From Candidatus Saccharimonadia bacterium (GTDB lineage Bacteria > Patescibacteriota > Saccharimonadia > Saccharimonadales > UBA4665): 42,683 nucleotides of DNA. The notes beneath the pieces were generated by a model. The model worked only from the letters and a program-made list of their open reading frames with translations, searched no databases and was not told where the DNA came from. Numbering within the stretch: position 1 is the stretch's first letter; each line of letters begins with the position of its first letter. The position numbers and the translations under genes are program-made. Below are positions 1 to 42,683 of the stretch, in pieces. The stretch covers positions 1 to 42,683 of the forward strand of contig JALQUD010000003.1 in assembly GCA_023268595.1 (NCBI GenBank), written 5' to 3'.

Positions 1-155
1 ACTTCGAAGCCATCGTACGCAGCCACGTCAAGAGTCTGGAGCTTCGTGAACTACTCCGATATGCCCTGACTGATAAAATTAACGACCGTGAAGTATACAT
101 GAAGGGCATTGACCAGTCGTATTATTATGAAGAGCCGGACAACTACAAAGGTTAA
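1..155 (+). CDS. 3' end of an unidentified CDS entering from upstream (partial)
   Basis: Frame 3 is open from the window edge to TAA at 153-155 (...FEAIVRSHVKSLELRELLRYALTDKINDREVYMKGIDQSYYYEEPDNYKG*). No motif recognised. Confidence 0.35.
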   Translation, partial: FEAIVRSHVKSLELRELLRYALTDKINDREVYMKGIDQSYYYEEPDNYKG

Positions 156-178
156 CGGCATACAGGAGGGAACACACC

Positions 179-547
179 ATGGACATGAAGATCGAATTAG
201 TACCAGTACCCGTCAGTGACACCGACCGGGCGATTGAGTTTTACAAGAAAGTCGGTTTTAACGTCGACCACGACTTCAAGGTACAACCCGGACTGCGGTT
301 CGTACAACTGACGCCTCCGGGCTCGGCTTGCTCGGTCGTCATCGGCGAAGGCACCACTGATATGAAAGTGGGCACCCAGAGCATTCAGATGGTCGTCGCC
401 AGCGCCCAGGCAGCCCACGATCAACTGCACGACAATGGCATTGAGGTGACCGACATCGAAACGCTGCCCTGGGGAATCTTTACCCGTTTTACCGACCCGG
501 ACGGTAACCAGTGGCATTTGCAAGAGCTTGTTCCGCAGCAAAGCTAG
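179..547 (+). CDS. VOC (glyoxalase/bleomycin-resistance/dioxygenase fold) family protein
   Basis: AGGAGGG Shine-Dalgarno upstream. N-terminus ELVPVPVSDTDRAIEFYKKVGF and C-terminus FTDPDGNQWHLQE are typical of small VOC proteins. Confidence 0.85.
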   Translation: MDMKIELVPVPVSDTDRAIEFYKKVGFNVDHDFKVQPGLRFVQLTPPGSACSVVIGEGTTDMKVGTQSIQMVVASAQAAHDQLHDNGIEVTDIETLPWGIFTRFTDPDGNQWHLQELVPQQS

Positions 548-593
548 CTACTAATATTAGCATCATATTGAAAATCATGGTATAAAACGTACC

Positions 594-983
594 ATGATGA
601 ATCAGCAGTCACGAGCGTTCGAATTAGCCAGGTTCGTCCACGATACCGTCTGGATGCGTAATGGTGTTCTGACGCACGAAGACTTGCAGCCGCGGTCAGT
701 CGAACGCGCTTACGGTACCGGTAACTCACGGCCGGAACAGGTAGTCGCTTTCAGTAGGAACCGCGATAGCGCCGACCCCAGGTCAGAGACACTATCACGC
801 AGCTCGGATAGCCGGTACTATTTCAACGTGAATACCGGCCCTGAATATACGGGCGAACTGAGCGATGGCAGACACATGATCACGCCGGAAAGCGATGTGG
901 CTACCTGGCAGCGATTACTCGGCTCGATGATGGTCCGAGAACTCATCGATGTCTGCCCGGAAGACCTGACCAAAACGACATAG
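594..983 (+). CDS. hypothetical protein (129 aa), no recognisable domain
   Basis: Clean ORF with coding-like composition. Extended -10 (TGGTATAAA, 578-586) sits 7 nt upstream of the ATG, consistent with a leaderless start. Confidence 0.6.
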   Translation: MMNQQSRAFELARFVHDTVWMRNGVLTHEDLQPRSVERAYGTGNSRPEQVVAFSRNRDSADPRSETLSRSSDSRYYFNVNTGPEYTGELSDGRHMITPESDVATWQRLLGSMMVRELIDVCPEDLTKTT

Positions 984-1026
984 TTTTTTGTCTGCTGGCG
1001 TTCATCGGATTGCAGGTCATTTCACG

Positions 1027-1055
1027 TTGCCAACCTTTTCAACAACGCTTATACT
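1027..1055 (+). promoter_or_regulatory. Sigma-70-type promoter for the BNR protein/sortase pair
   Basis: TTGCCA (1027-1032), 17-nt spacer, TATACT (1050-1055), about 34 nt upstream of the ATG, which has its own GAGGG Shine-Dalgarno. Confidence 0.5.
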
Positions 1056-1088
1056 TACGACTAACGAGTTAATGAGGGTTACGGTATT

Positions 1089-2348
1089 ATGGGATACGTC
1101 CATCTGGCAGGCCTTATCAAAATCAGGCGACTAGCCACGGTCTGGGGAACGGCGTTAGGGGTCGCATTGGTGTTGGCATATGCGACGCCGGCCATGGCGG
1201 CCGGCAGTTATACCTGGGTGGCGGCGAATGGTTTAGCATCGGCCACTTGTCCGCAATTGGCTTCGTCTGGCTCCGGGCAGTATATGCTTTGTGGCAACAT
1301 CGGCGGCAATCTGTTCACGTCTGACGACTACGGTGCCAACTGGACCGAACAAGTCGGCTCCAGCAGCCAGCCTTGGTCCGGCGTAGCGGTTTCGGGCGAC
1401 GGCAACCTGATGTACGCCGTCGCGGCAGACAACCTGTTATGGAAATCGGCCGACCATGGCGTCACCTGGACCAGCAGTGTCGTTCCGGGTACTTCGTTCA
1501 TTGAGAAATTAGCCATATCATCCGATGGCATGCACATCATCATGGCCGACTCCGGCAATACCGGTGTGGTATTCAAATCTCAGAACGGTGGAACCACCTG
1601 GACCAGTTTCACACCCACAGCCAGTGCATCGATCATCAGTCTTTCGATGTCCGGCGATGCGCAGCACATGGCAATAGCTTACTTGGGTGACATGGTGTAT
1701 ACCTCCAGCGACTACGGCGTCACCTGGACGCCACAAACCGGTATCGGCACCCACGACTGGACGACGGTCAACGTATCGCAGAACGGACAGCACTTCGCAG
1801 CAGCTGCCGGTGATGGCACGATAGTCAAATCTGCCGACTATGGCATGAACTGGCTGCCAATAAGCATCCCCGGCGCGCAGTACTGGAATGGCATCGTCAT
1901 ATCCAACGACGGACAGACCCTGATTGCCAGCCAATACTTCTTTGACTTCGGATCGCTCAGCACCACTGGAGACCTATATCGTTCGGATGATGGCGGTGTG
2001 ACCTGGTCACCAGAAACGGGCGTTCCTGCCGATTCCGGCTGGTCGCCGGTTGCCGGATCTGCCGACCGCAGCCGTCTGGCGGCGCGGGCCATAAACGGCA
2101 ATCAGGTATACGTCGGCACCAATCCGGCCATGATACCTGCACCGCCGGCCCCACAACCAAGCGGTCAGGCCGGCCAGGACGGCTCCGCCACAGCTAGCAT
2201 CACCGACGCTAAGGCGGCATCAGCCGTGAGCGTACCTAATACCGGAGTGGAACCGGCCGACAACCGTTTGCCAATCGTCATAGCAATCACAGCTGCAGGG
2301 CTCGCCTTGGGCTGGACAGCCCGACGTCTCCGCAATGTCCGGGTCTGA
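1089..2348 (+). CDS. Cell-surface BNR/Asp-box repeat (beta-propeller) protein with C-terminal sortase sorting signal
   Basis: Signal peptide (..ATPAMA/AG). Six Asp-box motifs: SDDYGANWT, SADHGVTWT, SQNGGTTWT, SSDYGVTWT, SADYGMNWL, SDDGGVTWS. Pro/Ala-rich stalk. C-terminal VPNTG followed by a hydrophobic segment (LPIVIAITAAGLALGW) and a basic tail (RRLRNVRV). Confidence 0.88.
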   Translation: MGYVHLAGLIKIRRLATVWGTALGVALVLAYATPAMAAGSYTWVAANGLASATCPQLASSGSGQYMLCGNIGGNLFTSDDYGANWTEQVGSSSQPWSGVAVSGDGNLMYAVAADNLLWKSADHGVTWTSSVVPGTSFIEKLAISSDGMHIIMADSGNTGVVFKSQNGGTTWTSFTPTASASIISLSMSGDAQHMAIAYLGDMVYTSSDYGVTWTPQTGIGTHDWTTVNVSQNGQHFAAAAGDGTIVKSADYGMNWLPISIPGAQYWNGIVISNDGQTLIASQYFFDFGSLSTTGDLYRSDDGGVTWSPETGVPADSGWSPVAGSADRSRLAARAINGNQVYVGTNPAMIPAPPAPQPSGQAGQDGSATASITDAKAASAVSVPNTGVEPADNRLPIVIAITAAGLALGWTARRLRNVRV

Positions 2349-3018
2349 GCCAACACCTAAGCGCCGGCCAAGCCCACGCCGAAGGTACCGGCCACTGACC
2401 ATACTCTCCATGGTAGCGGTACTTGGAATCGTGTCATATGGCGTCTGGTTCACCCATGATTACGTCAGCCGCACACATTTCGGATCCGGACCGACGGTAC
2501 CGCCGACCACCACCGTGACTACCGATGACGAACCGAGCGAAAAGAGGGTAGGGACAGTTTCAGATAGCTACACCGTAGCAGCTGATAGGCCCCGTTCGTT
2601 GCGTATCAGCAGACTCGGCATCCATGCCTATATTCAGCCGGTCGGCGTCACCAAAGACAATGCCATGGCCACGCCAAGCAACATCGGCTTCGTAGGCTGG
2701 TACGACCGTGGTGCCGTGCCAGGCACCGACGGCGTCAGCATCTTGAACGGACACGTCAGCGGCCGCTATGCCGACGGCGTATTCAAACGGCTCCATGAGC
2801 TTACAGCCGGTGACGACATACAAGTTGAAATGGGCAATAAGACATCCAGGTCATTCACGGTCAGGTCGGTCAGGTCATATAAGACCGCCGATGCGGCAGG
2901 TCCGCTATACCAAGCCAGCGGCACATCCGGCCGCGAACTTCACCTGATAACCTGCGGCGGCACGTTCGACAAAGCCAGCGACACCTACCGGGAACGGTTG
3001 ATCGTGGTAGCCGACTAG
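2335..3018 (+). CDS. Sortase family transpeptidase, class-F-like
   Basis: N-terminal TM anchor and Thr/Pro linker. Catalytic His (LNGHVSG), Cys (LHLITCGG) and Arg (YRERLIVVA). The ATG overlaps the end of the putative substrate gene by 14 nt. Confidence 0.88.
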   Translation: MSGSEPTPKRRPSPRRRYRPLTILSMVAVLGIVSYGVWFTHDYVSRTHFGSGPTVPPTTTVTTDDEPSEKRVGTVSDSYTVAADRPRSLRISRLGIHAYIQPVGVTKDNAMATPSNIGFVGWYDRGAVPGTDGVSILNGHVSGRYADGVFKRLHELTAGDDIQVEMGNKTSRSFTVRSVRSYKTADAAGPLYQASGTSGRELHLITCGGTFDKASDTYRERLIVVAD

Positions 3019-3027
3019 ATCGGCCGG

Positions 3028-4002
3028 CTATTGATACGACACATACGCTGGCGAAGGCGACAGCATCACGGTCTGCTGCGGGGTCAGCATCGGCGAATCC
3101 TCGTCGTAGAAATTCTTCCAGCCGAATGAGATACCAGCCGGTGCGCCAGTTCTGAGAACGTTCCAAGTATCAGATTTCTGAGCCTGAGAACCATGCCCGT
3201 CCATCTGGATCATGTATGCCAGCTGCTCGCCATGTGCCATGTCCAACCGCTCGCGGTCACGTACCATATCCAGCCTGAACTGATGGACCAGGAATAACTT
3301 CTGCGGCAGTTTACCGGCTTTGACCAAGCCGGCCAGCCAACCGGCCGTGGCATTGACCTCATCGATACCGACCGAACCGATGACCCCGAGCGGCACCTGG
3401 TCGGCATTGACACGCCATTCCGGATCAAGCGCCAGGCCGACATGCGGCAGCTTAAGCAACGACTCATAGGCTTTGGCCTGGATCAGGAAATCACTCCTGC
3501 CGGGTTGCAGATCAAGCACCACGTACATGCCAGCCTTGCCGGCGGCTTCGACCCACGGACGCAGTCTATCGGCGTCAATTTCGGCCGAATAATCACCATT
3601 GGCCGTGGGGCTGGAGGACGCGACGCTGGCGATGATTTCCAGGGTTGGAATGACCCTGTCTTGGGTATGCGGCTGATAGCTGGCCGCCAGTTCGCGGGCA
3701 CGCTGCAGACTGGCATCAAGCGGTTGCTCGCCGAGTACGCCAAGTGCCGGCTCGCCCGGCGTGCCGTATAGGGCAACCAGCCGATTACCGGCCAGGAGCG
3801 TACGTCCGCCCCACGGCAGCTCGGAAGGCTTGACCACGCCGTTAGCCGGCTTACCGGAGCGCTGCGCCGGGTGCGATGAAGGAGGAAATGCCGGGCTACG
3901 GTCGTCGGCCCGGCCGGCCGCCACCGACGTAGCCATGGCCAGCGACATGAGGCACATCACCAACGCCACCAATCTGAGCAGGCTACGCTTACGGCTATCC
4001 AT
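3028..4002 (-). CDS. Secreted hypothetical protein (possible TIM-barrel glycoside-hydrolase-like fold)
   Basis: The ATG at 4002 gives a classic signal peptide, MDSRKRSLLRLVALVMCLMSLAMATSVAAG. The track ORF starts at an upstream TTG (4020). TATAAT (4010-4015, minus strand) lies 7 nt upstream of the ATG. The function guess rests only on the alternating beta/alpha pattern (..MYVVLDLQPG.., ..GLALDPEW..). Confidence 0.6.
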   Translation of the reverse strand: MDSRKRSLLRLVALVMCLMSLAMATSVAAGRADDRSPAFPPSSHPAQRSGKPANGVVKPSELPWGGRTLLAGNRLVALYGTPGEPALGVLGEQPLDASLQRARELAASYQPHTQDRVIPTLEIIASVASSSPTANGDYSAEIDADRLRPWVEAAGKAGMYVVLDLQPGRSDFLIQAKAYESLLKLPHVGLALDPEWRVNADQVPLGVIGSVGIDEVNATAGWLAGLVKAGKLPQKLFLVHQFRLDMVRDRERLDMAHGEQLAYMIQMDGHGSQAQKSDTWNVLRTGAPAGISFGWKNFYDEDSPMLTPQQTVMLSPSPAYVSYQ

Positions 4003-4067
4003 GCCGGCGATTATAGGCAAGATGACTGATGATTGAAAGCCGGCAGACCGCAGGATTCGTTATTACA

Positions 4068-4745
4068 TCACAACTTGACCGGTGAACCGAGTATGGTGTT
4101 TTCGCCACGGACATGGACGTTATATAGCGCCTTGATACGTGCTAACGGTTCACGCCGTCCGGCATTGTTGGCTTCGACGCCACTGGCGACGCCGTACGTT
4201 TCGATTCCGAAGTGCCGGCACAAGTAAATAGCCCGGGGCAGATGAGAACCCGCGCTATACACCACCAGCCGCGACTGTCCGAAGACATCATGGGCACGCT
4301 GGCAGGACTCATAGGTGCTGCGACCAGCAAAATCACGCTGCAGTTTATCCGCCGGTACATCCTTGACGTCAATCAGATACTTCATCATGGCAGTCGGTTC
4401 ATCATAACTGGTAAAACGGTTGTCACCGGACAGGATCAGTTTGTCGACGTCACCACGCCGCAAGCCTTCGGCAGCCACGTCCAGACGGGCGCGTAACTCA
4501 CGGAACGGCTTACCGTCGTCAGTGATTCCGGCACCAAGTACCATGCCGACCTTGACATGCTCGTCACGCACCTTATCGGGCGACAGGACATATGTATCAT
4601 ATGGCTCCACCACCGCTTCGGCCACGAACACGGCCAGGATCGGGAGGGACATCAGAAATACCGCAGCCAGACCGTACACTACCGGTCGACGGCGTACGGA
4701 GCGAAGTAACGGATCCAGGGCACGGGTTACTGTTCGTCTTATCAT
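4068..4745 (-). CDS. ElyC/SanA/YdcF (DUF218) family membrane-anchored protein
   Basis: N-terminal TM helix, then the DUF218 core: GMVLGAG.., KLILSGDNRFTSYDEPTAMMKYL, VVYSAGSHLPRA. Confidence 0.8.
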   Translation of the reverse strand: MIRRTVTRALDPLLRSVRRRPVVYGLAAVFLMSLPILAVFVAEAVVEPYDTYVLSPDKVRDEHVKVGMVLGAGITDDGKPFRELRARLDVAAEGLRRGDVDKLILSGDNRFTSYDEPTAMMKYLIDVKDVPADKLQRDFAGRSTYESCQRAHDVFGQSRLVVYSAGSHLPRAIYLCRHFGIETYGVASGVEANNAGRREPLARIKALYNVHVRGENTILGSPVKL

Positions 4746-4881
4746 AGCGTCATATATTGTAGCTCACGCTAGCCGCTTTCAGACCGGTGATATCGGATTT
4801 TTCACAGCAACCGGCGGCAGATAGGTCCAGTATGGCTACAGTATCTAGCTCAACCTATACCGATTAAGGAGACCAGCCATC

Positions 4882-5772
4882 ATGACGAACCAATACGACA
4901 TGCAGGACCCACGTTCACAATATCCGACCCCGGACATCCCCGAACAGACCCAGCCCGAACCGGGCCTCGACAAGGACATGACGCCCAAAGCCGACCACGG
5001 CGCCGACAGCTACACCGGTCACGGCCGGCTGAAGGGTAGGAAAGCATTGGTCACCGGCGCCGATAGTGGCATCGGCCGGGCAGTGGCGTTAGCCTTCGCC
5101 CGCGAAGGCGCTGATGTCGCCATGAGCTATCTACCAGCCGAGCAGGCCGATGCCGATGAGGCTAAGGCTGAGATCGAACAGGAGGGCGTCCACGTCGTGA
5201 TGCTACCGGCCGACCTGACCAATGAAGCGGCTGCCCGTGGTCTGCCCCACGAGGCGAACAAGGCGCTCGGTGGTCTGGACATCATCGTCAACAATGCCGG
5301 TAAGCAGATATTCACCGACGATTTTGCAAAACTGCCGAGCGACCAGCTGACCAAGACATTCACGGTCAATGTCTTTGCGATGTTCTGGATCTGCCAAGAA
5401 GCCCTGCAGTACCTCAAACCGGGTTCGGCCATAATCAACACGACGTCTATCCAAGCAACCATGCCCTCGCCGGGCTTATTAGATTATGCTTCGACCAAAG
5501 GCGCCATCCTGGCCTTCACCCGTGGCCTAGCCCAGGAACTGACACCGAAAGGTATCCGCGTCAATGCCGTGGCACCCGGCCCGGTCTGGACACCGCTCCA
5601 ACCGTCACATGGCCAATCGCAGGAAAAGTTGACCAGCTTCGGCCAGGAAACCCCATTGGGCAGGCCGGGGCAGCCGGCCGAAATGGCACCGCTGTACGTA
5701 TTTCTAGCCAGCCAGGAGTCAAGCTATGTTTCCGGCGAAACCATTGGCGCGGCTGGTGGCCGGCTACGCTAA
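4882..5772 (+). CDS. SDR family oxidoreductase, YdaD/YghA-like (general-stress type)
   Basis: AAGGAG Shine-Dalgarno. TGADSGIGRAVA, NNAG and YASTKGA (YxxxK) motifs. The N-terminal leader PEPGLDKDMTPKADHG..Y.G.GRLKG is typical of this SDR subgroup. Confidence 0.9.
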   Translation: MTNQYDMQDPRSQYPTPDIPEQTQPEPGLDKDMTPKADHGADSYTGHGRLKGRKALVTGADSGIGRAVALAFAREGADVAMSYLPAEQADADEAKAEIEQEGVHVVMLPADLTNEAAARGLPHEANKALGGLDIIVNNAGKQIFTDDFAKLPSDQLTKTFTVNVFAMFWICQEALQYLKPGSAIINTTSIQATMPSPGLLDYASTKGAILAFTRGLAQELTPKGIRVNAVAPGPVWTPLQPSHGQSQEKLTSFGQETPLGRPGQPAEMAPLYVFLASQESSYVSGETIGAAGGRLR

Positions 5773-6536
5773 GCTGTCTTTGACGACTTAAGAAAGCCAG
5801 TGGTCAGCCGGCCCAGCTGCGTCGCCTGACGGCGTGGCGAATGGTGGCCACCGGCAATCAGTTCCAGTCGCACGTTAGTAGGCAGATCATGGGCCGCCAG
5901 GTTACGCTGGTACTCCGGCCGATCGGATGTGCCGACGATCAGCAGGGTGGGTTGGTTCAGCCGGGCAAGGTCGGTGAATGCCTCGGCCCGCTCGATGATA
6001 TTGGCCAGGGATCCTTCACGGGACCAACGTCGGTGCCGCAACGTACCGGCAGCTAGCAACCGTATAGCCGGCCACAGTAGGTTACGATACCGCGAATCCA
6101 ACAGGATGCGATACGTACGGCTCGTCCGCCGCAATGTGCTACGCGCTTGTTCCGGTCCGTCATACAAGGGCGGATGCATCAGCACCAGCTGCGATACTCG
6201 GTCAGGATAGGCAAGGGCAAAGCGCTTGGCGATGAGTGCGCCCATGGAATGGCCAGCCAGTATCAATGGTACGTGGTCGCCGATACCATGACGTCGCAGC
6301 ATGTCGGCGATGTGCGCGATATGTTCTTCATACCCATACGCCGAGTCACGTGGCTTAGGAGCCGCCCCAAAGCCAAGCAGGTCAAGCGCCACTACGCGGA
6401 AACCGGCCGCAACCAGCAACGGCGCCAGCCTGTCCCAATACCGCATGGATCCAAGAAAGCCGTGCAATAGCACTATGACTGGACCATGGCCCCCATAGTC
6501 GCGCCAACCCCTATCATCCGATCCACTACGTTTCAT
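5769..6536 (-). CDS. alpha/beta hydrolase
   Basis: VLLHGFLGS, nucleophile elbow GHSMGA, C-terminal GGHHSP. Its 3' end overlaps the convergent SDR gene by 4 nt. Confidence 0.88.
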   Translation of the reverse strand: MKRSGSDDRGWRDYGGHGPVIVLLHGFLGSMRYWDRLAPLLVAAGFRVVALDLLGFGAAPKPRDSAYGYEEHIAHIADMLRRHGIGDHVPLILAGHSMGALIAKRFALAYPDRVSQLVLMHPPLYDGPEQARSTLRRTSRTYRILLDSRYRNLLWPAIRLLAAGTLRHRRWSREGSLANIIERAEAFTDLARLNQPTLLIVGTSDRPEYQRNLAAHDLPTNVRLELIAGGHHSPRRQATQLGRLTTGFLKSSKTA

Positions 6537-6540
6537 AACT

Positions 6541-6558
6541 ATACTTAGTAATAAGTAT
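6541..6558. promoter_or_regulatory. Candidate operator: perfect inverted repeat ATACTTA-N4-TAAGTAT
   Basis: It overlaps the -10 hexamer and predicted transcription start of the alpha/beta hydrolase promoter. Confidence 0.4.
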
Positions 6559-6582
6559 ATAACTTTTATGCTTTACTGTCAA
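6554..6582 (-). promoter_or_regulatory. Sigma-70-type promoter of the alpha/beta hydrolase gene
   Basis: On the minus strand: TTGACA (6577-6582), 17-nt spacer, TATACT (6554-6559), then 17 nt to the ATG. Confidence 0.55.
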
Positions 6583-6707
6583 TTTATCTGGATCGCGCTG
6601 AGCGAAGCCGCGTTAGTGGTAATTTTCACAGTTACAGACCTGCCGACTATGTCATACTGTTTGCACCAAACCTTACACTAATTTCCGTACGACACTAGGA
6701 GCATGCC

Positions 6708-7148
6708 ATGAACAGACAAGTTTTCATCAATCTGCCGGTCAGCGACCTTAAACGATCGACGGAATTCTATGAGGCACTCGGCTTCATTAAGAACGACACG
6801 TTTTCCGGTGAACAGGCTAGCTGCATGGTGTGGTCGGACTCCATTTACGTCATGTTGCTGACACACGAATTTTACCGTGGATTCCTGCAAGACAAGACGA
6901 TCGCCGACACTAAGACGACCAGTGGCGTCCTGTTGGCACTCAGCCTCAAATCCAAAGAAGAGGTCCAAGCCTTCGCTGACACTGCCAAGGCTAATGGTGG
7001 TAACGTCTATCAGGTGGATACCGGTATCAGCGAGGATGCGATGTTCGGCTATGAGGTCCAGGACCCGGATGGACACAACTGGGAACCGATGTGGATGAAC
7101 CCCGGTTATCAGCCTGACCAGCCCGACAGGCCTGACCAGCCCGAATAG
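6708..7148 (+). CDS. VOC/glyoxalase-fold family protein
   Basis: TAGGAG Shine-Dalgarno. INLPVSDLKRSTEFYEALGF start and YEVQDPDGHNWE end. Pro/Asp/Gln-rich C-terminal tail encoded by a short tandem repeat. Confidence 0.85.
   Translation: MNRQVFINLPVSDLKRSTEFYEALGFIKNDTFSGEQASCMVWSDSIYVMLLTHEFYRGFLQDKTIADTKTTSGVLLALSLKSKEEVQAFADTAKANGGNVYQVDTGISEDAMFGYEVQDPDGHNWEPMWMNPGYQPDQPDRPDQPE
7113..7144 (+). repeat. Short in-frame tandem repeat (18-bp period; CCTGACCAGCCCGA occurs twice)
   Basis: CCTGACCAGCCCGA at 7113-7126 and 7131-7144, separated by CAGG. It encodes the ..QPDQPDRPDQPE C-terminal tail of the VOC protein. Confidence 0.8.
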
Positions 7149-7199
7149 CACGGCCGGACCGACAGGTAATCATAACAACCGAGGAGATTCATAGCCATC

Positions 7200-8099
7200 A
7201 TGACCGATCAGAACATCATTCCCAGCCTATGGTACGCTGGCAACGCCCAGGAAGCCGTCGACTTTTACGTATCCGCCTTTAGTGACGGCAAGATAATCGA
7301 GACAGCCACCTATCCGGAAGAAGGTCTGGCCGACTTCCAAAAAGATTTGGCCGGCAAGGTATTGACCATCGACTTCAGCCTGCACGACTTCCGTTTCATC
7401 GCGGTCAACGCCGGTCCGGATTTCACACCCAACCCGTCGATCTCGTTCATGCTCAACTTCGACCCGGCTACCGATCCGCAGGCCCGCGAGCACCTGGATG
7501 AACTGTGGCAGAAGTTGGCCGAAGGCGGCAAGGCGCTCATGCCGCTTGGCGAGTACCCGTTCAGTCCGCACTACGGCTGGATTCAGGACCGCTTTGGCAT
7601 CAGCTGGCAGCTGATGCTGACCAACCCGGACGGCCAGCCGCGTCCGTTCATCATCCCATCATTGATGTTCACCCAGGAACAGACCAACCATGCGGAGGAA
7701 GCGATCCGGTTCTACGTATCGGTCTTCAAGGATGGCCTGCCCGGCACCATGAATCCTTACCAGGAGGACAGTGGCCCAGCTAAAGCCGGCTCTCTGATGT
7801 TCGGCGATTTCTCACTAGCCGGACAGTGGTTCGCAGCCATGGATGGCGGCGGAGCCGATCATGCCTTCAAATTCAACGAAGGCATATCGCTGATGATCAT
7901 GTGCGACACCCAGGAAGAAATTGACTACTACTGGGACAAGTTGTCCGCCGTACCGGAGGCCGAGCAATGCGGTTGGCTCAAGGACCGCTTCGGCGTCAGC
8001 TGGCAGGTCACACCGCGCAACATGGGCGAGCTGATGCAGCGTCCGCAGGCTTTCGAGCACATGATGGAGATGAAGAAGCTGGTCATCGCCGACTTCTAA
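7200..8099 (+). CDS. Tandem VOC-fold protein of the PhnB / '3-demethylubiquinone-9 3-methyltransferase-like' type
   Basis: Two homologous halves, each ending in a ..GWIQDRFGISWQL.. / ..GWLKDRFGVSWQV.. motif. N-terminus IPSLWYAGNAQEAVDFYVSAF. Confidence 0.85.
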   Translation: MTDQNIIPSLWYAGNAQEAVDFYVSAFSDGKIIETATYPEEGLADFQKDLAGKVLTIDFSLHDFRFIAVNAGPDFTPNPSISFMLNFDPATDPQAREHLDELWQKLAEGGKALMPLGEYPFSPHYGWIQDRFGISWQLMLTNPDGQPRPFIIPSLMFTQEQTNHAEEAIRFYVSVFKDGLPGTMNPYQEDSGPAKAGSLMFGDFSLAGQWFAAMDGGGADHAFKFNEGISLMIMCDTQEEIDYYWDKLSAVPEAEQCGWLKDRFGVSWQVTPRNMGELMQRPQAFEHMMEMKKLVIADF

Positions 8100-8100
8100 G

Positions 8101-8129
8101 TTGTATAAATTACTATTTTGTGATATAAT
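8101..8129 (+). promoter_or_regulatory. Near-consensus promoter giving a leaderless mRNA for the HIT-like gene
   Basis: TTGTAT (8101-8106), 17-nt spacer ending in TGA (extended -10), TATAAT (8124-8129). The ATG at 8136 is 6 nt downstream, with no Shine-Dalgarno. Confidence 0.6.
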
Positions 8130-8135
8130 TGGTAA

Positions 8136-8630
8136 ATGAACATACCGGCTGAACACGGGACGCAAACACCAAACCTGACCGTGTTTGAACGCGTAGTACA
8201 GAACGCTCCGGAAGAACACCTGTACCTTTCGGAGAGGCACAAAGTACTGATGGCAGTGGATCCATTCGCCAAGTTGCCGTTACAGTCGGTCATAGCTCCA
8301 ACCAAAGGCACCCCAGGCCAAGAGTCGCATTTTGACGAGCTACCGTTTAGGGCGCAGCTCAAACTTCACACGGCATCATCATACCTTGGCAAGAAAATGC
8401 TGGAGCTATGTGAACCGGGTGAGCGGGTCATCAAACATATTGAAGGATTTGCCGTTTCGGACCATCCGCACATCGTTACATATGTAGCTGAGCGGGGCCA
8501 GGGTAGAGATCTGTACGATGGCTCATTCATTGGTGCCGCGGCAGTAGCCTTAGCGACCGAACAGCTCCGGCTGGATGAACATGAAGTGGACGAGCTTGAT
8601 GAGATTCTGACTCGGATAGATAAACTCTAG
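8136..8630 (+). CDS. HIT-like (histidine triad superfamily) protein with incomplete triad
   Basis: The overall pattern and the ..GFAVSDHPHIVTYV.. segment match x-x-H-x-H-x-x with the first His missing. No Shine-Dalgarno. The ATG is 6 nt downstream of a near-consensus promoter. Confidence 0.55.
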   Translation: MNIPAEHGTQTPNLTVFERVVQNAPEEHLYLSERHKVLMAVDPFAKLPLQSVIAPTKGTPGQESHFDELPFRAQLKLHTASSYLGKKMLELCEPGERVIKHIEGFAVSDHPHIVTYVAERGQGRDLYDGSFIGAAAVALATEQLRLDEHEVDELDEILTRIDKL

Positions 8631-8651
8631 AGAAAGGAAAGGCATTAGACC

Positions 8652-9188
8652 GTGAGATATGTAGCACTGCTGCGTGGTATCAATGTCGGTGGCAATAACA
8701 AGGTGTCGATGGCGCAGCTGAAGGGCACCCTTGCCGCCGACGGTCTGGACGATGTCTCGACCTACATCAACAGTGGCAATATCTTCTTCGGTTCCGAGCG
8801 TTCAGCTGCAGAGGTCGAACGGGTGGTTCATGATGCCATCAGCAGGGAGTTCGGGCTGGATATAAAGGTACTGATAAAGGATCTGCCAGCCATACGCTCG
8901 ATAGCTGCCGCGATTCCGGATGAGTGGCGCAATGACGCTGACATGAAGTGCGATATCATGTACCTATGGGACAGCCACGCCTCACCGGATATCGTAGACA
9001 GCTTGCCGGTACGTGAAGGCATCGACGAAGTACGTTATACGACGGGAGCCATCATCTGGAAAGTAGATAAGGCCGTGGCCACGCGCAGCGGCCTTGGAAA
9101 GCTGGTCGGTACCGATCTGTACGCTCACATGACCGTTCGCAACGCCAATACGGCCCGCGTCCTGTTGCAGCGCCTGGAAATGCCATAG
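8652..9188 (+). CDS. DUF1697 domain protein
   Basis: GTG start preceded by GAAAGGAAAGG. The N-terminus (M)RYVALLRGINVGGNNKVSMAQLK is the signature start of DUF1697 proteins. Confidence 0.85.
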   Translation: MRYVALLRGINVGGNNKVSMAQLKGTLAADGLDDVSTYINSGNIFFGSERSAAEVERVVHDAISREFGLDIKVLIKDLPAIRSIAAAIPDEWRNDADMKCDIMYLWDSHASPDIVDSLPVREGIDEVRYTTGAIIWKVDKAVATRSGLGKLVGTDLYAHMTVRNANTARVLLQRLEMP

Positions 9189-9250
9189 TTCACATTGACA
9201 AAACCTGCCATACCGGTAATGCTTAGACTTAGGAGATATTACGACTAAGC

Positions 9251-10885
9251 ATGTTTTTTCTACACAAAGACAAACCCAAAGATGACAACCAGCAGGATCA
9301 AAAATCCGCTCCTGCCACCGCGCCCGTCGTAGAACCGGCGGACAGCAACCAGAACCAAGCTACACCGGCAGACAACCCGACCGCAGAAGGACAGGTTCCA
9401 GATGTCGACCTGCTGGAACGGCAGGTCCATGCACTCGCGAACGGCCATCCGGTACCGGAAGCCCCCACGCCGCCTTCGATGGTCGAAGATCATGAAGCCG
9501 ACGCATCAGAACCAATCAAAGACTCATCCCCGGAATCATCGGATATACCGATCATACCCGCCGCACCGGCCTCCGACCCGCAGCACATTGACGGCATGGA
9601 ATATGAACCAGTGATGATCACGCCTGACAGCACCGACCAGCCGGAGCCTCAGCAATCAGAATTACCGGTCATAACATTACCAGCAACGGCCGAGGAATCA
9701 GACGGACCCGTGACGCAGCCGACACCGGCTGAACCGACGACGACAGCGGCCACGGACGAGCCGGTTACGGCCGCACCGCCCGCGGAAGAACCAGCCAAGG
9801 CACCAACTGACGTCCCGGCCATCACTGCCGAATCGACTGTCGCGCAGTGGTTGGACCACCCGGTAGGCGGAGTCATCTTCCGGGACATGCTCAAGCAGGC
9901 CGGTCAGAATGAAAGTGTCGTCAAGATCGTCAGGCACATGCAGATGCAGCGGCTGGTCTCTATGAGCGGCGGCCGCTTTACCCAGGACATGCTCGATGAC
10001 ATGGTCCGCCAGGCTAACGATGGCCAATCCGTAGCCGAGAATATTGAAGGACAACCGGAACCCGCGCCTCACATTCAGGCAGTGGCACCCATAGCCCAGC
10101 CAGCGCCATCAGCAGGGGAGCAAGCCTGGCAGGAACGGCCCACGGTCGGCCGGTTCGACGGCAAGACCATCATCGTGACTGGCGCCGGTTCAGGTATCGG
10201 CAAGGCAGTGGCCAGCCGCATCGTCCGTGAGGGTGGCCAGGTGATTGCCGTCGACATTTCAGAGGAGCGTTTGACCGAGCTGCAGAACGAACTGCCTGGC
10301 TCGTCCGTCAAGACCGTCGCCGGTGACATCACCAGTGAAGGCACCATCGCTACCATCATCAATACGACCGGTGATGCGGTCCATGGCTTGGCCAACGTAG
10401 CCGGCGTCATGGATAATATGACACCGCTGCACGAGATGTCGGATGAGATCTGGAACAAGGTCATGAACGTCAATCTGAACGGTATGATGAAGCTCAGCCG
10501 GGCCGTGTTACCGCTGATGCTCGCCAGCCATAACGGCACCATCGTCAATGTCGGTTCCGAAGCCAGCCTTAAGGCATCGATGGCAGGCACGGCTTACACC
10601 GTTTCCAAACACGCCGTGGTGGGCCTGACCAAGAGCATGGCCTTCATGTACGGCCCAAGCGGCATCCGCACCAACATGGTGGCGCCCGGTGCCGTCATGA
10701 CGAACATTGAAGCATCATTCGCCTCCGACCTTGGTGCTGAGCGAGTCAACAGCATCCTGACGACCATGCCGGCGCCAGCCGAAGCCAGCCACCTGGCAGC
10801 CTCGATCTGCTTCCTGCTAAGTGACGACTCGGTCAATATCAACGGCGCGGTACTTCCGTCCGATGGCGGCTGGTCAGTACAGTAG
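9251..10885 (+). CDS. SDR oxidoreductase with long disordered Pro/Ala/Glu/Thr-rich N-terminal extension and a small helical middle domain
   Basis: The C-terminal ~250 aa carry GKTIIVTGAGSGIGKAVA, a NVAG-type segment and YTVSKHAV (YxxxK). Residues ~1-190 are low complexity. Residues ~195-255 (AQWLDHPVGGVIFRDMLKQAG...MLDDMVRQAN) look like a discrete helical module. Confidence 0.85.
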   Translation: MFFLHKDKPKDDNQQDQKSAPATAPVVEPADSNQNQATPADNPTAEGQVPDVDLLERQVHALANGHPVPEAPTPPSMVEDHEADASEPIKDSSPESSDIPIIPAAPASDPQHIDGMEYEPVMITPDSTDQPEPQQSELPVITLPATAEESDGPVTQPTPAEPTTTAATDEPVTAAPPAEEPAKAPTDVPAITAESTVAQWLDHPVGGVIFRDMLKQAGQNESVVKIVRHMQMQRLVSMSGGRFTQDMLDDMVRQANDGQSVAENIEGQPEPAPHIQAVAPIAQPAPSAGEQAWQERPTVGRFDGKTIIVTGAGSGIGKAVASRIVREGGQVIAVDISEERLTELQNELPGSSVKTVAGDITSEGTIATIINTTGDAVHGLANVAGVMDNMTPLHEMSDEIWNKVMNVNLNGMMKLSRAVLPLMLASHNGTIVNVGSEASLKASMAGTAYTVSKHAVVGLTKSMAFMYGPSGIRTNMVAPGAVMTNIEASFASDLGAERVNSILTTMPAPAEASHLAASICFLLSDDSVNINGAVLPSDGGWSVQ

Positions 10886-10921
10886 CCGATTCAGCGCTGA
10901 TGATGCGCAGAGTTCACGATA

Positions 10922-10953
10922 GAAAAGCCGGACAGATATCTGTCCGGCTTTTC
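10922..10953. terminator. Bidirectional intrinsic terminator (perfect 32-nt palindrome)
   Basis: GAAAAGCCGGACAGAT/ATCTGTCCGGCTTTTC lies between convergent genes. The arms contain A/T runs, so each strand reads as stem plus U-tract. Confidence 0.8.
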
Positions 10954-10973
10954 ATTTTACCGAGCCAACCGGA

Positions 10974-12134
10974 TCAGCGACGCGGCGGCAGGGTAATCAG
11001 GAACGTCGAACCCTTGCCCGGTGTCGAGGAAACCTGAATCGTGCCATCGTGCAATTCCACCACCTGGTTGGCCCAATAGAGGCCCAGGCCGCTGCCACCG
11101 ACCTCAACCGACAAAGGATTGGCGATGCGCGAGAACTTCTTGAATAGCTTGTCCATGTCTTCGGCAGCGATGCCGACGCCTTCATCACGGACCTCGATGG
11201 TCGTCGAACCGCCCGAGTAGCCTTCGAGCGTCAAGTGGATAGCACCGCCTGGTGGCGTGTACTTGCTGGCGTTCTCGATGATATTGCCGAGCGCCATCGT
11301 GAAATACTCGCTGTCGATATCGGCGTGGATACTGTAGTCAGGCCGGTTATAGTGGACGGTCTGGGAGCGTTCATCGAAAGCAGGGCGCACATCTTTGAGC
11401 ACATCCTGGACCACGTCATGCAGATTCTTGGAAGCCGGCTTGATGACGACTTTATCCAGATCGAGCTGGGCGACACGCAGGATATCATTGACGACCGCCA
11501 GCTGCCGCTCATTACTCTCATACGCGGTGGTCAGCATTTCCATCTGGCCCTTGCTCAATGGTCCGACATAGCCATCCATCAGCATGCCGATATACTGCTT
11601 GACGGCCGTGGCCGGCGTGCGCAGCTGGTGGCTGGCCAGGGCGATGAATTCATCCTTGGAGCGGCCGATTTCCCGTAGCTGTTCAATGCGTTGGGCTTCC
11701 ATGGCCTTGCGCTGTATCGAGTATCTGATGACGCGCGACAGCAATTCGGCGTCAAACGAGCCTTTCACGAGGTAATCCGAAACTCCCAGGTCCATGGCCT
11801 GACGTTCCAAGCCTTCATCGCCGGCTCCGGTCATGATGATGAACGGCTCCACGCGGTCGAACAGGTTGAATTTGCCAAGCAGGTCAAGACCCGTCTCCGC
11901 GCCTAGCCGGTAATCGACCAGATATGCCTGATAACCGCCTTCGGTTATCAGCTGTTCAGCCTTGGCTACGTCAGGTTCCCAGGTTATCTGGAACGGATTG
12001 CCGTGGATTTTACGCGCAATGCGCTCAAGAATGATGAAGTCTTCTTCGTCATCGTCTACCAGCAATACCGGTATGCGGTCCGGGTCGTCCGTCAGGCCCT
12101 CAGGATTTCGCACCGTTTCCACCATGCCCAGCAT
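10974..12134 (-). CDS. Hybrid receiver-histidine kinase (REC + HisKA + HATPase_c), cytoplasmic
   Basis: REC: IPVLLVDDDEEDF.., ..AYLVDYRLG.., ..FIIMTGAG. H-box ASHQLRTPATAV. N-box NIIENASKY. G-boxes VRDEGVGI and GSGLGLYWA. The start is ambiguous (ATG at 12179, 12134 or 12125, or GTG at 12113), and every option overlaps the upstream receiver gene. Confidence 0.88.
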   Translation of the reverse strand: MLGMVETVRNPEGLTDDPDRIPVLLVDDDEEDFIILERIARKIHGNPFQITWEPDVAKAEQLITEGGYQAYLVDYRLGAETGLDLLGKFNLFDRVEPFIIMTGAGDEGLERQAMDLGVSDYLVKGSFDAELLSRVIRYSIQRKAMEAQRIEQLREIGRSKDEFIALASHQLRTPATAVKQYIGMLMDGYVGPLSKGQMEMLTTAYESNERQLAVVNDILRVAQLDLDKVVIKPASKNLHDVVQDVLKDVRPAFDERSQTVHYNRPDYSIHADIDSEYFTMALGNIIENASKYTPPGGAIHLTLEGYSGGSTTIEVRDEGVGIAAEDMDKLFKKFSRIANPLSVEVGGSGLGLYWANQVVELHDGTIQVSSTPGKGSTFLITLPPRR

Positions 12135-12585
12135 CCCCTCCCGAAGGCAACTCGACGATTTCGAACCAGTACCGTCCAAGCGCCTGCATGACCTGGATCA
12201 GGTTGTCGAAGGTAACCGGCTTGGTGATGAATGAGTTGACGCCCAGCTTATATGATTTGTAAATATCTTCCTCGGCCTTGGAAGTAGTAAAGACGACGAC
12301 TGGTATGTCACGCAGCTCAGGGTCATCTTTGATCTCGCGTAGGGCCTCACGGCCGTCTTTTCGTGGCATGTTCAGGTCCAGCAGGATTACGCCAGGCCGG
12401 TCTTTGATATCACGGTCGGTATAGTCGCCGCCACAGCGCAGGTACTCGAGCAATTCTTCGCCATCCTTAACGCGGACCAAGTTGTTCAATAGCTTGCTTT
12501 GGGCCAGGGCTTTCTTAGCTAGCAGAAAGTCATCGTCATCGTCATCGGCCATCAGGATGGTTATACGGGATTTGTCGGTTGTCAT
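12100..12585 (-). CDS. Stand-alone response-regulator receiver protein (Rcp1-like, no output domain)
   Basis: ILMADDDDDDFLL.., ..VILLDLNMPRKDG.., ..VVVFTTS.., ..KP...F. The ATG overlaps the kinase stop (ATGA). Confidence 0.9.
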   Translation of the reverse strand: MTTDKSRITILMADDDDDDFLLAKKALAQSKLLNNLVRVKDGEELLEYLRCGGDYTDRDIKDRPGVILLDLNMPRKDGREALREIKDDPELRDIPVVVFTTSKAEEDIYKSYKLGVNSFITKPVTFDNLIQVMQALGRYWFEIVELPSGGDAGHGGNGAKS

Positions 12586-14276
12586 AAGGTGGGCTCTTTC
12601 TGAGTGTTGCCAGCCTTCGGGCCGGCTACATCTTGAGCCGGCTTGGTGATGACTGCTGCGCAGGGCAGGTTGATGGTGAATACCGAGCCCTCTCCAGGCC
12701 GGCTGTCCGCCGTGATGGTTCCTCCATGGCGTTCTATAATCTTACGGCATACTGCCAGTCCTATGCCAGTACCCTCATAATCATTCTTGTCATGCAAGCG
12801 CTGGAACACGGCGAATATGCGGTCCAGATATTTGGTGTCGAAGCCGACACCGTTGTCGCGTACCCGTATGCTGACGTATGGCCGGTCGTCCAACGTGCAG
12901 TCTGTCGCCGTTATGGTAACGACCGGTGCGATGCCTTTACGATGAAATTTGAGGGCGTTGCCCAACAGATTCTGGAACAGTTGCCGCATCTGCAGCGGGT
13001 CGGCTTCGATGACCGGCAATTCACCGATGTCGACCGTGCCACCGGTCTCGGCGATGCGGGCTTCCAAGTCGGTCGCCACATCGCGGGCTATGACCGTCAG
13101 TTCGACCGGCACGAATGGCTGGGTCTTGGTCGACACACGACTGAAGGCCAGCAGGTCCGAGATCAGCGTGCTCATGCGGGCTGCGGCGCTCTGCATCCGA
13201 TGCAGGTAATCCTTGCCGTCGCCCAATTGCGAAGCATGTTCCTGCTCCAGCAGGTTACCGAAGGCCTGGATTTTACGCAGCGGCTCCTGCAAGTCGTGGC
13301 TGGCCACGTATGCGAAATCCTGTAGCTCCCGGTTACTACGGTTGAGCTCTTCGTTGAGGGCGGTCAGTTTGCGCGTACGCTCCTTGACGCGGTGTTCCAG
13401 GCGATCCTTCATGTCGCGTAGCTCCTGCTCGGCGATCTTGCGCTCACTGATGTCGACGACCACGCCAGGGAAGCGCAGCGGCTTGCCATCCTCATCAGTC
13501 TCAACCCGGCCGCGGGCGATGACCCACCGGACCGTGCCATCACGGCTAACGGTGCGGTATTCTTCCTCGAACGATGCCGCATCGCGTACCGTCTGTGCTA
13601 TCTTGGCGGTCACACGTTCACGGTCACCCTCATGGATGGAAGTAGTGAACACTTCGAGTGGCAATCCGTCCTTGGCCTCGGCTTCGTCGACACCGAACAT
13701 CCGTAACAGGTTGGAATCGGCCACCAGGTTATCTTCTGATATAGTCCAGAGCCAGGTTCCAATCAGACCGACTGCCAAAGCTTCCTGGAGCTGGCGCTGC
13801 GTCTGATCGAGCTTGCGGCTGGTCACGACCTCTTCGGTCACATTGACAGTCGATTGTAGGATGTACAGTAGTGAACCGTCACCATCAAAGATCGGGTAGT
13901 GCGTGGCACGCCAATAGCGCTGCTCCAGCTTACCGTCGGGACCTTTCAGGTCGTAGCGCAGATCCTTCATGGAATCGGCCTTGCCAGTCTTGACGACCCG
14001 ACGCAAGGACTCGATGACATCGCTGACGCCAGTAGCCTTGAACTTCGGTGAACTGTCGGGATAGGCCGTCAGGAAGGGCTTACCGACGACCTGGTTGAGC
14101 GGCAGCATGGCCACGTCGGCATGGGCCTGGTTCTCGGCCAGGATAGTAAAATCGGGGTCATCGCCGGCTATCAGCATGACCGCACCCGGCAGCGTATTGA
14201 ACAACTGCTCGTAATTCACTTGGCCCCGTATAGTACATGTCTTACGGGAAGGATTGACACGATTCTTTTCAGACAT
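12582..14276 (-). CDS. PAS-domain sensor histidine kinase (cytoplasmic)
   Basis: At least two PAS modules (..WLWTISEDNLVADSNLLRMFG.. / ..EEEYRTVSRDGTVRWVIARG..), a coiled linker, H-box ASHDLQEPLRKI, NLLGNALKF, VRDNGVGF and GTGIGLAVC. The first ATG is at 14276, with TATACT 6 nt upstream. The track ORF extends to a GTG at 14345. Confidence 0.88.
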   Translation of the reverse strand: MSEKNRVNPSRKTCTIRGQVNYEQLFNTLPGAVMLIAGDDPDFTILAENQAHADVAMLPLNQVVGKPFLTAYPDSSPKFKATGVSDVIESLRRVVKTGKADSMKDLRYDLKGPDGKLEQRYWRATHYPIFDGDGSLLYILQSTVNVTEEVVTSRKLDQTQRQLQEALAVGLIGTWLWTISEDNLVADSNLLRMFGVDEAEAKDGLPLEVFTTSIHEGDRERVTAKIAQTVRDAASFEEEYRTVSRDGTVRWVIARGRVETDEDGKPLRFPGVVVDISERKIAEQELRDMKDRLEHRVKERTRKLTALNEELNRSNRELQDFAYVASHDLQEPLRKIQAFGNLLEQEHASQLGDGKDYLHRMQSAAARMSTLISDLLAFSRVSTKTQPFVPVELTVIARDVATDLEARIAETGGTVDIGELPVIEADPLQMRQLFQNLLGNALKFHRKGIAPVVTITATDCTLDDRPYVSIRVRDNGVGFDTKYLDRIFAVFQRLHDKNDYEGTGIGLAVCRKIIERHGGTITADSRPGEGSVFTINLPCAAVITKPAQDVAGPKAGNTQKEPTL

Positions 14277-14363
14277 GCTGTCAGTATACGCCAGCCTGGC
14301 CGCCAGACCTGTAAGAAAAGCCACAGACGAGCGACCGGGAAGCACAGTCTTTCACGCGGCCCA

Positions 14364-15941
14364 TTAGTAGATTTCTTCCTGACGGTCGCGGATGAATTTG
14401 ATCCACTGTCTGGCCAACTTAAGTGATGATTTCAATGGCAGCTCAATGCCCAAATCCAGCAAGCGGGCCACCACGTTCACCTGGGCGTATTTGGACGAGA
14501 CCCAACGGCCGATCATGATGAACGGCAGATAAAAGAAGTCGCTGGCGGCCGTCAGCAGGCCGGTGTCGTTTGACACCAGCTCCAGGTCGCGCACCATACG
14601 GCTCAGCCGGAAGCCCAGGAAGCTGGCGGTCGACAGGAACATCAGGAAGATAATGGCCTGTACGAATGAGAAGTCCAGCAGATACAAGGCCGTCGAAGCC
14701 ACGGCCAATGGCACCAGAAAGACTATCGCATAACCGATGCGGGCAGCTGTGCCCATGCGTCTGGGTAGCGCCCGGATCGCGCCCGCCACCGGCGGTTCGT
14801 TAGTGAACAAGGCGCGCTCCATGTAAGCCCGCACGGCTTCGGCGTTGGCTAACGTAGGATGGCTCAGGCTCAGTTTGAGGCTGGCCATGTAAAGCGGCGG
14901 CACCAACAGATTGACTAGCAACGGCACGACAGCCACCGACCCGAATACCAGCAGGTCGTAGGGGATTTCCACCACCAGGCCGATCAGCATCTTGGTCACG
15001 AAGATGAAGATGATGCTTTTGAGCAGTCCGGCGTCCAGCCGCTTACCAAGGTCGGCATACACGCGCGCCAGGTGCAGCATGTACTCATCCATGAAGAGCT
15101 TGCGGTCCTTCAGCAGCTCCGGCAGGTCGTCACGCACAGCCGCCATGCTATTGAGCACGCGCAGCGGTGCACCGTAGCGGCTGACCACCCGCTCCAGGTT
15201 GCGCGTCAGATCAGACCACAACAGGCGGTCAATCTTTTTATTGAACGCCACATAGGCCGACAGGTCCTGCGGCCCTTGGCGGTACAAGCGCAGCAGGTCG
15301 GAGCGCACGAGCGCCCGGTCAGACTTGAGCAGGGTATGGTGGACGGCGATGTACAGACAGATATCATAGTCGGCCTTCTCGTCAGAGTCTTCAGAGCGCA
15401 GGAACTTCTGCTTTGGCAACAGCTTGGAATAGTGGCTGTAGCCAACGTACGCCAGGGCGGTCAGATGGCTGTGCGGGTTAAGCGCTTCCTCGGCGTAGAC
15501 CGAAACGACGTCGAGCAGCCATTCGCCAACATCGTCACGGCCAGCTCCCGCCTCCCGCATCTGCCAATAGGCCGTAGTGTACGTGCGGGCCAGCGTGGTG
15601 ATGCGGTCGGCGACGGCCGAGCTATACAGGTCGTTAGCAAAGTATCCCGCCTGCGTCAGCTCGATGATCAGCTCCTCGCCAAAATTATCCTGGATGTCGC
15701 GCTTGGTTGCCATGGGCAGGTTACGGCCACAGAACCGTCTGACAGCATGCTGCAGGACCAGATGGTCTTCGGTATACTCGGCGGCATTACGCAGCTGTTC
15801 GTAGGCGCTACTGAGTGAACTGCCGATGCCGGGCACATGGATGACCGTGCCTTTATCGCGGATGACACGTTCGGACTTGGTATGCGCACGGGCGGCACGC
15901 AACTGCTCTTGAAGCAGACCGGCAAGATGTTGGTTTGTCAT
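14364..15941 (-). CDS. Hypothetical multi-pass membrane protein (soluble N-terminal ~300 aa plus 4-5 TM helices)
   Basis: 525-aa ORF and first gene of the kinase operon. Hydrophobic helices include IIFIFVTKMLIGLVVEI, VAVVPLLVNLLVPPLYMA, IGYAIVFLVPLAVASTALYLL and AIIFLMFLSTASFLGF. No domain recognised with confidence. Confidence 0.7.
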   Translation of the reverse strand: MTNQHLAGLLQEQLRAARAHTKSERVIRDKGTVIHVPGIGSSLSSAYEQLRNAAEYTEDHLVLQHAVRRFCGRNLPMATKRDIQDNFGEELIIELTQAGYFANDLYSSAVADRITTLARTYTTAYWQMREAGAGRDDVGEWLLDVVSVYAEEALNPHSHLTALAYVGYSHYSKLLPKQKFLRSEDSDEKADYDICLYIAVHHTLLKSDRALVRSDLLRLYRQGPQDLSAYVAFNKKIDRLLWSDLTRNLERVVSRYGAPLRVLNSMAAVRDDLPELLKDRKLFMDEYMLHLARVYADLGKRLDAGLLKSIIFIFVTKMLIGLVVEIPYDLLVFGSVAVVPLLVNLLVPPLYMASLKLSLSHPTLANAEAVRAYMERALFTNEPPVAGAIRALPRRMGTAARIGYAIVFLVPLAVASTALYLLDFSFVQAIIFLMFLSTASFLGFRLSRMVRDLELVSNDTGLLTAASDFFYLPFIMIGRWVSSKYAQVNVVARLLDLGIELPLKSSLKLARQWIKFIRDRQEEIY

Positions 15942-15999
15942 TGCGGATATATCTTATATTATATACCTTTTTATACAGATGTAACGGATGTCGGCGACC

Positions 16000-16929
16000 T
16001 TAATGCCACATGTCGGCAAGCAATCCGTCCAGCTCGCCCGTCTGCTTCCGTAATGCCGCCGCCACATGCTCAAGCACTATGCTGACACCACTATGCAACT
16101 GACGATAGACGATGGCTATCGGACGATGCGCATATCCGTCGCGGCCCACAGGGTGGACAACGAGGGAGTGGTCCCGTAAGCCGTCCTTGACCATAGGGTA
16201 GGGCAACGTGGCGTGGCCCCGGCCTAAGCGGACCAGCCGCAGCATGGTCTGCGGACTGGTAGAGAACATTTCCGGCTCGAACGGCAACAGACTGGCTTGG
16301 TCATAGGCGTCACGTACGATACCGAAGGTGACCGAATCGCGGTGGTAGGCTATCAGTCGCCGGTCCCCGCCCAGGAAGCCGTCTGACCGGCTGACATCCA
16401 CCAGAGCTTCATCTCCGACCATCCGCTGATGTATCGACCGGGGCAGCTCCGCTTCCGGCCGGAAGACCGTGATAGCGAAGTCCAATTCCAACCGGTCGAC
16501 CGCCGCCAGCAACGAACGCGAGTCATTCACCGTCATCGACAACTCATAGGTACGGTCAAGCAAGCCGAACAATGTGGCGTCGTCGCAGATCATATCGGCC
16601 ATGCTGTCGATGGCTCCTATCCGCAACAGGCTGCGCTGCCCGGAAGCCACGGCAAGCTGTTGCCGGAATTCCTGGTCACCACGGAGGCGGTCGCAGGCAT
16701 ACTGGTACGTGGCCTGGCCGGCGGCCGTCACCTCGAAGCGGTTCTGGGCGCGTATCAGCAATATGGCTCCCAGCTGTTTTTCGAGTTTGGACAACGATAC
16801 CGACAACGCTGGCTGCGATAACCTCAGTTGCCGCGAGGCGACCGTGAAGCTGCGTTGCTCGACCAAAACCTTGAAGTGCCGTAGGCGATCATCCATGCTT
16901 GCTTGCGTCCTTTCTGGCCGGTAAGCCAT
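16000..16929 (-). CDS. LysR family transcriptional regulator
   Basis: N-terminal wHTH LRHFKVLVEQRSFTVASRQLRLSQPALSVSLSKLEKQLG followed by a substrate-binding domain. An alternative start at the internal Met (16896) is possible. Confidence 0.9.
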   Translation of the reverse strand: MAYRPERTQASMDDRLRHFKVLVEQRSFTVASRQLRLSQPALSVSLSKLEKQLGAILLIRAQNRFEVTAAGQATYQYACDRLRGDQEFRQQLAVASGQRSLLRIGAIDSMADMICDDATLFGLLDRTYELSMTVNDSRSLLAAVDRLELDFAITVFRPEAELPRSIHQRMVGDEALVDVSRSDGFLGGDRRLIAYHRDSVTFGIVRDAYDQASLLPFEPEMFSTSPQTMLRLVRLGRGHATLPYPMVKDGLRDHSLVVHPVGRDGYAHRPIAIVYRQLHSGVSIVLEHVAAALRKQTGELDGLLADMWH

Positions 16930-16945
16930 AACCCTAACTATCGCT

Positions 16946-16962
16946 TATAAGTTTTATTTATA
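16946..16962. promoter_or_regulatory. Candidate LysR-type binding site (T-N11-A-like dyad TATAA-N7-TTATA)
   Basis: An AT-rich dyad in the 121-bp spacer between the divergent LysR and ino1 genes. A further TTATA word lies about 15 nt to its right. Confidence 0.4.
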
Positions 16963-17050
16963 GGACTATTCATTTTTTATATTTTTCATTTATAGCTCAC
17001 GACAGGACAATAGGGAAGTACCTAATTTAAGCGTTACGGGAGATTCCCTT

Positions 17051-18169
17051 ATGGCCAAAGCCACGAGCAAGAACGAAAAGCATGGAAAGATCAAAGTCGC
17101 CATCGTCGGCGTCGGCAACTGCGCATCATCACTGGTGCAAGGCATCGAATACTATAAGGATGCTCCGGACGACGGCTTCGTACCGGGCGTGATGCACGTC
17201 CGCTTCGGCGGCTACCATATCCGCGACATCGAGGTCGTGGCAGCTTTTGACGTCAACAGCAACAAAGTCGGCAAGGATGTGGCCGAAGCTATCTACGCCG
17301 AGCCGAATAACACCACGGTCTTTGCCAAGGTGCCTAAGCTTGGCGTCACGGTCAGCCGCGGCCCAGAGCTGGACGGCGTGAACAAATACACCGCCGAGCT
17401 GGTGCCGGTCGACAAGAAGGCCACGGTGGCCGACGTCGCCAAAGTATTGCGCGACAGCGGCGCCGAAGCGGTCATCAACTACCTGCCGGTCGGCAGCCAG
17501 GAGGCCACCGAGTTCTACGCCCAGGCGGCTATCGACGCCGGCTGCGGCTTCGTCAACTGTATCCCGGTCTTTATTGCCAGCAACCCCGAATGGGCTGCCA
17601 AGTTCGAGAAGGCCGGCCTGCCGGTGATCGGCGACGACATCAAGGCCCAGGTCGGCGCCACCATCACCCACCGCACGCTGACCAACCTGTTCCTGGACCG
17701 TGGCATGAAGATTGAGCGGACATACCAGCTCAACACCGGTGGCAACACCGACTTCCTGAACATGCTGGAGCGCGACCGCCTCAAATATAAGAAGATCAGC
17801 AAGACCGAGGCCGTCCAATCGCAGATCGAGGCCCGCGGCCAGACCATCGCCGAAGAGGACATCCACGTCGGTCCGAGCGATTACGTGCCGTGGCAGAAAG
17901 ACAACAAGGTCTGCTTCATCCGCATCGAAAGCAAGCACTTCGGTGACGTGCCGATGAACCTGGAACTGCGGCTGAGCGTCGAGGATTCACCCAACAGCGC
18001 CGGCGTGGCCATCGACAGCATCCGCTGCCTCAAGCTGGCATTGGACAACAAGCTCAAAGGCGCCATCATCGAACCGGCGGCGTACTTCCAGAAGCATCCG
18101 CCCAAGCAGATCGAGGACCGTACCGCCCGCGACCTGGTCGAGCAGTTCATCGGCAAATACGGCAAATAG
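17051..18169 (+). CDS. ino1: myo-inositol-1-phosphate synthase
   Basis: GGGAG Shine-Dalgarno. [24 protein letters not shown]-binding start, [28 protein letters not shown]. The length (372 aa) is typical of the bacterial/archaeal enzyme. Confidence 0.92.
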
Positions 18170-18240
18170 ACCGCAGTCGTCGGTATAGTCCGGACGGGTA
18201 TTTCGTGCTAATCTAAGCATAAGCAAGGAATACAACACCC

Positions 18241-19065
18241 ATGGACCAACGACACGGCCTGGCAGAACAGCTGCTCCAGGCATCCGGCGGAGATCTGGCG
18301 GCGGCACTCGATGCCGTCCGCCAGGCCTACGCACCAAGCGACGGACAGCGGCCCGCACCAGCCAGAACACCGCGGCCAGCCAAGCCACTCAACCCGGAAA
18401 TAGCTATCCGCGTCAGCAGCCTGGCAAAGCGTTATAAAGTAGGTAAGAATTCGGTCGATGCGTTGGCCGGCATCGACATGGACATCCACACCGGAGAGTT
18501 CATAGCCCTGACCGGATCGAGCGGCAGCGGCAAAAGCACACTACTCCAACTAATGGGCGGACTGGACAAGCCGACCGAAGGCAGCGTTGAAGTCTTCGGC
18601 CAGCAGCTCAACAAACTAAGCGACGGCAAGTTATCGACCTTCCGCAACCAGACTATCGGCTTCATATTCCAGTTCTTTTATCTGCAGCCGTTCCTGAGCG
18701 TCCAGACCAATATCGAGGTGCCCGCCATGTTCGCTGGTACCAAGCGTGCCCAGCGTGGTCCGCGCAGCCGGGAGCTGGCCGCTACCGTCGGACTGGCTGA
18801 GCGCACCAAGCACCTGCCCAAGGAGTTATCCGGTGGGCAGATGCAACGTGCCGCCATCGCCCGGGCATTGCTGAACCGTCCCAAGCTGTTACTAGCCGAC
18901 GAACCCACCGGCAACTTGGACAGCACCAACGCCATGGCGATTTTCGAACTGTTCCGGACCATCTGCGATGAGCAGGGCACTACCGTCGTAGTCGTGACCC
19001 ATGACCAGCAACTGGCATCCATGGCCGACCGGAGCGTAGCACTCAAAGACGGGAGGGTCATATGA
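18241..19065 (+). CDS. ABC transporter ATP-binding protein (MacB/LolD-type) with ~55-aa N-terminal extension
   Basis: Walker A GSSGSGKSTLLQ, signature LSGGQMQRAAIARAL, Walker B LLLADEPTGNLD, H-loop VVVVTHD. No alternative in-frame ATG or GTG lies before the ABC core. Confidence 0.9.
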   Translation: MDQRHGLAEQLLQASGGDLAAALDAVRQAYAPSDGQRPAPARTPRPAKPLNPEIAIRVSSLAKRYKVGKNSVDALAGIDMDIHTGEFIALTGSSGSGKSTLLQLMGGLDKPTEGSVEVFGQQLNKLSDGKLSTFRNQTIGFIFQFFYLQPFLSVQTNIEVPAMFAGTKRAQRGPRSRELAATVGLAERTKHLPKELSGGQMQRAAIARALLNRPKLLLADEPTGNLDSTNAMAIFELFRTICDEQGTTVVVVTHDQQLASMADRSVALKDGRVI

Positions 19066-21005
19066 GCTTCATGATGCGGCCGGGCGACAGTCTGACGTTG
19101 GCTTACACCAAGTTACGCATGCGGCGCATACGTTTGGCCATCACCCTGGTCGTGATGTCGTTGCTATTTGCCGGCCTGGTATTTCTGAGTATCGTGCTAA
19201 GCGGCGCCGTCAATAGCATGAACGACTTTGGCAAGGAAGGCCTGGGCGGGCGCTACATAGTTCGCGCCACACCGTTCACATACGCCCCGTTCGACAACCA
19301 GAAGCTGGTTGACACAGTTTCCGGTGACAACGCCAGACTGACCAGCCAAAAGGTCGCCCTCGCCAAAAAGTACGGTTTGCAATACGAACCCCAAACCGAC
19401 CAGACACTACCATTACAGCAGATCCAAACCGGTCCGGGAGCAGCCGATATCAAGCCGATGGCCAACCCATCGTCACCTTTGGTCGTGGCCGCTCTCAAGC
19501 AGCAGAATGCCTCGCTTAACAACAGCTTCCAAGATTTCAGTACCCGTGCACAACGGCAGGGAGCCATTCATACGTTCCTATCGACAACGCCCGACCACAC
19601 ATCGGGCGCAAGCCAGTACAGCTCTTTGCAAGTACTGAAGGACGGCAAGGAAACTTATGATTCCGACCCATCACGCCAATACGACACCTCCGGACTTGGA
19701 TCGATAACCTCACTCGGCTGGAACCAGATGGATTCCGAACTGCTCAAACCGTTCATTCTACCTGGACAGTCTCTGGCCGTAGGCAGTGACGGCAGCATAC
19801 CGGTGACGGCACCGCTCAGCGCCGTAGAGCAGATCACCGGCATTACGAAACCGGGTATCAACGCCACCAGCAAGCAGCGGCTGGACCATCTAGTAAATAT
19901 CCGCCGGGCTGCTGCCGGAAAGACAGCGGCTATCTGCTACCGTAATGCCGCCTCGCAGGAACTCCTCCAGTCCGCCATCCTCCAACAAAAGGATATTGAG
20001 GCCAATAGAACCAAGAAGGACTACACGATACCGGCATTGCAATACAATTTGCCAACGACCGCGTGCGGCGCGACGTCAATAAAGAAGGATGTCCGTACGG
20101 CCGAGGACAAAGCGAGCGAACAGCATCAGAAGGAATTGGACGCTATCACCACTCCGCAGCAGGAGCCAAAGCAGGGAATCATCACCGTCCGGATCGTCGG
20201 CATAACCGCCGATATGCTAGGTGCAGGCGATAGCAGCCTTTCCAGCGCCGGACTGTTAAGCTCCATCCTCATGACCTCGCCAGGCCAGGGGTGGATGTCA
20301 CCGATCGATGCGTTCAAGCCAGACAGCCTGGCGACTGCAGCACAAGGTGGCAACATCGGAGAACGGCCGTTGGACGGGCAAGCTTTCTATGCAGAATTCC
20401 CCGACCTGACGGCAGCCAAACGCTTCATAGAGAACACCAACTGCACGAGCGCTTCAAGCTCAGGGGAACCGGTTCCGGACGACTGTGTCAGATCGGGCGC
20501 CACATACACTGTCATGCCTTTTGGAAACAACGCCGGCGCCATAGAGGACACCCAGCGTATGGCATGGGAATACGGCCGCTATGTGCTACTGGCCATCGTC
20601 ATCATCGCAGCAGTCATCATGATGGGCACGCTCGGTAAGATCATTGCCGATAGCCGCCGCGAGACAGCCGTTTTCCGCGCGTTGGGTGCCCGCCGTATGC
20701 ACATAGCCCAGGTATATCTGACGTACACCGTATTAGTCAGTCTATTGGTAGCGTTTGTCTCATTCATATTCGGCAGCATCGGTGCGGTCATCCTGGATAG
20801 GCATTTCTCGGCCGACCTGTCGGTCAACGCGGTGCTGACGTACAACGCGGCTGATGTCACCAAGCAATTCAGCCTGTATGGCATAAACTTACTGCAACTA
20901 GGCGGAATAACCGGTTTGATCATACTGACGTCACTGCTCGCAGCCCTGGCACCGATCATCCTGAATATGCGGCGTAATCCTATCAAAGATATGCGTGAAG
21001 AATAG
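19062..21005 (+). CDS. ABC transporter permease, FtsX/MacB-like with large extracytoplasmic domain
   Basis: ATGA start/stop overlap with the ATPase gene. N-terminal TM, then ~480 aa extracytoplasmic region, then a C-terminal FtsX-type bundle (..RETAVFRALGARRMHIAQVYL.. plus 3 TM helices). Confidence 0.88.
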   Translation: MSFMMRPGDSLTLAYTKLRMRRIRLAITLVVMSLLFAGLVFLSIVLSGAVNSMNDFGKEGLGGRYIVRATPFTYAPFDNQKLVDTVSGDNARLTSQKVALAKKYGLQYEPQTDQTLPLQQIQTGPGAADIKPMANPSSPLVVAALKQQNASLNNSFQDFSTRAQRQGAIHTFLSTTPDHTSGASQYSSLQVLKDGKETYDSDPSRQYDTSGLGSITSLGWNQMDSELLKPFILPGQSLAVGSDGSIPVTAPLSAVEQITGITKPGINATSKQRLDHLVNIRRAAAGKTAAICYRNAASQELLQSAILQQKDIEANRTKKDYTIPALQYNLPTTACGATSIKKDVRTAEDKASEQHQKELDAITTPQQEPKQGIITVRIVGITADMLGAGDSSLSSAGLLSSILMTSPGQGWMSPIDAFKPDSLATAAQGGNIGERPLDGQAFYAEFPDLTAAKRFIENTNCTSASSSGEPVPDDCVRSGATYTVMPFGNNAGAIEDTQRMAWEYGRYVLLAIVIIAAVIMMGTLGKIIADSRRETAVFRALGARRMHIAQVYLTYTVLVSLLVAFVSFIFGSIGAVILDRHFSADLSVNAVLTYNAADVTKQFSLYGINLLQLGGITGLIILTSLLAALAPIILNMRRNPIKDMREE

Positions 21006-21025
21006 TTGGCATTCGAACACCCTCT

Positions 21026-21057
21026 AAAAAAAGGAAGCCCACTGGGGCTTCCTTTTT
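21026..21057. terminator. Bidirectional intrinsic terminator
   Basis: AAAAAAAGGAAGCCC-ACTG-GGGCTTCCTTTTT lies between the convergent permease and Trp-rich protein genes. It has a 9-bp GC-rich stem flanked by A-run and T-run. Confidence 0.85.
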
Positions 21058-21092
21058 CGGTATATCGGGCTGGTTAGCTGGTTTTAAGCTGC

Positions 21093-21701
21093 TTAGTACT
21101 GCTCACCCTTACTTGAGCTACTGGCGGCTGCCAGGTAGTTGGTGGCGTCGCTGGCCTTGATGTTGGCCTTGTACGTCGTCGTGGTGGTGTAGGTGGTAGT
21201 CGTCATGTACTCGATCTGAATGCTCAGATCGGACTTGTTCATGTAGGCTACCATCTGGTCACGCCAGTTCTCGTAGCTCGAACCGTGGTCCTGCCACATT
21301 TCCGGGTCCCAGTTGCCCCAGTCGGACTGCCAGTTTTCACCTTCCGGCGTCCAGCTTGGGTTGGAATTGTCGCTCTCCCACTGTGAGCCCATGCCGCCGA
21401 CGATTTCCATCATCTGGTTGCGCCATTGGCCATAGTCGGCTCCGTGATCCTCTTTATATCGGGTTGGCTCCCAGGCTCCCCACTCGCCACCGTTGCTGTT
21501 GCGGTCGTAGCCTTTGGAATCACCACCCTTGTGCTGACCGTGGTTCTGGTCGCCACCTTGGCCTTCGTCCATGCTCTGGGCGTTGACCGTACCGCTAAAG
21601 GTAGCCAGGCTACCTCCGACCGTCAAGGCGCTGAGCGCACCGACGGCTCCGGCACGGGTAATCGTCTTCTTAAGTTTGCTTGTGGTCTGAGTCGCTACCA
21701 T
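21093..21701 (-). CDS. Secreted Trp-rich repeat protein, unknown function
   Basis: AGGAGGG Shine-Dalgarno. Signal-like N-terminus KKTITRAGAVGALSALTVGGSLATFSGTVNA. Internal repeat WEPTRYKEDHGADYGQWRNQMMEI / WDPEMWQDHGSSYENWRDQMVAYM. Thr/Tyr-rich C-terminal segment. Confidence 0.75.
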   Translation of the reverse strand: MVATQTTSKLKKTITRAGAVGALSALTVGGSLATFSGTVNAQSMDEGQGGDQNHGQHKGGDSKGYDRNSNGGEWGAWEPTRYKEDHGADYGQWRNQMMEIVGGMGSQWESDNSNPSWTPEGENWQSDWGNWDPEMWQDHGSSYENWRDQMVAYMNKSDLSIQIEYMTTTTYTTTTTYKANIKASDATNYLAAASSSSKGEQY

Positions 21702-21947
21702 GAATGGTCCCTCCTGTCCTTACAAGCCGTCCGACGTTTATGAATTTGGTTGTCCGGACGACCAGCCAGACTATAAACAGGCTGGCGCATGGCGACTGCG
21801 AAAAATACCCTTGCGCGCCTACTGTATCCTGCCGTTGTAAAACGCAAATGAAGATGCCGGAGTTAATTCACCAGGTAAACAATCGATGCGGCGCTTAACC
21901 GTTGACAATTTTGGAACGGAAATATAATTTTCCACAGGGCAACTGCG

Positions 21948-21956
21948 TGGTATAAT
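21948..21956 (+). promoter_or_regulatory. Extended -10 promoter element (TGGTATAAT) for the lipoprotein gene
   Basis: TGGTATAAT lies about 60 nt upstream of the ATG at 22016. A second TTGACA ... TATAAT pair at 21902-21928 has a short 15-nt spacer. Confidence 0.45.
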
Positions 21957-22015
21957 TTACATTCTTCGCATACGACGAAGCATAGTTTCCGAACCTTCAG
22001 AAGGAGTGTGGTCCG

Positions 22016-22867
22016 ATGAGACTACGCAGACCGTTGGCCGCACTCGGCGCCGTACTGGTCATGATCGCCATGGCCGCATGCAGCAGCCCGACCGAAGCGG
22101 CACCGAAAGTGCAGCTGAAGAGCGGCGACACCGGCACGGACGTCAGCTACCCGCAGTGCGGCAGACAACTGCCCGCCGATCCGGGCGCGCTGGCAATCGT
22201 CGGCATCAACGGAAAAGTGGCCAATGTGCCCAATCCGTGTCTCCATGAGCAGCTGGAATGGGTGCGTGCCTCTGGCAAGCCGCTGATGCACTACGTCAAC
22301 CCATCCAATCCGGTGGGTGAGGATGTCGACAGCTGGCCGAAGCAGGGCGTCACGCCACATGGTATCTGTGACGGTTCACAGAAGCCGGCCTGTTCGTACC
22401 AATATGGTGTGGACCGCGTTACCCAGGATGTCACCCAGTTCCTTGGCGTCGACCGCCTGGCCGACGGCACGATGGTCTTCATTGCGGTGGAGCACAGCTT
22501 TTCATGGGCCAACCAAGGTCCGCGTGCGTTAACCGATGAGGCTGCCGCCCACGCCAGCAACCTCGCCACCATCGAAGGCATGGTCAGCGCCATCCAGCGT
22601 TTCGGCGGCCAGCCGGGCATCTATTCCACCGGTAGCGACTGGCGTGAGCTGATGGGCAAAGACGTTGTTTCGGGCAACCGGTTGTATGGCATCCCCATAT
22701 GGATGCGCGGCGCGGCCAACAAGGCGGCATTGCCCGACACCTGCCGGCAGCCTAGCTTCACCGGCGGACGTGTAGTCATGGCCCAGGTGGCTGGCGAGAT
22801 GCGCAAGAAGAGCGACGAACCAGACTTGGCCGACCCGAATCCGCTGGATTTCAACCTGGTCTGCTGA
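22016..22867 (+). CDS. Lipoprotein with possible GH25/Rv2525c-like glycoside-hydrolase-like domain
   Basis: GAAGGAG Shine-Dalgarno. Lipobox-type signal peptide (VLVMIAMAAC/SS). GTDVSYPQCG near the mature N-terminus and ..PGIYSTGSDWRELMG.. resemble GH25-like/DUF1906-type proteins. The function call is weak. Confidence 0.6.
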   Translation: MRLRRPLAALGAVLVMIAMAACSSPTEAAPKVQLKSGDTGTDVSYPQCGRQLPADPGALAIVGINGKVANVPNPCLHEQLEWVRASGKPLMHYVNPSNPVGEDVDSWPKQGVTPHGICDGSQKPACSYQYGVDRVTQDVTQFLGVDRLADGTMVFIAVEHSFSWANQGPRALTDEAAAHASNLATIEGMVSAIQRFGGQPGIYSTGSDWRELMGKDVVSGNRLYGIPIWMRGAANKAALPDTCRQPSFTGGRVVMAQVAGEMRKKSDEPDLADPNPLDFNLVC

Positions 22868-23009
22868 ACAAGCACCCATCCGACACCACATCCGAAACCA
22901 CACCCGAAGGAGTGATACTATGAACGGCAAGCGCCATCCGGACCCGCATCAACGGACATTCCCGATGGCCTTGCCGTTTTTTCATGTTTCACACGTTTTC
23001 ACGCATCGC

Positions 23010-24677
23010 TTACGAACCGATGGGTACGGTCTGGCCGCCAAGCTTCTTAGCGAAGTAGCTATCGTGAGAGATATAAATGACCGCGCCATGGTAGTCCTGC
23101 ATGGCCCGCTCCAATTCCTCGATGGATGGCAGATCCAGGTGGTTGGTCGGCTCGTCAAGGATGAGCAATTGCGGCTCATTGGCCAGCATGCGGATAAGCT
23201 GGAAGCGGGCTTTCTGGCCACCGCTCAACTGCGACACCGGCATGGCGCCGTCACTCTCCGGGTTGAACAGATAGTCACCCAGGAAACGCCGGATGCGCTG
23301 GTCGCTGACCGGCAGGTCCTTATCGCGCAGCACCTGTTCCAGGGCTGCATACAGCGTCATATCCAAGTACTTCTCATCGATTTCCTGCTGGTAATGGCCG
23401 ACGTTGATGCCGGTTTCCACGGCGATCGTGCCGCCGAAGCGATGCGAAGCCAGCGCCGACTCAGGCCGGCCAGCGGCCTTGGCCATGATGGCGTCCACCA
23501 GCGTGGTCTTGCCAGCGCCGTTGCGTCCGTGCAGACGGACACGCTCACCCTCGTGCAGCTCAAAGCTGACGTCACCGAACAGGGGAGTGTCACCATAACC
23601 GAGCGACAGCTTTGAGACCTGCACCAACAGTCTGGAAGAGCGGCTCTTTTCCTGACGGGCATCCAACCGGATGTTCTGCGCCTTGTATTTACCATATGCC
23701 GCGGTCATCTTCTCGTTCAGATCCTCGGCCGAATCCTGATCGATCCAGAACGATGGCTTCTCGGTCTGTTCCAAGCGGGCCAGTTCGGTGCGGGCTTTTT
23801 CTTCCTGGCTCTTAAAGCGGCGGATAGTGCCCGGGTCACGCGATTTCTCCTTGAGCCGCTGGAAGCGGATGATATCATCCCGCAGGTTGGCGATACGCCG
23901 TTGCACCAGGTCGAACTCATTGACCTGGTTGGTGATGCGGTCCTTATTGATGCGCAGATACTGGTCGTAATTACCCCGGTAGGTATGCGCCTGGCCATCA
24001 CGGATCTCAATGATACGGTCGACGCATTGCAGCACGTCACGGTCGTGGGTGATGACCATGACGGCTTCCTGGGTAGACTTGAGCCATTTGATGAAGGCCT
24101 CTTTAGCGATGTAGTCCATGTGGTTGGTCGGCTCATCGATCAGTGCCAGGTCGCCCCGGCTGCGCTGAACCTTGATCAGCTCCACCATCCGCTTCTGTCC
24201 GCCGGACAGGTCGTCCATCTTGGCATGCAGCTTGGCGGTGTCGATCTGATACGACTCGAATAGCTGGGCGATCTCGTCTTCCACCTGGTAGTAGCCGAGT
24301 GTGGCGAAGCGCTCCAAGGCCTCGCTGTAACGGGTGATTTTGGCGACATTGTCGCCCATATGGTCGGGATATGTGTCTATGATGTGGTTGAGTTCGGCGA
24401 ATTCCGGTAGGTCATCTTGGATATACCCCAGGACGGTCTTATCGCCCAGTCCATGGTGTTCCTGACGGCTGGAGATGACGATGGCATTGCGCTTGGTGGT
24501 GATGTCACCTTGATAGTCGGTGTCGCTACCGGTCACCATGTTGAACAGGGTCGACTTACCCATGCCGTTGCGTCCGACCAGCCCGACGATCTCGCCGGGT
24601 TGGATGTCAAAGCGCAGGTCATGATAGAGCGACTTGTCGCCAAAGGATTTTTCCGTGATGTCTACCGAAAGAAGCAT
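23010..24677 (-). CDS. ABC-F family ATPase (two ABC cassettes, no membrane domain)
   Basis: Walker A GRNGMGKST and GRNGAGKTT. Signatures LSGGQKRM and LSGGQKAR. Walker B LALIDEPTNHMD and LLILDEPTNHLD. Charged inter-cassette linker. Confidence 0.92.
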   Translation of the reverse strand: MLLSVDITEKSFGDKSLYHDLRFDIQPGEIVGLVGRNGMGKSTLFNMVTGSDTDYQGDITTKRNAIVISSRQEHHGLGDKTVLGYIQDDLPEFAELNHIIDTYPDHMGDNVAKITRYSEALERFATLGYYQVEDEIAQLFESYQIDTAKLHAKMDDLSGGQKRMVELIKVQRSRGDLALIDEPTNHMDYIAKEAFIKWLKSTQEAVMVITHDRDVLQCVDRIIEIRDGQAHTYRGNYDQYLRINKDRITNQVNEFDLVQRRIANLRDDIIRFQRLKEKSRDPGTIRRFKSQEEKARTELARLEQTEKPSFWIDQDSAEDLNEKMTAAYGKYKAQNIRLDARQEKSRSSRLLVQVSKLSLGYGDTPLFGDVSFELHEGERVRLHGRNGAGKTTLVDAIMAKAAGRPESALASHRFGGTIAVETGINVGHYQQEIDEKYLDMTLYAALEQVLRDKDLPVSDQRIRRFLGDYLFNPESDGAMPVSQLSGGQKARFQLIRMLANEPQLLILDEPTNHLDLPSIEELERAMQDYHGAVIYISHDSYFAKKLGGQTVPIGS

Positions 24678-24721
24678 AGTAGTCTATTGTATCAGTTAAC
24701 GGCCTCGTGTGAGGTATTTAC

Positions 24722-24750
24722 TTGTAAAATGCTTAAAGTTGTAGTATAAT
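24722..24750 (+). promoter_or_regulatory. Promoter giving a near-leaderless mRNA
   Basis: TTGTAA (24722-24727), 17-nt spacer, TATAAT (24745-24750). The ATG at 24759 is 8 nt downstream, with no Shine-Dalgarno. Confidence 0.55.
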
Positions 24751-24758
24751 AAAATTAC

Positions 24759-25517
24759 ATGAATGGCAAGAAAATACCCGCGTACCACTTAGTCCAGGTC
24801 CATAAGCAGGCCATGCGCGTCCGGGGCTTCATACGCCCCAGCCTGGTAGCCGCGCGTGACTTCAGCCATAAGCACCGTTTGGCTACGTATGGCACCTTGG
24901 GTGTCCTAGCCATCGGTGTCGGTGCCGGCACTGCGGCACTACAAAGCAGCATGATGACAGACGGCAGCAGCCGTACCACCCTGACCGCCAGCACCAGTGG
25001 TTCAGAGACTAACCGTGGCGGCCAGGTTATCACTACGAGCCCTGGCAAGGCCGAGCAGTCCAGCCAGACCACGTCCAACGCGCAGGCAGCACCAGCTCAG
25101 AGCTCCACCGCAAGCCCGCAACCGTCGGCTCAGAGCCGTCCGGCCGAATCATCGCCAGCCGTGGCACCAGCAACTACTTCACTTTCGAAAGATACTCCTG
25201 CCAACCCCGGCATGGCCCTGACCGTCCAGCAACAAGATTACGTGGCCGACCAGCCGACGCAGAAATTCTATCTCAAGCTCAACCGTGCTAGCGGCTATGC
25301 CGCGAAAGTGACATCCGTAAAGACCAAAGTCACCGGCAACAGCATCACCTGCGACATGACAGCCCAGAACGGCGACGTCTACGAGCTGACCTGCAGCCGT
25401 CCCAACCCGGTTCCATCCGGCTCCACGGAATCCGGCACCATGACGGTCGTCGTCACGACTGATGCCGGCGACAACTTTGCCGCATCCACCACATACCGCC
25501 TGCCGCTTCCATCCTGA
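24759..25517 (+). CDS. Single-pass membrane protein with Ser/Pro/Ala-rich linker and small beta-rich ectodomain
   Basis: TM segment YGTLGVLAIGVGAGTAAL, ~100 aa low-complexity S/T/P/A/Q linker, and a ~100 aa C-terminal domain. TTGTAA-17-TATAAT promoter 8 nt upstream of the ATG. Confidence 0.7.
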   Translation: MNGKKIPAYHLVQVHKQAMRVRGFIRPSLVAARDFSHKHRLATYGTLGVLAIGVGAGTAALQSSMMTDGSSRTTLTASTSGSETNRGGQVITTSPGKAEQSSQTTSNAQAAPAQSSTASPQPSAQSRPAESSPAVAPATTSLSKDTPANPGMALTVQQQDYVADQPTQKFYLKLNRASGYAAKVTSVKTKVTGNSITCDMTAQNGDVYELTCSRPNPVPSGSTESGTMTVVVTTDAGDNFAASTTYRLPLPS

Positions 25518-25524
25518 ATTAAGT

Positions 25525-26424
25525 TCAGCCGCGTGGGGCAGGCTTCGGCTCGGCGCCTATCAACGCCATCCGTCCGAATAATTTGACTACCGGCTCGCCC
25601 TTGTTCAGCGTGAAGCTGTTCATCCGGATAGCGCTACGCGTCGACCGTCGCACTATCTCGTCGTAAGATTCCTGGTCGTCGGCACCTCGAAGCTCGTCAT
25701 ACGTATGCTTAGCCATGCCCCTCATGACAGCTACCGCCCGGGCGACCGACAATGCTCCGGTACGTAACACGGCACGGTTGCCACTCATCATCTCGGTCGC
25801 CAGCCGGCGGGAGACAAAACTGATATGCTGCGAAACATTGTCATAGTCGCCGCCCGGGCGCATATAGCTCTCGGTAACACCCGACTTGATCAAGCTCGGC
25901 GGTAAATCCTTGACGATATGGTTAGTCAGACCGCCAGCGATAAGTTGGATCGGCGGTGATGCCAATTGGACGGCCGGCTCATCGAACGAACGCCGCCACA
26001 GCTGGTCACTACCCCAGGCGATACTACGGGCCTTCTCCATGTCACCAGCCTGCCAGGCCTTGCCCCAGGCTACCAGATCATGGCTTGGATTGAACCATTC
26101 CTGTGCGAAATAATTAGCCTGCCTGATCAGGACGTCGGGATTCTCGATACGGGGTAGGTGGGCGACTTCCGGCTTGCCGTCCATGACATCGCCCAACAGA
26201 TGCGTCAGCTCACCATACACGAAGCCGAAGACGCCTTGGCGGCCGACCCGCGGCATGGCTTCCGACACTGCGAGGAAACGGTCGCCGAGTTCGTGCATGC
26301 CGACTACCTCGGGCTCACCGCCAGGCTGCACCCGGTCCGGCAAGGCGTCATCAAGCGCGTCATAATCTGGCGCATACATGCCTTCTAGTACTCGGTCCGG
26401 GCGATAAGCTTCTGGTAAAGGCAT
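25525..26424 (-). CDS. Hypothetical cytoplasmic protein (299 aa), no recognisable domain
   Basis: The start is taken at the internal ATG (MPLPEAYRPD..), which has GGAAGGA upstream and a TATACT further up. The track ORF's extra 47 codons (Cys/His/Arg-rich) would overlap the divergent kinase start and look non-coding. Confidence 0.65.
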   Translation of the reverse strand: MPLPEAYRPDRVLEGMYAPDYDALDDALPDRVQPGGEPEVVGMHELGDRFLAVSEAMPRVGRQGVFGFVYGELTHLLGDVMDGKPEVAHLPRIENPDVLIRQANYFAQEWFNPSHDLVAWGKAWQAGDMEKARSIAWGSDQLWRRSFDEPAVQLASPPIQLIAGGLTNHIVKDLPPSLIKSGVTESYMRPGGDYDNVSQHISFVSRRLATEMMSGNRAVLRTGALSVARAVAVMRGMAKHTYDELRGADDQESYDEIVRRSTRSAIRMNSFTLNKGEPVVKLFGRMALIGAEPKPAPRG

Positions 26425-26558
26425 CGAGTTGTGTCGCGTCCTTCCGGCGGAATTGCCGCCACGTATTACATGCGCACATAGTATACACCGCTTATGTCGA
26501 ATTGCGCAGTGAAGCGCTTCGCTGCAAGGGGGTTGCCAGTGAGTGATAAAATACATGC

Positions 26559-28157
26559 ATGTCAAAAGCGGCAGCAGCCACGAGTACGCAGGGGGTCAAG
26601 GGAAATACGACGGACATTCAGGCCGGGGCTGCTTCGCAAAGTGAAGTTATCAACGACCAGCTGCACCTGTTGGAGGAACGGACCAAAGCCCTGGAAGAAG
26701 CCCAGGCGCTGACCCACCTCGGGAGCTGGCAATGGGATGTCGCCACCGGCAAGATAAGCTGGTCCGACGAGCTGTACCGCATATACGGACTGAAGCCGCA
26801 GATACGCGAAGTCGGCTTCGTAGAGTTCATGGGCATGATCCATGATCAGGACCGCGACCGGGTGCAAACCATAATCGGCCAGGCTAGCCAGGATGGCAAA
26901 CCATTCGAGTTCCGTCACCGCATCGTCCAACCGGACGGCACCGTGCGGCGGCTACTCGGTATGGGTAAAGTCGAGAAGGATGCCAGTGGCGCCATCACCC
27001 GCATGATTGGCACGTCGCAGGACATCACCGACCAATGGGACGCTGAGCAGGCTTTGCAGCGCAGTGACCGCCGCTTCCAGGCTGTCACCAACGCCACGCA
27101 CGACCTGGTGTATGACATCGACCTGCAGGATGACACCATCTGGTTCAATGAGATACTGCAGGAAGAGTACGGCTACGATAAATCAGCCAACGACCGCTCG
27201 ATGAAGTGGTGGCTGGAACGGCTGCACCCCGAGGATGGCGGCGCCGTAGCCAAGCAAGTCCAGGAACTTATCGCCAGCCGCCAGCAGCGCAGCTGGATCA
27301 CCGAATACCGTCTGCAGAAAGCCGATGGCACCTATGCGTTGGTGCGCAACCGGGCGTTCATGCTGCTCGACCCATCCGGCGAACCGGAACGGATCATCGG
27401 CTCGTGCCTGGATATCACCGAAGCCCGGCAGCTGGAGCGCGCCAAGGACGAATTCATCTCACTGGTGTCACACCAGCTACGCACACCACTGACCATCATC
27501 CGGCTGTACGGCAACATGCTCACCGACGGCATTGTCGGCGAGCTACAAAGCGAACAGAAGGGCTACGTTGGCAAGATTACCGATGCCAGTATCCGGCTCA
27601 TCAAACTGGTCGGCGATATCCTGAACATTTCCCGGTTGGAACTCAACCGTATAAAAATCGACCCGAAACCGACCGACGCCAACGCGCTCATCCAAAACTG
27701 CCTGGACGAGCTGGCACCGTTCGCACAGTCACGTGGCGCCACCATCCAGTACAAACCGGACGCCAGCATCGCTACGATCGACCTCGATGCCACGATATTC
27801 GGCGAGATCGTCAATAATCTGGTCAGCAACGCGCTACGCTACGTCCGTACCCACAAGGGCGAGGTACAGTTAACCTTTGCCAAGCAGCAACGGGGCTACG
27901 TACTGACCGTCAAAGACAATGGTATTGGCATTCCGCGCTCCGCCCAACCGCACATCTTCGAACGCTTCTTCCGGGCCCCCAACGCCGCCCGGGCCGACGG
28001 TGAAGGCACCGGCTTAGGTTTGTACTTGGTCAAGATGTTCGCCGAAGCGGCCGGTGGCAAAGCCTGGTTCAAAAGCGAAGTCGGCAAGGGCACTTCGTTC
28101 TACGTCCTGATTCCGCCGGAAGGCATGAAGGCGATCCGGCCGCGCAGCCAGGAATAA
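26559..28157 (+). CDS. PAS-domain sensor histidine kinase (cytoplasmic)
   Basis: PAS modules (LGSWQWDVATGKISWSDELYRIYG.., ..VYDIDLQDDTIWFNE.., ..EYRLQKADGTYALVRNRA..), H-box VSHQLRTPLTII, LVSNALRY, VKDNGIGI, GTGLGLYLV. Confidence 0.9.
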   Translation: MSKAAAATSTQGVKGNTTDIQAGAASQSEVINDQLHLLEERTKALEEAQALTHLGSWQWDVATGKISWSDELYRIYGLKPQIREVGFVEFMGMIHDQDRDRVQTIIGQASQDGKPFEFRHRIVQPDGTVRRLLGMGKVEKDASGAITRMIGTSQDITDQWDAEQALQRSDRRFQAVTNATHDLVYDIDLQDDTIWFNEILQEEYGYDKSANDRSMKWWLERLHPEDGGAVAKQVQELIASRQQRSWITEYRLQKADGTYALVRNRAFMLLDPSGEPERIIGSCLDITEARQLERAKDEFISLVSHQLRTPLTIIRLYGNMLTDGIVGELQSEQKGYVGKITDASIRLIKLVGDILNISRLELNRIKIDPKPTDANALIQNCLDELAPFAQSRGATIQYKPDASIATIDLDATIFGEIVNNLVSNALRYVRTHKGEVQLTFAKQQRGYVLTVKDNGIGIPRSAQPHIFERFFRAPNAARADGEGTGLGLYLVKMFAEAAGGKAWFKSEVGKGTSFYVLIPPEGMKAIRPRSQE

Positions 28158-28165
28158 AGTCCGAC

Positions 28166-29590
28166 CTAGCGGGCGCGTAGCACGATAAGGTGTTCGATGT
28201 GCGGCGTGCGTGGGAAGAAGTTATACCCACGATGAAACTCGATGTCGTATCCGGCTGCCAGCAGCTCGGCGTCACGGGCCTGGGTGACCGGATTGCAGCT
28301 TAAATAAATGATGCGCTCCGGCCGTGCTTCAAGCAGGCGTTCCGTCACCGAATGATGCAGTCCGGCCCGTGGAGGGTCGACGATGACCGTGGCATCGCCC
28401 GATATCTGTTCCAACGCCTGCTCCGCAGCCGCTAAAACCGGCTTGATCACAGCCGTACTCGTGTCAGCGATCAACGCGGCGTTACGTTCCATCTCGCGGT
28501 AAGCATGCTCGTCGATTTCCACCAATGTCAGCTGCCGGCTGCCATCACCGGCCGTGCCGATGGACAGGCCGATGCTGCCGACGCCGCTGTACATATCTAT
28601 CAGCGGCTGATCGTCGGCGATCCAGCGCTGCATGTCGCGCAATGCTTCCTCATATACCGGCAGGTTCACCTGGAAGAAACCTTCGGTAGCATACCTGAAC
28701 TGCACGCCCAGGATGTTATCGGCCAACACGATGTCGCCAAAAGCCGTCAGACGCTCAGTGATGCGGGATGCCGGGCTGCGTGGGTCGGAATATATTATCT
28801 CTCCACCCTGGGCCGGTAAGGCGGCAGCCTCGGCCGGACTGATGACGTCAGGCAGCTTGTCCTTGACATACAGCTGCCAGACGCACGACCCGTCACGGTC
28901 ACAGCGTATAAGCAACGCCTTGAGCGAGCGGGCCTCGACCGGCTTGCTGCGCAGCAGATCCCGCACCGCCACTGCCAGACGGTTGATTTCGGGCCGGGCC
29001 AGGCTGGTGCCATCGACAGGAACCTTGCCATGAGTGCCACGTCTGAAGAACGCCAGGTCGAGCCGGTTTTCATCAGTGTCCCACCACCAGCTGAATTCCA
29101 CTTTATTGCGATAAGCCGTCTGGTTGCTGTCACTATACACCTCTACCACACCGGGCAGGGCGGTATGATGGAGCGCGAAGGCTTCTTGGATGAGCTGGCC
29201 TTTGGCCTGTTGCTCGTCGGCAAAACCCATGATCTGCCACGGACTGGTCGACAAGAAACTTTGCGGGTCGAGCGGCTCCTGCCGGCCACTGCTGGCTTCA
29301 AGCACTTCGGTGACCACGCCTTCGGCCATGGAAGACTTGTTCTTGGTCAGCTGGACCTGGACCGTCTCACCGGGCAAGCCACCCCATACGAAGACCCGCT
29401 TGCCATCAGGCAGGCTGCCGATAGTCTGGCCGCCACCGACGATGCGTTCCAACCTGACTTGGTGCGAGGGAAGTGGTTTTCGTTTCACGCCAGCAGTATA
29501 GCAGAGCCGGGTCATAGAACCATAGTAATTAGTACCACGCACGATCGTCTGGACAAGACCGTCAGGCGGCCTATAATAGCAGATAGCCAT
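28166..29590 (-). CDS. RumA/TrmA-family 23S rRNA (uracil-5)-methyltransferase-like enzyme
   Basis: TRAM-like N-terminus GKRVFVWGGLPGETVQVQLTK. SAM motif DMYSGVGSIGL. Catalytic-Cys region IIYLSCNPVTQARD. An alternative start at 29515 (MTRLCY..) has TACTAT 6 nt upstream. Confidence 0.88.
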   Translation of the reverse strand: MAICYYRPPDGLVQTIVRGTNYYGSMTRLCYTAGVKRKPLPSHQVRLERIVGGGQTIGSLPDGKRVFVWGGLPGETVQVQLTKNKSSMAEGVVTEVLEASSGRQEPLDPQSFLSTSPWQIMGFADEQQAKGQLIQEAFALHHTALPGVVEVYSDSNQTAYRNKVEFSWWWDTDENRLDLAFFRRGTHGKVPVDGTSLARPEINRLAVAVRDLLRSKPVEARSLKALLIRCDRDGSCVWQLYVKDKLPDVISPAEAAALPAQGGEIIYSDPRSPASRITERLTAFGDIVLADNILGVQFRYATEGFFQVNLPVYEEALRDMQRWIADDQPLIDMYSGVGSIGLSIGTAGDGSRQLTLVEIDEHAYREMERNAALIADTSTAVIKPVLAAAEQALEQISGDATVIVDPPRAGLHHSVTERLLEARPERIIYLSCNPVTQARDAELLAAGYDIEFHRGYNFFPRTPHIEHLIVLRAR

Positions 29591-29860
29591 GTGAGCATGA
29601 GCGTTTTAGGGAGCCGGTGACGGCTACTTCAAGCACCATCGCATGCAGGCTCCATATTTATACAGGTAAGCATACTCCGGTCACTGCGCGCCTCATACAA
29701 GCTCCCACGCTCTAAGCAATCGACATTACAATCTGTCCGGACTCGAACGGTTCCCACAGGTCGCCGAAGCGCTTTCAAACCCCTCAAAGCCGTTCACCGA
29801 CCGCATCCTTACGTTGCATCGGAACTCTTTACGAATCTTATTACCCATACAGGAGCTTGT

Positions 29861-30127
29861 ATGACCGCTATCAACCAGAATGTTACTATCAACGCTTTCT
29901 TTTTCAAGGACACCCCACAGGAGCGAATCGAGGCCTTCCCGCGCCAGATGGAATACGGTAACCGCCAATACACGTTCCAGGATGGTCTGCACCGCCTGGT
30001 CCGGCGCGGCCAACGCATCTTCGAGCTATTCGATATGACCGATGGGCAAACGGTCTTCCGGCTAGCCCGGCACGACGGTATGCCGATGAGTGAATGGCGC
30101 CTGATAGGCACCCGCGCCAGCGCCTGA
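29861..30127 (+). CDS. 88-aa protein of unrecognised family (paralogue of 35028-35294)
   Basis: AGGAG lies 5 nt upstream of the ATG. It aligns along its whole length with the other 88-aa ORF (see findings). It ends 15 nt before the YdjM-like gene. Confidence 0.75.
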   Translation: MTAINQNVTINAFFFKDTPQERIEAFPRQMEYGNRQYTFQDGLHRLVRRGQRIFELFDMTDGQTVFRLARHDGMPMSEWRLIGTRASA

Positions 30128-30142
30128 GGTATAATCGTTAGC

Positions 30143-30724
30143 ATGATCGCCCGCACCCACGATGTCGCCGCTTTTACCGCCCTGATGGCAGTCGTGCTCA
30201 GCCAGCCGCTGCACAGCGTGACGCTGGCGACCGTCGTGGCAGCGGTGCTCGCTAATCAGATCGGTGGTATCGCACCGGACATAGACCAGCCGACGGCGCC
30301 GTTCTGGCGCAACCTGCCGGTAGGCGGCATATTCGGCAGGCTGATCGCCCGCATGATGGGCGGACATCGCTTTATCAGCCACTCGATACTCGGCCTGGCA
30401 CTGTTCGGTTTCGCTGCCCACTGGCTACTGGCCGCGCTCCATCCCATCATCCCCAAAGTCGACATCGGACTGGTCTGGTGGTCGTTTATGATCGGCATGG
30501 TGTCGCACCTGATCATGGACAGCTTCACGAAGGAAGGCGTGCCGTGGCTGTTACCGATCCCTTGGAAGTTCGGGCTACCGCCCGTCCGCCGGCTGCGTAT
30601 CACTACCGGCAAGAATATCGAACGTTTCGTAGTCCTGCCGGTGCTTGTAGGGTTGGCAATCTGGTTATTCGCCCAAAGTTACACAGAAATCAGTACGTTT
30701 ACCAACCAATATATCAAGCGCTAA
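30143..30724 (+). CDS. ydjM: YdjM/DUF457 family membrane-bound metal-dependent hydrolase
   Basis: APDIDQP, GHRFISHSIL, GMVSHLIMDSFTKEGVPWLLPIPWKFGLPP and GKNIERF match the E. coli YdjM motifs LPDIDHP, GHRGFTHSLL, SHILADMLTPAGVPLLWP..RFRLP and GNQLERF. TATAAT (30130-30135) lies 7 nt upstream of the ATG. Confidence 0.9.
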   Translation: MIARTHDVAAFTALMAVVLSQPLHSVTLATVVAAVLANQIGGIAPDIDQPTAPFWRNLPVGGIFGRLIARMMGGHRFISHSILGLALFGFAAHWLLAALHPIIPKVDIGLVWWSFMIGMVSHLIMDSFTKEGVPWLLPIPWKFGLPPVRRLRITTGKNIERFVVLPVLVGLAIWLFAQSYTEISTFTNQYIKR

Positions 30725-30726
30725 TA

Positions 30727-30755
30727 TTGATTAATTGTCCTTGTTGTTTTATAAT
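30727..30755 (+). promoter_or_regulatory. Promoter with very short leader
   Basis: TTGATT (30727-30732), 17-nt spacer, TATAAT (30750-30755). The ATG at 30767 is 11 nt downstream, with no Shine-Dalgarno. Confidence 0.55.
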
Positions 30756-30766
30756 ACTTATTAAGT

Positions 30767-31651
30767 ATGCCCGAAATCAAGCGAAAGCGCCGTAACCTTC
30801 GTAAAACAGCCGGCCGGACCCTCCTGGTGGTCTGGGCATTGCTGCTGGTGACTGGCATCGTCTATGCCGAGATCATCCGGCCGAACACGGCTGCCAACGA
30901 TTATTCAAAGCGTCTGAACGCCGAAGCCGGCCGGACAGAGAAGTGCTTCGAAAGCCTGACTAAGACTACCGAACTGGACATCTTCTACGCTCCGGACGTC
31001 AAGCTTGACACCAAGCAAAAGAATATCGCTTCCATCCGCCAGCAGATCAATAGCTGCCGGCAGCAGGTAGCTTCTTTTGAGTCGGTCACCAAAAGCCTGC
31101 CGACGATGCGCTTTGCCGGCTACACGCCGACCTTCAAAGAAGCCAAAGTGACCCAGCGCCAAGCACTCGACGTGGTCGGACAGAGCAACGACGTCATGAA
31201 CCAGTACGACCGCATGGCTGCCTTCCTGAGCAGCTACTACACTACCGTGGACACTTTCTTGAAATACACCGAACAGCTAAGCACGCTCAACACTGGCATC
31301 GTCACCGCTGCTAATGCCAAGGTACTGGAAGACCAGGCGACCGAGCTAGAGACCATGGCCAAAGATATGCGTACCATGGATGCCCCCAACGAATTCAGCG
31401 ACACCAAGACATTGACAGCCGACATGTTCGACAAGGCTGCCACCGGCTTCAAAGATGTACGCTATGGCTACGTCAATTACGCCGATGCCTATACGACTCG
31501 CGGCTTCAACCAGGTAGATGAAGCGCTCAAGTCCTACGACAGTACCATCGTCAACTCTCCGTTCGACAAGCTGACCTCGTCCTACATCCCCAAGCAGGTC
31601 ATGCAGCTGCCAAACAAGATTGACGATCTGCTTGCCGGCGCATCCGAATAG
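30767..31651 (+). CDS. Single-pass membrane protein with alpha-helical ectodomain, unknown function
   Basis: Basic N-terminus plus TM (LLVVWALLLVTGIVYA), then ~250 aa helix-rich polar sequence. TTGATT-17-TATAAT promoter 11 nt upstream of the ATG. Confidence 0.7.
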   Translation: MPEIKRKRRNLRKTAGRTLLVVWALLLVTGIVYAEIIRPNTAANDYSKRLNAEAGRTEKCFESLTKTTELDIFYAPDVKLDTKQKNIASIRQQINSCRQQVASFESVTKSLPTMRFAGYTPTFKEAKVTQRQALDVVGQSNDVMNQYDRMAAFLSSYYTTVDTFLKYTEQLSTLNTGIVTAANAKVLEDQATELETMAKDMRTMDAPNEFSDTKTLTADMFDKAATGFKDVRYGYVNYADAYTTRGFNQVDEALKSYDSTIVNSPFDKLTSSYIPKQVMQLPNKIDDLLAGASE

Positions 31652-31796
31652 TTCCTGTCGACGCATCAGCTAGTACACGTTATTACACTTGAACAATATG
31701 TAAACTACGGCATACATGCCGGCAGATTAGCGCTTGCACGGCATTGGCTAGGGAGGCATACTTTGCGGTACACCAGCTAGCAACAGGAGAAAGCCG

Positions 31797-32252
31797 ATGC
31801 CACACATCTTCCATGCCTTTGATTACACTATCACCGCTTTCATCGTGCACGACGGTAAAGTACTGTTAGTCAACCACCCACGCTACGACAAATGGATTCC
31901 GGTCGGTGGCCATATCGAACTGGACGAGGACCCGGAAGAAGCTTTGCTCCGCGAGGTCAGGGAAGAGACTGGTCTGGAAGTCACACCACTCGGCAAACGC
32001 CCAGCAGTAGAATCACCTGGTACTAAATTCCTGATCACGCCGGACTATCTTGACGTCCATGAGGCCAACCCGCCGCACCGGCATATATCATTCACGTACT
32101 TCGTCGCCGCGCGTGACGCGAACTTCATGAAGTCCGATGAGCACGATGATATGCGTTGGTTCACACCTGAAGAGTTAGAGCAAGCGCAGTGGAACTTGTC
32201 ACCAGCGGTGCGATTCTATTGCCGGCAGGCGATACGCAAAGCTGCCAATTGA
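31797..32252 (+). CDS. NUDIX hydrolase
   Basis: GGAGAAAG Shine-Dalgarno. Nudix box GGHIELDEDPEEALLREVREETGLEV. Confidence 0.92.
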   Translation: MPHIFHAFDYTITAFIVHDGKVLLVNHPRYDKWIPVGGHIELDEDPEEALLREVREETGLEVTPLGKRPAVESPGTKFLITPDYLDVHEANPPHRHISFTYFVAARDANFMKSDEHDDMRWFTPEELEQAQWNLSPAVRFYCRQAIRKAAN

Positions 32253-32256
32253 ACGG

Positions 32257-34602
32257 CTACTCGGTAGCGGTGGCAGGCTTGGCCGTGACTTCGCGCTTGG
32301 CTGCGTTCGATGGGGCAACCATCGAGCCGGTGCGAGCCGTGTTCCAGACCGAGCCGGCGTATGCGCCGCGCAGGGCCCGGAAAGCCGTACGGTACAGCAG
32401 CATGGTACGGATAGGACTGTAGACCAGACGGGTAAACGGAATAGCCAGCAAGTGTGATGGTTTTTCCTTGGCCAGTATCACGGCTATGATCGCCATGGCC
32501 GCCTGGATCGAGACGGTCGCGAAGAAGAACAGTATCAATGAAGTGAAGTTACCGGCCATCAGGTTCTCGATGTTGACCGTGATCAGGATCGGAATGAAGA
32601 AGAGCGGGATGAAGGCGTTGTAGATTGCCAGCGGCATCACGAACATGCCGGTCCAGCCATACTTACGGCGGAAGAACATATCACGGTGCTTCCAGAATGC
32701 CTGGAAGGTGCCGTACATCCAGCGGAAACGCTGCTTGGTCAGTGCTTTGATGGTCTCCGGCGCTTCGGTGTAACTGATGGCATCATTGTCCTGAAGCACC
32801 TTGTAGCCCAGACGATGGACACTCAGCGTCAGGTCGAAGTCCTCGGCCAGGGTGACATGCTTATAGCCACCGGCCGCCAGGATGACGTTCTTGCGCCAGG
32901 CACCGCAAGCACCCGGTACGATCATGACCGAGCCCAGGGCAGCCTGGGCGTTACGCTCGATGTAGATACCGATCATGTAGTCCAGCATCTGCCAGCGTGT
33001 GACGATGTTGTGGATATTGCCAACTTTGACGTTGCCGGCCACGGCGCCGACTTCCGGATCGGCAAAGTGGCGCACCAGGTTACCCATGGTAGTCGCAGGG
33101 AAGACCGTATCAGCATCGATGCCAACGATGATTTCACCCTTGGCGTGCTTGACACCGAAGTTAAGTCCTGACGACTTGCCGCCGTTCGGCTTGGAGAACG
33201 CGAAGACGCGCTTGTAGCGGCGGGCCAGGTCAGCGGCGACTTTTCCAGTGTTATCCTTGGAGCCGTCGTCGACGATGATGATTTCGATGTTGCGGTAATT
33301 AGAACCGAGCACCGACTTGACAGTACCCTCAAGCACCGATTCCTCGTTATAAGCCGAGATTATGACGCTGACCAATGGCCGGTAGCCCTTAGGAATCTTC
33401 TTGAAGCGGTTCTTGCGCATGTTGTAGATTGCCAGCGCGACGTTGAAGAACATCGTGATGAACAGGGTAAAGACCGTCAGATAGAACAGCTTGCCGACCA
33501 CGGTGTGCGGCCAGACCAGGTAGGCGCTGGCCAGCGCCAGGCTGGTCCGGTCAGCGACGGAGACCGGCTCCTTGGCGACCAACGCCGGTTGCTGTGAGTA
33601 CATCTGGTTCATGGTCACGAAGCTGTAGCCGTTGGCCTTGGCGGCATCGATCAGCCGCTGGGTGTAGGCGATGGTCTTGGTACGGTCGCCACCGGCGTCG
33701 TGTAGCAAGGCTACGATCGGCTGGCCGTCAAAGTTCGGCAATAGCTGCTTGCCGCCGTTGTTGAACATCCAGTCATCGGAGTCGAAGTTGTGGTTGGCAA
33801 TCACGTATCCAAGCTTCTGAGCCGTCAGGATACCGACCAGGTGGTTGCGCATCGACTGCTCATCGTTACCCATGTACGGCAGGCGGAAGAATGATGAGCG
33901 GACACCGGTCGTCGCAGTCAGAACCCGTGACGTCTGGTTGATCTCTTGCTCGGCACGGGTACTGCTCACGAAATCAAAGTCAACGTGGTTGAAAGTGTGG
34001 TTGGCCAGGTCGTGGCCTTCCTGGGCTTGGCGCTTGGCGATTTCCGGATGCTTGGTGATGTTGCTGCCGGTTTCAAAGAAGGTAGCCTGGACGTTGTTCT
34101 TGGCCAGCACATCAAGTATGCGTGGGGTGTACAACGGATCGGGGCCGTCATCATACGTCAGGGCGATAGTCTTGGCTGCGCTTGGCTGGCCGTAGCGCTG
34201 GAGGGCGAATTCGTGGTCGCCGACCATCAGCCGTTCCTTGTCACCGAGCGGCACCGAGCCGGTCTGGGAGTAGACAGGGGTGGCGTAGTAGGTGTTGTCG
34301 GCCATTTGTAAGTGGACGACCCGTACCAGCGGACCTTCACCGATGACCGGCGTGTTGGTACGGCCTACCAAAGCGGCGATTTCTTCCGGAGACAAACCGG
34401 AAGCACCATCCTTGACCTTGGCATCACCCGGTGTGGCGGCTACTTTCAACGGCACGACGTTATCGTCGGCCAGCAGCTTTGGCACGTTGACGTAGAGGAA
34501 TCCGGTGAGAATCGCCAGGAACACCAATACCACGGCGCTGATCTTCTGCCAGCGGCGGCCTTTGTGGTCAAAGAATATCGGTTTCTCGTCGTGCTTTTCC
34601 AT
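32257..34602 (-). CDS. Bifunctional polysaccharide deacetylase (NodB) / processive family-2 glycosyltransferase, membrane-embedded (MatB/PgaC-like)
   Basis: N-terminal TM. NodB motifs LTYDDGPDP and ANHTFNHVD. After further TM helices, GT2 motifs IIVDDGSKDNT, GIDADT, GACGAWRK, LAEDFDLT and QRFRW (QxxRW), then C-terminal TM helices. Confidence 0.92.
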   Translation of the reverse strand: MEKHDEKPIFFDHKGRRWQKISAVVLVFLAILTGFLYVNVPKLLADDNVVPLKVAATPGDAKVKDGASGLSPEEIAALVGRTNTPVIGEGPLVRVVHLQMADNTYYATPVYSQTGSVPLGDKERLMVGDHEFALQRYGQPSAAKTIALTYDDGPDPLYTPRILDVLAKNNVQATFFETGSNITKHPEIAKRQAQEGHDLANHTFNHVDFDFVSSTRAEQEINQTSRVLTATTGVRSSFFRLPYMGNDEQSMRNHLVGILTAQKLGYVIANHNFDSDDWMFNNGGKQLLPNFDGQPIVALLHDAGGDRTKTIAYTQRLIDAAKANGYSFVTMNQMYSQQPALVAKEPVSVADRTSLALASAYLVWPHTVVGKLFYLTVFTLFITMFFNVALAIYNMRKNRFKKIPKGYRPLVSVIISAYNEESVLEGTVKSVLGSNYRNIEIIIVDDGSKDNTGKVAADLARRYKRVFAFSKPNGGKSSGLNFGVKHAKGEIIVGIDADTVFPATTMGNLVRHFADPEVGAVAGNVKVGNIHNIVTRWQMLDYMIGIYIERNAQAALGSVMIVPGACGAWRKNVILAAGGYKHVTLAEDFDLTLSVHRLGYKVLQDNDAISYTEAPETIKALTKQRFRWMYGTFQAFWKHRDMFFRRKYGWTGMFVMPLAIYNAFIPLFFIPILITVNIENLMAGNFTSLILFFFATVSIQAAMAIIAVILAKEKPSHLLAIPFTRLVYSPIRTMLLYRTAFRALRGAYAGSVWNTARTGSMVAPSNAAKREVTAKPATATE

Positions 34603-34667
34603 AAGTTCCGTTCGTCGTCGTATCGCACGCCTTGGCGTGTTGCCTCACCTCGTATTTACGAGTATGT

Positions 34668-34676
34668 ACTATACCA
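34668..34676 (-). promoter_or_regulatory. Extended -10 element (TGGTATAGT on the minus strand) for the deacetylase/GT2 gene
   Basis: It is followed by a ~65-nt leader with two hairpins (CTCGTA-AA-TACGAG; ACACGCC-AA-GGCGTG[T]) before the ATG at 34602. Confidence 0.45.
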
Positions 34677-34772
34677 TGTTTTTTGCTACAACGATAGTCT
34701 ATTGTAGATAAGACTTCACTTGGTGAAGCATTTTCAGGGGACAGCACGCTGGTCACGGTCGCAGCTAGACGG

Positions 34773-34778
34773 TATAAT
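34773..34778 (+). promoter_or_regulatory. Candidate distal -10 hexamer (TATAAT) upstream of the small-ORF/polymerase operon
   Basis: This is the only consensus hexamer in the 425-bp spacer. If used, it implies a ~240-nt untranslated leader. Confidence 0.3.
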
Positions 34779-34981
34779 AAGAACCAGCCATGTGTGTGTT
34801 CGCCGGCCGTCCACGGCCACACGCGTTCCTACATGCAGGCTTCACACAAGACTTCGTGGTCCTCCAGCGCAGCGGCGATATACCGCACGGCCGAGCGGGG
34901 CTCACTCACAAACGACTCTATAAGGCAGCGGCCCGGCCTTTCCCAACAGGGACCGATCTCGTCATTATTCAATCATAGTGG

Positions 34982-35007
34982 CTGTTCCGTCATATTCTTG
35001 CGAACAG
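34982..35007. promoter_or_regulatory. Inverted repeat CTGTTC-N14-GAACAG immediately upstream of the SD of the small-ORF/polymerase operon
   Basis: Perfect 6-bp arms. A CATATT hexamer sits inside the spacer and AAGGAG begins 4 nt after the right arm. It could be an operator or an RNA hairpin. Confidence 0.4.
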
Positions 35008-35027
35008 TCCAAGGAGTCCCAAAAGTC

Positions 35028-35294
35028 ATGCGTGAAGTCATTAACCAGGAAGTATCTGTCGTCTCATATTTCAGCGCCCGCAAGCGCCTCAGCCTGCCCC
35101 ACGTGGTCAGCTGGCAGGGCAGGGAGTATGGCGTCGGCAAGATCGGCTTCCACCACACCGTCCGTAACGGTGACACCTTGCACCACATCTATGAGCTGGT
35201 CGACAGCGACGAACAGTTGTGGATGCGCATCAATCTGGATACCAGCACCTTGCACTGGACGTTGGAAGCCATCAGCGACGGGATGGCGGACTAG
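35028..35294 (+). CDS. 88-aa protein of unrecognised family (paralogue of 29861-30127), translationally coupled to the Y-family polymerase
   Basis: The internal ATG at 35028 is preceded by AAGGAG (35011-35016). The upstream part of the track ORF (34794-35027) is Arg/Ser/His-rich and looks non-coding. The TAG stop at 35292-35294 is 2 nt before the polymerase ATG. Confidence 0.75.
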   Translation: MREVINQEVSVVSYFSARKRLSLPHVVSWQGREYGVGKIGFHHTVRNGDTLHHIYELVDSDEQLWMRINLDTSTLHWTLEAISDGMAD

Positions 35295-35296
35295 TC

Positions 35297-36664
35297 ATGG
35301 CCGTCCACACCGCGCCGCTACGCGATGACGTCCGCACACCGGTCCAGACCTACCGCGACCTGGTCAGCCTGCCGGTCAACCGCAACCGGCCGCTCATCAT
35401 GCATATCGACCTCAATTCCTGCTTTGCCACCATCGAGCAGCAGGCTAACCCGCTATTGCGAAACAAACCGATGGGCGTCGGCGCCTACACGCGCGACACC
35501 GGCATAATCCTGGCCGCCAGCTATGACGCCAAACGCCTGGGCATCAAGCTCGGCACCAGCGTGCGGGAGGCCAAACAGATCTACCCAGGCTTCGTGACGC
35601 TGATGCCCGACCCGCCCAAATACCGAGAAGCCCACAAGCGGTTCAGGGAAGTGTTACTGCGCTACACCGACGACGTGGTCGCCAAGTCGATCGATGAGTT
35701 CGTACTCGACTTCCATGGCTCGCTGGCCGTCAAGGCGGGCCGCGACCTGGAAGACATCGGCCACGAGATCAAACAGGCCATCAAGGAGTCGCTGGGCGAA
35801 TACGTCACGGTCAATGTCGGCATCGGCACCAACCGCTTCCTGGCCAAGCTGGCAGCCGGCCTGCACAAGCCTGACGGACTGGACGTCATTACCCACGAGA
35901 ACCTGGAGGCCGTCTACCGCTCGGAAGACCTGCTGGCCCTACCGGGCATCAACCGGCGCTTCAAGGCCCGGTTGCAGGCGGCCGGCATCGGCACGCCGTT
36001 CGACATGTACCAGGCCAGTGGCCGCTACCTCAAAGATTTCGTGTTCTTTAGCAAGCTGGGGCACCAGTGGCACCAACGGCTGCGCGGCTGGGAAGTCGAT
36101 AAGGTGGAGTTCGACCGCAAGTCCATCGGCCACCAGTACGCCCTGGAAAAGCGGACGGCCGACCGTGACGAGATCAAACGGCTGCTGATGAAACTATGCG
36201 AAAAGACCGGCCGGCGGTTGCGGCGGCACGGTTCGGCGGCTTATGGCATCGACCTGTCATTGCGCTACGCCCAAAGCCAGGACCCCGATAACCAGTTCGC
36301 CCGGCCGGCCGGTTTTGGCGGCCACTACAAGTACGACTACTGGCACCAAAGCCATAAGACCGCCCATCCGCTGTATGCCACGCTGGATATCTACCGGGCG
36401 GCCGAACAGCTGCTCGACGGTACGCGCTTCATGGACAAGGTATCGCAACTCAGCGTCACCGTCTTTAACCTGCGGCCCTGCGATCCGGAACAGACCGGCT
36501 TGTTCGATGAAGAACTGCAACGCACCCGGCGGCTCGCCAGCGCCGCCGATATCGTCAACGACCGGTATGGCGAGTTCAGCGTCGTGCCGGCGGTCATGTC
36601 CAATATGAGCAAGACCATCCTGGACCGCGTGGCCTTTGGCAACGTCGACGAGATCGGCGGCTGA
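35297..36664 (+). CDS. dinB: Y-family DNA polymerase (DinB/UmuC-like translesion polymerase)
   Basis: IMHIDLNSCFATIEQ (N-terminal catalytic Asp), SIDEFVLDF (Asp-Glu pair), VNVGIGTNRFLAKLAA, LPGINRRF. C-terminal QTGLFDE (clamp-binding-like) and DIVNDRYGEFSV tail. Start taken at MAVHTAPL.., immediately after the small ORF. Confidence 0.9.
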   Translation: MAVHTAPLRDDVRTPVQTYRDLVSLPVNRNRPLIMHIDLNSCFATIEQQANPLLRNKPMGVGAYTRDTGIILAASYDAKRLGIKLGTSVREAKQIYPGFVTLMPDPPKYREAHKRFREVLLRYTDDVVAKSIDEFVLDFHGSLAVKAGRDLEDIGHEIKQAIKESLGEYVTVNVGIGTNRFLAKLAAGLHKPDGLDVITHENLEAVYRSEDLLALPGINRRFKARLQAAGIGTPFDMYQASGRYLKDFVFFSKLGHQWHQRLRGWEVDKVEFDRKSIGHQYALEKRTADRDEIKRLLMKLCEKTGRRLRRHGSAAYGIDLSLRYAQSQDPDNQFARPAGFGGHYKYDYWHQSHKTAHPLYATLDIYRAAEQLLDGTRFMDKVSQLSVTVFNLRPCDPEQTGLFDEELQRTRRLASAADIVNDRYGEFSVVPAVMSNMSKTILDRVAFGNVDEIGG

Positions 36665-36678
36665 TATATACTGACGTA

Positions 36679-37467
36679 ATGATTCGTAAAACCCTACTAT
36701 TGCTAGCAGCTTTGGTCGTCTTCACGGCACTATGCGCCGGCACCGGCCTGGCACTGCTGGCGGCCAGTATCCCGTCGTTGCGCGACGGCTGGCAGGAGCG
36801 GGCCGGCCAACCCGGAGAGTTAGTGTACGTGGCGCTGGGCGATTCGGCCGCACAGGGATTGGGTGCCAGCAGCACCGGCACCAGCTATGTCGGACTGATA
36901 GCCTCGCAGCTGGCCGAGACCACCGGCAAGAAGGTGCGTACCATCAACCTCAGCAAGAATGGCGCTACCGTCAGCGATGTGCTAGCGCAGCAGGTACCAC
37001 AGCTGGAAAAACTGAGCGGCAACCGGAACCCCGACTTAGTGACCCTGGACATCGGTGGTAATGATGTCGTCCACCGCACCCAAGGCAGTGACCGGTTCAG
37101 AAATGACTACGAAGCCGTCTTGCAAGCCTTGCCACCTGGGAAGGCGGTCGTGGCTGACGTGCCATATTTCGGCGGCAGGATCAGAGCTGACGACCGGGTA
37201 CGTCAGGCTAATGACGTCATCGACCGTCTGGCACCGCGATATGATATTCCGGTGGCCAGGTTATACGACACGCTCAAACCACGCCAATCGCCTTGGATCT
37301 ACGCCACTGACCTATTCCACCCGAACGACCGTGGCTACCGGCTGTGGCACCAGGCATTCGCGCCGCATGTCACCACCATCGCACAGGGGACCAGGCCCGG
37401 CGGCCAACCGGTGGACACGGATGACAACCCATCGGCACGGCAGCTATTGCCATCTGTCACATACTGA
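36679..37467 (+). CDS. SGNH/GDSL family hydrolase, membrane-anchored or secreted
   Basis: N-terminal hydrophobic segment. Block I VALGDSAAQG, block III DIGGNDV, block V DLFHPNDRGY. TATACT (36667-36672) lies 6 nt upstream of the ATG. Confidence 0.88.
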   Translation: MIRKTLLLLAALVVFTALCAGTGLALLAASIPSLRDGWQERAGQPGELVYVALGDSAAQGLGASSTGTSYVGLIASQLAETTGKKVRTINLSKNGATVSDVLAQQVPQLEKLSGNRNPDLVTLDIGGNDVVHRTQGSDRFRNDYEAVLQALPPGKAVVADVPYFGGRIRADDRVRQANDVIDRLAPRYDIPVARLYDTLKPRQSPWIYATDLFHPNDRGYRLWHQAFAPHVTTIAQGTRPGGQPVDTDDNPSARQLLPSVTY

Positions 37468-37694
37468 ACCCATGATCCAAGCATGTCCAAACTCGTTTGA
37501 CAGAAGCGTTGTATTATTTTCTTGGACTTTGCTGAATTACAGAGTAAGGCGAAAATCGTGCGGCTTGGTAATGCGCATACGGTTTGTTATCGTAGATGAA
37601 GACATGCTTCCGCACGGTTACCGCTAGCCGGCCCGCGACACTACGAATTTCCTGACGGCTCTTCGGACATGTTACGGAAGCCCATACACGACAT

Positions 37695-39455
37695 ATGACA
37701 CAACGCCCAAACAGCAACATCGACGGATTCATATCCAAGAACAATGGCCGGCAGGTCGGTTTCAACGGCTACGGCGGTGCGGTGCGCGGCCGTACCATCA
37801 GTCCACAGACGCGCGTACGGCGGCCAGGCCTGCACGGTTCGGCCACTCCGGCCGCTGCCCCGGTCAACCGCGGCAGCCAATCGTACAGCAGCACCGGGCG
37901 CAGTGGTGTTTCAGCTAACAACAACCCGCTGAACCAGAACGCGCCGCGCCGCGGCATGGCCGGCGATTTCGGAGCAGGCAACAACGCCTTCCCGGACGAT
38001 AGCGGTTCACAACCCCGCCGGCCGTCCACCGGACGCCGTCGTCGTGGCCAGAAACCCGGCAAGGGCCAGCAGCCGCTGTCACGGCGTGCCAAAATCCGCA
38101 AGGTCATGAAGCGCGCCAGCTTCGTAGCCTTAGCGCTATTATTAGTTGGTTCAGGTTGGCTTGGCTGGAAGATATTTCAGAACAGCCAGCGCGTCTTTGG
38201 CGACGGCAACATCCTGGGCTTCCTGAACGCCAGCAAACTGAAAGGCGAAGACCAGGGCCGGACCAATATCCTGCTGGCCGGCGTTTCCACCGACGACGCC
38301 GGACACGACGGCGCCAACCTGACCGACTCCATCATGCTCATCAGCATCGGCACCAAGGACAACAAGGCCTTCATGCTCAGTATCCCGCGCGACCTATGGG
38401 TCGACATACCATCGTATGGCCACAGCAAGATAAATGCCGCCAATGCCTACGGCGACAATGATGGCTATACCCAACCAGGCTATCCGGATGGCGGCATGGG
38501 CCTATTGGAGCAGACCGTGGCAGAGAACTTGGAAATCCCGGTCCATTATTACGCCAAGATCAACTATTCAGCCCTGCGCGACGCCGTCAACGCCGTCGGC
38601 GGGGTGAGCGTCAATATCCAGAGCTCTGACAAGCGCGGCTTGTATGACCCCAACATCAGCAAAGCCGACCAGGGTCCGCTCAAGCTGCCAAACGGCGTAC
38701 AGACACTGGATGGACAGACCGCGCTGAACCTGGCCCGCGCCCGTGGTGACCCCACCAGGGACGGCCGCATAGCTTACGGATACGAGAAGAGTGACTTCAC
38801 CCGCACCCAGAACCAGCGCATGCTTTTGTTGGCGCTCAAGGAAAAGATCGCCAGCAGCAGTACCTTGGCCAACCCGGTCAAACTGAGCGAACTGTTGGAT
38901 ACCATCGGCAAGAATACTAAGACCGATCTGCAGCCGGGTGAGATCCGCCGCCTGTACGACCTCGGCAAGCTGATTAACAGCAACAACATCCAATCCCTGA
39001 GCCTGAACGACGCCAATGGCAAGAACCTGCTGGCCAGCTACACCAGCAGCGATGGCGCTTCGGCGCTGATTCCGGCTGCCGGCCTGGACGACTTCAGCGA
39101 CATACAGCTATACATCAAGAAGGCCATGTCCAACGACAGTTCGGTACAGGAATCGGCCAGCATCGTGGTACTGAACGGTGGCGACATCACCGGACTGGCG
39201 GGCAAATACAGTAATGTCCTGACATCCAAAGGTTTTGACGTCCAGGCGGTCGGAGACTCCGAACCGCAACCAGGCGCCACCAAGATCATCGACACGTCAC
39301 AGGGCAAGAAACCGGCTACCAAGTCCAAGCTGCAATCAATCTTCAAGAACAGCACGGTCTCCACCACCAACGACACCGGTTACGACGCCGATTTCATCAT
39401 CGTGCTCGGCTCGGACCAGAAAGCACCGGCCTCTACCGGCGGTAACGGCAACTAA
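37695..39455 (+). CDS. LCP (LytR-CpsA-Psr) family cell-wall glycopolymer ligase with LytR_C domain
   Basis: Arg/Gly/Ser-rich cytoplasmic N-terminus and a TM helix (FVALALLLVGSGWLGW). LCP core NILLAGVSTDD..NLTDSIMLISI..MLSIPRDLWVDIP..KINAA. C-terminal IVVLNGGDITGLAGKY..KGFDV. Confidence 0.9.
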   Translation: MTQRPNSNIDGFISKNNGRQVGFNGYGGAVRGRTISPQTRVRRPGLHGSATPAAAPVNRGSQSYSSTGRSGVSANNNPLNQNAPRRGMAGDFGAGNNAFPDDSGSQPRRPSTGRRRRGQKPGKGQQPLSRRAKIRKVMKRASFVALALLLVGSGWLGWKIFQNSQRVFGDGNILGFLNASKLKGEDQGRTNILLAGVSTDDAGHDGANLTDSIMLISIGTKDNKAFMLSIPRDLWVDIPSYGHSKINAANAYGDNDGYTQPGYPDGGMGLLEQTVAENLEIPVHYYAKINYSALRDAVNAVGGVSVNIQSSDKRGLYDPNISKADQGPLKLPNGVQTLDGQTALNLARARGDPTRDGRIAYGYEKSDFTRTQNQRMLLLALKEKIASSSTLANPVKLSELLDTIGKNTKTDLQPGEIRRLYDLGKLINSNNIQSLSLNDANGKNLLASYTSSDGASALIPAAGLDDFSDIQLYIKKAMSNDSSVQESASIVVLNGGDITGLAGKYSNVLTSKGFDVQAVGDSEPQPGATKIIDTSQGKKPATKSKLQSIFKNSTVSTTNDTGYDADFIIVLGSDQKAPASTGGNGN

Positions 39456-39521
39456 ACCGTCCACCGCAGCACCACGCGGTGCTACAATATCCTGATAAGG
39501 ACAAGTGAGGGGAGACAGCAC

Positions 39522-40214
39522 ATGCAGACGATCCGAATCAACCCGGACGACGACGCGCGGATATACGAAACCGTCGGCCAACGTATCAACCGCGAACTGA
39601 CCGATGGCAAACGGGTCACCTGGCTGGTGTGTGGCGGATCCAACATCCCGTTGATCGTCAAAGCCATGGACCTGGTCGACCCGTCGTTGACGAATGACCT
39701 GACCATCATGCTGACCGATGAACGCTTTGGCGTACCAGGCCACGCCGACTCCAATTGGACCCAGCTGGACGACGCCGGTTTCCAGCCGCACCAGGCCAGC
39801 GTCATCCGCACGCTGCAGCCGGAACTCACCATGGAAGACACCTGCAACGTGTACGCACAAGAGCTACTACGCGCCACCGGGGAGGCCGACATCGTCATCG
39901 CCCACTTTGGCATCGGTGGCGACGGTCACATCGCCGGCATCCTGCCCGGTACCGAAGCCAGCCGCATGGATGGCGACGGCGACCCGTTGGTGACAGGATA
40001 CGACGGCGGCGCCTTCATGCGCGTGACCATGACACCGAAGGCCTGGCAACTGCTTGACGTGGCGTACGCCTGCGCGTTCGGCGACACCAAGCACCAGGCT
40101 ATTGAGCGGCTGGTGTCCCAGGACATAGCGATAGAGGACCAGCCGTCGCAGCTGCTCAAGCGGCTGGATGAAGCTTATCTTTTCACCGACGCACCGGTAC
40201 ATGCCGATATTTGA
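39522..40214 (+). CDS. pgl: 6-phosphogluconolactonase
   Basis: GAGGGGAG Shine-Dalgarno. LVCGGSNIP, MLTDERFGVPGHADSNW and HFGIGGDGHIAGILPG motifs. It precedes gnd and zwf. Confidence 0.85.
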   Translation: MQTIRINPDDDARIYETVGQRINRELTDGKRVTWLVCGGSNIPLIVKAMDLVDPSLTNDLTIMLTDERFGVPGHADSNWTQLDDAGFQPHQASVIRTLQPELTMEDTCNVYAQELLRATGEADIVIAHFGIGGDGHIAGILPGTEASRMDGDGDPLVTGYDGGAFMRVTMTPKAWQLLDVAYACAFGDTKHQAIERLVSQDIAIEDQPSQLLKRLDEAYLFTDAPVHADI

Positions 40215-40264
40215 CGCGACCACGCCATCACAGAACCAATACGCAATCACAGGAGGGAACTACC

Positions 40265-41188
40265 ATGAAAATCGCAATCCAAGGACTCGGACGTATGGGC
40301 ATGCAGATCGCCCAGAAACTGGCCGACCCGGCATCCGGACACCAGGTCATCGCCCACAACCGCAGCACCGACAAGATTGACCACGCCGTCGGCTTCGGTG
40401 CCGTCGGTGCACCAACCAAGCAGGACGTACTCGACGCCTTCGGCGACGATCAGGTGGTCATCTGGATCATGCTGCCGGCAGACGTCACCGAGCTGGAAAT
40501 CAAAGAATGGCTGGACATCGTACCACCGAACAGCGTGCTGATAGACGGCGGCAACTCGGACTTCCGTAAGACACGCGAACACGCCGAGCTGATCGCCGCC
40601 CACCCCAACAACGTCAATTTCCTGGACATCGGTACCAGCGGTGGCGTATGGGGCTTTGAACGCGGCTTCTGTATGATGGCTGGTGGCAACAAAGAGGGTT
40701 ACGATGCCATGGTGCCGGTCCTGGACACGCTGGCAGCACCGAGTGGCGCCCACGCGCTTTTTGGCAGCCATGGTAACGGCCACTACGTCAAGATGGTCCA
40801 TAACGCCATCGAATATGGCATGATGCAGAGCCTGGCCGAAGGTTACCGCATGCTACGGGAAGGCGCCTACCCGGAAACCGACCTGGCGCTGGCCGGGGAA
40901 GTCTGGCAGCACAGCAGCGTCATCACCAGCTGGCTTAATGAGCTGACGCGCGACGCCATGCGTGAGAACCCGACGCTCGAGGGCATCGACGGTTTCGTAG
41001 CCGAGAACGGCGAAGCCCGCTGGACGCTGGAAGTCGCCAAGGAAAAAGGCATACCGATGCCGGCCATCCAGGCCGCCATGGACGTCCGCATAGCCAGCCA
41101 GCAAGCCGATGGCAGCGGCCGCAACTTTGCCACAAAAGTACTGGCAGCCCAGCGCAACAAGTTTGGCGGCCACGAGCTTAATAAGTAG
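40265..41188 (+). CDS. gnd: 6-phosphogluconate dehydrogenase (decarboxylating), short ~300-aa form
   Basis: AGGAGGG Shine-Dalgarno before MKIAIQGLGRMGMQIAQKL. IDGGNS, GTSGGVWG, HYVKMVHNAIEYGMMQ. The track ORF's 18 extra N-terminal codons are unlikely to be translated. Confidence 0.88.
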   Translation: MKIAIQGLGRMGMQIAQKLADPASGHQVIAHNRSTDKIDHAVGFGAVGAPTKQDVLDAFGDDQVVIWIMLPADVTELEIKEWLDIVPPNSVLIDGGNSDFRKTREHAELIAAHPNNVNFLDIGTSGGVWGFERGFCMMAGGNKEGYDAMVPVLDTLAAPSGAHALFGSHGNGHYVKMVHNAIEYGMMQSLAEGYRMLREGAYPETDLALAGEVWQHSSVITSWLNELTRDAMRENPTLEGIDGFVAENGEARWTLEVAKEKGIPMPAIQAAMDVRIASQQADGSGRNFATKVLAAQRNKFGGHELNK

Positions 41189-41244
41189 GCATGGCCCCCA
41201 GAACGCTATACCCTTAGAAACGCTATACAAGGTATACTGATTGT

Positions 41245-42681
41245 ATGATTGACGAAGATTACGAATACGCCGCCACCGACCTGTCCGCACCCGAACCGAC
41301 CATCATCGTGATCTTCGGCATAACCGGCGACCTGGCCAAGCGATACTTACTGCCCTCGTTGTACACCCTGTTCAAGGAAGGGCTGATCCATCCGCAAACC
41401 GAGCTGGTCGGTGTCAGCCGCCGGCCGATCGACACCGAAATCGTCTTTGATGAGCTACGGGCCAGCGTGGAGCGGGCTGGTAAGGAGCTTGATTCGGCGG
41501 TCATCGACCAGATGCGTGAGCGGGCTCATGGCTTCCAGTTGGATATGGACGACCCAGGTGGTTACGATGCGCTGCATAAGGAGCTCAACCGCATCGAAGA
41601 GGCCCAGGGCGTCTGCATGAACCGGTTGTACTACCTGTCGATTCCGCCATCGGCTTACACGAACGTCATCGGCCACATGGGCAATTCACCGCTTAACGGC
41701 GGCTGCCAACACGGCAAAGGCCAGTCACGGCTACTGATTGAGAAGCCTTTCGGTGACGACCTGGCCTCAGCCCGCAAGCTGATCGAGATCACCGCCCAGG
41801 GCTTTGGCGAACACCAGCTGTTCCGCATCGACCATTACCTCGCCAAGGAAACCGCCCAGAATATCAGTACCTTCCGGTTTGAGAACCCGCTGTTCGAGAC
41901 GATCTGGAACAACCGCCATGTGGCCAGCATCGACATCGTGGCCAGCGAAAAGATCGGTGTGGAAGGGCGAGGCAACTTCTACGAGCAACAGGGCGCCTTG
42001 CGTGACTTCATCCAGAACCACCTGCTACAGCTACTGGCCGTGGCTACGATGGACCAGCCGGAACGTTTTGACAGTGACGCCGTGCATGCGGCCAAATTGC
42101 AACTGCTACGTTCCATCAGGCCGATCAGTGCCGACAAGGTCAGCCAACAGACAAGGCGTGGCCAGTACGAAGGCTACAAGCAGGAAGTCGGCAATCCGGA
42201 CTCGCACGTCGAGACCTACGCCCAGATTGAGACATACATCGACACACCGCGCTGGCAGAACGTACCGGTACGCATCCGTACCGGTAAAGCCATGGCCAGC
42301 AAGTTCACCACCGTGACTTTCACGTTCACCGACCGCGACGCCGAAGAACCCGACCTGCCCAACAGCAACCAGCTGCAATTCCGCATCCAACCAAACGAAG
42401 GTATCGCACTCAACCTGCTTGCCAAGAAGCCGGGCTTTGACCACGAGCTACAGCCGGTAGTCATGAACTTTGGCTATGAAGGCAACTTCGGCAGCCAGCC
42501 CGACGCCTATGAGCGTGTGCTACTGGATGCCATCCGCGGCGACCAGACGCTGTTTGCCAGCAGTGACGAGGTGCTGGCGGCCTGGCAGATCGTCGATGAC
42601 GTGGTGCATGCCTGGCAGCAGGACGGCGACGGCCTTATCAGTTACGAATACGAAACCGACATCGATAGCTTGGGAGTCTGA
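41245..42681 (+). CDS. zwf: glucose-6-phosphate dehydrogenase
   Basis: IFGITGDLAKRYLLPSLY NADP motif, EKPFG, active-site RIDHYLAKE. TATACT (41233-41238) lies 6 nt upstream of the ATG. The TGA stop is at 42679-42681. Confidence 0.93.
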   Translation: MIDEDYEYAATDLSAPEPTIIVIFGITGDLAKRYLLPSLYTLFKEGLIHPQTELVGVSRRPIDTEIVFDELRASVERAGKELDSAVIDQMRERAHGFQLDMDDPGGYDALHKELNRIEEAQGVCMNRLYYLSIPPSAYTNVIGHMGNSPLNGGCQHGKGQSRLLIEKPFGDDLASARKLIEITAQGFGEHQLFRIDHYLAKETAQNISTFRFENPLFETIWNNRHVASIDIVASEKIGVEGRGNFYEQQGALRDFIQNHLLQLLAVATMDQPERFDSDAVHAAKLQLLRSIRPISADKVSQQTRRGQYEGYKQEVGNPDSHVETYAQIETYIDTPRWQNVPVRIRTGKAMASKFTTVTFTFTDRDAEEPDLPNSNQLQFRIQPNEGIALNLLAKKPGFDHELQPVVMNFGYEGNFGSQPDAYERVLLDAIRGDQTLFASSDEVLAAWQIVDDVVHAWQQDGDGLISYEYETDIDSLGV

Positions 42682-42683
42682 GC

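Follow-up and report, generated by a model that had tools for sequence, protein, structure and literature searches.

Two paralogous small genes of the stand-alone ImuB-C type carry a homologous structured RNA leader in a Saccharibacteria locus

The window analyzed here, a stretch of 42,683 nucleotides from Candidatus Saccharimonadia bacterium, contains two small genes on the forward strand, ORF-A (29861–30127) and ORF-B (35028–35294). Both frames are open and exactly 88 codons long, each with a Shine-Dalgarno (SD)-like GGAG upstream (CAGGAGCTTGTATG for ORF-A and AAGGAGTCCCAAAAGTCATG for ORF-B), just as the first-pass annotation of this DNA had described them. ORF-A encodes an 88-aa protein of the class that we term A-type, which carries an FDMTDG motif, and ends 15 nt before the ATG of a gene for a YdjM/PF04307 membrane hydrolase (30143–30724, forward strand; Pfam E = 4e-24). 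ORF-B encodes the B-type, polymerase-linked protein, also of 88 aa, and its stop codon (35292–35294) is separated by 2 nt from the ATG (35297) of a Y-family DNA polymerase of 455 aa with IMS and IMS_C domains and the D-x-N...SIDE active-site pattern (35297–36664, forward strand). Both of these spacings, the active-site pattern, and a Nudix gene between the two modules (31797–32252) had been noted previously and were verified in the window.

The likeness of the two small proteins along their whole length, claimed earlier by eye, holds up in pairwise BLASTP (25% identity over 60 aa, E = 2e-7), in the comparison of their family profiles (hhalign; 90.9% probability, E = 1.1e-6, 75 columns), and in matching AlphaFold2 models, which show six β-strands in the same order with pLDDT values of 92.6 and 86.3. 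A single combined profile recovers both A and B types, and the HMM of one family scores members of the other at about 17–36 bits where a score is reported, some cross-scores falling below the reporting threshold. Hence, the similarity is beyond chance, and ORF-A and ORF-B are true, distant paralogues. Searches of Pfam and NCBIfam at E ≤ 1 returned no meaningful match for either protein, and the YolD (PF08863) match is likewise absent, in keeping with the initial impression that they hold no recognizable domain and are not YolD-like.

More sensitive comparison of the family as a whole points to a protein type that is already in the literature. Among 72,556 plasmids, the sole tblastn match of a family member was an 84-aa ORF of Geobacter anodireducens, which sits between lexA and a Y-family polymerase gene and which matches the 112-member family profile over 81 of its 84 residues (hhalign; 97.7% probability, E = 2.1e-12). 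Gene context supports the assignment of this ORF as an orthologue of GSU0042, which the sequence did not confirm; the stand-alone ImuB-C domain has its prototype in ORFs of the Geobacter lexA-ORF-polY type, and the literature places such GSU0042-like proteins beside DinB-type polymerases, LexA, and SRAP (PMC3765255; PMC6511836). A family member from Gottesmanbacteria, also of the CPR, is found in the same classical arrangement, with the operon order Peptidase_S24 (LexA-like), 86-aa ORF, IMS polymerase. The family traits, a length of about 80 residues (∼85 aa in the GSU0042 type), an all-β structure, an invariant C-terminal Trp, and a conserved Arg, match those published for ImuB-C and so count for this identity. 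No PDB relative was found for the family, as has likewise been reported for ImuB-C (PMC12926913).

The relationship to ImuB itself is more distant. Pfam DUF6504 (PF20114) is the ImuB C-terminal domain; residues 430–500 of Sinorhizobium meliloti ImuB match it, and PGAP calls the ImuB of imuA-imuB-dnaE2 cassettes a "DUF6504 family protein." Weak, sub-threshold matches to DUF6504 were obtained from 23 of the 112 family members, and none from ORF-A, ORF-B, or the Geobacter ORF. When the family profile was compared directly with six proteobacterial ImuB C-terminal domains, the match fell short of significance (E = 0.01, 28 columns), so the step from GSU0042-like proteins to ImuB rests on the literature together with the sub-threshold DUF6504 matches. 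The two groups, placed in the same proposed superfamily and both all-β, have in common the pattern P-x-x-[FIV]-x-W-x-x-[RK], a hydrophobic strand, a D/G turn, [FW]R[LI], and W-x-[LM]. The family of ORF-A and ORF-B belongs with the stand-alone ImuB-C (GSU0042-like) type, and the proposal of an undescribed family is not supported in view of the Geobacter profile match, the Gottesmanbacteria operon, and the published stand-alone type. The surveys cited here (PMC3765255, PMC6511836, PMC12926913) make no mention of Patescibacteria or Saccharibacteria.

The census of gene neighborhoods fits ORF-B as a partner dedicated to the Y-family polymerase, as had been suggested from its position. Of 78 Saccharibacteria loci, 77 have the polymerase gene directly after ORF-B and 36 have a SRAP gene upstream of ORF-B. 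In 50/59 loci, a candidate start of the polymerase is no more than 30 nt away from the ORF-B stop, an overlap of 17–20 nt being the commonest arrangement. This position immediately 5′ of, and overlapping, an active Y-family polymerase gene, often with SRAP adjacent, is that of the stand-alone ImuB-C genes, and the window polymerase is 34% identical to the Geobacter polymerase downstream of the ImuB-C ORF. A Pfam search of the window polymerase did not detect the RecA-NT/DUF4113 motif. In ImuB, the ImuB-C domain is fused to a polymerase that is inactive, whereas the window proteins stand alone and accompany an active one, and unlike the ImuA-ImuB-DnaE2 mutasome they have neither DnaE2 nor ImuA nearby. 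The operon logic of a small presumed regulator directly upstream of a Y-family polymerase is also that of UmuD′/UmuC (Pol V) and of YolD/YqjX with YqjW/UvrX; however, ORF-A and ORF-B give no Peptidase_S24 match any more than a YolD one, those systems are LexA-controlled whereas LexA is absent at ORF-A and ORF-B, and the ImuB-C barrel differs from the SH3-like barrel common to UmuD′ and YolD (PMC12926913).

Upstream of each paralogue is a homologous 5′ leader RNA, previously uncatalogued and without a match among the 4227 families of Rfam 15. In the ORF-A leader, the 5′ structured domain (29585–29695, forward strand) comprises helices P1, P1a, and P2, of which P1 and P2 are reproduced by a single-sequence fold; the covariance model R1 scores it at 73.2 bits (E = 4.6e-14), a match by construction because the sequence is part of the R1 seed alignment. 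The domain upstream of ORF-B (34786–34861, forward strand) is a diverged copy that matches R1 weakly (23.7 bits, E about 0.016), has the P1 blocks AGCCAUGUG...GCAGGCUU in common with the ORF-A leader, and folds, at minimum free energy (MFE), with the stretch that follows P1 paired to the region of the start codon. Covariation is evident from RNAalifold and from pair counts. Across 16 leaders, 90.4% of cells are paired as compared with 78.7% in shuffles, none of 500 shuffles being as high. Among 55 leaders, 20 of 23 pairs have compensatory changes, with a covariation of 0.412 versus 0.160 in shuffles, a signal that collapses in partner-sliding controls. Each of the 85 covariance-model matches precedes a family gene of the same strand; in the reverse test, which took the RNA as its starting point, 14/14 testable loci had a family gene downstream, against 0/62 control loci.

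A promoter-like site upstream of ORF-A, TGGACA-16-TATAAT (29550–29577, forward strand), predicted from the consensus with 11 of 12 matches, would have transcription begin about 7 nt ahead of the leader RNA, and its −10 box and spacing are conserved in relatives including L079 and L082. The corresponding putative site upstream of ORF-B is TGGTCA-17-TATAAT (34750–34778, forward strand), with the −10 box and the next block conserved in L082, L079, and L001. Directly 3′ of P2 in the ORF-A leader, an anti-RBS segment, CAUACAAGCUCC (29694–29705, forward strand), forms a perfect 12-bp duplex in the MFE fold with the SD and start codon at 29852–29863. This pairing is specific to the cognate leader: in 16 leaders the cognate duplexes average −12.4 kcal/mol against −8.9 for non-cognate ones, and the observed mean was reached in 0 of 5000 permutations. 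The 3′ part of the leader (29696–29860, forward strand) holds in addition a nearly invariant long-range helix, GAACGG/CCGUUC (columns 249–254 with 298–303, 96.9% paired), and a hairpin just before the SD that in AT-rich relatives is terminator-like with a U-run. RBS-sequestering riboswitches and autoregulatory leaders, including those of ribosomal proteins, show the same succession of a covarying domain from the predicted transcription start and a complement of the SD and start codon, and likewise the terminator-like hairpin and U-run, but in contrast to metabolic and ribosomal leaders the element here is tied to a DNA-damage-tolerance gene family.

No LexA gene was found within 6 kb, nor a Cheo-type SOS box at ORF-A or ORF-B, so the analogy to the LexA regulon drawn in the first-pass annotation is not borne out here. 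The leader RNA instead occupies the place that the gene for the LexA repressor holds in related operons. Given homology, gene linkage, RNA covariation, and RBS complementarity, all observed, we consider it probable that a known kind of protein, an ImuB-C polymerase partner, stands in Saccharibacteria under a structured RNA leader in place of lexA. ORF-A and ORF-B would be diverged copies of the small all-β protein typified by GSU0042, with ORF-B the likely partner of the catalytically competent translesion polymerase downstream, the two being made from a single mRNA by coupled translation. ORF-A would be a duplicate turned mostly solitary gene, for which YdjM is an incidental neighbor. The most likely role of ORF-B is to bind the polymerase, and perhaps also RecA or damaged DNA, which would license or target lesion bypass, by analogy with the ImuB-C domain that docks partners in the ImuA-ImuB-DnaE2 mutasome. 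Since the segment next to the conserved 5′ domain pairs with the RBS and start codon, an RNA-level switch probably controls expression, the signal being presumably a ligand or a protein and the direction of switching equally presumptive.

The small proteins might alternatively be RNA-binding autoregulators of their own leader, as many ribosomal proteins are, with the polymerase merely co-expressed. Here the RNA does track the gene family rather than the polymerase, preceding solitary A-type genes with no polymerase nearby; leader and ORF appear to have been duplicated together; and the proteins have the conserved Arg and other basic residues, nucleic-acid binding having been proposed for ImuB-C by Aravind et al. 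(2013; PMC3765255). However, no RNA-binding fold or motif was recognized, the near-absolute polymerase adjacency and start/stop overlap argue for a stoichiometric partner, and the Geobacter and Gottesmanbacteria relatives have the protein without the leader RNA, so that RNA binding cannot be the ancestral role of the family. We therefore regard autoregulation as unlikely, albeit worth keeping in view.

Rather less probable is that the upstream element is a protein-binding DNA operator and promoter region, or a separate small-RNA gene, and not a cis-acting leader. It starts right at the conserved −10 box, a small hairpin ends some copies, and in many SRAP-containing loci as much as about 1.2 kb separates it from the downstream ORF-B, with a SRAP gene of the opposite strand intervening, its 3′ end toward the element, a distance and arrangement that suggest that it may act there as a separate RNA. 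Against this, the compensatory changes and their collapse on partner sliding are expected for RNA and not for an operator, covariation links the post-P2 segment to the SD and start codon of its cognate gene, and A-type genes have the terminator-like hairpin and U-run just before the SD.

The original proposal, of an undescribed accessory family in two damage-response modules (ORF-A/YdjM and ORF-B/polymerase) analogous to LexA-regulon genes, now seems very unlikely. In its favor are the tight spacing of both pairs and the missing Pfam and NCBIfam matches, and the ORF-A/YdjM order is indeed kept in the close relatives L082 and L083. However, the gap is 226 nt in L082, in L079 YdjM has the opposite orientation to ORF-A, neither YdjM nor polymerase lies near the A-type gene in L080/L081 and L084–L091, and YdjM was found in none of the 78 polymerase loci; the match to stand-alone ImuB-C and the missing LexA gene and SOS box weigh in the same direction. 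The ORF-A/YdjM pairing is local synteny, not a functional module, and ORF-A is a largely solitary paralogue. This second, diverged A-type class sets the Saccharibacteria apart from the known stand-alone ImuB-C systems; in 15 of the 78 loci ORF-B has an A-type gene upstream, which in seven is its direct neighbor.

That one or both small ORFs arose by chance in GC-rich DNA, as might be supposed from their shortness, their lack of database annotation, and the many overlapping spurious ORFs of a window of ∼55% GC, has practically no standing, being already refuted by conservation: the two families comprise 105 and 27 clusters at 90% identity, of nearly constant length and 41–99% amino-acid identity, with confident models and conserved SD and position, and the profile search retrieved 456 clusters at 50% identity.

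Both small genes are intact 88-codon frames on the + strand, ORF-A at 29861-30127 and ORF-B at 35028-35294, each with a GGAG upstream, and the coordinates and lengths in the first-pass annotation were confirmed together with the spacings of 2 and 15 nt to the genes downstream and the position of a Nudix gene between the two modules. The alignment of the two proteins, drawn there by eye, is upheld by BLASTP (E=2e-7) and by hhalign comparison of the two family alignments (90.9% probability, E=1.1e-6); cross-type HMM scores are roughly 17-36 bits where reported, some falling below the reporting threshold. The AlphaFold2 models of both proteins (pLDDT 92.6 and 86.3) contain six long β-strands in the same succession and no helices. 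Trp-77 is invariant across 112 diverse family members, with Pro-24, Gly-48 and Leu-79 nearly so, and Arg-67 is nearly invariant in a 40-sequence set.

At a 90% clustering level ORF-B has 105 relatives, nearly all of exactly 88 aa, and ORF-A has 27, and those that are named, for either protein, belong to Candidatus Saccharimonadales. The combined profile recovered 456 clusters at 50% identity among 1.84 billion representatives; nearly all of the 150 listed from these 456 are stand-alone proteins of ~80-100 aa. The family falls into two types, B-like (...LHWTLEEVSDG) and A-like (...FDMTDG..YRL...WTLV). The family also reaches other lineages of the candidate phyla radiation (CPR), at least one B-like cluster being from Candidatus Gottesmanbacteria; a further protein-homology search with a broad alignment returned mostly the same Saccharibacteria proteins again. 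Two ORF-B homologues (P0019 and P0063) carry the JGI names "acyl dehydratase" and "glycoside hydrolase/deacetylase ChbG", which, without any domain support, look like annotation errors.

Neither ORF-A nor ORF-B has a usable Pfam or NCBIfam match, PDB sequence-profile searches with the family gave noise only, and in Foldseek the ORF-B model has no PDB or viral-structure match at E≤0.001, its best viral match being an uncharacterised siphovirus protein (TM 0.57, E=0.02). The earlier remark that YolD-like features are lacking was borne out, with no match of the window proteins to YolD-like (PF08863) or UmuD (Peptidase_S24) families at E≤1, and both are also absent among the 25 listed of the 46 families matched by the 112 relatives at E≤10. 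When these relatives were scanned individually, 23 of the 112 weakly matched Pfam DUF6504 (PF20114), the next commonest family being found in 4. The best of these DUF6504 matches has E=4e-4, members scanned in this way stay below the PF20114 gathering threshold of 24.2 bits (P0144, for example, scores 18.4 bits), and neither window protein matches at E≤1. DUF6504 is the C-terminal domain of ImuB, matched by the S. meliloti pSymA ImuB at residues 430-500, and the PGAP label "DUF6504 family protein" denotes ImuB in sphingomonad imuA-imuB-dnaE2 cassettes; a literature search for DUF6504 or PF20114 found no papers.

This domain, ImuB-C, also has a stand-alone form. Aravind et al. (2013; PMC3765255) defined the superfamily from ~80-residue proteins typified by Geobacter GSU0042, and described the domain as all-β with a conserved C-terminal Trp and its stand-alone genes as mostly paired with a DinB-type polymerase and frequently accompanied by LexA and SRAP. 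Operons of the form lexA-imuB-C-polY with an active polymerase were reported by Timinskas and Venclovas (2019; PMC6511836), and a 2026 survey (PMC12926913) presents ImuB-C as a β-barrel without a PDB relative and lists it among putative PolY-binding subunits. The class formed by ORF-A and ORF-B has the traits of this superfamily: a globular, predicted all-β domain of ~80 residues in which a C-terminal Trp and basic residues are conserved.

A tblastn search of all PLSDB plasmids with a B-like member has a single match, an 84-aa ORF on plasmid pSD of Geobacter anodireducens, to which the 112-member family profile (A4) aligns end to end over 81 columns (hhalign 97.7%, E=2.1e-12). This ORF lies between lexA and a frameshifted Y-polymerase, and from its genus and operon context we infer that it corresponds to GSU0042. 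The Gottesmanbacteria member has a comparable setting, an operon of Peptidase_S24, an 86-aa ORF and an IMS polymerase with a 17-nt overlap, and the window polymerase shares 34% identity with the Geobacter enzyme. Given the match to the Geobacter ORF, the suggestion that the two genes represent an undescribed family does not stand; rather, the window proteins are new members of an already known kind, the stand-alone ImuB-C proteins. The last step, from GSU0042-like proteins to ImuB itself, is carried by an HMM link in the literature (E about 1e-4 to 1e-5) together with the PF20114 matches below threshold that both share; hhalign of the family with six proteobacterial ImuB-C domains is not significant (E=0.01, 28 columns only), and neither is its direct comparison with the S. 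meliloti ImuB-C alone. The split polymerase on pSD (locus L098, 4252-5480) is divided into ORFs 4252-5118 and 5094-5480, is missing from the plasmid gene table, and is either a pseudogene or the product of a sequencing error.

The window polymerase gene (35297-36664, + strand) starts with an ATG 2 nt after the ORF-B stop and encodes 455 aa with IMS and IMS_C domains, its nearest NCBIfam models being those of Pol IV, at scores below their cutoffs. The idea that ORF-B is a polymerase partner was borne out by the 78 genome loci retrieved with the ORF-B profile, almost all labelled Saccharibacteria, since a Y-family polymerase directly follows ORF-B in 77 of them and the lone exception ends at a contig edge. 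At 50 of the 59 loci evaluated, the ORF-B stop has a candidate polymerase start no more than 30 nt away, and an overlap of 17 or 20 nt is the commonest arrangement. The polymerases share a C-terminal tail, MANMQDxI[IL]KRV[AP]FG, which in the window lies at about 36590-36661 (SNMSKTILDRVAFGNVDEIGG). This tail, which the Gottesmanbacteria enzyme has as well, is where the small protein or the clamp might dock. Pfam detects no DUF4113/RecA-NT motif in the polymerase.

An operon with a Y-family polymerase holds for ORF-B but fails for ORF-A as a class. The companion proposal of a module linking ORF-A to the YdjM gene (PF04307 domain match; 30143-30724, + strand, 15 nt after the ORF-A stop) did not survive comparison, and this adjacency is incidental. 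The window order is kept in L082 and L083, but with a 226-nt gap; in L079 the genes for YdjM and a 294-aa protein are flipped with respect to ORF-A, both YdjM and a polymerase are missing from the surroundings of more distant A-type genes (L080/81, L084-91), and YdjM was found at 0 of the 78 polymerase loci. A 294-303-aa protein with an N-terminal hydrophobic segment and no Pfam family (window 30767-31651; L079 6531-7415, - strand; L082 7165-8076) stays adjacent to YdjM, even where the pair is inverted in L079, and this protein is more likely than ORF-A to be the real partner of YdjM.

In 15 of the 78 loci ORF-B has an A-type gene upstream of it, directly adjacent in 7 (A-B-polymerase), and this gene often follows a PAS histidine kinase and a single-domain response regulator. 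Such a kinase precedes the A-type gene and its leader in L003, L007, L008, L010, L020, L042, L065, L069-L072, L079, L082 and L084, followed in most of these loci by the single-domain response regulator and in L079 by a Crp-like regulator instead. The window has a PAS histidine kinase at 26559-28157, then an opposite-strand TrmA-like methyltransferase, and no response regulator was found. The simplest history would be a tandem A-B-polymerase cassette split in the window's lineage by insertion of the genes for YdjM, the 294-aa protein, the Nudix protein and a deacetylase-glycosyltransferase. The last of these, a 781-aa fusion of a polysaccharide deacetylase and a family-2 glycosyltransferase (32257-34602, - strand), separates the two modules and occupies the same position in L079 and L082.

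Neither any Saccharibacteria locus nor the window has a LexA homologue within 6 kb; one is present in the Gottesmanbacteria relative. A search for Cheo-type SOS boxes (GAAC-N4-GTTC, at most one mismatch) gave 20 sites where 14.3 are expected, none of them in either leader, and a CTGTTC-N14-GAACAG inverted repeat before ORF-B was rejected as an operator, being better explained as a leader hairpin by the Shine-Dalgarno (SD) sequence. It was during the search for an SOS operator that a structured leader RNA came to light. The intergenic regions upstream of ORF-A (about 270 nt) and ORF-B (about 425 nt) each hold a promoter-like site and have conserved blocks in common from about 7 nt after the -10 box. 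For 16 A-type leaders RNAalifold predicts P1 (5' AGYCAUGUGAGU with ACUC.GCAGRCUU), then a variable internal hairpin, P2 and a long-range helix (GAACGG/CCGUUC), with compensatory changes in 16 of 28 pairs. In this alignment 90.4% of cells pair, compared with 78.7% after column shuffling (none of 500 shuffles as high); covariation scores 0.392 compared with 0.186, and sliding the partners lowers pairing to 25-48%.

Run over both strands of 975 kb, a covariance model of the 5' domain of the leader (R1, comprising P1, P1a and P2) gave 85 matches at E≤1, all of them on the same strand as, and upstream of, an A- or B-type gene, including the one A gene on the minus strand. In the window R1 matches the ORF-B leader at 34786-34861 (+ strand, 23.7 bits) and the ORF-A leader at 29585-29695 (+ strand, 73.2 bits), the latter by construction, its sequence being in the model seed. 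In 55 leaders aligned to R1, and hence in an alignment that favours the structure, compensatory changes occur in 20 of 23 pairs and the covariation score is 0.412, compared with 0.160 after shuffling and no more than 0.073 when the partners are slid. Given that the loci behind the 85 matches had been chosen through the protein, we also ran the reverse test, starting from the RNA. A 17-mer from P2 retrieved 80 metagenome loci, 18 of which hold the full motif, and all 14 full-motif loci whose downstream sequence exceeds 400 nt have a family gene on the same strand, compared with 0 of 62 control loci with chance 17-mer matches. The gene starts 100-750 nt after the R1 match in 13 of the 14; in L156 the longest ORF overlaps the match. 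Rfam 15 has no gathering-score match anywhere in the window; at E≤10 the ORF-B leader matches nothing and the ORF-A leader gives only two noise matches, on the opposite strand. Comparative support for an uncatalogued structured RNA at this locus is good. Its two window copies cover 29585-29860 and 34786-35027, and those of relatives come from among loci L001-L091 and L102-L181. A short ORF in the leader, starting ATGTGTGG and resembling the SRAP N terminus MCG, was rejected because it is not conserved as an ORF.

Judged by its sequence, the leader is built like an RNA switch that would act on translation and possibly also on termination. The 12 nt that immediately follow P2 in the ORF-A leader (29694-29705, CAUACAAGCUCC) are a perfect complement of the SD and start codon at 29852-29863, and the minimum-free-energy fold pairs these two segments with P1 and P2 kept. 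Across the 16 leaders the post-P2 segment pairs with its own ribosome-binding site (RBS) at -12.4 kcal/mol and with those of other leaders at -8.9 kcal/mol (0 of 5000 permutations as low); the cognate pairing is stronger, and the complementarity therefore covaries. AT-rich relatives have a hairpin and U-run just before the SD, and in the ORF-B leader fold the region after P1 pairs with the start-codon region. A covarying structure, a fixed 5' position at one gene family and overlap with the RBS or terminator together fit the general class of riboswitches and cis-regulatory leaders.

ORF-B would be co-translated with the polymerase and act as its small subunit or adaptor, by analogy with the mutasome ImuB-C and published proposals, ORF-A would be a free paralogue, and the leader RNA would gate both. 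The RNA is absent from the Geobacter and Gottesmanbacteria loci, both with LexA, and occupies the place of lexA in related operons. We tentatively propose, as a possibility somewhat short of an even chance, that in Saccharibacteria a structured RNA switch of a new class took the place of LexA in an ancestral lexA-imuB-C-polY operon and controls the polymerase module and the solitary paralogues; it would be a leader to which the ImuB-C-like protein itself binds or a riboswitch that senses a damage- or nucleotide-related signal. The RNA follows the protein family and not the polymerase, which makes autoregulation by the protein a serious rival to a small-molecule riboswitch. New here is the LexA-less, RNA-led arrangement with its class of solitary paralogues; the kind of protein is known. 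If LexA was indeed replaced in this way, the leader would provide reduced-genome CPR bacteria with an RNA-based stand-in for SOS control of mutagenesis, and its position offers a testable handle on how error-prone synthesis is controlled with no obvious LexA nearby. ImuB-C is among the least understood parts of bacterial mutagenic polymerase systems, and the window extends it to Saccharibacteria, within the CPR, with a large alignable set of free-standing members (the 456 clusters) and confident models. The signal sensed by this candidate new class of regulatory RNA could reveal what ImuB-C proteins respond to.

A divergent SRAP gene (PF02586) lies upstream of ORF-B in 36 of the 78 loci, within 80 nt in 29 of them; the window has none. 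At SRAP-containing loci (L052, L055, L059, L062, L066, L076, L077 and others) the RNA lies just past the 3' end of the opposite-strand SRAP gene, as in L052, where the RNA is at 5237-5300 (+), SRAP at 5318-5974 (-) and ORF-B starts at 6001 (+), and its transcript would therefore cross SRAP antisense before reaching ORF-B and the polymerase. Such a layout could mean that SRAP and the polymerase operon interfere with each other's transcription, or that the RNA is an independent sRNA. Another SRAP/ImuB-C neighbourhood is found on a Sphingomonas paucimobilis plasmid (L094), where an imuA-imuB-dnaE2 cassette, its ImuB annotated as "DUF6504 family protein", has SRAP (1-374) two genes upstream of it.
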